64,000 bases of DNA from Lytechinus pictus (Eukaryota): positions 32,862,001 through 32,926,000 of the forward strand of contig NC_087245.1 in the NCBI RefSeq assembly GCF_037042905.1. The letters are read 5' to 3'. Positions within the stretch are counted from its first letter, which is position 1. Every line of letters begins with the position of its first letter. Below the pieces are notes generated by a model. That model did not search any database. It worked only from the letters and a program-made list of their open reading frames with translations, and was not told the DNA's origin. A program made the position numbers and the translations under genes. Below are positions 1 to 64,000 of this stretch, piece by piece.

Positions 1-699
1 ATCAGATCTATTAAATAAATTTTCCATGAGAAATGCGCTGGGGCTACTTAAAACAAATTGACGATCTAAATAGTACACTCTTTTTTTTTCTTGAAAAAAC
101 GAACAAAGTTATACTCTCTAAAAGCAAAAGATCTACTCTGGTCCCTAATCATATTCCTCTCAGAGAGACCAGTCCTGATGGAATGAGATTCCACTCTTTC
201 AAGGGTGCATTATTACCAGTTTTTAGTGAAAGTGGAAAAAAGATGCTCACTATTTGCGATGGGGGTTCTGAAGTTCATTACTTTTTAGTGAGCATAATTA
301 TGAGAGAACACCTGACCTTGCAGATTCATTGTTATTCATCTATCTCATTCTAGAAGGTACATTTTTGTTAATTTTATAACTAATAGTAAATAAGGCTCTA
401 CGGTATATGAAGGATGCGGATGCGTTTACAATTTCCACGATATGCCAAACACCAATTTTCATCTAATATGAAACAGTAAATATTTATATATATTTGCACA
501 CTGAAGAATGAGAAATTACCATCATCAACGAGGGATTTTATCTTATCTCTCTTGCATTGTGACACTTTTGTATTTTACATCCACTTTTAAATGATATTGC
601 GAGAGTAATTCTTGTTTGATTTTACCACTTTTCTTCAAATTGATTTCTTATCGCGAAGGATAATGAGCAAAAAAAAATTGAGCGGGCCATAAGTGGCGT

Positions 700-937
700 T
701 TCGGGCAAAAATCTATAAAAAGTTGCGAGTGAGCAAAGCGAGCGAGAACAAAATCGACATTTTTATTACAAAAATCCAATCATTGTGATAGATTTTATCA
801 TAATAATAACATATTTCGATCTTCTCTCTTTCCTTTTTCCCCTTTTTTTTGGGGGGGTGGTGATTTTTTTTTTTTTTTTTTTTTTTTTTTGGGGGGGGGG
901 GCAAGCGCCCCCAAACCCCCCATCTGTACGCCACTGC
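700..937. mobile_element. Right end of a hAT-like MITE (...TACGCCACTG)
   Basis: Terminus related to the CAGTGGCGTA family, with poly-G/poly-T tracts. Left boundary not resolved. Confidence 0.55.
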
Positions 938-2912
938 TCAATGCTTCAGTCACACCAATGAAACCGACTCCAAACCGACCGATGTTGTGTATTTACTCGA
1001 TATGGGGTCTGTTTCGCCGATGTAACTGAGTATTAGATATTCAGTAGGCCTATATCAAATGCCTAATGAGATCATGATACACTTAGTTCTTACATGGATT
1101 TAAAGCATTTTTTTTTCTCCCTCCATGGTTTAAAGTGTGTTAAGAACAGGAAGCACGAACAAGGATATACTCACAGTATCAGGAAGGAAGAATTGGATTC
1201 GGAATTAAATTATCTATCGTGTACATGTGCGATGTGTCCCTTACCCACTTACAGAATCAACAGGATAATCGAATTCTCCTACCTTTATGATTTGATATAG
1301 CCATTAGCCCTACTCATTTGTTCGTATCATATACATTAATTTAACGCATGTCATAGACTGCATTGCTTGCTTGGAAGCAGTTGAACGAATTCTCAGGCCA
1401 ATATGCCTATGGAGCTATCTTTCGATATGTGATATCACCGTATCGATTCTTATTATAACAGAATACATTTCCGGTTGTTCTTAATTCTTTCTATCATAAT
1501 TTTTTTTAACAAATTGTGGTGATACCACAAATGTGAATTGACGATATCATTGAATCTTTTGAAATGAGGGCATGGGTTTTGTATATCTTATTGCTATTTT
1601 TTTGCGCAGAAATACATAATGAATTCGAGCATCGGTTTGCACTTGCGTGTAAACGCTGCTTACTACATTAATATAAGCAATCGGACCAGCATGTACTTGA
1701 AGAGGCCACTTAAACACCGATGACGGGTTTGTATTAAGAGGCACTCGTGAGCCGATTCATTTCATTATGCATGGGAAATGTTCCATATGTTATTGTTCAA
1801 ACTATCTTAAACCAAGGAAGGTATTCAACCAGGGAAAATTTCCTGCTTCAGCTTAAGTGCTTGGGTGTTTGAGTACCATTAAATCGTATGTAACTATCAA
1901 TGGCTTTGTCTTCCAGTAGTATTGTATCCCCCATCCCTGCCCGTCTCTCTGTCTATGTATCTCTCTCTCTCTGTCTCTACCTGTCTCCAATTCATACCTT
2001 CTTTTTCTTCTTCATTCATTGCCAATACACCCACGGACTCATTCTCCCTGAAGGTTTGTAACAAAATTATGACCATAGCATATCTAGCAACAGATGCAGG
2101 CAGATATGTTATTACAAGTTGGATATGGAAAATTAATGAAATTTGCGTCTTTCCATTCATAGACTTATCTTTTTTCAACTGTCCATTTCTTAACAATAAC
2201 AAAATTAAAATGCCATATTAGTAAGACAATGCAACTTTATATTGTTTTATCCTGGAAGGGTTGGCACAATTAATCCCAGGGCCTGGTATAAAAAGAATTT
2301 GAGACAAAGAGGAAACATAAAAGAAACTATCTGATTGACTTATAGTCAGTTCTGTTGATTGTGATTGCCTATCTCCATTTACCGCCTGATGGCCGACCTT
2401 CGTGTTACCAAACCCTGGTCAATTAATTCCATATCTGTATGCAACTTTCTTCCTTTTATTTCATATCAGTTATTCTTTCTCAATAACAAGCATCAGTGAC
2501 GATTCCTTTTGTCCCAAATGAATTAAGAACCTTCGAAGAACAATTATTTTATTTATATAGGGTCCTAAATTTGTTCGGATCGGTTTCTTTTCAAGCCCCA
2601 AAGGCACCTTTTGGCACGCCCATGAATGATTCTAGAATCCTTGTTGTTAATTTAAAACTATCGGGGGCGTCTCGTCTATATTTTTCGTCCGACAATTTTT
2701 CAGATCCGACAGTTTTCCTTGACTTTCATTGGCAGAGAAGCACAGTTCTGATGGGAGGACTAACTTTCGGATAACATGTCCGACAAGCCATATAATCAAA
2801 AGCTCATTTTTTATGTATATAAACGAAGCAGTACCAAGAGTGTATTATCTGTACATTTATTTCGTACTAACATATTCAATGACAACTTCTTTTCCTGATG
2901 TTTGGTTCTTAG

Positions 2913-3155
2913 ACGATGTTTTGGTCAGGTGTGGCCGGTGCGAACATCCCACAGGACATCGCTCAGGTGACCACAGCCTTCACCGTCCTTGAGGAAACCT
3001 TCCCCGGCTACATGGCTGGTAACCTGTCCTGGTGTGGTGCTACGGATGGAGAAGAGTCTGGACCCGGTCTCAACTTCACCGTCTGCCCGACATGGCGGAA
3101 TGAGACGTGTCCGAACAACACCAAGGCGGCTTTCTGGGACAAGGCATCAAAGATG
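2913..3155 (+). CDS. CD38/BST1-like: ADP-ribosyl cyclase exon (TMFWSG...VLEETFPGYMAGNLSWCG...FWDKASKM)
   Basis: Acceptor ttcttag at 2912, donor gtgagt at 3156, 81 codons, family signature motifs. Confidence 0.95.
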
Positions 3156-4855
3156 GTGAGTTCCGAAGCAACGAAACAGTCACACCAACGAAAGCGACTC
3201 CAAAGACCGACCAATACGAATTATGCCTATGGCGGTAGCAATACAGATATCGGTCTGGGTTTTTTTTTTTACCTGTGTGGCCTTCCATAATGCTAGGGTC
3301 CCAACAGGTGGCGATCCATGGGGTAGGGGGTTCCACGTCAAAATGTGTACTCTATACCATGTCTTACGGGGTTCCACATTCATGACATTAAAATTCGTAC
3401 ACAATACCATGTGATAGGGGGGTTCGAACCACACCAAATCTGTACACAATATAATATGGTCGGTGGTTCCACCCCAAGGTTTGTACACAATACCATGCGG
3501 TAGGGGGTTTACCCAAATTTGTACACATTATCATGTAGTAGGGGGTTCCACACCAAGATTTATACTTAAACCATGTGGTAGGGGTTCCACACCAAAATTT
3601 GTACACAATACAGGAGGTTTACAAAATTTGTACACAATACCATGAGGTAAGGGATTCCATACCGAAATTGGTACACATTGCCATGTGGTAGGGGGTTCTA
3701 TCCCCAAATTTGTACACAATACCATGTGGTAGGGGGTTCCAAACCAAATTTGTACACAATACCATGTGGTAGGGGGATCCACACTAGAATTTGTACACAG
3801 TACCATGTGGTAGGGGGTTCCACATCACATTTGTAAACAATAACATGTGGTAGGGGGTTCCACACCAGAATTTGTACACAGTACCATGTGGTAGGGGGTT
3901 CCACATCACATGTGTAAACAATAACATGTGGTAGGGGGTTCCACACCAAATTTGTACACAATACCATGTGGTAGAGGGTTCCACACCAGAATTTGTGCAC
4001 AATACAATATGGTAGGGGGTTCCACACCAAATTTGTACACAATACCATGTGGTAGGGGGATCCACACCAGAATTTTTACACTGTACCATGTGGTAGGGGG
4101 TTCCACAATTTGCACACAATACCATATGGTAGGGGGCGCATCAAAGTTTGTACACCTTACCAGGGGGTAGGTCTGCCACTTGGTTCCTCCGGTGCAGCGG
4201 TACATTTCAAAGCTAGAATTAAAAAGAATCATGGGCAAACAAAATCACCTTCACACAACACTACACGTGCAAATATTTAATTTGAACAACTATCGAATGG
4301 AAACCTATTTTGTAACCATTTCTGATTCAACGTTTGCTCGAACAAATATCAGTTCGACCATTGAAGTTTATGGTTATGATATTTTGAACGTACGTGCTCT
4401 GTTGTTCCTGATTCACGGGAAATGATTTTGGTGTATTCAATTTTGGGCTGCGCCTGAATGGATTGTTGTTTTGGACTTTATCCGGTTTAGGGGCTTGGAG
4501 TCGGAACTGAACAGTCACAGCTTGTTACAATAATGATTAATAATGTAGGATAAAACACTGGCGGGTCTGGGAATTTTTTTAATGAGGGTTTGGGAAGTTG
4601 AAATGACGTAGACTAGAATGTGTTTGGGTGAAAGTAATGTGAAAAGGGGGATCCTCACCACCAAGGGGCGGACTCTGTCTGTCTATCCGGGAAAATATAT
4701 ACATATTCTTTAAACAAAAGAGCCCCACTCAAGGGGAGGGGGTGATTCGCACATTGAATCCCAATGCACTTCATTAAATAGACACTTTCCTCTACTGTGC
4801 ATACAAAATGAATTCGATCTTGTTTTTTTCTTTCTCTCTCTCTCCCTCCCTCACC

Positions 4856-4888
<33 letters not shown>

Positions 4889-7800
4889 ATCACAGTTAGC
4901 AAACCAGGCCGCTGGTGATGTTTATGTAACTCTCAATGCGCAAAGGGAAGGCGGTGCTTTCAACAACGGCAGGTATGAATGGGCTTCGGTCACTCTTGGA
5001 TTCCAGTAAAGTAAATATAGTTTCAACAGGGAATGAGTTAAGGGCAGGAGTCCCGATCGACAGTCACGGTAGGACCAGCAATTCTCCCGTAGCGGGAGGG
5101 TGGGGGGCTCGTGATTTGGAACGAGGCTATTAAAGATCAAGTCCATCCCAGAAAAAATGATGATTGGAATAAATAGAGAAAAATCCAACAAGCAAAACGC
5201 TAAAAATTTCAACAAAATCGGATGTAAAATAAGAAAGTTATGACATTTTAAAGTTTCGCTTATTTTTCACAAAACAGTTATATGTACATCTCGGTGACAA
5301 GCAAATGAGACAGTCGATGATGTCCATCACTCACTATTTCTTTTGTTTTTTATAGTTTGAATTATACAATATTTCATTTTTCACAGATTTGACAATAAGG
5401 AACAACTTGACTGAACCATATAGTATTAAAACAATGCTAATTCCACATGTTCGGAGAGGAATAAATCTTTGTTTCACTTGACAATGAGGAGAAAATTAAA
5501 ATATTTCATATTTCATATAATGAAATACAAAAGAAATAGTGAGTGGATGACGTCATCAGTCTCCTCATTTGCATACCGACCAGGATGTACATATAACTGT
5601 TTTGTGAAATTAAGCAAAACTTTAAAATGTCATAACTTTCTTATTTTACATCCGATTTTGATGAAATTTTCAGTGTTATGCTTGTTGGATTTTTCTCTAT
5701 TTATTCAAATCAACTAATGGTTGGGGTGGACTTGTCCTTTAAGCCTGTGGCCAAAAAAAAGCGTGACCTCAAAATTGGCCTCGTCTACATCCCGTTTTTG
5801 ACACACGAGTACTATAGAGACCTTTGTAAAAAAAAAAAAAATGGGATCCAGTGCAGCGTCATATCATTCATAATTATCTACATGTTGATAATAATTGGCT
5901 GTAGTTATGTATTGGGATTAATTTATAATTCATTGCCATTATTGTTAACTATTCTGAGTTGATGAATATCGTATAATTCATAAATAAAATACAAAATAAA
6001 CAGTGAATGCGTGAGATCGACTTTCTCATTTACTTAAAATGATTCAATTTTTGTGGAAAACCAGCGAATGTCATAACTATCTCATATTACGTCCGATTTC
6101 GATGAAACTATACACACTATGCTTGTTTTACTTTAATCTGTTTACTAAAAAGTTTTGTTAGGGTAGACTTCCCCTTTGATTTTCAATTCCTAATTTCTTG
6201 GCTCGCTCACCTCACACACTCGCCAAAGTCCCATTACGGTGCATCATGTTATAATGGTCCATGTCCAAAATGTATCCCTTTACAATTTTTGCTTCATTAG
6301 CCTACGTTTGGTTAACATTAATTTTATGAGGAAGTCGCATTACAGTACAAGGTTCACCATCGCGCCAAGCATGGTTTATTAATATCCAAGGTTTATGGAC
6401 GATTCAACATTTAAAAAAATCCCGCTATTTTGACAAAAACAAAGGCATTTGTTACTTTTTGTTTATCCTCAAACCAATAACTTTGTACATAATGTGCATG
6501 TGAGGCTTGGGATTCCACCCCCCCCCCCGGGTTCTTCACTTTGAGCTATCCTATTATGAACTTTGAAGTTTCATGAAATACTTCGCAAAAGTGTGTGATA
6601 TTAGCAATGAATGAATATAACGACCTATTGATCCCTGTTGCTAGAATTAAGCAACCATCCCCACCCGTCCCCCCTGTCTGTCTCTCTCTCTCTCTCTCTC
6701 TGCCTCTCTCTCTCTCCAGGTTGCAGAAAATCAGATAAATCAAACCCAGATGATCAAGGAATTTTTATTATTTAAAGGACAAGTCCACCCCAACAAAACT
6801 TTGATTTGAATAAAAAGGGAAAAATCCAACAAGCATAACCCTGAAAATTTTATCAAAAGCGGATGTAAAATAAGAAAGCTATGACATTTTAAAGTTTCGC
6901 TTAATTTCACAAAACAGTTATATGCACATCCGGGTCGGTATGCAAATGAGGGAACATCACTCACTTACTATTTCTTTTGTATTTTATTATATGAAATGTG
7001 AAATATTCTAATTTTCTCCTCATTGTCCTGTGAAACAAAGTTTTATTTCTCCCTGAACTTGTTGAATTATCATTGCTTAACATTTTATGGTTCAGTCAAG
7101 TTGGTCCTTATTGTCAATTCTGCAAAAATTGAAATAATGTATAATTCGAACAATAAAAAACAAAAGAAATAGTGAGTGATGGACATCATAGATTCTCTCG
7201 TTTCATGTGACGAAATTGTGCACATAACTATTTTGTGAAAAATAAGCGAAACTTTAAAATGTCATAACTTTCTTATTTTACATCCGATTTTGAAGAAATT
7301 TTCAGCATTACGCTTGTCTGATTTTTCTCTATTGATTCAAAGCAACATTTTCATGAGGTGGACTTGACCTTTAAATAGTAAAAATATCCTTTAAGCTGAT
7401 GGGTATGTCGCTATTAGTTTCTATGCCATTCTTCAGACTAATAAGCACAACACTGTTTATCTATTTCTCATTTTTCAGTGTATTTGCCAGGATAGAATCA
7501 CCCAATCTAAACCCGGACGCTGTCACGAATGTCGCCATCTATCTAATTCCAGATTTCACTCTTCAGATTCCAAATAAAATGTAAGTAACACTGTTATTAT
7601 TACCATTTCCCTCTCCTTGGTTCCCTCCTATTTTTGCGGGGGTTACTGGCTAAAAAAAAATCGAATAAAAGTTAAAGTATCTCTTCACATTTAAACCCCC
7701 CCCCCCTCGAATCAGGGCATCTGGTCATTACTTCGGCTCTTTATGGAATGTATGTGTTCTTGAATCATTCTGATGTGGATGATGAGAAATAAAATCGTGC

Positions 7801-8489
7801 TTTAATATCAATTATATTGCGACTATTATGGGAATATCTATTTTGGACCGGGATATATAAGTAAAGAAATAATAACTGGATATTTGGGGGGGGGGGTTGA
7901 AACCAACGTCTCACGAGTGAAATTGACAATAAATTTTCAGGATATATTCTTTGTAGCTTTCTGCAGTCACTAAATTAGCAATATAAGTGTCCCTGTGACT
8001 TCTTTTTTTTTTGCAAAAAACAATGTTTCCAAAAGACGGTGATAAATTTTTTTTTTTAATTTCTTTGCTGAGATTCAAAGGATGAAAGAGTTATTTTTCT
8101 TAAAATAAAAAATGGATAAACTTGACTTACAATATCCTGTTTAACCACTGGCGAATCCAGGGGGGCACATCCGGCCCGTGCCCCCTCCCCATTAAGAGCC
8201 ATAGTCAATATTTTTTAATTTAAATGTAAATATGTCGTTCATACACAAGTGAGGACCCCTCCCTCTTTTTTTTTTTGCTTGTCAAAAATTTCTACGTAAA
8301 CGAAATGACCTTCATTTTTTGGTGCAAACCATTGGGGGGTTTTTTGGGGTGAGGGCTTGTCAAATTTTCCTCGGGGAAATTTGTCCCCTCCTTCTCCTTT
8401 GGAAACATTCTGGATCAGCCCCTGTGTTTAACATTTCCTTTAGCCCCACTGGCGTGTAGATGGGGGGCCTTAGAGTCATGCCCCCCCCC

Positions 8490-8520
<31 letters not shown>

Positions 8521-9747
8521 CCATGACCAAGATAAATAATGTGAGAGAGAAAGAATAAAAGAATAGGAAAGGAATGTGATATCATTTTCTGAATATATTA
8601 CCAAAATGTGCATGATTTAGCTTTTGCTATTATTTTTTGTTCGCTCACGACTATTTAGGAATATTGCTCCGCTATATTAAGTTCTCGCCCTCACAGTCTT
8701 TGGCTCATCACGTACCATTTAGCCCTAAACCAAAGGAAGAACGACTGTTACAATAAAACAAAAATGGCACATTGTTTAAACTCATTATTCGATGTAATTT
8801 CTAAGATTTTTAGTAGGACTATTATTTAAAACGAGAATGAATCTATATTTCTCGAATGAATTTTCCTTTTATTATACCAAAGGTATCGAGAAACCTGTAC
8901 AAACGGAAGCGTATTGTACTTAAGAAATCGCTTGATGAATATGAATTTCAATGTTACTTGTGAGGAGGATCCTACGTAAGTACAAAATAATCATTATTAC
9001 TTTTTTTTTTGGGGGGGGGTGTATAATGCACTTTTCCCGAGATTATCAGATGCACAAATGTGTCTCCCGACAAGTATGGTTATCAGTAATTAGAAATCAA
9101 ATGAAGGCGTGATAGAATTTTAAAAAAATTGTCAATCTTTAGCGCATTGTTTTCCGTAACTTAAATTGAGTGAAATAAGACATGCTTTTTAGAGGTAAAT
9201 AACGTCTATACCATGCAAATCTATAATGTAATATGGTCCTCAAATATAATTGTACATTGCATTGTTTTCGTAATTTAAGTAAAATGATAGTAAGTTAGTA
9301 TGCACTTGAGTACAAAATTAGGGAGGGGATTGATGTTGGTAAGTTCCAAGAGGGTAAAATGTTTAATTATTCTCTGGATGTTTTGTTAAAATATTTCACA
9401 GAATCAGATTTTCATTTTTAACAGGTAAATTTGCTTGGTTGCGACTGTTTCTGGATTTTACCCCATTCGTTTTTTTTTTTTTTGGGGGGGGGGGTGGTGG
9501 TGTTTTGTTTTTTTTGGGGGGGTTCTCATGTGTTATCACTGTATCTGTACGTAATAATGATGGAATATCTTTACTTTTCATATTTGTCAGTGAGGTGATG
9601 TGGCTCCAATGTGCTCGTTTTCCCGATAGCCCTTACTGCGACCGATACAACGGGGTAGGCAAAACAGTGGCAACCCTATCATTTGCGGTGATACTGCTTC
9701 AATTCGCGTCCGTTATATCACTCAGCGACTGGACTCTAAGATCATAG
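2913..9747 (+). CDS. CD38/BST1-like: ADP-ribosyl cyclase/cADPR hydrolase (CD38/BST1/Aplysia cyclase family), 5'-partial; join(2913..3155,4896..4972,7479..7580,8883..8975,9591..9747), 223 aa
   Basis: Five GT-AG exons join in frame (672 nt). Family motifs seen: FWSG, VLEETFPGYMAGNLSWCG (cf. TLEDTLLGYLADDLTWCG), FWDKAS, catalytic FARIE, LQC...P...C, and a hydrophobic C-terminus. Confidence 0.95.
3310..4170. repeat. Minisatellite, about 20 copies of a 40-41 bp unit (ACCATGTGGTAGGGGGTTCCACACCAAATTTGTACACAAT)
   Basis: Head-to-tail direct repeats, most homogeneous at 3700-4080 and degenerate at the edges; lies in a cyclase intron. Confidence 0.95.
4896..4972 (+). CDS. CD38/BST1-like: ADP-ribosyl cyclase exon (LANQAAGDVYVTLNAQREGGAFNNGS)
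   Basis: (CT)n tract plus cacag acceptor, gtatga donor, phase 0 to 2. Resembles FAEAACDVVHVMLNGS of CD38. Confidence 0.93.
5134..5738. mobile_element. Kolobok-like non-autonomous DNA transposon (MITE)
   Basis: Long TIRs (AGATCAAGTCCA...TGGACTTGTCCT), TTAA on both flanks, RR...YY termini. Confidence 0.85.
5975..6178. mobile_element. Degraded fragment of the same Kolobok-like family
   Basis: Similar to the 3' arm of 5134-5738 (tgtcataact...tccgattt...gcttg...gggtagacttcccctt). Confidence 0.6.
6776..7370. mobile_element. Kolobok-like MITE, inverted relative to 5134-5738
   Basis: AGGACAAGTCCACC...GGTGGACTTGACCT with TTAA at 6772-6775 and 7371-7374. Confidence 0.88.
7479..7580 (+). CDS. CD38/BST1-like: ADP-ribosyl cyclase exon with catalytic Glu (VFARIESPNLNPDAV...)
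   Basis: tttttcag acceptor, gtaagt donor, phase 2 to 2. Matches TFGSVEVHNLQPEKV of CD38. Confidence 0.93.
8146..8424. mobile_element. hAT-like MITE
   Basis: CACTGGCGAATCCAG...TGGATCAGCCCCTG termini; 8-bp TSD TGTTTAAC on both sides. Confidence 0.85.
8447..8717. mobile_element. hAT-like MITE
   Basis: Starts CACTGGCGTG; 8-bp direct repeat TTTAGCCC at 8439-8446 and 8718-8725; right terminus degenerate. Confidence 0.7.
8883..8975 (+). CDS. CD38/BST1-like: ADP-ribosyl cyclase exon (YRETCTNGSVLYLRNRLMNMNFNVTCEEDP)
   Basis: ccaaag acceptor, gtaagt donor, phase 2 to 2, conserved Cys pair. Confidence 0.92.
9591..9747 (+). CDS. CD38/BST1-like: ADP-ribosyl cyclase terminal exon (EVMWLQCARFPDSPYC + hydrophobic GPI-signal-like tail, TAG stop)
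   Basis: ttgtcag acceptor; LQC-x8-C motif as in CD38/BST1; tail VATLSFAVILLQFASVISL. Confidence 0.92.
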
Positions 9748-9879
9748 ATCATCTTCAAAAACATGCATGGGAGGAGGGGAGGGGAGAAACTCTTGAAATA
9801 GTAAATATTTTCCACCGGTAACGAAGGCAATACATCGGGATAGAAGAAATGTGAAATAACGGGATATAATCTGGGTTTT

Positions 9880-10020
9880 TTTTTGCTCTTCGGCGGCCGT
9901 ACGGCAAGTCGAAAACAGCCGTTCTAACATTTTGTGTATCAGCTAAATATAGGTGGTTTGAATAAAAATTAATAAAACGGCTGTTTTCGACTCGCCGTAG
10001 AGCAAATGTGACCGAGGTAT
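9880..10020. mobile_element. Short palindromic MITE just 3' of the cyclase stop; related copy at about 62885-63010
   Basis: Inverted arms (ACGGCAAGTCGAAAACAGCCGTT / AACGGCTGTTTTCGACTCGCCGT); clear similarity to the copy near 62.9 kb. Confidence 0.75.
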
Positions 10021-11433
10021 GATTATTTCGCTTTATGACTTGTAATTTTCCTTAATGGGTGCAAAAGAGGGATGATGCATTTTCGATTGTGGATCGGGGA
10101 AAACTCGGGCCCACCTCAAAAAGGGGTGAAGCAATGTCTCCCGCAAGTTCGATTGTCTACGTGAGAAAAACGTTCAAATCAAATGAATTAATAAGAATGA
10201 TAATACAAAATCTTATGAAGCATAAATTAAGATGATTACAGTGAAGTCTTTTGGCGTTCCGAAATAAAAGATTGAAAATCTACAGTAAAATAATCATAAT
10301 ATCAGAGCCTATAAGAGCACAAATCCAGACTTGGAACTACATGTGTATAAATGCATCGTGAATCCGGGAAAAATCATTTTGATTATTTTTTTAAAGGTAC
10401 GATTTTGAAAGGTTGAATAGTCAGGAGAAGAGCCTTCCTAAATATTTTCGAGAATCTTGTCTTTTTGTTTTCTTTGTTGCAGGGTTTATATATCTTTCAA
10501 TATATGTATTTTAACGCAATATTCCATTTACAAAAGAGCTTTTGATACATTTTGTCTTACACTTTACGCTGTAATAACTTTTTACTTGATATTCAAAATT
10601 GCTGCAATACACCCCTGTATGCTCTATTCTGTACTAATGTGAATGGGCACAAAACGATTTTTACAAGAGAGGGCACCATGTACATGCAATTGCGATTAAA
10701 GAGTGGCGTACTGTCTGAAAACATGATTGCTAACGAAATATATCATTACTTATGCCATGTATGTAATAAATGCTGTATTTTGACATTCCAAATGGCTGCC
10801 ATACGTCCCTACTACATCGTAAACAGTTTGAGTGGGTAGGCCCTACAAATAATGATGCCAACATTTGACTGTGCTCGACTGCAAAATGCCTACAATTGTG
10901 ATGTAAGAGTGAAATGTTTTGTCTCGCAACATGACTTCTAACGAGATATGCAAGTTTCTTTTGCCATGTAGGTGATAAATACTATATTTTGACATTCTTT
11001 TGGATTATACCAATTTACGGAAAATGCTTAAAGTTACGTGAGTGGCATCATTCAGATTTGGAGACTCGGCACCTTTGAATTGACAAGTAACCATTAACAA
11101 GATCGTATGAATCGAAAAACAATGTTTGGTCCATTTTCTAGCCTGCACTCAAAAGGACGCTACGAGGACGCTACAAGGACGCTACGAGGGGGCTTAACTT
11201 ACAGATTTTTTATCAATAAATGCATTAAGTCCTTAATTAATGATCTCAGGTTCATACAAACATTCCATGCGCGGCTGTCACATGGGAACAAGTAAAGTAC
11301 ATAGTTCATGTACATGAAAACATTCATCACATCAGCCATGCCTTGTAACCACCTTTTAATCATACTGTTATATTTTGAGCTCATTGGTACTAGAAGTGCC
11401 TTTTAATATTTCTAAAAAGACGCAATACTTATT

Positions 11434-11841
11434 GACCAGTTCGTAGTTACTTCATGGGCAATTTGGGTCAAATGACCTTTCATTTCTTTTACTATGATAG
11501 GCAGATTTCAAAGCAAGATATTACGTAAGCATGCCTTACATAGCAGGGTGAAGAAATTGAATAGACCAGGTGACTAAAATAGCACACCAATGAAGGTATT
11601 TGTTGCATTTCTAGTTAGAGTGCACAAGCATGTTGTTATAACAATGTACTTGGACAACGGTGAAATACCAGTCGTTAGTGGACGTATTCTTTTTTGTGTG
11701 GATCTAATGAAAAACATAATTCAAAAGATTAATCAAGACATCGGGTTAGTGCTTATCTCATTAAATATTAAACCACCTTGTCACTTTATAGTCCCAATGA
11801 CCTTCTTCTGATCATGCGCAGAACGGAACTACGAACTGGCT
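11434..11841. mobile_element. MITE with TIR GACCAGTTCGTAGTT
   Basis: Inverted termini GACCAGTTCGTAGTT / AACTACGAACTGGCT; TATT on both flanks (possible 4-bp TSD). Confidence 0.75.
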
Positions 11842-12140
11842 TATTGCTCCAACCATGATGCATTCACTATCATGAGAAAGTATCCTTTATCCTAAATCAG
11901 TTTCATCCACAGACACGTCATTTCTTTCCAATATACGGTATTAAAAAAAAAACATACAAAAGCTCCAAAGTCAACTCACCAGTGGTGCTAGCGGGATTAC
12001 AACTAAAGATACTTCCATATAATGTAGAGAAGCACAAACGGGTTCTTCTGATCTCAAACTTGATAATTTTGATGTACAAAACTAAACAAATTAGGAAGAC
12101 ATTTATCTGATAAATCTGATGAGGACAGCCCATGCCCATG

Positions 12141-12266
12141 TCTTGTCGAGGCCCTGGCGGCTGCTTCCCGAGCGAAGCGAATTAGGCATGGCGCGGCGCT
12201 CTCCTTCGCTCTCTCCCTCGCTTCGCCATGTTCGCTCGGAAAGCAGCCGACAGGGCCTCGACAAGA
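12141..12266. repeat. GC-rich inverted repeat (hairpin MITE)
   Basis: TCTTGTCGAGGCCCTGGCGGCTGCTTCCCGAGCGAA pairs with TTCGCTCGGAAAGCAGCCGACAGGGCCTCGACAAGA; inner CATGGCG/CGCCATG also pair. Confidence 0.9.
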
Positions 12267-15200
12267 GGCTACAACACCGTCTGCCCAAAGTGCTCTATTA
12301 TATTTACACCCTAAAACTCCCAAACACAAAAGCCTATCCCAGGCTGAATGTAATAAGGCATGCATTTCAATTAGCGCTGGTATTAAATGGTTTTGAGACA
12401 TTTCTGGCCCTTCCTTCAGGGGTCAATCCTTTCTGTATATTGATATATGAATTTGTGCAAAGTTATTTTCTCTTGTTTGTATACGTGGACATAAAAAGGC
12501 TACAATGTACTCCTTTGTTTATTCTATAAGCTTTTGATAACTAATCAAAAATCTACATTATGTGTAATTCAATTACCTGATTATTTTAAAGAAATATCTC
12601 TCCATTGATATTATCGCGATGTAAATTAATAGATATAAAGTCTCTGTAACTAGTGTTTCTTCGTTCAATGTTTGTCTTTCCTCGTACACAGCATTATCTC
12701 AGATTTGTACTTTGTATTAAAATAATTTTATCCACAATTGTTTCGATGAGTTTTGAAATGTGGTAAACGATTTACGGTTCCATTTTTCTTTAAATGGGCG
12801 TGGGGAGGGGGGGGTACCATTTCCCCATCCCACCTCCTAGGGGCAAAAAGCAAATGTAATGAATGGAGAGAGAAACTGTGTAAGGAAATTTAAAATACTT
12901 TTAGAACGGCTTTTATGGTCGGGGAAAGAGGGATGCGGAATATGAAAGAAAGGGGTGAGAAAGAGGAAAGGAGAAAATGATAAAGTAGTGTGGCATGCAA
13001 GGTTAATGAAATAATTTAGTTCGAGGAAGATCACCAGACATTTTAAAAGTGATTTTAATCTGCTCTATCTCCTCTATCCTCACACTCCACCGGGTCCACC
13101 CCCTCTCTCTCCCTCCCTTTTCTACTCTCTCCCATTTCTCACTTTCTCTCTCTCACTCTCTCCCCCTCTCTACATCTCCTCTCCCCTCTCTCTCCCCCCC
13201 TCTCTCTCTCAGAACCATCTTCCGTTTTTTTTTATTACTCGCCTGTCTACATATTCGCATCTCGGACCAAAAAAATCAATTTAGAATCAAATACACGCTC
13301 AAAACCATATCGTTTGTCAATGCTTATTTAATTGCTGGAAAAATAAAGACTCACTAATACATGAATACAAGAAGACTATGTTTTTGTTCTCTTATTTTTT
13401 TTACTGTAAGCCCGCTTACGATATATAATAAGCGCCAACATAACCATTACTCATTGTACTTCATATTATTCCGAAACTCCATAGCCAAAATAACCCATTT
13501 GCAAGATAGAAATGTAACTTTTTTGTATAATATTGGAATTATGTTACAACAATTCAACATGCATAAACTGTCACAATATAGCATATGAAGATGCGAGGGT
13601 GTGTTCTCAAATTGTAAACGAATAAAGAAACTAAATCCCATTTGGACTCTTGATATTCGAATCAAATGACCCCCCCCCCCGAGCTCCTGCTCCCAACTCC
13701 TTCCACATCCATGCCCCTTCACTTTTTCAGTATGCCATAACAATTGCTCACTTATATGATACAAACATTTTGTTCGCAAACGTATAAATGAAAATCTCTT
13801 TACAATACTTCATTCATTTTTTGTTATATCTCTTCATGTCCATTAACCTCTTTCAGTGCCAACATCAATTTAGTTACAGTCAGAATACACTGAGCAATGA
13901 GACATATTCATCACATAAAATAAGATATCTTTGAGCATTCAAATAGTAATAGAAAAACAACATAGATTACGATTGCATAAACATGTACATATATATATAA
14001 CCTTTAAGTTGACGCGAGAGGACACAATATGATTTCATCTAATCAGCGGTCTACCATATTTCTAAAATTCCACGAATACCACTGAAATTAATATATTTTT
14101 TATATCATCATCTCAAAGTGTATATACTACAGTATACGTGTACATATAAAAAGGAGTAAAAGCTTTTATTAGTTTGAATTACTTTAAAATGATACTCCTG
14201 GGGACCAAGTAGTCTATTTGATCATTTAGATCGTGTTCAGTAATATATCTACCAAATGCTTGAATTAATCACATTCATAGATGAAAGTAGCATCGTACAA
14301 GTAAATATAACACAAAGGTTAAAGGCAGACATTATATTTTTTTGAAAATTTACAGTGTAATATTCAAATTCACTTTACAAATTACGATTTTCGGTATAAA
14401 TTCTAGGAAGAAATATACCAAAGGCTACTGATTTCTATATTAAAATCACATAGTTTTAAGAATTTAAAAAGCAATAAGTTAAAAACCTTAAATTGTGAAT
14501 AAGAAAACTACGATATCACTTTGTACAAATTTAATATTCGGCATTTATTAACCTAATGAATTACAACTGCTTTGAAGTGCATGATTCATTGAATTCAATT
14601 TATGATTCAATTTAGGTAGATTGCAGCACAGTTTTTTCAAAATATTGCAAATATATATTCACCATTGGTTCTAACCATCCAAATATCACTCAGGAAGATT
14701 AATTTTATATGTATCAAAATGTCGAGAAATCAGTTATCCATAGGATTAAAAATATCAATAAAATCAGAAAGACGTGGTATTTTTTTCAGTTACACATTTA
14801 CGATAAACAATTATTGAATAAAATATACAAATATATCATTGCGTTCATTACTAAAATTCATTTCGAAATTGCTTTGAAAATTTATTCAAGATTGCTTTGA
14901 AAGACTGATCAGAAGAAAGACGTAAAACGCACATATGCATAGGAATTCATTAACATTTCTTTCTGAGTTGATAGCTGGCTAAGCATAAATCATGAATACC
15001 ATTAGATTTGTGATTTTTGAATTATGCGAAATTACATTTTTAACGGAATTATCCGCAAAGGCAAAGCACACACCATAATCCAATATCATGTCAAATACTT
15101 ATCATTTTATTATGGAAGTAGACATACCCTCTCCGAATTCCGTTCGGTTCTGCAGTATTTTTATTTTTTAAAGGAGATGAATATATTTTCACACACACGC

Positions 15201-15853
15201 GTGCAAATGAATACAAAATGAATACTTTTACCGCGGAAGACTGTCAGAAATTTGTAAAATCTACAAGATTTTAAAATCACAAAACCCGTGATCCTACTTT
15301 TCAAGAATTTAATCTCTAAATCTGGAAGACGGCTATATGCATATATCACCCCCTCCATATATAAAAATCAAGAAATTCTATATAAAGATTATCACATGTT
15401 TTGTCATATTTACAGTTGTAATCTATGTTGGAGAATTCTCATCAAGTGATTGCTAAGATAGAATCGAACAATAAGCCTTCTCTTTGTTATTAAAGCTCCT
15501 CTTGAATTTGTATTATAGGCCAACCGCAGATTTCGGTGCAATTTCTATGACGCACATGCGCACAAGTGTTTTGACAAGATATACGCGTTACAAGAAGTAG
15601 TTTGGCAAATCTAAACTTGTTCACATCACCTGAAAACTGCATGCTACCCTCTGATTACGTCACCATGTAGGGCAACATAAGGTCTTAATCACACCAAATA
15701 TATCCAACTTATTGGCCTAGATTCTACCATCTTATTGTAAAATTAAATTAAACCAGTGGGAACTCTAGGTCGTATTCAAAGACCTTCTTGAAATCACCCG
15801 AACTTTAGTTGATTGTTACGTCATAAAATTGACGGCCTTTTCGCGTTCTTTTT

Positions 15854-15971
15854 TTAAAAACGCGTATCGTCCATATCGGCCTGAACGCCGAAACTTGAGG
15901 TACCGCTTGGGAGTTCGATTCCTTCTTCTGGGTTTGCTTCTGCGTCCTTGATTGTTTTAGACGCGGCACGG
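15854..15971 (-). CDS. SLC4A10-like: SLC4 alternative terminal exon ([38 protein letters not shown])
   Basis: atttacag acceptor; in frame with the phase-2 donor CG|GTACGA at 17164/17163; GC-rich island in AT-rich DNA; ends in a T-x-F PDZ motif. Confidence 0.8.
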
Positions 15972-18900
15972 CTGTAAATAAATATGATATCATAGGATGC
16001 AAACAAATGGTTAGTTTAATTTGCCTTATTTTGACCGAATACAGCCGCTACATCATGCGCAAAAAAAAACACCCTCTATTATACCCCAATTAGATTGCTT
16101 TTTGCCGTTGATTTCGATTTATAGGCGTACATAAAATATGATAAACTTCTTCTGGTAAATGAATTTATATTACAAGATATAAATACAGGAGGGTCTATCT
16201 ATGGTTAACTTATTGAAGCCAAAATTATAAATATTGCATTATAAGATATACAACAATAGAGAGATCTCCGAGACTCTATAGGCACTCGATTTCCCAGTCC
16301 ATGTACAATGCCGGAATGGAAATGCAAATAATTTTTCATCCAGAACTTGAATACTTTATGTCAGATACTACATTACCAAGCAAGATTCAAATATGGTATT
16401 CTATGTTAGAAAGTAAAACACATCATGCAAGTTCTCCTTTTTTTTTAAATGAAAGATCGGGGAGCGTTTCATGAAAAGATCTGTTAGTGGTTTTCACGGA
16501 CTTGTGCGCTCTCATCCAATCAGATACGAGGATTTGCGACCAAACTACCATGAAACCCTTCCCGGCTCGTGCACGTGACCGTAATCCATACAACGTTCAA
16601 ACAACATGCTGCAAAACTATCTCCGATTGACAGATAAGCAAGCGAAATAATTATACTTAAGGAATCATTTTCAAGGAAGCATGCAAATATTATAAAGAAC
16701 ATAAAATGTGACAAAAATGAAACATGTAAAGTGTAGTACAAGAAGATATGAACGCATCTATTTCAGTAATTCAGCTCGAAACATTATTAATCGCTTATTG
16801 ATTTTATCAAATTATGTGTTATTTCAGTTTCGACTCGATGGAATATTTGGTGCATTCTTTGAATTGTGCAAACATGTCACAAACAAAACACAAACAAACA
16901 TAAACCACGAATTAATAATCATGAACAATTAGTACGTCAGTAAATTCTGGGTTTCTAGCTTAAGACAGGTTTTGACCATGGTTGGATTTCACGAGGATTA
17001 AAATGGTGACACGAGGTTAGAGTTCATGCGGGTTAGAGTTGATATGATAAAATTTCCGGGTCGCGGTCATCTGTACATGCAGTGTCCTCATTCCATCATG
17101 CAAGGAAGATATTAGAACTTATCTTCCTGTGTTTCAATGTTAACTTCTTCAATTCTATCGTACCGGTTGCGGACAGTGGGGAGGGGCGATCCGCTGAGCT
17201 TGCTGAGCGCCTTGGCGTTCTCGATTTCAGAGTTCATTTCCGAGTCACGTGGGGTGTACGTCACCTTCTCAGCGGGCACGGTCAAGGTCTGACCGCTCTC
17301 CAGTGCGATGGTGAGTGTACCTGTGCGAGCACGGGTCACCTGTGATTTCAAATAAATACAATTGCACACGACACCAAAACGACAATGTTAGAAATGGATA
17401 TTAGTATTTCCACACAATAACAACAACACAACATGAAAGTTTTGCGTGTCAACGAGTCCGAAGATGACATCTCCAACACATAAAACAATGACGGTTGTGA
17501 CGAAACATCTATGACTATTGACTTGAATACAACAGGATTCACAATTTGGGGGGTACTTACTTTATGACATGCAAACTGTCGATATTCTTCAAGTGGCTTC
17601 TTAGAAAACCTTTAAAATGATTACAGAATTTCTGTTTTTTGTTGTGGGGGGGGGGGGGGGTGGTAACGATAGAGCAATTAGAACTGTGTTAATCATAATT
17701 ATGAAAGCAAAACACTATATACTGGATAAACATTACTTCTATGCATTGAACCTCCCAACAATTATTTATATTTCTTATTCGAAACAAAGTCAATGAAATA
17801 ACAACCAATTCAACAATATTAGAAGGGTCATGAATAAATGGAAAAGACACGAATATGCTCAGCGTAGATTCTTTTAAACTATCTATTTGAGTACGTATAA
17901 TTATTTTAAAGTAATTCTTGTCAAGTAACGGACATTGTCATTTTGGAAGAAAAGTAGAGCTAAAAGAACAGTATCGGGTGAGTGTAGTGGGACTCTAGAA
18001 ACAAAAGAAAATCGGGGTTCTTGTGAAGAGCGAGAGAAAGAAAATAAGGAGAAAAAAAACATAAGGGGGGGTCAAGAAAGAAGAAAATGGTCTACAGTAC
18101 GAGATCGAGTCACGTGACTAACCTGCTCGCGTTCCTCCTCCAAAATCTTTTCCTCGTCGTCCTTGGCGCGCTTTTGACTTTCAGGTATGACGTCATCCAG
18201 TACGTTCAACTCGTACTGAGTGAACACGAATTCCATGAGTTTACGGACGAAGACAACGGCCAACACCTAGGATAAGAGAACGGAACACATCTTTATTGTG
18301 GTCAAAATATAGGATACACACTTTTTTTGGACGGAACCATGAGAGACGGTAGGCCTACCTTTACTCAGAATGCTTCGTGAACCGCGTCTGCAAACATTAT
18401 ATAGGCCAAAGGACATGCGATGATTGGTTGCTTGGTTATTCCATGGGGCACCGTGCCCCCAAAATTGTCTGGTTACTGTTATGTAAAGTAAACTACCCAC
18501 TCAAGATATGTTTTTAACGTAAGTAGAATATCAATTCAATTTAACTTCTTATTGCCTACATACAATAAAGCGAACAATCTTCGCCACATTTCATTTAAAT
18601 TCTTTGCATAAATTTTCACTTTTTCAAAATTGTTGTGTTCTTTGTGAGAACCTCCAGAGAGCAATGGAGCATTCCATGAAACAAAGTGGTCAGTGGTAGT
18701 CACTGGCAGCTGTTGCAAGCTACCGAAATCCTTCCATCTGATTGGCTCAGAGCAAATTAGTCAGTGAAAATCATCGACTGTATGGTTCATGAAACACCCC
18801 GTCTGTCAAGCCTCCGCTAAAAAAAAAAGCTGCGTCAAATGGTTGACAACGATGTCGACGACGATAACAATGACGATGTTAACCTACCATGAGAGGGAAG

Positions 18901-21900
18901 ACGATTGATGCCTTTGATGTCTTGATGAGCCAGAGCAGAACAAGACACGTCAGCTGGACCAGGGTGAACAGATGAACCCTCCATAGCTTTACGTGGCGAA
19001 GGTAGACATAGTCGGGTTGATGTTTGGCCGGGATCAGGTACAACATGATACGGTTCACGAACTGAAAAGGATAATGTATATAAAAATGAATTAAGGCCAA
19101 AGAATCTAACGGTGCCTTGTAGGAAATTTTCGTTCAGATTTTCAAAATTTAGCATAAGTCCCAGCATACCTCCTTTAGTGAAACGGCAATTGCTTCATTT
19201 GCATTCGGTTGCAAACCAAACTTTCTTGAATGGCCCAACAAAAGTTTGCACTACATCTCATGCATCATCTTAAATCGTGTATACATTGCGTTCTAGTTAG
19301 GTCTTTTTCCCACATGAAAATCAGATTTTAGATAAAAAACTGATTATTATGATATAGGCCTACTCTTTCATTGAGCTGACAATTAAAAATTTGTCACTTT
19401 ATATTCTTTCGGTTTACGTAAAGTTTTCTCATATTGCATCTAAACTCTGACTCAGTCAGCCCATAGTCCTTCACCCATTGTCTATTTCCATGAAGAGGGA
19501 TATCCCCAGAGGGGGGAAATCCCGGAAAGAGGGGAAATCCCCAAAGAGAGAAATTAACAAACATACCTGAACTCCACGCAGTGATGAGATACCCATGTAC
19601 AAGAAAACACCAAAGAGAACGGGCATGGGGATGAACTGGGGGGGAAAAAAAAAACGAAGTTAGATTACGAATTTTAACAAATCTTAAATGGATTTAATCA
19701 CGTCGTAAGATCATTTCTACTGTATGTAGCATGTTTTCCGCACCGTCCGGATTTTTTTTAAGGCTTTGGTTAAAGATGTGAATATACTGAATTGTCTTTT
19801 TTGTCATTTGATTGAATAATACCTTGGCTTACACTCAAAGAAATGAACCTTTATTATGAGTAGTTTATTTTTGAATGGCTGTAAACATGAAATATAAACA
19901 CATGTGTAAAGGGGCATTGGACTCGGACTACATTGAACTTTCTGCCATAGACCTATGTAGGGCCTACATTTTTGATGAAATTGATGATATTACAGTCACA
20001 CATACCTTGAAAGTGTCTGATCGAATTATATATTTTTTCTTCTTCCTTGGTGGAATCCCCCCCCCAAAAAAAAAAAAAAAAATCAAAGTTAATTATTTTT
20101 TAATAACAACTTTGCAGTGTTAACCAACGTCTTTAGTGATATAAATAGATAAGGGTCCATACCTTAAGAACTGAAGTTAGCAGACTGGATACACCAATTA
20201 AAGCAAACACCAGGATACCAGTAACACGTTGCTCCCTACGGAATTAAACCAGAACAGTAAAATCTGTCATAATGGTGGCTATAAAAGTTTACCCTGATGA
20301 TAAGTTAGTTTTTATAAAAGCAGAAAAAATTAATATGATGAATATAAATATTGTTCTTATAGTAGTGGTGTGAACGGATGTTGTATGATATATCCACCGC
20401 ACAATCACTTTCAAATTTTTGTTAAAATGCCATTTTGGGGAACTTGTATCTAACGACATTTGGAAAAGCTTGAATATTCAAATCTCCGTTCTTCTTTGAC
20501 AGATGTTCACAGCGTGCATTAGGCCTATTGTTCCTTCTGGATTGTATTGTGCATCTTACAGAAATTTTCACTGCAAAAAACGTTAAAAAAACACTCTCAA
20601 AAGATTAACGCCTCACTCCAAAAAAAAATGGCCCGTCATTTCACTCCAAGAAAAGCGTAATGAGGAACCAGATGAGATCTTGTATTTAGGAAGGACAGTT
20701 CTTTATGAAACTGGCCCCAGATCATACCTGCAGCCTACGGCCTTGGGGGGCTCTCCGGGAATGGTGGTCTCCGAGATGACACGCAAGCTGTCGACGTGGT
20801 TGATAGAGAGAACGGTAGCGGCGACGAACCACGGCATACCGAGCACAGACATGACGAAGAGGAGAATGGCGATGACGAGGAGATCCAGATGGTAGCCGAA
20901 TCCTTTCTATAATGTCAAGAACGTCGATGAAAAACTTCAGATTTATTCATAAAAAATTATTACATTTTTATCTTTTGGTTAATTTGATGAGCAGTTCCAT
21001 AAAATAATCAACCTTTTTTGTACGTCCGACCTTTATTTCACGCCATTCTTACTTCACTTCATAAAGTTCTCGTGTCATTAAAGAGCATTATAACATTTCA
21101 TATAAACTAAAACAAAATTTGTAGGGGCCGGACGTTGCCCTGATAATATCTTGGGGTCTATTCGACATGATATTTTAATGCTGATTATGATTAAAATTCA
21201 TTTTATTTTTCATTTTCACTATTTCAAATTTGTAATATGTATAGAATAATTGTCGACTTTGTCATAAAAAAAAACAGTAATTAGCAGCAATTACCTTGAG
21301 TTTATTTTCGCGACGGTTGACGATGACGGCCGTGATCTGTTGGTCCATGAAGATGAGGATGGAGCAGAGAAGGGCTGGGACGATGGCGGCGAAGTAAGTC
21401 CACCAGGGGTTGTTGAAGAGTGGGATCACCCATCCACGGTCTGGGCGAGTAGGCTAAACAAGGATAAACAAAATAAATGAATACTTGTAATTAAAGTGTA
21501 AAGGCAATACGATACGTGTATGAAAGTCGTTGGATATCTACTGTAGTATTAATGCTGTTTCTCGACAAATTTTTGGCTCGTGTTTGTCAAAATGCTTATT
21601 TAATGAGCATGAACAAACATGCACGGACAACAAAGTATTTATTGAAGAGTAATAAGGCAGTGAAAATCATTGCATTTCATTAACAAAAGGAAGACGGAAT
21701 GGGTGATATTCAGACAACTGCAGTCTTTTTGCAATCCTCCTAAACGCCATCTACAAATAGAAACATTGGGAGTCGAACGAACATTGCATGTGTGACTCTT
21801 AAATAACCCTATAAAAGAAAGAAACTATTAATACATACCCTGAATGTGTCTGGTACGGTGAGCTTAGGAGTTGGGATGCCCACCCAGATATCGATTCCAG

Positions 21901-24900
21901 TCATGGCCAAGAAAGCCATGAACACACCGAAATCACTGATGATGTAACGGACCTGCGCATTATAAAGTGACAAGGTTAATCAAGATATTGCCATGTGGTA
22001 CTTGTTTGATGAAATTGATAAATACAGTGACATTACGAATGTTTACTTGAAAGGGTTGGCACAATACTTTGATTTACAACTATCTCTATCATATTGATTC
22101 AAACAACCTATGTTAGTATCAATCGCATATATTCTGTTGTTGATAAGCACATGTTATTAGTCGCCAGGGAAGGTTCTCTGTAAATAGCCAAAATAGTAAT
22201 TTGGTCTTTAGAAAGCATTCCCCTAGATATATGTATTATATATTTATGAACTGTTTACAAATAAGAGATCATAAATGAATGGAATTGTTGTTTTTGAGTT
22301 GAAAATGTAATATTTCAAAGACGTTTTTAGAGTGAGTGTTGTGTGTTTATATAGACTCAACAAAGACAGAACGGTTGCAGGCCGCAAGCGTGATTTTACT
22401 TACCTTGGTTGGGAAGAAGTTGCTATTGCGGAAGTTCTTGAGAGCATAGGAGAGGACAAAGGTGCCGAAGAAAAGCGCGCAGGAGAACAAGAAGACATCG
22501 GGGACAGGCTCGTGGTGGGTTTCACAGTCTCCGGTCAGGGTTCCGTTGATGGCTTTGCAGTCGTCTTCGGTCACCTCTGTCCAGTTATAGTGATTCGGGT
22601 CGATGGTCTCGTTCTGGTACTCGCACATGCATTCCGTTACGTTCATAGCGTGCTCGTCGAAGTACTCTCCGAGCTTCACGTTACTGAGGAATACAAAAAT
22701 GCAGAAGGTGAGAAGACGCCATTTTTGGTCATATACACGAAAGTAGAAAATGTTTGTCAACGATTAAAACACGAAAGAAGAGAGTGTTCATCAACAATTG
22801 AAAAGTATTGATTGAAAAGTAAAGAAATGTAACAATTGATATTGATTTGATAGATTTTTCTACTAATTGTTTTTTTTAATACTTTTATAACACCATCAAA
22901 GACATGATCGAATCTAGTGAATTTAATTAATGTTTCACCGTTTCATCAACCAATGAAGTGCGTCCTATGTTTTTAGTGTGCAACAATTAAATGTACTATG
23001 AAAGTTGCCATGATGGCAAAATTAGAATAGTCTATAGGACCCTTAAGTTAAAGAGCAGAGTTTTGTGTCTGCATGAGCACTCATCCAACAAAAGGCCCTG
23101 AGAAAATTGCTGTTTTAAAATGGTTGTTTTAATGAACTTCATTTTAAAAGAAGTTGACCGACTCACGTCTTGATCGGGTACTCGTGGCTGATCTCGAACA
23201 GGTTCTCAAAGGCTTCTACGATGAAGATAAACGAGATGAGAGACGAGAAAGCCTCTTCCGTGAACCTGGTGAAGTATCGAACCAAGGCACTGGCATCTGT
23301 AGCCACCAAGATGATGCAGATTACACACGTCCAAAATCCGATCCAAACACGGAACGAGATATAATCAATTCCAAACGAACTGCAAGGAGAATAAGATCAT
23401 GCATTCGTTAATTATAAAGTTTACCAATAATCATAGACAGCTATTTCGTAAGAGTTTTTGTCCATTTGCTGGGTGACGAGATAACCATCTACCGTTGGCG
23501 CTTGTATAAATTCGAAAAATCGAGGGGGCACGTCCGCCCCCCTCTCACCCAGGGATCATCAAGGTCAGTAATGCTTTGATAAATCTCAAGTAATTGCAGT
23601 AACAGCAAGGCTATAGTAAGTCATTTAGCGAGCTTATTGTTGGTGCCACATTAGTGTCATTATTGTTCCAAGGTTTCGATTTAGCGCCCCGAGCTCCAAA
23701 ACTTACTCAGAATATCAGTTGATATATAACCTAGTTGACTAGGTTCAAACACCACTCTTGACAATCATTCCAATCATCAAGTTGGACACTTTAAGCTGCC
23801 CACTTACCCACAAAGTTGGTACATGATGGTCTCAAAGATGAGGATAGGCCCCGTACTACCGATAATCGTTAGAGGTTGACCAGAGAAGAGATGGTACGCA
23901 ACTCCACAGATGGCAGCTCCAATCAAACTCTCAAAAGCAGCCTGTGATTGGTTTGAATGATAAAGTACATGATAATAGTGTTGGTGGTGGAGGTGGTGAT
24001 GGTGGTGATGTTGATGATAATGATGGTGATGATGACGACAATGATGGTGGTGGTGTTGATGACGATAATAATAATGATGATGATGGTGGTGGTGATAGTG
24101 ATGGTGATGATGACGACGATGGTGATGATGATGATGAAGATTACGATGATGATGATGATGATGATTATGATGACGATGTTAATGACGATGAAAACACCAT
24201 CAACACGATCAATGATGACAAAGATGATGATAAAAATCATGATGGTAATAATGTTAATGACCAAGTCGAACTTGCAAAAAGACATAAGAACCATATTGCA
24301 ATAGTTTAACCTAACATATTCACAATAATTAAAGAAGTCTTTAGGACTATAGGATGCCCAATATGTTTAAATTAATTTAAATTATAATGTATCAAACCTT
24401 ATATATTTTAACACGCACATCTTACTATTATTCTGCCGAGCCGAATGTCTCACATGTTATGTAGGACAACTTTCCATATGAAATGTCATACATTCCCTCT
24501 TAAAACGAAAACATCGATCCGTCTCGAGACTTCAGAAAGTTTGAGGTATACACCGGAAGTTCAGAGCACCTTGGACTTGCTGATATACTTACAATGTAGT
24601 CATCCGTGGCATCACCAAGCAAACCACCGAATGTGATGATGGGGGTGATACAGGCGATGTACATGAAAACAAAGGATGCCAGGCATTGGATGTTGAGGGC
24701 GTGGTAGTATTCGCTCCAATAGAACGGTGCTTTCTTCTTGATGTCTTGGATTAAACCACCGAATAATCTGAAATAATCAGAAATATCTACGATGTAATTC
24801 CTTGCATCACAAGATGTAGCGTTTCGCTGAGTTTAGAACACTATCAATTAGTGCAAAGAAAATTTTCAATGCCACTCGGGCCTATCATTCTGGAAACAAC

Positions 24901-27900
24901 CATTCCTTCTAAAGCCAACAATTGTTTTGTTCTCTCATGATTTCATTTTGTGACTCTGGCCTATCTTACGATCAGCTTTATGAAAACCGGTGGGTGTTTC
25001 ATAAAGCTATTCATAAAGTTACAAATGACTGGAATATGTTTTTAAAGGTACTAGGTTTGCTACACAGAAATATAACATTGAGCACAAGAATACGTGGGTG
25101 TTTCATAAAGCTGCTCGTAAGTTAAGAGCGACTTTAAAAACGACTGGTGAACCTTTCTTTTGGTAAATGGTGTACACCAGAATGTTCATTGGCGCTGGTT
25201 TAGCGCGCAAGAAAGGTTCACCAGTCGTTCATAAAGTCATTTGTAAATTACAAACAGTGTTATGACACACCCGGCTGTCCTCGGGGGAGTGTTTCATCAA
25301 AATTTTCATCCGACAAGTTGTCAGATCTGACAACTTTCTCTGATGTTGATTGGCTGAGAGGTACTGTTACTATGGTAACTGTCGGATAAAATGGGACTTG
25401 TCGGATAAAACGTGCGACAAGTCCTTTCATGAAACACTCCCCTGAACTCTACTTTATCTTTAATGGATCACTTATCCTATAACTAACCTTCCTGTTCTGG
25501 CAAGATCAAATTTGTCATCATCTTCTTCCTTGATTGCGTCACTGGGATGGATGAAGTGCTGAGATTGTCTCCTCATTTCAGATGATAGCGTCTGCTTGGG
25601 TGGTTCGATACGAATATTAGGATCCCAAGTACCTAATCAGAAAAAAATATATATTTATTAGTTTTTGTTTTCAGTTTCATTTAATCAGGTTGTCTCGTCA
25701 GATAGTATCAATATATAACTGTTGTTTGTTTTTCTTGAGTTTGTCTGGCTGTCTCATATATTATCATTATTACTATAATTATTATCACTATTATTTTTTT
25801 TATAATTATTATTAATTAATTAGTTAATTAATTAATTTGACTCACCTGGGGGTAGTACAGTGACCTGTTCTAAGAACTCATCAACACCGGCTAATAGATC
25901 TTCCCTGTCTCTTGCTTTGTAAGCTACTTCGTGGAAGACCTTAATAAAAAAATATAAACATTTTATATTCAATTAATAACATTTTGTTCGATCATTTCAT
26001 ATCTACTGCAGATAGCACCAGGTTTTACAATTCAACTCAAGAAATGAAATAGCCAATCAAGAACATTGTTGCATTTACACGTTGTTCATGGCACCAGTTA
26101 TTAGCCAATCAGATTCATCGTTTGAAAATCAGAATATATCGAGAATCTTTATGTTTTGGGGTATATAAAGTTATAGGTTTTTATAATTGCTTTACTTAGA
26201 AATAATGCACTCCCTACTCCCAGATTCTTATATTTTCTTATAATTCTTTTTTAATTCTCATTTTTTCTTCTTTAAATCTTAATTTCTTTATTAATCTCGT
26301 TCCATATTTACCTCTCCTGTGCATTCTTATTGTTTGATACCGTGAGTTTTTGCAAAGTCTGTAAAGTTGACTCTTTCCATTTTGGATTTAATTTAATGGT
26401 GGTTAATCCAAATTTTACAGCAAATAAGATAAAATAATGAATAAAATTAGTAATAATGATAGCAATAATTATTTTAATTATAATAATAGTAAAACATATA
26501 ATTTAAAGTGATAACGAAAAATAATATAAAAAACAACGTTTTGCCGCCCCATCCCGTGTAAGGTTTCCACACTTTTTTATTTAAATCTGAGACGAATTCA
26601 AACAAGCATGGTTTGCAGATTGTTAAGATTTTACCTCCAAAAGAATTATCTCAAATATAGCCGACAGAACTTCGTCAGTATTTTCTCTTTTAAACCGTAT
26701 TTGCATCAAGAGTGAAATTCATTTTAATGATAACTTACATCGTCTGTCATAAGGGTTGCCATGCAACGGCCGATTTCACGGTATTTCTTCTTATCCTTTG
26801 TAGGGGGTCCCAGCAGGAGGAAGACGAAGCGGGTCGGGATGGGCACCTCGGTGATCTCGGAGAGGATTTTGCCCTCGGAAAGGCGGATGAAGGCGACCAT
26901 GGGCTTCTCAACGAAGTCGACCTCGCCCACGAGTACATTGGAGGCCTCGGCACCGGCCGGGATCTTTCGAAGGAATTTCGCCTGGACGGAGAACAAAAGA
27001 AAATCAATAATGCTTCGGTCATATTTAGTTTACGATGACCCAGCAAACCCCCAATATCCATATCTTACATCTTCCTACACAGACACGAACTATAATAATA
27101 CGAATATCGTTCGATTTAACGGGCTTTCTTCATGCAGTAAAGACTCTATACGATTTTGTTCCGTGTTTCACAAGACATAACCGACAAGCCATCCCAATCA
27201 TGGATTTCAGCATTGATGAAAGAGGAGCAAGATTTCGAAATGTAAAATTCCGATTGATTTTCAATGGGAAAAATCTTCTCCTCGGTCGGTTTAACTTTCC
27301 CAATCATTTTAAAAGTACTGTATATCAACATTAACGCTATTGTTTTCATATTGAGAGGATAGCCCGCTTCGTATAATAAGAGCGAGTCGTCTCCTTTTTT
27401 TGTCACCCCCAAGACGCTATTTGCTTTCGGAATTGTGTGTAAATGAATTCGGATGTGTTTCAGTATTGCAGTAGGGAAATATGTTGTCTTTTGGCTAGAG
27501 TATGCAAGTAAAATTGATACAGTAATTAAAATAGTAGATACTGTATTACTGACAAAAAATATAGAAGAGGGGATAGGTTGGAGAAATTGATTTCGGAAAA
27601 AGCATTTCAATAAATTTCTCATTAATCTGATAAATATCAAAAGACAATGAAGCAACCAATATGGCTTACCTTCTCATTCTTAACTTCTTTCTCCTTCTGG
27701 TCTAGACTGTCCGATGTGCCGACCCTTCCGACAGACCCTCGGCTCTCTGTTCGGGCACCTTCGGGCATTTTCGTCAACGCATTTGCGCTCGAGTTTTTCC
27801 TCATCTCTCCTTCCTTCATTTGTGCTTCTACAAATAATACCAAAAACGATAAGTTAGTACCTCACCATTCACCATAATACTTACTGAATATGACTGACAA

Positions 27901-30900
27901 AAATGACCCAGAAATATCTCAATAACCTAAAAAGAAGTTACATTACAGCATTTTAAATCAATAAAACCTCGCACATATTTAAAGATATTGTGTTTCGAGT
28001 ACATGTAAGTTTGAACCAAATCACATTGTTTCATCTTGTTTTACTTATTTTTCGTATATATCCAATTGTACATCTTTTATTCAATTGAGACTTAAGAATA
28101 TTATCATTCACAGATTGTTTTTCTAATCACGATGACCGCTGCGGTAACAATGCGGTAATCGTGTCGCGGTAGCCACCACGCAACCGCTTCACGTACCTTG
28201 TTCCATGCTCACTGTGTTGTTTCCTGTGGACTGACTGCGGCCAATATCGGACATGCTGCGGTCCATACCGGGGAACATGCTGCTTTTCCTTCGTCCTTTA
28301 TTGTAGGCTTTGTTTTCAGGCTCCTTCTTCTTCTTCTGTTTGTGATGACGATGGCGGGTAAGGAGGGCCTCACGGGCGATGATTCGCTGGTCCTCCTCCA
28401 GCACGTTTGTGGCTACCAGATGGTCGAGTGCAAGATCTGAATAATCAAAGGGACAGCGAAAAGTGGTGATAGAGTCAAGCGGATATAAAATGTAGATTAA
28501 CACACATGAAGATGAAGGGAAACAAGGGAGGCCATTGAAAATGTGTTTTTATGTAAGATTTATCTGATTCCCAGTCTCCTTTTTGTCACCAGACCCTCGG
28601 ACCACTTATACTGCAATCTAAATAACCGCCCAGCCCCTTTTGAAAATTGTCTTCGCCCTAAAAACTAAGGCCTGGTACGGTCTCGTGAAGACGTGAATTA
28701 CTTTGCTTGACACCTGGAAACTCAATGTTCCCTAAATGGATCCATGCCCGTAGATAGGGCTATATGCCCATCATTTTTGGTCAAATTCTGAAACTATACG
28801 GAAGCTTTGGAAAACATCATGAATGGAAAAAAGGTCGGGTACGAAAAGTTAGACCAAGATCGATCTGCGCATGCTCGCTTCTACTTTCTTTGGGACTGGG
28901 CATTCGCAGGTGGATTTTTCATCTGAAATCACCGTCGTTTTTCCCTACCGAAGAATTTCGAAAAGCAACCAATAGTTATCAATTTGAAAAACTTACCAAT
29001 GATTTGTTCGAGATCCTCAGCCACCATGTTGAGTTGGACTCCACCATTTCTGATGAACTTCCGGAGTTCGAAGAGACTGTGAAGGGACAGGGTGGCAACG
29101 TGAGGTTTGCTCCATCTACCAGCGCCGTGGTCGACATTCTCTTCGTATTTCACCCATCTATCAGATCGTAAGAGAGAGAGAGAGAGATGGCGGGGAGGAA
29201 TAGGAGAGATACGAAGAGGTATCGGAAAGGGATGATGAAGGTAGAATTTTAGAGATTTCTTATAATATTTTGATATAAATAAATGTTACAAAACGTATAT
29301 TTGTGACTTCATCGAGTATGTGATTAACACAGTAAAAAATGCTCAAATTTAACAGTGTGTCCACGTAGTTGACTACATGATTATGATTCACACTATTAAA
29401 AGGCTCAGATTTAATAACATGATGCTGATTTCACACTGTTAGCAATGGGACCCTATTAACACACTGCGAACACACTGTGAACATATTGTGGGACACTGTC
29501 AACACACTATGAATACACTGTGGACACACCGTAGGGCCCTGTGAATACACTATAAAATATATGTACATATTGTGGAACACATTATGAACACACTGTGAAC
29601 ATACCGTGGCACCGTTTTTTTTTTTTTTTTTTTTTTTTACTGAGATTGTCGTAAGAGATCCTCACCTCGCCGTTTCTTTCCATTCCAGTAATCGACCCTC
29701 TTTGTCATAAAACAATTCCTCCATTTCCGAGTAGACTGGTGGTGTCTCTTTCTGATTTTCTCCTTCGCCACCCAACAAGAACTGTACACGCTGCTGTGGT
29801 GTCTCTCCAACCTCTGTCAATTTAGAAATGGCAACAGTCTTTGTGTATAACGGTTCTCATACCATAAGTCATGATATCAACTTTTATTAAGTCAGTAACA
29901 AACCAAACTTTTACACTTTGGAGGTTACAACAGCCACAGCTAAAATTGCGGTGATGATGTGTGTACTAAGAGGAACACAGCAGTCATTTTACAACGGTGT
30001 CAATATCTTGTTATTAGCTGAAAACCTATGGGTGGTATCACAACACCTTTCGTTCTTACTTTTACTCTTTTTGGTGTTTTCTTCAGTCTTAATGGTGTCA
30101 TTTTAACACCCCAAGGTTTGGTCTAGGGACTGGCGTATGTTTTAACACCCCGGTTTTACAGTGTGATATTGACTAAGTAAGAACACTGAATGGTGTACAT
30201 TCGAGACCTTTCATCAATTCAGGCTTTATGGATATCGATTAAGACGAAAGCAGAGTCTATATTATGTACAACCACCAGGCGAGCACTCCAGGAATCCCCG
30301 CACCCATTTTCAAATCAAACTGCTATATATATTTTTTTTTTCCATATATATATAAAAAAATCATGTAACAGGAAAACTATCTTCTTGATTGGCGAGAACC
30401 ATTTTTAGGGGGGCTTGTTATTTCTTTTCAGACGAAAGTGCCCCCCCCCCTCTCTCTTCAATCCTAGGTCCGCCCATATCCTGGTATTGTGTGAACCTAC
30501 CGTTCTCGAAGTTGAGTATTTGTGCAGCTGGGCTCATAGGCGAGCTGGGTCCATTGCTGACCGGGCTAGCATGCCCGTTCTGGTGGCCCTTCTTACGGTC
30601 CTTGTCAGCACCCCCAAACATTTCTTCTGATCGGTGGTCTGAAAAATACAGTAGAGAAAGAAAACGCGTGAAAGTTAAAGTTTGGCGATTAATCGTAGGC
30701 TTGATTTTTACGATTAATTGTACATTTTAATCAATGCAATCAATCGTTTAAAAAGATGTTGTACGATGATTGCTAAGCTTGGTGTTACGGTTCCGGCTTC
30801 CTGTTCCATTGATGGCCAGTCTTTATTTTTTTGAAACCTCAAATGATGTTAGATTCTCCCATGTGAACATACTATTGTGGGCTTTTAACATCAGGGATCC

Positions 30901-33900
30901 ATGTTGGGCAAACTGGAATTACATACAGTATCTACTTTTCTAAGAGCAATGTCACGTATGTTGTTAGGAACGTACATTGGTGTCCACTTGTGATTTTTTT
31001 TTTTTTTTTTTAGAATGAGAAGTGTCCGGTGTCATTTATTTTCAAAGGTTTTCATCATCCGCGTCCACAAATCCTGAGAGGAGCTGGAAGAAGCTCTATC
31101 TTTCGCACGGGTTATCAACAAGTTAACCTCCTTTATGATTTAGTTAGTCAGCGAAAATCGATATATTTTAAGTTAGGTTTTTATCTATGAGACGCTTTGT
31201 GGCCATTACTAATGGGAAGTCTTTAACTAGCGCATATCAATCTAGCCAGAATCACACCTGGATTTTGAGAGCAAGAACGTCGTAAGTACCGATTTCCAGT
31301 GTCAAATAGCCAATTGATATTTTTCTCTTTTTTTCAATTCTACATTTTTGTCTAATGCGTAAAGACTCCCTTTACATTCGTACCATGTTAGATGTTTCTG
31401 TCCTTTCTGTCAAGTTAATACGAAGATTCCACATACCACCCAGGTAATGTAATCGTTTGAAATTTAAATGGGTTAGGATACAACCAGTGTCCATTAAATT
31501 TGAATAAATTCGTTAAAATACCTAACGCTATTTGGGGGATTTGGATATATTTATGTGTGTGCAACTTCTATCTCACTCTTTCCCTATTAACATGAACATA
31601 AAAATGCATATTTGCTTGGTATTTTATATTTTTAGCACTTCATCAAATGTATACTTATCGTATCACATTGGTTTTCACTTCTCTCACGTTATCATGGTAA
31701 TGTCACTGCAGCAATGACCTATTGTATGCCAGTCCTTTTGCATCCGAACTGCACATCACTTCAGAAATGACTTTTCACACATAGAGCGTTCTGGCGCCAG
31801 CGATGTGACGCCATGATGTGAGTCACGCTTAACACTGATAACAGCCCTCCCTCACTGGCCCGGGAGAGAATCTTCAGATTGGGTTTCCTACAATTTTTTT
31901 TTCTCACTGTCTTTGAGCTGGCCCGGGAGAAAGCACAGTTTGGCGCTGAGAGATGGGACTAGGTGGCGCGTAGCTCGCACCCTTCACGCTTTCAAGGATT
32001 CGCGACAATGTTAAATTGGACAGAAAACTTTGAACAAACACTGAAGATGAGAGGAAAAGCCTGCATTAGTTGGCGTTTTGGAGAGCTGGGTACCGTAACA
32101 CAAAGGTTAGCGATTGATCGCTAATTTTAAAGAACAATTCTATTGGTTCATAGTCAGTCTACTTAGCAAGATGCGCATGCAACGAGGATCTTGATTGGTC
32201 ATTTCATTTAGCGATTAATCGCTAACCTTTGTGTTACGGCGCCCGGGTGGGTGTATCATAAAGTTGCTCGTTAGTTACGAGCGACTTTATGAGCGACTGG
32301 TGATCTTTTCTTGTGGTAGATGATACACACCAAAATTATGTTGGCATTAATATAACTGTTAAGGAATGGTCACCAGTCGTTCGTAACGTCGCTCGTTACT
32401 ATTACAGACTTCTTTATGAAACACCCCCGGTCCTGGCAGTACTGTAACAATAACCATGACTGCAAAATCAATCTCCGATTAAGAAGCAAGTAATTCCCCC
32501 TAATAGACCAGAGAAAATAGACTGTAAATGGACCAATGGGATTCAATCAGAACCAATATATCTTTCACAAATTGTATAAACACGGTGGATGGGCGGTGGC
32601 ATCCACATCATGGTATTCAGGGGAGCATTCCATGAAACATAGTACGTGGTTTTCACTGACATCTGTTAGAAGTTACTGGAATTAGTGAGTGATAATCGCT
32701 GACTAGATGTTTCATTAATCACTCTCCAGATAACTCGCCAATGTTATTAATGCACTTGTTGACACCGTCAGATCTATATTTAAAAAATCCATCTTACAAG
32801 TATCCACTTTTTGTCTCAAACTCTTGAATCAAACCCCTCTAACCAGTACGGTGCGGTGTATTTAGACATTCTGCTCTGGAGTGGAATGAATCATCCTTAG
32901 ACAGATAAAACGAATCTTCATATTTTAAGCGCGTAAGTGATCTGTTCTAAAAAATATGTTAGCTTAGATTTTTTAAACCCTTTCTTATTTCCGGATGATT
33001 TCATCCTTATCATATCTTCTCATTCGACGTACCCTTCCAACGCATATTTTCTCGTGAGGCCTATTTTGTTTGTATTATGTCTACCCATGTAGTGACAACA
33101 ACCCCACTGACGATGGAGTTATAACATGATTGTTACTTCCCGGATGAATGGTCATATTTTGGATGAAGAAGTCACATCTTCTGGGTCCCGTATAACACAA
33201 AGGTTAGCAATTAATCCTACGCTTGATTTTCACGACTGATTGTACATTGTAGCCAATGGAATCAATCATAAAAAATGTTCTACGATCACTGGTAAGCTTT
33301 GTGTTACGGGCCTCTGGTAAATTTAAAAAAAAATAAGACAGCGGTGAACATGCGTAGGAGGGAATCAATTCTTCCCTTCAGATTTTTAAAAGTTCATCTT
33401 TCCGGAAATTCTTGCTAACGAACGATGAACGACGTCTTCGAGAGAAAAAAAAAAGCATCTACTCCCACAAAGTAATGGGGTTATTTACATGTCAAGAGTA
33501 GGATAGTTCCTTACGAAGCAATTTCTTGAAAGCTTTCATCTTGATTCCCAAAACATTCTAAAAGGGAATTTGTTTCAAGCGGATGTAGACTCATCGTAGT
33601 AGCCAGCTCGGCCTAGGGATATACTTTGTTGATGAGTAGACAATCGGAATTTGGAATAGGTCCAAAAATGGAAAGACCAATCTTCTAGAGTTCTTTGCTT
33701 CATGCAAAGCTGGTATTGCAATACTGTACCATACACTTGTGAAACCACTCGACTGTCATATGCACACGTAATTGAGGCCCCTGCAAAACCTCCCCCGCCT
33801 TTCCCACTACAAGACAGTCTTTAAGTGAGCATCTAATCCCAATCAATGCTGCTGAAAAGGCGAGGAAACGTGGTTGATGAGACTTTTAATCCGAACAACA

Positions 33901-36900
33901 TGACGCAACATAGACAAGAGAAGATTTTCTGGCACCTTTCTAACAGTCATACAGGGTGCCTCGGTTGGGTACCCCTAATTCTTCATGATTTATTTCATTA
34001 TACACTAACCCCTTGTACTCTTTTACTTTCTATCACATTGTCCTACACATACATTGATGTCTCCCTTTTCTGATCTCAAAAGAAACCGATATTAGAAGCA
34101 TGGTTTTCAAAGGGCACACGAAATGTTTGGCGAAGGTTTTGCAAGGACACGAATGATCAAAAATGCAAAGTCCAACATTGATATTTTATGCGAAAAAGAA
34201 CGCAAAACGTGTGCTCTTGCAAAACCTTCGCAAAAAGCTCTTGCGCCCCGTGAAAACTGCGCTGAAAACAGCCCGCAAAAAGGCCGCGTTTTGCCTAGGC
34301 TTAAATAGTACTTTTTATGTAGGCCTACATTGAACTAATTACATTTGTCTAGTAGGAACTTAAATAGCACTATAACAAACCTCGTGAAAAGTCGTCTAGT
34401 GCGCACGACATCAACCCTTTATTACGTTCGCAAAAAGTTGGCACTGGAAAGAGGCGATTTGTATGTTTCTAAAAATGATCATTTCCCTAACCGCAACTGA
34501 TCACCCCCAACTTTGAGTTCAATCCAGGTATTTCTCTTTTGGGAACAAAAAACGAATGTTGCCTATACTTGCTCGATCTAATTTCCTGTGTCTAGTTAGC
34601 AAATTGCCTTTGCCAATATCATCATTATCCATCTCGTGCTGATCCATCTCCGAGATTTCGTTCCGTTTATGGTAAGTCGAAATTTTTCAGTCAAGTCACA
34701 GTTTTCATGATGATTAATTAAATCATGTTATTCTCATCAACCAAAAACATTGCCATCGCTGGACTCCAGAATAAAACTGATTGATAAACGATAATACAAA
34801 TCCCACAACTATCGATAAACAGACACAAAAAACGCTTTATGGGCGCGTAATTAAACTAACCATATCCCTAGTCATACCAACGAAATCGACTCTAAAACGA
34901 CGGATGGCATGCCATTCTTTAGAACATAAAACCTTTGATCGGTCTAGAGTTGGTTTCTTTGGTGTGGCTGCAGCATTGTGGATGCTGACTTTGAGTCTTC
35001 ATTTGTCAGCATGTCCATATAAGGTTACAAAGAAGACCGCTTCATTCGAAGCAACCAAGCAAAGTCATGATCCCACATGTCCATGCCCATAACTATAGAC
35101 TACCGGCAAAGGCAACCTTTACGAGAGACGGTTCAGGAAGAAAGCACATCTTCTAAACAAATCGTTTTGCCTGTTGCCAAGGGCGCACAACAAATAGAAC
35201 AACGAATTGTGAGACCAAGCTCTAGGTTGCTGCCATAACGAGGGCTTATCAATCCGGCGACCCTGGTCTGGGTTTTATGGACGTGCACCAACGTCATTTT
35301 CTCGTGACTCATAAGAAAGTCCCCGCAAACATAATTTGTTGTTTTCCTTTCATCCGTGGGCAGGGCTCGTCTTCGAGAGCCTGCACGTCCCAGAGTGATG
35401 GTCTTAGATTAATGGCATTGCTAATAAACGATGCAAAATGTTCATCTGCTGGTGAAAATAACAATTACTTCATGGCTGCTTACGTTCGATATCCCGCCAT
35501 CCCCCCCCCCCACAAACACACACATTCTGAACACTCTCCCTTTGGTGTGCAGGAGCAGAAGATGATGCCACCAGAAAACCGACCGTGCATTTCAACTCAT
35601 AAGTATCAAAAGAAAAACATAATAGCGTCATTGACATGTATTGTAACAAGTTCGGTGATGTCTGCTAGTTAATAACTGTAAATGAAATACATTTCCTAAA
35701 GACATAAACGTTAGACTTTAATCACATGAAAAACCTTGCTAATTACAACGCACAGTACTACATCATTCCCCCTGCTTTTTCTAACACTTTTTTATTTAAA
35801 GACCTTGACCAAAAGAAAACTAGAGTCGAAGAAACATGGATTACTGCGACAACTTCCTATCTGAAAGGTGTAAGTTGAGATTGCGTCAAGTTGAACCACC
35901 TCAAACACACCTTATCTTACAGGGAAATATTAGTATTCAACTCAAGAAATAATCCCCAAAAGTGAAAATCAAGATTTAGGGTGCGTTTATCCGCCACTTT
36001 TTTACCCTATAATCATGATTCCAATCATGATTCAAATCACGATTCTGCAGAATCACGATTGCGTTTAGTCGAAATTGAATATAATCATGATTAGAATCAC
36101 AAACATGAACTACGAAAAAAAGGGCGTTTGGAAAGACGTTTCTGCAGAATCACGTACGAAAATGTTCGGATAAACGATATCGTGATTTGAATCATGATTA
36201 TATGACGTCATTGTGTCGAGCTATTTCCGGTTCTTGCCAAGGCGCGCGCCCCACGTTGTCACATCACATGTACGTCGCCGACCTCCAATTAAGTGTCCAA
36301 CGTTGACCTATACTTCCTGGGTCAAACTGCGCACTGTGATGCGCACTGGATCGGTCCGAATCCGAGGAGAAACAGCGTTGGAACGAAGGTCGTCTAAACC
36401 CTGATTCTGTAGTAATTGTGATTCATGTTTGTGATTTGAATCATGATTCCAATCATGATTCAAATCACGATTCTGGCTTGAGGTCGGATAAACGCAGCCT
36501 AAGGGGAGCAAATGTCCCATTGGGACCTTTAGCACTCAACGGGTAAACCTGACACATAGTAAAAACAACGGTAGATTAACCATGTGAGTCAGTTTGCAGT
36601 TCAAAGGCATGTTTTAGCGATCTCTCCTTTTCTATGAGTCAATCTTCGGGGGGGGGGGGGCTTGGGAAATACATTAAACGGGTATAAATTGTTTGTTTTT
36701 TTGTTTAATGAAAAAATGATAGGATCTTTTGTGATAGTGCCACTGATGTGATCTCGGAAGAAATGGATGATGGTGTTTGGTGGTGTTTAACATGGGTTGT
36801 AATCACGACAGAACGCTCGATTTTCATTAAATACAAGTCATAATTTCCGTTTGAGATGTTTCTTTTTTTTTTCTTTTCAAATTTTAGATATCTAACGTAA

Positions 36901-39900
36901 TCATGCAGCTGACATTCTATAAGATTAATTATATCTTTTCAAGCTAAAATATTTAACTAGTTGGGAATGAATGCCTTCATAGGATACAAAGAAAGGTTGT
37001 TTCGTGGCATATAACACCTTTATATTATGGGTGCATGATTTTACATCAAGTGTATATATTGATATTTAGTACTGTATTTAACTAGTTGAGAGTCTACTTA
37101 ACATGCTGAAACAAAATATTGTGTGAAATCGTCATTGGCCATAAACATCGTCTCAGAGGTTTGATAATGAAATTTTGTTGCAATATAAATATTTTGATAT
37201 TCAAAGTGACATCTACAAAGACAAATCTTATTTTTAATGGTTAAAAGGAAATGAGGAAGGGGCCATGCGACATAAAATAATTAAGTAATAGATGGCATTT
37301 TCGATGCTCGGCGTACTGGGAGGTCTTACATGAGGATGTATGAACTAAATTGAGCATCGTGAGCTAATGATTATCTATCAGGGAACAGTTCTAACTCTGT
37401 TTGACCTGCTTTCTGTCATAGATTTGGAAGGAAAGCTCAAGCGCTATTGGCGGTATCCATGACCTCTGTTCCCATTCTAAAAAATTGGAGGAAATTTTAG
37501 GATTAGAATGATTAAGGTCAAAAGTTCAACTAAAAAAAAAAGAAAGGGGGTTAAAAGTTGAGCAGGAAACAAGAGCATCGTAAAGAAATTCTGGGCGGGG
37601 CGACAGATATTACTAGATAAAGGCGCCGATGTGGATTTTTTTTGAAGGACTGTTTGCAAAGGTTTGTCTCTGTTTAATGAAATCGGTTTCGACCATTTTT
37701 TTCAAAACTGCGAATATAAGTGGGATTTGCAACATGATTCAGTTATCAAACAAGATATGAACAAACATGTGACTGTTGAATTTAAATTCAAATCGTCAAT
37801 CAGAGTTATACCCTATTATATTCATTGCAATGTATCTTTCATCCTGTTCATTGTACCAAATCCATATAACTATGATAAGTTTTGATTATGTTAATATTTA
37901 TTCATATCATGACTTACAAAGCAATAATCATATCGATTGGTTTATAGATTATCGGATGGGATCGTAATGAAAGTTTCCCTCTCCCGCAATGCCTTTCTTT
38001 TCTTGCGGTAAGTTTCCAAACATGGAACAAGTATCCTAACCTCGACTGGCCTATCGCTGTTCTCTACATAATTGCATACATGGTAGATATATTGAGCTCA
38101 ACCAAAGGAAGAACCAAATAAACTTCATTCGTATATACTTTGTTGAGAAAAACCACAATAAATCTTGATCTGGGGGTACAGTTGCTTCTAGTGCAGTCAC
38201 GGGAAGACTCCAGACCTGGAATTTATTACCTGTTCTGACTTATACACTTATTGTGTGCCGACTTGATTCCCGCGTGACTCGGGTTTAGCTTCTATTTCGA
38301 GACGCTTCCTCAGATCTTGGAAGACAGCCTCAGCCTATGCAGTGAGCAGGCCTTTCTGGCTGCTGCTGCTGCTGCTGTTGCTGCGGTAAGCTTGGTTGAC
38401 TGGCTGAGTAGTGACGGTGTTTAATCTGCGCTATCTCGGGGCACATTGTCCGCCCACGACCCGTGAACACGAGTAGATGAATAGCAGGAAAGCTCAATTT
38501 AGCGGCAAGCTCTACTTGTGTGAGTAGGCTTCCGCAATAACTGCAGTAAACACCACATGACGAGGTCATAGCCAAAAGGTTACAGACAAGGTCCTACTTT
38601 GCAATCTTAAAATAGATCGAAATTATTTAAACATTCCTATTACATAACGTAATTCTTGATCATCCCTTCATCAGGATCAAGATTGGAAATTCATTGCGTG
38701 AATAGAATACACAGTACTTGAAGATACAACTATGGACAAAGAATTGCATCTGACAACATCTTTTTAAGTAGAATTCCTTAAGGGTACTTTTATAGTTTCA
38801 CTGCAGCGGACAAAAAGTTAATTTTATCCCTAAAAATCACTTTGAGGGTTTTTCCCCAATGTGGCATTTGTCTGTTTGGACTTTCGCTGATAAAATTCAA
38901 TGTTCTGTGATGGTTTCGCAAAGGATTGGATTGTGAAACAAAACGAAGCTATAACCATATTTCGTACAGATGTTACATAATTACAGCAGTATGGATGTCA
39001 TATTGACAAGAATAGAAACTACAAACAAAGCTATTTAATGCAGCATCTTTTCCCGATGACGATTATGATATGAAATTAGAATAGATTATCAAACAAATGT
39101 ATAATTTAATGTCCTCTCCTAATTACTCTCAGTATCAGGACTTATGTAGAGTCGATTACACCTGTCCAGTTGAGGTAAGCAGGCATGGTAAGAAGAAAAT
39201 GACACCAAGACCCTTCTATTTGTAGCATACATGTACCTACGCTAGAATGCTTTTTAAAAGACGTCTTACCTAGATGTATGTGATGGTGAAAGTGCCCACC
39301 TCGTACAGAATGTAAATGTCAATTCTTCAACAGCGAAAACAATCTGTGCCTTTCTTGTCAATTCATTTGATGAAGTTCACCATCAAAACAAAATAAAGCT
39401 TCATCAGTTTAATTGTAAAAAGACAACAATCCTTAACGATGGGATATGGAAAAATGCGACAAGCTACGAACGAGCATGATCGAGTCGCCACGAAGTTGTT
39501 GCGAAACTGCTGGCGGACATTATGTCAATATGCATCGCGTGTATATATTTAGAGTCAGATATGAACGTTATCATTTACAGCTATAAAACCATATGATTTT
39601 GATTTGGCCTGGTAAAAAATGCATTGTAATGCGGGCACGATAAGGTCCTAATGCTGCTCCCCTTACTACTTCTTTCTATTTAGGGCTTTATGTATCCTGT
39701 TGTGCAAATACAATAATCCTACTAAAAATGGCATCATGTCGTATCAAGGACTCGCCCTGATCCAGAGTAATCACACATCCATGTCATAACACGATTTACT
39801 TGTTTGCTTTTTTCATTTCTGTCATATCAAAGTTTGTTCCATTTTAGGAGGCCAGAGCATCATTAATAGAAGTTCACCAAACGGTCCTCACCTTACGGTG

Positions 39901-42900
39901 ACCCTGACTTGTTCAATTAGCATCACCCTGGGCCAAGAGCTTTCTTGGCAAGACTAATGGCTGTTGAAAACCATGTTCCAGAATTACAACGACGCCGAAG
40001 AATCTAAAAGGATATTCAAATTTCAAAAGAACGTTCACATATGTGTGAGTGAACATATCATAAGAATTAAATTGTAGTTCATTGAAATCTACAACAATGG
40101 ATATTGAATGATTGTCATTTACTCCACTTTGTTCTAATTCCACCCAAAGACGTCCTTGTTCCTCCGCAACGAAAAAGGGGGGTGGGTCTACTACCCTGAT
40201 CTAGCTATGGAATAACAACAGCAGATAGCTTGAGTCTTCAGAAAGATAAATGCCAGGGATCGTGTGAAAACTAGTAAGACAAGTTCATGCGATCGTTTAA
40301 GAATAAATGATGTATTACATTAATTATTCTAAAACTAGGTTTCGAATGTTAATAACAAACTCGAAATGCGTCATATATTGTATATCTCCAACGATGGTAG
40401 AAAGGTATGATATTTATAAATATAGGGGTATACGTATAATGCATGAAGTGAATGGCATTTCGGTAGCTTAGAAGGTGACAGCTTAAAAGATGATAAAGAG
40501 TTTTTAAAAAAAAACCTGAAGTAAATGTGACAAAAGATATCCGGTTTGCCAGATGAGAGATAAGACAGTTGGGACTTTCGTTGGTCCAATTTAAAACACA
40601 ATAAAAATGGATCAGGAATTTCAAATAATAGCAGAAAACACCACGTCATGAGTATACGTTGGTTGTCAACACTGATTATCGGTTTAGCTTGATCCCTGAA
40701 AGCCATTTTCGCTCTTCATTGATTATTACGGTTTAAATCAAATGAGAGGGCGTCCCAAGGACAAAGTCAGGTTAATCTCTGGTGTACAAACAGGGATCCA
40801 AGGATTAGATCAGGTGATTTAGTGTACCTTATCCTCAACGATCGACTCGCTGACGTCAGCAAAAAAATAAAAATAAAAAGTCACCGTTTTATCCACACAT
40901 GTACCTCACGTGATACAGAAAGTTTTGTTGTAAAATTACAAGTTTCCTTAAATCATACTTCCGAGTCTTTTAAGTATATTTACCAAAGCTACAAATGTAT
41001 GCGGACATCAGAAGACCTCAAAAGACAGTGACTATAAGTTTCAAAACTTCCTTCGGGCAAGATTATAATATTGGTTGCATACTCGGACTTTGTGATAAGG
41101 CACATTATTTTCACGTTTATAAAATTCAAAAAGTGGTGTTAATGCCTTCGTGTGAATAATGCTAAGCCTTTGGAAACAAAATAATGTTGAATTGAATTTA
41201 AATTGAATCATGCCGATACTGATCAGTGCTACTAGAACATGGTGTACTTTTAACACTGCACTTGATTTTCTAGTATAGAAAACGTGTATCAACGTTAACA
41301 TCCTGTTGTTTTTCAATTGACAAATTGATACCGAAGGGGTAGCCAGCTAAGGAAACACCTTTGCCCTTGGCAGTGCTGATTTTAATCAGCCATCATGACT
41401 GCTTCTTTAAAATGAATATACATACCCCTCATCATTTCACCTTCATGAATTACCGGTAGGCCATATGATGGGAAGAGGAAATGGTCATAATCATCTCCAA
41501 GAGGTCAAATCTAAATGACTTATCCCGTTTTTTTGCCCCATTTTCGATAAGTAGAAAATGGCTAAATGTCAGATGGTCCTTGACCCCACACGAAGCTAGT
41601 AGACATCACTCAGGGATTACAGACTAATGTGAATTAATCAACTTTGTCAAGTTGAAACACAAAAAAAATTGGTAAATCCCTGTTTCTATGTTTTAATATA
41701 ATTCATATGTACATTAGCTTTCGTCGATATTCACCGAAAAATTCACCTCTTTCTTTCTACAAAATATTATAATTTGCTGAAACTCGAGACAATTAGCCAA
41801 AAGGCAGTGAATAAAGTTTGTATTTATTAATGAGATCTTATTACGATTTTTAATGTCAGTTTTATATGTTATATTCAGAAATTAATGTTATTTTTTTATA
41901 TGAAAGTTATGATTAGTTTATGAAAAGAAAGGATTGTTCCCTTTCGGTGATATGTTGAGAGATATCATGGAAACCGCTGACGGGATATGTATGTTAGATG
42001 AGTCACTACGGGGAAACCCAAGGTGTCAGATGCCATCGGTAAACTGGTGTGCAATATTGGCAAGCCTTTACCTGACACATCTGTTTTGCTCTAAAGAGTC
42101 CCTTTCTTCGCTTCTTCTTTACAAAGAAACCAGATTTGTTAGAGCTCCTAGGAGTTCTTATTTCGTTTTCGTTAATCAATTCACATGTAGACATTTCTTA
42201 TTCTACTAAAATACGCAATGAAATTATCATGTTAATCTTAAAACAAAAGCGTAATCAATGCACAACTTTCACAACTTTCAGTTTGCCTTCCGAGGAAAAT
42301 ACCTAATTTGTCAACAACACTCTATGCTTGAGTAACCATGGTTTGCACGTTATGGAAAATATGTGTCGTTTGGCTTCGTATACAGACACAATGTATAGCC
42401 TACACTTCGGTCTGAAGTAGTCGAATTAACTATATGCTCATCACTACTTTTTCAAGGTATATTACAATAAAGCTTAAGGGCTGTCACAACTGGGCACCGT
42501 AATTCAAAGTTTATCTATTAATCGCTAATATGAAGGAACAATTCTGAATGCATGGTTCCAAGTCGGTCTACGGAGCAAAATGCGCATGCAACGATGATCT
42601 TGAAAGGCCGATTTCAATTAGCGATTAATCGCTAACCTTGTTGTTACGGGTCCCGAACGCTTGAGCCAGCATATGCCGACGTATTGTACGTGTGACCCGA
42701 CGTTTTCTCCTTTAATCACGTTTCTGCATTTTGTTAACAACACAAAATATCAAAAATTTTAATTCTTTATTTAAAGAATCATTTGCGTTGTTAACCAATG
42801 GTAATTCTCGATATCAAGAAATTAGATTAAGAAAACCGCTTGTCATAACACGCATACGACAGCATACACTGGCTGAAACATTAAGACGTGACAGTCATTT

Positions 42901-45900
42901 CAAATAGAGTTGCTTATACAGCTATTCTGCTTTGGTAAGAACACGTTTTCCGCAAAGAGTCCGAGTGTATCTTCCGTGCGCGTCTCTCCGTTTCGACAAG
43001 GGCTCAAGCTTCGCAGAAGCACCATTGAACGTGTTGTGAACGGACAAACAATCAGCGGGCGGTGTTCTAAATGTTGAGCTCTCTTAATCTATATTGTCAC
43101 TTTAGTGGGAGGGGCTATAAATGGTATTTCGTCTATCATGTATGATACATGTTAATCCCTTTGAAGTTAACCAACATTCGAATTGTTTGACAAAACAAAA
43201 ATCCACCAAATGTTATTTAGGATACATTTCAGCATCTGATTTGACAACATAGGAAACGACGAATTTGTTATTTTATGAAAATATACAATAACTTTAGTAC
43301 ATCATCATATGGATTATCTAAATAAAAAATGGAATGGGTCATTTCTATTATCTAAAAAACACGTTTGACTTTAACGAGATGGTTAACAAGAAGTATCCCC
43401 CCCCCCCCACCAACACACACATTTCAGCCTCTTCTTTCTATGAATAGGCCTTATGGGTTTAGAGTTATTTTGTTTGACAATTTTTTCTTTCACTTTATTT
43501 CTTACAACTGGGCAATTCCATAATTTAATCAACCTTTTTGTACGTCCGAACCCCATTTTTCTCAAGTTTTACTTCACTTCATAAACTGACCAAGTCATGG
43601 TCATTTGAGAGCATTACAGACTTTCAAAAGAACCAGAAATCAGAGACAGAAAATTTCATAAAGGTCCCATATATAGGGGGTCGGACGTACATATTTTATG
43701 GAATTGCCCAACTGTGTTAAAAAACAATGATATCGGGATATCAGGTTATTTCTTCACGCAATATAGCATGTTACTTTAAACATAAATGCCTGTTGTGGTA
43801 ACGAATATAATCCAATGAAATCAACACCCAAATGTATGTATGGGGAAATATATGTGCAAATAATTATGGTAGAAATGGTAGAAGCCAGGGAGGGCGCCCT
43901 CTGCGTTCAGTATCGTGCCAAGTTTACATGAAAGAATCGAATTCGATGCTATTTTTTGCAACTACTGCAAATATCAATTTTGAGCCTACTGGGAAATTCA
44001 TGATACCTGCGCCATACTCATTCATATATACCAAATTCGCTGGGCTGGTGTTCCTTTTATTCGAATGAAACTGCTGATACTTCATACACTGGAGGCACGT
44101 TTTGTTGTATTGTTGTGCTCCTTTTATATCCTTTGTGTTTCATGATTACCCCTAGAACTGCTGACATTGCGCGAACGAAGGAGACAGACAACGTTGGGAA
44201 GTTTGTTTCGCAGTTTTATTTTCAAGAAACCCATTTTTCATTATTCCCCGCTATTCACCAAACAATATACGATACCAACTGTCAGTTACAATCGCTGTGA
44301 AGAGCTCTGGCACCGACACATTTCCCGGTTGTTATCAAATCTTTTGTGCTCCCTATTCACATTCCATTTCCAATAATGGCCACGTGGGCTTAAGGAATGA
44401 ATTGAGGAATATATATATATATATCGCATGCTACCTACAATGTTTCTCTATCAATCTTTACCATTTACCAGAAAATTCATACATTATTTTAGATTTTCTA
44501 AGTAAGTCTATATTATACTTATATTCAAAGTATTGCAATATTCCCAAACTATATTCCAATAATAACTTCAATTAAAAATGAGTAATTTGCCAATATTTTG
44601 AAGTATCTAAATATTTCGTTGGATGTGGATAAAAAATTATTTAAAATGAATCATGTTGGAGTATGGACTCTGATTAACTGCAATATTAGATGAAGTGATG
44701 TTAAGCTATAATGAACATGGCGCTGGTAAATGATTAACCTGAAGGGGGCGGCTATGTAAATTGTTTTAAAGGGAGTCTTATTTGCTCAAAATTGAATGTG
44801 ACGAAAATGTTTATCGTCGATATTTACTTTTCCAAATACATGTCGTTGATTTCCTCAAAATGAGATGGAAGTGAACACGTATATTCAAAATACGAGCGAG
44901 CATTAAAAGCCCTGTAATAATTTTTTCACCGACAATTTTCTATCAGCCAATCGGATAAAAGAATTTCAGTAGCTTATAACTGTCTTCAGCCAAATGCTCA
45001 CGTGATCATAAATTTGTGCTCGCAGCTACTGCTTTAACCATATCGGTATACAATTGACGATGGAACCGTCACCTATGATTAAGACAATAATTATGACAGT
45101 AATGATAATTATAACAATCATAATGATGATAATGAAAATGAATTGATGGTGATCATGATAATAATAATAACATTCCGCATTTATATAGCGCTTAACACAT
45201 CGGAACGACGTCTCTAAGCGCTTTACAGATTACCCTGGTCATCGGATCCTTGCATGCCCGCATACAATGTATGCACCTTCTCCACTCCCTGGTGTATGCT
45301 AGGCATACTACATAGGCTTTCGCATCCTACCGGGGACCCATTTAATACCTGGGTGGAGAGTGGCAAATTGTGGATTGACGCCTTGCCAAAGGACGCTAGG
45401 CCAAAGTGGGATTCGAACACACGACCCTAGGCTAGAATCAGAATCGCTACACCACGGCGCTTCCACAATACGCACATGAATGGTGCTGACGACGATGAAT
45501 ATCATAATGGTAATGATGGTGGCGGTGATATAATGACGATTACGATTATGAAAGTGTGGTGTTGGCAATGGATCTGAGGATGATGATGATAGTGAGGGAA
45601 CAACTACTCAAATGCAAATTTCAGCCAGATAATGCATTCTTACTTGAAATATCTTTGTTGTCGATGTGTCGACTGGCTCTTCCAGCTCCCGTGTCGACCA
45701 CCACCTCGGGGTCCTCTCCGACGGGCCCGTTCATGATTCCCCGAGCTCTTCGAATTCGAGTTGATACCGGTGATTCTTGTAACAACCCTCTGTCCTACGA
45801 TTGAAATAAAAAGATAAAGCATGTTAACAAATAAAGTGTCATCCGAAACCTTAGCCTGATCGGATCCGAGCATAATTGCAAAACCGATTCCAAGTCGGTT

Positions 45901-47907
45901 CCGATTGCAAAACCGTTTCTTCGTCGTCTTGGTTACGAGAATAATATTTATATATTCTTTTCCTCCCAGTAGAGTACTTCCCTCTTGTAGAGTCTTGTCA
46001 TACTTGATTGTAGATCAACTATAAGTGATCCAAGTTCAAATAACTGTGCATTAATCCCGCGAGTTTTTTTTCGGGAAAAATGTAATGCTGATTCATTGTT
46101 GATCTGATAACGTCTGATTTGATTTTCAAATAATCATACCTGTCACGAAATTAATGCTCGTGTATTTTTCCACATGGGACCACAAGAAGACTTTTAACAC
46201 CAAGTACATGTAAATAATGATCTGCAACCAATGGAAGTCATTTTCTATTTAGAAATCAACTGTTTTTCAAAGAATTCAGTGTGAATGGTAATGAATTGCG
46301 CACTAACAGGTTTCCTCCTACTCGATGACTACTCGGACAATGAAGCCATATTTTCGTGGTGCCCAACCCCCCCCCCCCCCAGGTACATTAAGTTATAATG
46401 ATAAAAATTCATGCATTCTTTCCATGTTGAAAGTACAGGGTCAGAGAAGAGCACCAATGTAAGAAGATATACATGCCAGTACACAAATGGGCCGCACCCA
46501 AATGCTTTGTTTAGTAGTGAGAAGAAAAGAAAAAACGTAAACAAGAAAATGGAGGAATCTCTAGGAACTTCAAGACTGCAGAGCCCCCTTTAAAAGACAA
46601 GTCCACACCAACGAAAACTTGATTCTAATAAAAAGAGAAAAATCCAACATGCATAACACTGAAAAAAAAAATCATCAAAATCGGTTGTAAAATAAGAAAG
46701 TTATGACATTTTAAAGTTTCGCTTAATTTCACAAAACAATTATATGCACACCCTGGTCGGTATGCAAATTAGGTGACTGATGACGTCATCCACTCACTAT
46801 TTCCTTTGTATTTTATTATATGAAATATTCAAATTTTCACCACATTGTCAAGTGAAACAATAATTAATTCCTCCCTGAACCTGTGGAATTAGCCTTATTT
46901 AACACTATATGGTTCAGCAAAGTTGGCCCTGATTGTCAAATATGTAAAAAATTATATATTGTATAATTCAAACAATAAAAACAAACGAAATATTGAGTGA
47001 AGGACATCATCGACTGTCTCATTGGGATGTCAGTGCATTGTGCATATCACTGTTTTGTCAAAAATAAGCGAAATTTTAAAATGTTTTACATCCGATTTTG
47101 ATGAAATTTTCAGTGTAATGCTTGTATTATTTTTCACTTTTTATTCAAATCAACTTTTTGTTGGGGTGGACTTGTCCTTTAAAGATTATGGCATAAGTAG
47201 AAAAGAGACATCTTGATCGTGCAAAAGTATAATACCAGCATAAGTAAGCAAAATGTGACGTCATTCTTTGGTTGTCCGCCCATCCCTTTCAAAACATCCT
47301 GACACCATCCCCCCCCCCCCCCATACATGCACATTGGGGCACATCCTCAAGTGGACGCTCTTTCTTTTGTTGACAAAATAATAAATAGAAACGGGACAGC
47401 TGCATACAACTAATTCTTCTTTTGGAAAACACATTTTTGATACCAAACTTGTTATTGTAGAACAATATATGAAATGGGCAAAAACGGAAAGACGGGTGAA
47501 TGTTTATGAAACAGACCCAGGTATCCAGTCTAAGAAGGGGACATGAACCGTATTGATTGGGATCATTTTGATGGTTAACTTTGTGAGATAACAAGATGAC
47601 ACTATAATTATACCCATAATGATACGAACTATAAGAGGACCAATTTAATTGAACACAATTACGACAAGGAGTCTTGGCAGTCATCATGATGCAGGAATAA
47701 GTCAAACCAACTGAAAAAAGCGTTGGAAACTCTAAAAAGCCCACAACCAGATACGACGGGCCATTGCAGCACGTTGCCAAGCGTACATACCTTAGATACA
47801 GCGGGAGCGTAAACCGGCGTCGACGTCGAGAAGCGGTCATCATCAAAATTACATTCTATTTCGTCTAGAGGCCGCAGACGATACACTTGGAATCCATGAA
47901 AAGTCAT
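15854..47907 (-). CDS. SLC4A10-like: SLC4-family Na+-coupled bicarbonate transporter (NCBE/NDCBE/NBCn1 type), multi-exon gene, about 1178-1200 aa
   Basis: The exons listed below join in frame with GT-AG boundaries. Motifs: [97 protein letters not shown]. Orthology to one specific vertebrate paralog cannot be fixed by eye. Confidence 0.96.
17112..17339 (-). CDS. SLC4A10-like: SLC4 C-terminal exon ([16 protein letters not shown]...; read-through ends ...ETQEDKF*; internal donor after 17164)
   Basis: tcacag acceptor, phase 0, GC-rich codon usage, TAA at 17112-17114. Confidence 0.88.
   Translation of the reverse strand: MTRARTGTLTIALESGQTLTVPAEKVTYTPRDSEMNSEIENAKALSKLSGSPLPTVRNRYDRIEEVNIETQEDKF
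18123..18266 (-). CDS. SLC4A10-like: SLC4 exon ([12 protein letters not shown]...[11 protein letters not shown]...EREQ)
   Basis: tcctag/gttagt boundaries. Confidence 0.95.
18888..19061 (-). CDS. SLC4A10-like: SLC4 exon ([24 protein letters not shown]...SIVFPLM)
   Basis: tttcag/gtaggt boundaries. Confidence 0.96.
19567..19635 (-). CDS. SLC4A10-like: SLC4 exon ([23 protein letters not shown])
   Basis: ccccag/gtatgt boundaries. Confidence 0.96.
20163..20235 (-). CDS. SLC4A10-like: SLC4 exon ([24 protein letters not shown])
   Basis: ccgtag/gtatgg boundaries. Confidence 0.96.
20728..20906 (-). CDS. SLC4A10-like: SLC4 exon, TM9-10 (KGFGYHLDL...[17 protein letters not shown]...[11 protein letters not shown])
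   Basis: ttatag/gtatga boundaries. Confidence 0.96.
20989..21140. mobile_element. Sola2-like MITE (internally deleted copy)
   Basis: GAGCAGTTCCATAA...TTGCCC; 4-bp TSD TGAT; homologous to 43510-43709. Confidence 0.75.
21295..21453 (-). CDS. SLC4A10-like: SLC4 exon, TM8 (PTRPDRGW...[20 protein letters not shown])
   Basis: gtttag/gtaatt boundaries. Confidence 0.96.
21839..21952 (-). CDS. SLC4A10-like: SLC4 exon, TM7 ([10 protein letters not shown]...[11 protein letters not shown])
   Basis: cgcag/gtatgt boundaries. Confidence 0.96.
22404..22683 (-). CDS. SLC4A10-like: SLC4 exon, extracellular loop 3 + TM6 (ECMC...DC...GDC...PDVFLFS...FFPTK)
   Basis: cctcag/gtaagt boundaries; four-Cys glycosylated loop (NVT, NET, NWT, NGT) typical of Na+-coupled SLC4s. 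Confidence 0.96.
23167..23379 (-). CDS. SLC4A10-like: SLC4 exon, TM4-5 (...FRVWIGFW...[17 protein letters not shown]...YPIK)
   Basis: ttgcag/gtgagt boundaries; conserved sequence. Confidence 0.96.
23808..23941 (-). CDS. SLC4A10-like: SLC4 exon, TM2-3 (AAFESL...[18 protein letters not shown]...)
   Basis: cacag/gtaagt boundaries; conserved sequence. Confidence 0.96.
23960..24262. repeat. (GAT/GGT/GAC)n degenerate trinucleotide microsatellite
   Basis: Seen directly; intronic, next to the acceptor of the exon at 23941. Confidence 0.95.
24593..24767 (-). CDS. SLC4A10-like: SLC4 exon, TM1 ([12 protein letters not shown]...[20 protein letters not shown])
   Basis: tttcag/gtaagt boundaries; conserved sequence. 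Confidence 0.96.
24992..25442. mobile_element. Cluster of short hairpin MITEs (partial 24992-25040; 25096-25272; 25284-25442)
   Basis: TIRs GGGTGTTTCATAAAG...TTATGACACACCC and GGGGAGTGTTTCAT...ATGAAACACTCCCC. Confidence 0.8.
25488..25632 (-). CDS. SLC4A10-like: SLC4 exon ([12 protein letters not shown]...LARTGR)
   Basis: gattag/gttagt boundaries; conserved WDPxIRIEPP. Confidence 0.95.
25846..25939 (-). CDS. SLC4A10-like: SLC4 exon ([31 protein letters not shown])
   Basis: ttattaag/gtgagt boundaries; conserved sequence. Confidence 0.96.
26739..26981 (-). CDS. SLC4A10-like: SLC4 exon ([23 protein letters not shown]...[13 protein letters not shown])
   Basis: gtccag/gtaagt boundaries; highly conserved sequence. 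Confidence 0.96.
27670..27827 (-). CDS. SLC4A10-like: SLC4 exon ([14 protein letters not shown]...VKNEK)
   Basis: ttgtag/gtaagc boundaries, phase 1 to 0; needed to keep the frame. Confidence 0.9.
28197..28436 (-). CDS. SLC4A10-like: SLC4 exon (DLALDHLV...[10 protein letters not shown]...SMEQ)
   Basis: ttcag/gtacgt boundaries, phase 1 to 1. Confidence 0.93.
28997..29157 (-). CDS. SLC4A10-like: SLC4 exon (WVKYEE...[18 protein letters not shown]...EQII)
   Basis: gatag/gtaagt boundaries; band-3 cytoplasmic domain motifs. Confidence 0.96.
29327..29643. mobile_element. Non-autonomous element with CACAGTAAAAA termini and internal 11-bp tandem repeats (AACACACTGTG)
   Basis: acacagtaaaaaa ... ttttttactgag; repeat array at about 29458-29610. 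Confidence 0.6.
29666..29813 (-). CDS. SLC4A10-like: SLC4 exon ([15 protein letters not shown]...EWKETAR)
   Basis: ttgacag/gtgagg boundaries; conserved motifs. Confidence 0.95.
30501..30638 (-). CDS. SLC4A10-like: SLC4 exon ([14 protein letters not shown]...QILNFEN)
   Basis: tttttcag acceptor, gtaggt donor, phase 1 to 1. Confidence 0.88.
32088..32428. mobile_element. Two abutting hairpin MITEs (32088-32244; 32246-32428)
   Basis: CCGTAACACAAAGGTTAGCGATT / AATCGCTAACCTTTGTGTTACGG, followed by a copy of the 25096-25272 family. Confidence 0.85.
33183..33313. mobile_element. Hairpin MITE, CCGTAACACAAAG family
   Basis: Inverted termini; related copies at 32088, 42492 and about 30690-30792. Confidence 0.75.
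34103..34272. repeat. Imperfect inverted repeat (probable MITE)
   Basis: GCGAAGGTTTTGCAAG / CTTGCAAAACCTTCGC, plus outer GTTTTCA / TGAAAAC arms. Confidence 0.65.
35979..36499. mobile_element. PIF/Harbinger-like MITE
   Basis: TIR GGGTGCGTTTATCCG / CGGATAAACGCAGCC, flanked by TTA and TAA; many internal AATCA(T/C)GATT motifs. Confidence 0.82.
42492..42654. mobile_element. Hairpin MITE, CCGTAACACAAAG family
   Basis: Aligns by eye with 32088-32244. Confidence 0.75.
43510..43709. mobile_element. Sola2-like MITE
   Basis: TIR GGGCAATTCCATAA / TTATGGAATTGCCC; 4-bp TSD AACT; GRG...CYC termini. Confidence 0.82.
45159..45466 (-). mobile_element. tRNA-derived SINE
   Basis: On -: A-box-like TGGTGTAGCG, B box GTTCGAATCC, central CCACTCTCCACCCAGGTATTAAATGGGT domain, LINE-like 3' tail AAGCGCT...AAGCGCTATATAAAT and (TTA)n end. 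Confidence 0.85.
45644..45794 (-). CDS. SLC4A10-like: SLC4 exon (DRGLLQES...[30 protein letters not shown])
   Basis: tcgtag acceptor, gtaaga donor. [10 protein letters not shown] resembles DEEAVVDRG of SLC4A10; phase-1 end fits the next exon (S-NHR). Confidence 0.85.
46594..47178. mobile_element. Kolobok-like MITE, third full copy
   Basis: Same TIRs and TTAA flanks; internal similarity to 6776-7370. Confidence 0.88.
47791..47907 (-). CDS. SLC4A10-like: Probable SLC4 first coding exon ([39 protein letters not shown])
   Basis: ATG-initiated, 39 codons, strong AAG|GTATGT donor in phase 0 matching the next exon. TCAGTC initiator-like motif and CCAAT boxes just upstream. No homology support. Confidence 0.6.
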
Positions 47908-47984
47908 GTTAGAAGATCACTAAAGATATCAACTTGTACTTTAAAATAGCCAAAACATAGATAAATGAACCACTCCGAAACTTA

Positions 47985-48080
47985 TAGCAACACGACTGAC
48001 GGTCCAAGGTTATTTCTAAAGTGGCATTCGGCACTAAATGACCTCTTTGCGCGACCAATGCACTTGGCCATTGGAGCACG
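47985..48080 (-). promoter_or_regulatory. Putative core promoter of the SLC4 exon at 47907
   Basis: TCAGTC initiator-like motif on - at 47994-47999. CCAAT boxes in both orientations at about 48055 and 48070. About 90 nt upstream of the ATG. Confidence 0.45.
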
Positions 48081-48710
48081 TGTATTCAGGTATTTGTATA
48101 TGGCATTTAATGAAAGGGGAAGCTTTTGTCTTTCGTGCATGGCTGGGACCGAGGAGAGAGATTAAGCACATTGTACATGTTTCTTTTCAAGACGAAGGGT
48201 TCTGAGTTTGAGGAAAGGATGCTCCAATCAAAGGGGAGGAAGCACAAAAGATTGCAACCATTAATGGCCCGCTGTAGAGGTAGTGTGTAGTAGAGCATGT
48301 GAACAATTAATGCTTTCAATAGACGCTTAGGCTAAAATAATCACCTATCCCACCCTGAATAGTGGCAAATTTTGTTGATTTCTAGCGTAGATAGTAAAAA
48401 TAGAGAAACATTAAAATAAGCTTTTAACAAGTCTTTCCAACAGGTTCGAAATTGACAAATATCATACCTGGCTTAGGATAAAATACTAAACCACTGAAGA
48501 TCAGAGCAATGGTTGAAATACAGCAATATAATATGATTGACAGTAGCTTTAATGTAGAAGAAGAAGAAAGCAGGATAAGTATGAATAAGGTGAATAGTTG
48601 TAGTAGCATAAAAAGAAGTAGGAGAAGTACTAGTAGCAGCAGTAGCATATTAGTAGTATAAGTAGTAATAGTCGTAGTAGTAATAGCACATAGAACTTGT
48701 AGTAGTAGTA

Positions 48711-49321
48711 CCGTATGGGTACTAGTATTCAACCCGGCATAATTCAAAGATTTTGACATATTCCCCAAAATATTTAGAAATAGGGAATTTATCTTAATTT
48801 CATACCTTTGTTATTTCCAGGGTAATCTGTTGTCGATATTTTCTTTGTCAATCTGTCGACTGTATGCGCGGAGGATCGAATTATGCGGCGATGGCCTTTT
48901 GCACTGAATGGTACTAGTATTCAACCTAGTGAGGATTGATAGCAAATCTCAAAAGGGTTTAGATTGCTAAATTAGATCTAGATCTATGTAAGTCTCTGGC
49001 TTTGATTAATTCCCTGTTTGGTCTCATCTCAAATGGTCTAGTCCATAGTCGGATGGGACAAGGGCAGATTGAGAGACAGGGCCATCTTTCATCGCTAGGT
49101 TGAATACTAGTACCGACGGGTTGAATACTAGTACCAAAATCCGTCGCCGTATAATTCGATCGCCCGCGCACACAGTCAACTGGTTGAAGAAAAAAATAAC
49201 GGAAAAAGAATAACCAGCATTTGCTCTTGTAAATAAGACGGGTCTGAAATTCAGGTAAATTCTATATTTCTATATATTTGAGGAAACTCTCCAAACGGGT
49301 TGAATACTAGTGCCCTTACGG
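48711..49321. mobile_element. Tc1/mariner(pogo)-like MITE inserted in an (AGT)n tract
   Basis: TA|CCGTATGGGTACTAGTATTCAACCCG ... CGGGTTGAATACTAGTGCCCTTACGG|TA; about 200-bp inverted arms. Confidence 0.85.
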
Positions 49322-52046
49322 TAGTAGTAGTATATTTTTTACAGTAAATGTAACTATTTGGAAACCATGTACACAAATTCAAAAAATAAAATGGCAAATA
49401 TAAAGCGCATCAATTAATGTTACACACCCCTTACAAATCTCTAAGCTTGATAAACGCTTTTCCAATATCGGTCTGAATAGCTCCTAAGCTTTCCTACATG
49501 TTAAATCACTATAATATTCACATATAGCCTCTGTATGCGTGGTAACTTCCCATTGACGGATATTCAACGGAAATTACCGATTATTTGTTCAGTCTTTCGG
49601 AGTTATGAAAATGATCGCATGCTGAGCAAAAATAAAATGATTAGCTCAATTTCCAACAATCAAACTATTTACATCGCCCAATTAAGACAGATATAGATAC
49701 AGTTTAATTAAACCAACATCTTTGGGAAATATTACATTAAGAATATTATTTTTTGGCAGTTTAAGATGTTTACTCTGTAGTGAATGGGAGAATACGCGTT
49801 GATAAGCCTTAGCGTCCCCCTCCGTTTTACATCACTTTTTATTTCATAATTTCTCTCTACTTTATTAAAGAAAGAAAGAAAGAAAGAAAAACATGTAGGA
49901 GTGTAAAGGAATTGGTGTAAATAAATGTCATTTGGGGATTCCTTAGATTCTAAAAGAGTGGCCATATCGATTTACTTGAAATTTGACCTGATGGACCTAC
50001 TGCCGCTTCTATGGCCCATAGCTGACAGTACTCTGCAAAAAACGTCGGGGTTAATTTAACACCAGCCTGGTATCTATATCGGACCACATCATGGAGGTGT
50101 TGAAGCAACATCGGTTTGGCGTTTAGGCTAACACCAATTTGGCATTTAAGCAACACCAATTAGTGTTAAACCAATATCGGTTTGATTCTTTACTTTTGTT
50201 GTTTCAACGCTTCTCTGTTGTGGACCGATACAGATACCAGTCGGCGTTTTTTGCAGTGTAAGGAGTTTTTGCACCGCAACGCATTCAAGAACACAGTAAA
50301 TGTATTGTAAATGCTCGTCAAAAGACAAAATACAGCTGGAAAGTCTTTGTCGAAAATTGGTGAACTGGAACAGCGAATTTCGTCCTAAATTTCGGAGCTG
50401 ACGAATAATTGCAAATATGTCGTTTGTCCAGAGTCCAGGACGAAACTGCTGTTTGGATACACCAATTTTCGATAAAGACTTCTTGGTTGTTCATTGTCAT
50501 GAAGGGCATTTGACAATATATTTTCTATGTTCTTGAAAGTGTCCTGCGAGGCGGTGCGAAAACTCGCTAGTGGTAAAAGAAACAGGAGTGTGGACAAGAT
50601 GTAAGCGAATAAATAGGAAGGGACGGGTGTGACGTAGGAGGAGGGCACAGAACACCTGTCCGAAATGTAAGGTCCTGATTAGAAGCATCCGCTATATTGC
50701 CAGAGAAAGTCCTAATCTCTTTTACGTTGAGAAGATGGATCACAGAGTCTTGTCCTCTCTGTCACGTAACCACAGGCGTCACGTACGACTCGGGATTGAA
50801 TCTATCCAAAAAAAATGTATAAGCTTATATTTGCAAGAATGGTAGGTTGGTTGTAAATCTAGTTGAATAATACCGATGTATTCATTTGCTTACTTAAATG
50901 ATTTGATTCTATTCAAGAAGATCCGAATTTGTTTGGAAATGTTGAAAATGTAAACGATCAAAATAATAAAGTACTGCAAAGTGTAAAAAAAAATCAGTGT
51001 GTTGCATTGTTTCATCTTTGTGATCAGACGCTTAAATGCATCATCTTTGTAACCCCCCCCCCCGGAAAAAAAAAAGAAGGGGGAGAGAACACTAACCGTG
51101 CGTGTTTTTATCTTGCCCTGTTTCTATTCAACAAAATAAACAGAGGGTCTTAGATCGCAATACAGTTTAGGACTACCCATATCCGTAATTGCCGTGTTCA
51201 TCACAGTAGAAAAAAGAATGATCCACTACGGACTAACAATACAAAGGCTAACCGGATATAGTACTGATCTCCACTTTTGATTTATTTACCTCAGCATTAT
51301 CATATCTCTCAGTCTCTCATAATTCATTTGTTTTATCCGTCACTTTTAATGATCCCTCTGCGTCACACTTTGATTTCACATCACGTGATCAAATAACAAT
51401 GTTAATGGGGGAAATGTCACATAAGCTGAATCATTCCTAGTTTCATGGTGAGTTTCTTTTTCTTTAATTTTATACTGGAACCACAAACTGTTATTTTTGG
51501 AATGTGACGTGCATGATTCTATTTTGTGTTTATTTATGTAGGATTTAAACAGATGAAATATGGCGTTTATCCCGGGAGATTAGTCCTTTGATTCAGTTAG
51601 GACTGATCTAAGAATGCGATGAAATGATTAATTGTAGAGTAACAATAAGATGTTATAACAACTAACCATTATTTGTTTAGATAAATTCAAGTGCCTAACT
51701 TATTTTAGACCATTATTATTTCGTATTACTGTTATTTTAGTAATGTTCCCCCTTCTTTGTATATTAGGTATTAGATTGTTTTTCAGAGGCGGCGTTATGG
51801 TATTTTCTGCGGGTTTGCGGAAGGGGGGGGGGGGCAAGATGGTCTGCGGGTTTGTTTTTCCTAAAAAGATATCACTATTTTTATAATTTTTAAATCATAG
51901 TGGATATAGCACCTTACAACATGTAGCACCCCTTATGACATTCTGATATCTTATCAATTTTCAATATAATTCTATCATTTCTATAGGGAAGGTAAAACTA
52001 AAACCAAATATAAGGTATTATATTTTTTTTAATAATAAACTAACAC

Positions 52047-52290
52047 GGGTCGTGTGGTCCAGTGGTTAAAGCATTCGACTCATAATCGCAAGGTTGTGAG
52101 TTCGAATCCCCACTCTGCCATTGTCTCCACTTTGATAAAAAGGCCCGAGAGTAATATCTGTCGTCTATAAGGTCAGCCATTATGAATGATTAATCTCGAC
52201 GTAAACTGTTTCCTAGGTAATTGGTTAAATACCAGCTTGGCGTTTACCAGCTGTCCTGCCGAGTTCCTAAGGGAGTTACCATAAACAGGA
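52047..52290 (+). mobile_element. tRNA(Met-like)-derived SINE
   Basis: A box TGGTCCAGTGG, CTCATAA loop, B box GAGTTCGAATCC. The acceptor stem does not pair and there is no immediate T-run terminator. 3' boundary approximate. Confidence 0.7.
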
Positions 52291-52811
52291 TAATGGTTAT
52301 CGATGAAAGATGGCTTCAGAAACATCTTAAATCCAAAATATTGTTATTTACGAAAAAAAATACAGAACAGTAAACAACATGTGCCAGTTTTCGAGATATT
52401 TACAGGAATCAATCACATGGTAACACGCAGCTATATTTCTAGTTCATTTGAAAACGCCCCTGACCTTAAGTATTACTAAGATGAAAGGGATTATTCGGCG
52501 ATTATATACTGCAATATAATTATTTATAAATATTGTGGTTTATTTTTGTCGTCTTGCAGGACCAGAAAATTGCATGTCTTTATCAAATTCACTTTTCAGA
52601 CTTTAGTTATTGTTGTTGTGTGGTTTTAAACGGCGCTCTTAAACAAAAAAAAATATATATGTATATGCGCCATTCAAAATTACAGCTTATAATTACTTAA
52701 CTTTGGTGAGTTTTTTTTTTTCAGTGGAAAACAGAGATAGAGATTTAAGGACTTCACGTCCAAGGACAAAAAAAAATAAAAAAATAAAAAAAATAAAAAA
52801 AAAATAAAAGG

Positions 52812-53070
52812 GTTAAGAAATTATGGATGTTGTACTTATTTTTGTTTTCATTTTCTATTTAAGTTCTAAAATTATGTTTTGATTTAATTTAGAAAATAAA
52901 AATATGTAATCATCATAGATGTACAAAAAATTCAAAATTTCTTGAAAAAAATAAAATTGTTAAGAAATTATATATGTTGTATTTATTTTTTACTTCATTT
53001 TCCATTTAAGTTCCAAAATTATATATTCATTTGATTTAGAAAATAATAATATGTAATCATCATACATGTA
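52812..53070. repeat. AT-rich direct duplication (about 110 bp core, period about 147 bp)
   Basis: gttaagaaattat...atatgtaatcatcata occurs twice. Confidence 0.8.
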
Positions 53071-56000
53071 TATTGCTTCATTCCCCTTTTGTAGATATCA
53101 ACTCATATTTATTGAGACGATGCCAAGTACAGTGATAAAATCAAATAAATTATATTGAATAATTGTCAATCAAAAATGACCACTACCGCAAAAACAGTAT
53201 ACTACTCCGTTAAGTAAGTGGCGCCTTATTTACATTTTATGACTCCTGCCTTTCATCCTTTAAAAAAATTAAACATAATTTCAAATGTCAATGAAAATGA
53301 TAAATAAATAAATAAAAGATAGGCCTATTGTACTCTTATGCAATTTTACACTCACCTTTTTGAACTGTAACGATCTCGCTCGTCGCCACATAGTTGAGAT
53401 TATAATACCTCTTCAGATAATATCACAAAGTATTTCCTTTATCCATAAACGACAAAATGAGAAATAAACACTATCCCTTTTATCCCCTTCAGCCCACGTT
53501 TTTCCTGATAAAGAATCCCTGATATTTGTTTCCCTGAGTGCAACCTTTCGAACCTTGATGCTCTTCGCTTTCTTTCTCAACTCTGATATATCACCAGCCA
53601 GTGAAAGAAACTCTTTCCCCTTCCCGAACGAAAAAAAAAAAAGTTTGAGATTAGGCTTAACGCCGTGTCTGGCACAGCGATGGCAGATACTTACCAATTT
53701 CTTCTTCTAAAACGGATGTCACCAACTTTCCCCTAAACCCTTGTACACAACCCTACCAAATTCCTCGGCATGCATTTCTCTATCTTCAAATTATTTTCCC
53801 TTAAATCCATGACTTCGTCATAAGTTTGCTTGGCTGGCTTCTTACTCATCCCCGTCAAATGAAAGTTCTAATTTTAGTTTCTCGCAATGATCAGGATGTG
53901 ATGATCGCTTGCACGGATTAAAGTTATATTATTTTGACTTGTAATATCTGTGGAAATAAAAAGTTAGATTGCGGTCGTCTTTTAACGGTTCCGCCCGGTA
54001 AGCGCGGTTCGTGTACGTGATGAGAGAAATGAGTCCAGTTCGAGTCTGAATCTCAGAAGGATATAAAAGCAAACCAACAGGAGTGGATCCAATACCAAGT
54101 CTAGTTGCCCTTTTATTCTTATTGAACTTTCATTCAAATTGTAGAAAAATCGTGGATTGTGAAAGGTAATGATAATAAAGATTAATAACACATTAACACA
54201 ATACAGGTACATCTTAGTACTTCGGATTAAAGTAATATGAGCTTACTTGACATGTTGTTTCAAGTAGCTACATCGGCCAAACATCATCCATCTCATGTGG
54301 TCACCGTGTATTCAACCAAGAAGAGCATTTCATTTTTCCAGAATCTTTAAGGGATTATTGTGACCTGCAAAATGTTCGCCATTGCTAAATTAAAATTTTC
54401 CCCATCACCATGAAGTTAAGTGCCTTAAATTTTCATGTGAATTAAAAAAAAATCTTAAATTGATGAAACTATATTCATGGTCAAGATAAAGATAATGGAA
54501 ACTTGTAATTACATCTTTTTGAAAATGGTTTCATACTAAAAGTAAAAAAAAAGAAGGGAATATGACATAATTGGGAAGCGCAGCCCGATGGCGTACAAGA
54601 ACAACGTCTCTTGTTTTAGAGTAAGCTCCTCTGGCGCAGCACCGTCGAGTTTTGAGGTGATCGAGACTCACCCGATTTTCGTGACGACAGTACTTTACTC
54701 CTACTTTATCCACGTTCTAAGATATTTGTACAGATTTGAAAACACCCTTTCAAGAAATAATTTCGGAAAGTAAGATCCCTGTTTACAAGATAACCTGCTT
54801 ACACTTTGTGGTCTTAATTTGTGTAATTGGGCAATAGCGGGCAGTAGATACGGGCTGTCCTTAATCACAGCAAGAGAAGATCTGGTTAAAAATACGGAAT
54901 CGCCTTTCTGCACCTGGTTGTTTCCCTCGTGTAATTTGACAAAATTTGTCACTTTACTAGAAATTAGTTCAAAAAGATAAAGAAAGCAGACAAACCTGCC
55001 CTTGAGACTGAATGGCTTACTTTCACGCAGTTCTAAGTCATTCAGTCGGTCGGAGTGAGCGAGGTTGTACAAGCTGTTCATTTCAGCGCGCTGGTGACTC
55101 ACGCCGCCATATTTAGACCTGGCTGCCGCAAAGTTGTCTGACGCTCGGAAACGGGCCCAAGTTCGGTGTCAGGCTCCCGCTGGCAACCGTTCAAGATGGG
55201 GGACTGATTTAGTAGCCGAGTAGGAAGATGGGAGTAGAGATCTGGCCAAATTGTGATTGTTTCTGACAAGTCACAAGGCTGTGAGCGTGCCCGTTAACAC
55301 TTGGGGAATAGAGACCTCGAGACTCTAAATGCCCGGGAAAAATGGCGGTTTGGGACAGTCACGTGGTCGGCCGAGGTCTGTATCATGTTCGTCACACCTT
55401 ACAAGAACAGAATAATTCACGAGGTCTAAATGTTCATAGAAAATATCTTTAATAATTTCGCAAGGACTTCCCAGTAAAAATATACTTAGACCCTTTAAAA
55501 TACATGATATCGGATTGTGGTAGGAGATAATGTTTGTTTCCCCATTTTATTGTCAAGATTTTGTGTTTGCGTATGATGTTTTAATGGCATCTAGACCTTC
55601 AGAATTGCCATCTTTAAAAAGGTACAACCATAATACACTAAATGACTCAGAATGTATTTGTTTCCATTTTGCAAAGTATGACGTTATTTTATAGATACCA
55701 CTTTAGATCACAGATTAGGGATTTTTATTTGCATTGATTTTCCAAGACCTATAAATGCTCCAAAAATGTCGTAAATGCTGCATTATCATGGCGTATATAT
55801 TTACAAAAGATATTGACATTGAAAGGGCAAACTAAGTTGAAGATGTTAACGTGTATGGCGAATAAAAATTAATGTTTTTATTCGCTTCTTAATTCTTTAT
55901 CTATTCTGCATGAATGTTACCCCATAAGAAGGCGACAATAATACAACTTCCTTTTGCACCCGTCGACGTGTTTCCGTAGTATTATTTCATTTACAGGTTA

Positions 56001-57522
56001 TTAAAGTTTTCGCATGGTAATTAATGGCTATGTTACAGGCTCATCATACCTCCCGTTCAACCTAGCCAATATTGTGAAAGTTGGGTTATCCAGGTTGTGT
56101 CATCTTTTACGATGTAATCAGCTTAACGAAGAGGTGTCGACGTTACTCCCGATGGCATTTACATGTTATTACTTCATTGTATACATTGGTCCGTGATTTA
56201 CGGAGCCTTAATCCTATGAAAGGAAACTTTCGCTAAAACATTGATCAATTCCTGGTCAATCTGATAGAGGTTCGTTGCAAAAAGAGTTGCGTTTAAAAAA
56301 AATCATGCTGAATTCCAAACTGCGCTTCTTTGATTGAATAAGATTTAAGTTCTGAATGCGCTTCTTTGGTTGAAATCAAGTTCCGAACGCCTTCTTTGAT
56401 TGGATGAAAATGAAGTTGAGATTTTTTTTAGTTGCGTTTAAAAGCAGAACCCAGAGGTTTTCAGGAGCGCAACAAATTCTAATGGTTTAATTTTGAATTT
56501 TCTCAAGGCAGTGGTGACTTAATGCACCGAGGAACCAAAAATAAGCGTATGATGCAAGATGAACAAAATTAAGGAAAAAAATGTGTCCTTATCTAAAAAA
56601 GGTGGTCGAAAAGTACAGATTGACTCAAAGATTACATTTTACGGTCATGTACATACGATAGCCTTTAAGCTAGGCCGAAGCAATGTTATAATGTAACGAC
56701 CATTTGGAAAGGTTTCTTTGCTTGGACTTTCAGAACGCTTTTTAGAGACATTCTAGAATTCACAAAAGCAAGTAAAGATTGGAAATACAATAAAGGAACA
56801 GTTATCCATGCTTTTCATCTAAAATTCAAAGCAAATAATAATGATAATGAATAAAGTATGCAGGTTTTTTTTTTGTTTTGCAAACCTACAAATCCAAAGT
56901 GTCGTCATGAATAATGTTCTACTTTAAAAAATTCGTATACCCAGGTCTCTGCAAAGAAGACCTAATCATGGAACTACTTGTCTTATGGTACTCTTGGAAA
57001 CAGCTCACATTCCTGTCGACTATAATAAAATACCCCGATTTTTTTTTCTTGGAATCGGAGATTTAGTCAGAATGATCCTTACTTAGACAACAATCCTCAA
57101 ATCGGCACTCCATGTAATCTAACGGATCAAGTAGATCAATTTTTGTCTGGAAGCTACCGGAGGATATCGTGTCTGTCGACCCACTAATCAGTAAAATGTA
57201 TCGATGAACATCATTTCTATAATCACCAGAAGTTAAGAATCTTTATTGCTGGCAACAGTATAATTTTCTTCAACGTTATTAAAACAGATACGCTTATAAT
57301 TCGCTTTTAGAGAAAGAATGAGACAAGTGAAACCTCCATTTTGAAAGAAATGGTAACGGCATCTTAACAATACAGATACTGTCCACTCAGTGGAAAGTGT
57401 TCTCGTTGTATGATATCTTCACCTATAGGGACATTTCCATCTTGTCCAGAACGTAATCATCAATACAAAGGGGATAATGCTGAAGATGGGACACTCAGTA
57501 CTATTTTAAAGAATGAAACCAG

Positions 57523-58685
57523 AAGATGACATGCTTGGACGAAACGATGTACATCGTTTAGATAACGGATCAGTGTTCATTAATCTTAATCAAATTCTAT
57601 TTAAAAATTATGCAACCCATGGTCGCGAGAGCATATCGATTACGTTAATAAATCGAAAAATATAAGGTTCATCATAATCATTATTATCTTATCATCAAAC
57701 AACAAATATTCAAAGTGTTTTATCTACTGAACTTGAAAACTTCTTGACCGACGTCTCTAGGATTCTAATCTGACGTTACGGATGTGTTGTGGCAAAACAA
57801 TAAAAATTTTGTCATAGAATAATTCGGTTTTTCCCTTTTCAAGATTTGAAATGAATGACGTCTTTGATCAAAAATTATTTTTCTCCCGTACGATAGCTCA
57901 AACTACTATTCTGTTCCTGAAAAAATAAACTTGAACTTGGCATTCATGATCGTGCAGACCTTATTTCTTTAACAAGACATTTTGTTCACTATTCCGTACC
58001 CTCGAGACATAACCGCTAATAATGTGAAAAAGAGATAAATTGCGATGAAGATTTGCCATATAGTATCAAATTTCAATAATAACGAATTGGGTATTATACA
58101 CACCAAAGATGACATGCTTGGACGAAACGATGTACATCGTTTAGATCACGGATCAGTGTTCATTAATCTTAATCAAATTCTATTTAAAAATTATGCAACC
58201 CATGATCGCGAGAGCATATTGATTACGTTAATAAATCAAAAAATATAAGGTTCATCATAATCATTATTATCTTATCATCAAAGAACAAAGTTTCAAAGTG
58301 TTTTATCTACTGAACTTGAAAACTTCTTGACCGACGTCTCTAGGATTCTAAACTGACATAACGGATGTGTTGTGGCAAAACGATAAAAATTGTGTCACGG
58401 AATAATTCGGTTTTTCCCTTTTCAAGATTTGATATGAATGACGTCTTTGACCAAAAATGAATTTTCTCCCGTACGATAGCTCAAATACTATACTGTTCCT
58501 GAAAAAAATAAACTTGAACTTGGCATTTACGATCGTGCAGACCTTATTTATTGAACAAAACATTTTGATCACTATTCTATACTCTCTAGACATAACCGCT
58601 AACAATGTGATAAAGAGACAAATTACGATGAAGATTTGCCATATACAGTATCAAATTTCAATAATGACGAATTGGGTATTATACA
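57523..58685. repeat. Tandem duplication of about 580 bp (57523-58100 and 58106-58685)
   Basis: Both copies begin AAGATGACATGCTTGGACGAAACG and end GGGTATTATACA, with scattered substitutions. Confidence 0.95.
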
Positions 58686-61227
58686 AACTGAGAATCAAAA
58701 TGGTATTTACACAGTCATTGACAAGATAATCAAACAAAGTCCGCTAAAATACTCCATTATGAAATCTAGTTCTTGTAATTTATCATTTTTCTGTTGTGTA
58801 TTGACTAATAGAGCCAATTCTTGCTTGGTTGGCCTTTTTTTCATAAAAATTTATCGCAGTGCTTATTTCTTAATAAAATGAGCGGAAAGGTCGATTGATA
58901 CTGTACATAACAACACCATGCACTCAGATATTAATGTACTGAAATAAACTTGCTTGCATTGGATCGAACAGTAGACTGCTTTGGGGGAATTGGAAATGAT
59001 CGTTCTTTGGGAGTATCTGTCTCGGTTTACAGACAAAAATAAAACTAAATAAATCACACATTAATTTGTGACTCACTCAAAGACGAGACGAGACACATCG
59101 TTGCCAAGTTAGAAAAATAGAACATCAGAAAGGTGACTTTCACTGTCACCTAGCTCTATACATCAAGGCATAACAAGGAGACAGCCTGGAGAATACAGGC
59201 ATCTTTCCATCAAAATTTGAAAAAGAAAATATTTGACCTGAATTTTTTGATAAAGTGCATTGGAATAATTGTGATTCCTTACAAATATAACTTTCCTCAC
59301 GCAAAAGCGAGTTTCGTATAAAGAAGCATTGCGTAATATTTTCCGTCTCATACTAGGTACCCAATAACTGGATTGAACGATTGAACGAGGGGGTGGTGTT
59401 GTATATCTTTCAATCTACTCAACAAGAGTACATGTCATCTGATTCATTTTTTAGATGCATCGTCATCGAAGCCTGTAATATTTGACATATTTCCATCTTC
59501 TAAAAGAAATGTAAAATAATTTTGGTTATTTTTGGTAACCCAAACCCTACAAAACGACCGCTAGCAATTGGACATGTTATTGCCTTTTTTTATTTAACCA
59601 GATAAAACTCCCAAATTATGTCGGTATGATCTGAGGATATTTACCTGTGACACTAGGTGATGATGACAAACGTAAGAATCCTATGAGTTGGTAGTGAGAT
59701 GAGCCAACAAAGATGCTCACCGGGAGGAAAAAAAGGGGGACTCAAAGACTTCGAACAAATTCAGCCAGTTAAACCAACTCCGCCAGTGCCTGCCTCAATG
59801 TTTCTTCCGAAGCAAAGGGGGAGGGGGAAGAGAGACGAGGAGTAGGAGAGGGCTTCCCACTTGGTGTTAATCGTCCACTGTTAGGCTGTCGAAGTGGGCT
59901 CTCCACTCGCAACACCTCAGTTTTGAATCTTTCACCAATCTGCCAACGACAGTTGGACTCTGCCTTTGCCCATCCACCGAGAGACAGACGTACAGCTAGC
60001 CGAGCCTGCTCGCCTACTACAACTCAATGTGACGTTGGTACATGGGGCCTCAAAACCACCAGACCCGATAGGAGAGGGGAAGGGTGCTAGCAGACGATGA
60101 AGTCACTCGCATGAGATGCGCGCGCCGCCTCAACTTTTTTTTTGGCCGTGACTCTTTATTGGCGTTGCCGATTTAGTGATGAGATCACTACACCGAAATC
60201 TGCCTTGGGTGCCTGGTCCCATCTCATGTGTCACGAGCCAGCGACATGTCAGTAAGAAGTTGCCTTTAATTCAATTAGCGGGGGAGCGGTAACTACAGGT
60301 TACCAAACTTCCTATTTGAATCAGCTTTTAAGTCATAGGCTACCGAACAAGTAGGTCGTTTTTACTATAACGCAATGCTCACATATGGTCTGCCTGTCTG
60401 TCGCGTATATCCACGTTGCTACATCTGTGCGTTTATTTGACGAAGCTCTTTTTAAAACATGTTAAAGGTTGATTCAAATCATCTCACGTTATAATGTTAC
60501 ATAATATAAAGCCCCCTTTTTGGACAATAATATCATATTTACATTTGAAGTAAATTTTATATACCGTGCCAATTCCACAAAAACTATGAATTTGCCCAAA
60601 ACTAATAACAACATCTATCAGATCTATGTTTGGTCTATAATAACTATAATTATCAAAGGCCTTTCGTCTGAATTGTAACTCATTAAGGTCAAATGAAAAT
60701 CACAGTTTGATTTCTTCAGAGAACCCGATGTGGATGCAAATGTTATATTGAATCTTAATCGATATATTCTATTGTTCAATTCTCTCACAAACGCCAGGGT
60801 CATGTTTCATAAAGACTAGTTATGGTTACAAAATGTACAAAGTCTACAACAAATTTACTGTTAACCAATCAGATTGAATTATTTCAGTAACTTTGAACAG
60901 TTACTGAAGTTTATTATTGTTACAAGATTTATGAAACGGGTTCCAGATTGATTTGCGGGTGTAAATTTAGAACACTGGCAAAAGGGAAACGTGATGAAAT
61001 GATGCTTTTTTAGGAAATACAAAAAAAAAATTCACGCCAACTAACAAAATGTTATCACAGATCAAGACATTAACACTACGACACAACGTCAGTGACAATA
61101 ATCACATAATATCATATCAACAAAATACGCTAAAACATAAAATACAAAGTTTTAGAATCAATATGAGTCAAAAGAATTGAGAAATACAAATTATGCAAAA
61201 TAACAAAAAGAAGAAAAGTCAAGATAA

Positions 61228-61871
61228 GGCTAAGGTCACACCCCCAATTAGCCTGCTCGGCGACCGGGTTGCGAGTTTTTAGCCGATTTCGCCCGGGTAC
61301 CGAGCGGCGGCCGTCCAGTTGGCACCAATGGTTTTGGGGGGCATCGCTCGGTCGCCGCTTAGCACGGAGTTAAAATTCTGGCGGCTTCTGTTCACTTTTC
61401 ACTCGCCGCCCTAAATACGCTCGGTGCCCGGGTGGTCACCGTTCGGGCGCCGACGTAATAGAGCAGTCGCCGTTGAACGATTTAGGTAAAAAATTGAACT
61501 CGTTGGATCAAAGGATCTCGAACGGTCATAGGCCAGTCGCCGACCACTGGCCGCTCAGAGATCGGTCGATGATCTCGCGGTTAATTCAAGATCGGCTGGG
61601 CGATTACTTAAAAGTAGGCCGGTGGCCGGTGGCCGGTGGAAGATCGCCCGGGAATCGGTGGGTCGTCAGCCGATCACTGCTCGGGCAACAAACAGATAAG
61701 TTCCCGAATTGACCCAGATTTGGCCTTGAGTAATGGGTAATCGACCGGGCACTGCTAGGCCCCCGATAAGTCTTTTTCAGCCCGCTCGACTTCTACAAAA
61801 ATCGTTGGGCGATGCAAAAATTCCAGTGGCGCCTAATTGGTCGGTCGCCGGTCTGAGTTGTTACTGAGGAC
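61228..61871. mobile_element. GC-rich Harbinger-like non-autonomous element
   Basis: Sharp GC island flanked by TAA/TTA; degenerate TIR GGCTAAGGTCACAC; inverted CCAATTAG and CGGCGACCG motifs near the ends. Confidence 0.6.
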
Positions 61872-62884
61872 TTACACAATTTCATCAAAAATAAGAAAAT
61901 TATATTAAAATGTTCGCTTAATTTCGTAAAACAGTTATATGCGCATCCTGGTCGGTATGCAAGTGGGGGAACCGACGACCCCGTCCACTCACTATTTTTT
62001 AATACGAAATGTGAAATATTCTATTTTCTACTTAATATAATGTGATGTGATTTCGTTACGAACAAGTGTAATTGCAATTACACAATTATACACCTATTTT
62101 GATTAAATGAAGAATATTGTTAGCGTCAAATGTGTAGAATTTGATATTGCTAGGTTAAAACAATATAATCCAAACGAAAACAATGTCGATTCTTAATAAT
62201 TTATTATACCATAATCATATGATACCTCATACGTTAAACTTGCACGAAAAGTCGATGTAGACACGTTTAGAAAGAGACCCATCACATTTCATATTTCACT
62301 CCGGTTTTCACGTGTTATATCTCATTGCAAAACGCGTGCTTTCTTCCGATCCTTGCATCACCTTGAGTAAATACTATAACAATAATGCAAACATGATACT
62401 AGGAATTAATTTAAGTGTTTTGTTTGTTGTATATTGATAAGATAAGTATTCGACTGTTCGTAGATATACCACTCATAATTTGAACATAGTCTGCTAACTA
62501 TAGTAAGCTTGTGAATAGCCAGTCTAATTTAAACATTTTGAAGGACAATGTAACCTTGCTTTGAGGCCGCCTCTTAAACACAGTTTGCAAGGTATAACTT
62601 CTTTCTAATTAATCAGGTTGATATCTTGATTTGATGTATATCAAAAGTAGACAATATCAAAATTGCATAGTGTCGTTATAGTTCAAAACAATGTCAAAAG
62701 GTAATTTCGCAGTTGACATGCGTCTTGTGTCAGACTCATCCCTCTCTCTGGCATGAAATTAAATTTAAAAAAAAATGAAAGTATTTTGGTATTTATATTT
62801 GTCCGGATAACCATATTCATGGACTTCGGTCAGATACAGTTTACAATTCTTCACATCCATTTTTTTGCCATATCTATCAAAATC

Positions 62885-63010
62885 CAGTCGAAAACACCCG
62901 TTTTAACATTCCTTTATACCAGCTACATAAAGATGGTTTGAATAAAAATGAATAAAACTGCTGTTTTCGACTCGCCCTACGGCCGCCGTAGGGGAAATGT
63001 GACTGAGGTA
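62885..63010. mobile_element. Second copy of the 9880-10020 palindromic repeat
   Basis: Shares gtcgaaaaca...ggtttgaataaaaat...gctgttttcgactcgcc...aaatgtgac.gaggta. Confidence 0.75.
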
Positions 63011-63045
63011 CCAATGTGTAATTTTCCAGAAGAACGACGTGCAAT

Positions 63046-63105
63046 CAGTGGCGTACCTAGGATTTTCCACAGGGGGGGCAAAACCGTCCGGCAAAAAATT
63101 TGACA

Positions 63106-63143
<38 letters not shown>

Positions 63144-63188
63144 TCTTCGATCACATATAAAGGATTTCGTACCAGAAAAAAATTGACA

Positions 63189-63219
<31 letters not shown>

Positions 63220-63395
63220 GGTTTTCAAGCTCGTCAGAGGGGCATTAAAGGTCTTGAAGCTCTAGAAGCTCGTCAGGGGGGGCAAAAAAGGTTTTTCAAG
63301 CCCGTCAGGGGGGGCAAAGATACGTTTTTGCATGGGTTGTGACTCGTCAGGGGGGGCAGAGTGCCCCCCCTGACCCCCCCGTAGGTACGCTAGTG
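63046..63395. mobile_element. hAT-like MITE
   Basis: CAGTGGCGTACCTA...TAGGTACGCTAGTG TIRs; 8-bp TSD CGTGCAAT; internal poly-A and CTCGTCAGGGGGG repeats. Confidence 0.9.
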
Positions 63396-64000
63396 CGTGC
63401 AATTGATTGCTTTCGTATTATTGGGGATGTAAATTTCAAAAGTAAGACTCCGAAAATCGTACAAGGTGACATTATTCTTTAAAAAAATGTTTTTCTGATA
63501 CCCAAACAATTCGAACATCTTTCGAGACATTGGCTATGCCAGATCCTCCACATATTCAATGATAAATTGATCTCCTCGTTAGAATAATCTAATACGATTT
63601 TTTTTTCGCACGCATACACAATTTAACAAGTCACTGATTGCTTCAAATTCGTCATTATAGTATAACTAAATCGAATACTTCCCACATCAGTCCATAAAAT
63701 GTAACGAGTTTATTTGCTAATTACCGACTGATTACCGATTGATTGTATTATTGCAATATTGTTCATGTTTGACTGTGGTTAGGATGTTTTCTTTAAGGAG
63801 GGCGGAGATGGTGATAATAAGATCAGAACCACTCCGACTGCAGACTTGCACAGGAAATTTAGAGGAAAGGGAGGCGGGACATAAATTGGACATAATGGAG
63901 ACCTGAGATTATTTTTAGAAGATACAACAGAACGCATGTAAACCACTCGCGCTTTACAAGTACCTATTGATGGCTTTCATATACAGTGGTGCTAGTTAGT

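Follow-up and report, generated by a model that had tools for sequence, protein, structure and literature searches.

The principle that the C-terminal tails of SLC4 transporters are varied by splicing is already known from vertebrate SLC4A4, SLC4A8 and SLC4A10. In the available parts of the literature, exon 24 of NBCe1 distinguishes NBCe1-C from the alternative C-terminal ends of NBCe1-A/B, and NDCBE-A and NDCBE-B (SLC4A8) end in 66 versus 17 residues, the 17-residue tail inhibiting functional expression (PMC4664831, PMC4464172). Tissue-specific 3' splicing of insert B in NBCn2/SLC4A10 yields a long tail that carries a class I PDZ ligand, or short tails that lack it (PMC3567025, PMC4664831), and an optional C-terminal cassette III of NBCn1/SLC4A7 changes activity 4.4-fold (PMC4464172). 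PDZ ligands are grouped by consensus, class I having S/T at position -2 with a hydrophobic terminal residue and class III having D/E-X-hydrophobic; upstream positions also matter for recognition (PMC2891790, available text). Consensus matches are weak predictors.

The sea urchin transporter Slc4a10, required for larval skeleton formation, serves bicarbonate supply and pH control in the larval skeleton-building cells, and it is treated as one protein in ocean-acidification work. The Strongylocentrotus purpuratus ortholog, SpSlc4a10 (SPU_025515; PMC5831733, available text), has been reported in larval skeletogenic mesenchyme cells, and a knock-down phenotype has been described for it (PMC5986267, Hu et al. 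2018). In the available text of PMC5986267 the terms "pdz" and "c-terminal" occur 0 times, and neither a PDZ motif nor a C-terminal isoform is mentioned. We found no publication describing alternative C-termini of sea urchin Slc4a10 in a search that took in the available texts of PMC12189403, PMC5703972 and PMC5831733, most subscription papers lying outside the search. An Esrp-dependent intron retention given in supplement 3 of PMC5703972 (row 251; 2746 nt, 15-25% rising to 31-34%) was set aside: it belongs to another S. purpuratus gene, SPU_026017 (labelled SLC4A8), an identifier without a match in the main texts searched.

We analysed a window of 64,000 nucleotides of the Lytechinus pictus genome, which holds a Slc4a10-type gene with further 5' coding exons:

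15854..30621, minus strand: SLC4 Na+-coupled bicarbonate transporter gene, exon count starting at the ATG at 30621
47907-47791 and 45794-45642, minus strand: upstream (5') coding exons of the same gene, found by tblastn and corresponding to the long N-termini in L. variegatus and S. purpuratus

An exact exon walk gave 21 coding exons with GT-AG introns from 30621 to 15854, and the product equals RefSeq XP_063956718.1 (P0008, Lytechinus pictus) residue for residue. The protein combines a Band 3 cytoplasmic domain with a HCO3- transporter membrane domain (PF07565, 343 bits; PF00955, 803 bits; both over the curated cut-offs). Against solved structures it scores best with NBCn1 (1124 bits), followed by an NBCn2-type structure (1097), NBCe1 (991), AE2 (618), AE1 (573) and SLC4A11 (215). 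By these scores the transporter is nearer to the electroneutral Na+-coupled members than to the anion exchangers, a placement of which our protein tree, containing no exchanger outgroup, gives no test. Because the peptide used for the SpSlc4a10 antibody (available text of PMC5986267) is encoded letter for letter in the exon at 28436-28197, the L. pictus gene is, as judged by sequence, orthologous to SpSlc4a10, the protein reported from skeletogenic cells. The protein is 93% identical to S. purpuratus P0003, and the length of 1183 aa given in the available text of PMC5986267 equals that of P0022/P0028.

The two upstream exons form a separate 103-aa protein, P0011, in the L. pictus RefSeq set, probably through an annotation break, and at least four N-termini occur among the S. 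purpuratus records. The RefSeq sets of L. variegatus and S. purpuratus each contain two near-identical model sets (P0001/P0005, P0004/P0007, P0030/P0031; P0003/P0022), probably uncollapsed haplotypes. Elsewhere in the window lie an exon of a neighbouring ADP-ribosyl cyclase gene (2913-3287, plus strand; PF02267, E 4.5e-20) and a tandem repeat of about 20 copies of a 41-nt unit (3390-4171).

The 3' end of the gene is built from the following parts:

18123..18266, minus strand: exon 19, common to all forms, with a phase-0 donor and three possible acceptors
17561..17631, minus strand: exon A, 71 nt, an alternative penultimate exon that joins the DTRF exon (junction reads, RefSeq models)
17601..17609, minus strand: inner acceptor of exon A; a frame shift adds VF and a stop, giving the end EQVF (reads; P0014, P0006, P0009)
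17164..17339, minus strand: exon B, 176 nt, the exon described in the earlier note
17112..17163, minus strand: first part of the last intron read through as coding sequence, adding 16 residues up to EDKF and a stop (P0012, P0056, X1 contig)
15972..17163, minus strand: last intron, 1192 nt, kept whole in part of the exon-B RNA (X1 and X8 contigs)
15854..15971, minus strand: coding part of the last exon, 38 codons ending DTRF, used after A or B
15364..15853, minus strand: 3' UTR, covered at least to 15364, the edge of the stretch mapped; AATAAA at 15165, 15111, 14886 and beyond

The earlier note had proposed that the exon starting at 17339 either reads through to the TAA at 17112, ending EDKF, or splices from 17164/17163 in frame to 15971-15854, ending DTRF, and the sequence bears out both frames. 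A CAG acceptor precedes 17339, the read-through stop occupies 17114-17112, and the donor CCG/GTACGA at 17164/17163 joins acceptor 15971 in phase 2, with the stop of the DTRF exon at 15854. The DTRF exon is not hidden, as had been thought, but is the ordinary annotated last exon, DTRF being the end of 26 of the 30 sea urchin records, a redundant set from 5 species that includes isoforms, duplicate copies and older versions. The note also overlooked exon A (17631-17561) with its inner acceptor at 17609; the dominant form in three runs of the window's species uses A. Its two-way switch stands in so far as both RNAs exist, the B-to-last splice in contigs of organism B and the read-through in contigs of organism A; the choice itself is four-way. 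Counted from the ATG at 30621, the products have 1070 (A+DTRF), 1105 (B+DTRF), 1083 (B+EDKF) and 1010 (EQVF) residues, and all four forms are present among the automated RefSeq models.

In the mechanism that we propose, the donor of exon 19 picks exon A, the inner acceptor in A, or exon B. Both alternative exons have a phase-2 end, and either one by itself leads in frame into the last exon and to DTRF. Joining A to B brings a stop 24 residues on, and a transcript lacking both is out of frame. The double product, hitting that stop, would be removed by decay, which would leave the two exons mutually exclusive. The A-to-B joint (17561 to 17339) is not listed in the 4 runs, in three of which B is rare and in whose contig sets rare forms are dropped; a joint skipping both exons does not occur among the joints listed. 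A and B fit the pattern of mutually exclusive exons, in which single inclusion keeps the frame and double or no inclusion does not. No inverted repeat that could explain their exclusion stood out among 19 short pairs, and 12000-19500 gave no Rfam match. The acceptor region of exon A (17632-17660, minus strand) has an odd composition, with a run of about 16 C, then an A-rich stretch, then CAG. We consider the four-way splicing anatomy at this 3' end well supported, with little room for doubt.

With the 103-aa N-terminal fragment P0011 excluded, the ends of 34 echinoderm records divide into 26 DTRF, 3 EQVF, 1 EDKF, 1 DTHF (sea star), and 2 HEFV and 1 LTIL (sea cucumber). DTRF is kept in 5 sea urchin species, and the sea star Patiria has DTHF. 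The HEFV end of the sea cucumber orthologs P0033 and P0034 fits PDZ class III and not class I. The inner acceptor at 17609, with its EQVF end, is modelled in RefSeq for both Lytechinus species, and no EQVF-type model occurs among the 15 S. purpuratus records. The sole EDKF record among the 34 is P0012, an older L. pictus model found only in nr; no read-through model occurs among 15 S. purpuratus, 2 Diadema and 8 L. variegatus records.

The two alternating exons differ in depth of conservation. Exon B shares 54/59 residues with S. purpuratus and 55/59 with Diadema, is recognisable in sea star and sea cucumber, and aligns in its first half with a C-terminal stretch of human NBCn1; by these alignments it looks ancestral. 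RefSeq models of L. pictus, L. variegatus and S. purpuratus include exon A, which matches its S. purpuratus counterpart at 9/25 positions; the few records from Diadema, Patiria and Apostichopus do not show it. P0043, a tree shrew SLC4A8 record, has a low-complexity C-terminus directly after the part aligned with the first half of exon B and looks, from its sequence, like an intron read-through.

To follow the forms in RNA, we mapped 4 of 21 listed runs on 15364-18963, reading about 6% of each raw run. The raw runs X19 and X20 come from one rRNA-depleted study of organism A and represent total RNA, including nuclear RNA. X1 and X8 are contig sets, taken as RNA by guess, in which depth is a rough measure of expression and rare forms are dropped. 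We took organism A to be the window's species, as an X1 contig is free of differences over 15364-15971; X8 is from organism B, about 6% different in the last intron.

The raw runs contain more than one C-terminal end, with junction reads for both DTRF and EQVF, to which X1 adds a read-through contig. A constitutive upstream junction was crossed by 22 (X19) and 39 (X20) reads. From exon 19, reads led to exon A in 54 of 63 cases (24 in X19, 30 in X20), to the inner acceptor in 8 of 63 (4 in each run) and to exon B in 1 of 63 (0 and 1). All 61 of the listed reads into the last exon came from A (32 and 29). The junction 17164-15971, which the earlier note had named as the one to map, is present in the organism B contigs but has 0 reads in X19 and X20 and no X1 contig. 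In X20, exon B has a depth of 2.7 and the initial 120 bases of the intron a depth of 3.5, with 17130 covered by 4 reads that have 4 starts; X19 has no depth on exon B or on the read-through tail. The exon A form is dominant in X19, X20 and X1 and the B form in X8, species and sample type being confounded in this comparison. The first-listed RefSeq isoform uses exon B, and the common form in the three own-species runs uses A, so that a cloned reference may be the minor form. In the intron above exon 19, a short repeat at about 18710-18775 has more than 300-fold depth on both strands, many loose ends and strand-switch joints, which identify it as a high-copy palindromic repeat; a related piece lies at 16459-16481 in the last intron.

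The contigs carry the retained last intron. In X1 the upstream-to-B junction has a depth of 73 and no B-to-last junction is listed, while a single contig, 15942-17315, runs across the exon B donor and the whole last intron at depth 92.5; the three introns upstream have depths of 31, 11-21 and about 4. Most of the RNA with exon B in X1 seems to retain the last intron. X8 has depths of 135 for upstream-to-B, 119 for B-to-last and 43 for upstream-to-A, and a last-intron contig, 15943-17193, at depth 34.2, with 12, 6-9 and 0 in the other introns; this contig reaches 29-30 letters into each flanking exon, below the 31-letter bridging rule.

The same data bear on a rival reading, in which the choice among A, the inner acceptor and B stays as above but the retained intron marks nuclear, detained or slowly spliced RNA and retention throttles the B+DTRF protein. 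Intron depth declines steadily from 3' to 5', a pattern also expected of unfinished splicing, and the raw runs are total-RNA libraries. Mere delay, however, predicts some finished product, whereas in X1 the intron upstream of B has been removed and no B-to-last product is listed, though contigs drop rare forms. In a leave-one-out matrix the exon B donor is the weakest of the 21 (4.2; the next 4.6, the rest 6.3-12.9), and the stretch after it is purine-rich (0.67) and T-poor (0.23). This suits the rival, where the stretch would be a splicing-control element and any likeness at the peptide level a by-product. It would equally suit our own mechanism, in which the weak donor leads part of the B RNA to keep the whole last intron.

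The EDKF end could also come from an alternative last exon with its own intronic polyadenylation site. RNA ends are invisible in contigs and the raw intron depth is patchy, which leaves some room for such a site, but the last intron has no AATAAA and a single ATTAAA at 16020, a distance of 49 nt from the acceptor; in two organisms the whole intron is spanned by single contigs of even depth, and no pile of ends is listed inside it. We consider this origin very improbable. The simplest reading is retention of the whole intron after exon B with a common 3' end, the retained RNA then encoding a short acidic EDKF tail. Junction-dependent decay follows a 50-55 nt rule. The EQVF stop lies 40 nt before the last junction and no junction lies downstream of the EDKF stop; both forms would therefore escape it.

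Our initial reading of the EDKF tail was that of an unselected intron start, that is, leakage of a weak donor, and several observations agree with it. An open frame of at least 16 codons after a donor is not unusual (P ~0.39 from the intron stop frequency), for exons 1-19, 6 of the 19 donors are likewise followed by an open frame of at least 16 residues, and EDKF is missing from most RefSeq isoform sets. The composition of the tail argues the other way, as 6 of its 16 residues are acidic, equalled by 4 of 2767 other stop-terminated frames. We gave the initial reading less weight because of P0056, a 70-aa Logan record from the S. purpuratus side, present on 2 contigs, which was the one match when proteins of 41-132 aa were searched. 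In the part encoded by exon B it agrees with S. purpuratus at 57/58 residues and with L. pictus at 53/58; it then reads through the same exon B donor and ends in QEDRL. Of the final 10 residues 5 are identical, the last two pair as K/R and F/L, and the stops coincide in the alignment.

When anchored at the stop, the EDKF and P0056 tails reach a similarity score of 26; the best of 3877 null tails reaches 14. Since 0 of 3877 null tails reach this score, the two tails are, by alignment, homologous; the comparison concerns one record, known as protein only, and the match criteria were set after the data were seen. The earlier note had made its proposal depend on conservation of both tails, and both are conserved, DTRF in 5 urchin species with DTHF in sea star, and the read-through in its counterpart P0056. 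The window contains a 15-nt in-frame tandem duplication within the tail (17159-17130; 10/15 identical, equalled by 20 of 5232 in the null), and the 5-residue difference in length between the EDKF and P0056 tails fits it. Among the X1 differences listed, the only one inside the tail is at 17130 and is synonymous. No relative of P0056 occurred among 601 pattern matches in JGI metagenome contigs. A profile search of 50% representatives was discarded: it gave 9 matches, none of them SLC4 by inspection and all rich in repeated stretches. For the B and A forms, AlphaFold gave models of mean pLDDT 34 and 33, which were set aside.

Homology of the tails could be left over from neutral intron DNA, and drift can keep such a match at low divergence. 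With substitutions only, the probability of such a match is 0.44, 0.22, 0.05 and 0.008 at neutral distances d of 0.2, 0.3, 0.5 and 0.7; with indels at assumed ratios of 0.1-0.25 it is 0.05-0.15 at 0.2, 0.009-0.049 at 0.3 and at most 0.004 at 0.5 or more. We estimate d at about 0.3 from the intron difference of organism B (77/1218) multiplied by a protein-tree ratio of 4.8, assuming that organism B is a congener. A split of 50-80 My, given in the available part of PMC13317027, points to a larger d, and the literature searched, including the available parts of PMC8903837 and PMC4866015, gave no neutral divergence between the two lineages. Drift with indels, at P of 0.05 or less from d of 0.3 upwards, speaks against unselected leakage, as does exon A, a coding exon that is less conserved (9/25) at a similar distance; we regard leakage as unlikely.

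Constraint on the EDKF tail is likely from these comparisons, and it could act on the RNA instead of the peptide. Here the reading of the intron as detained RNA meets its coding-level evidence. Judged from the two peptides, no fewer than 6 of the final 30 coding bases must be different in P0056 at sites that alter the amino acid, which favours it, but the aligned stop, the in-frame duplication and the conservative last two residues fit constraint at the level of the protein. Detained RNA is a possibility that we take seriously and still consider the less probable one. For our part, we lean modestly towards a tail that is translated and selected, most likely kept as protein, for which the retained-intron RNA would have to be exported and translated.

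If so, the module may change the PDZ class of the transporter. DTRF meets the class I consensus, with T at -2 and F at 0, EDKF and QEDRL meet class III, and EQVF meets none. Among random tails, 5.4% fit class I, 14.9% class II and 2.5% class III. EDKF, which the earlier note had set against the PDZ ligand DTRF, is not simply PDZ-less. The control of apical/basolateral targeting suggested in the earlier note gets no support from the present data. The switch may run from class I to class III, and if the EDKF tail is translated, a change of partner is more likely than a loss, with docking on a different scaffold as the presumed outcome; the inner acceptor, truncating the tail to EQVF, would provide the form without a PDZ consensus. 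A four-way module with a retained-intron EDKF tail under selection and a swap between classes I and III is the explanation that we find best, and on balance we hold it to be slightly more probable than not. A more specific version would have regulated retention of the last intron acting as a class I to class III switch since the split of Lytechinus and Strongylocentrotus and, with the A/B choice, setting plasma membrane versus intracellular compartments, in both of which the transporter is seen in skeletogenic cells; such regulation, by stage or cell type, is conceivable, and we treat this version as speculative and rather doubtful. The SpSlc4a10 antibody cannot separate the four tails, because the exon that encodes its peptide is common to all forms.

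Compared with the described systems, the nearest likeness is SpSlc4a10 itself, whose RefSeq models contain exons A and B and the DTRF exon. NBCn2 resembles the urchin gene in that a small exon of insert B has shifted acceptors which alter the tail, much like the inner acceptor in exon A; in its available description, however, a stop-bearing cassette is included or skipped, whereas the urchin gene alternates two coding exons before a common last exon and retains an intron. Alternative ends that arise from a stop-bearing or frame-shifting cassette exon are not what we find here, EDKF coming from intron retention and EQVF from an inner acceptor. The 17-residue tail of NDCBE-B, as far as it is described, is close in length to the 16-residue EDKF tail. 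The NDCBE-B tail may be an intron read-through. The ends of NBCe1 and NDCBE are described as alternative exon splicing in the available text (PMC4664831, PMC4464172), in contrast to the intron retention behind EDKF. Of the precedents cited in the earlier note, SLC4A4 and SLC4A10 hold, but SLC4A7 does not: all full-length NBCn1 variants keep one extreme C-terminal end, hence no PDZ on/off switch (PMC4664831, available text). By analogy, the urchin module would work like the vertebrate SLC4 tail events, the likeness being one of function. If the EDKF tail is translated, splice tuning of SLC4 tails would extend beyond vertebrates and would be able to change the PDZ class.
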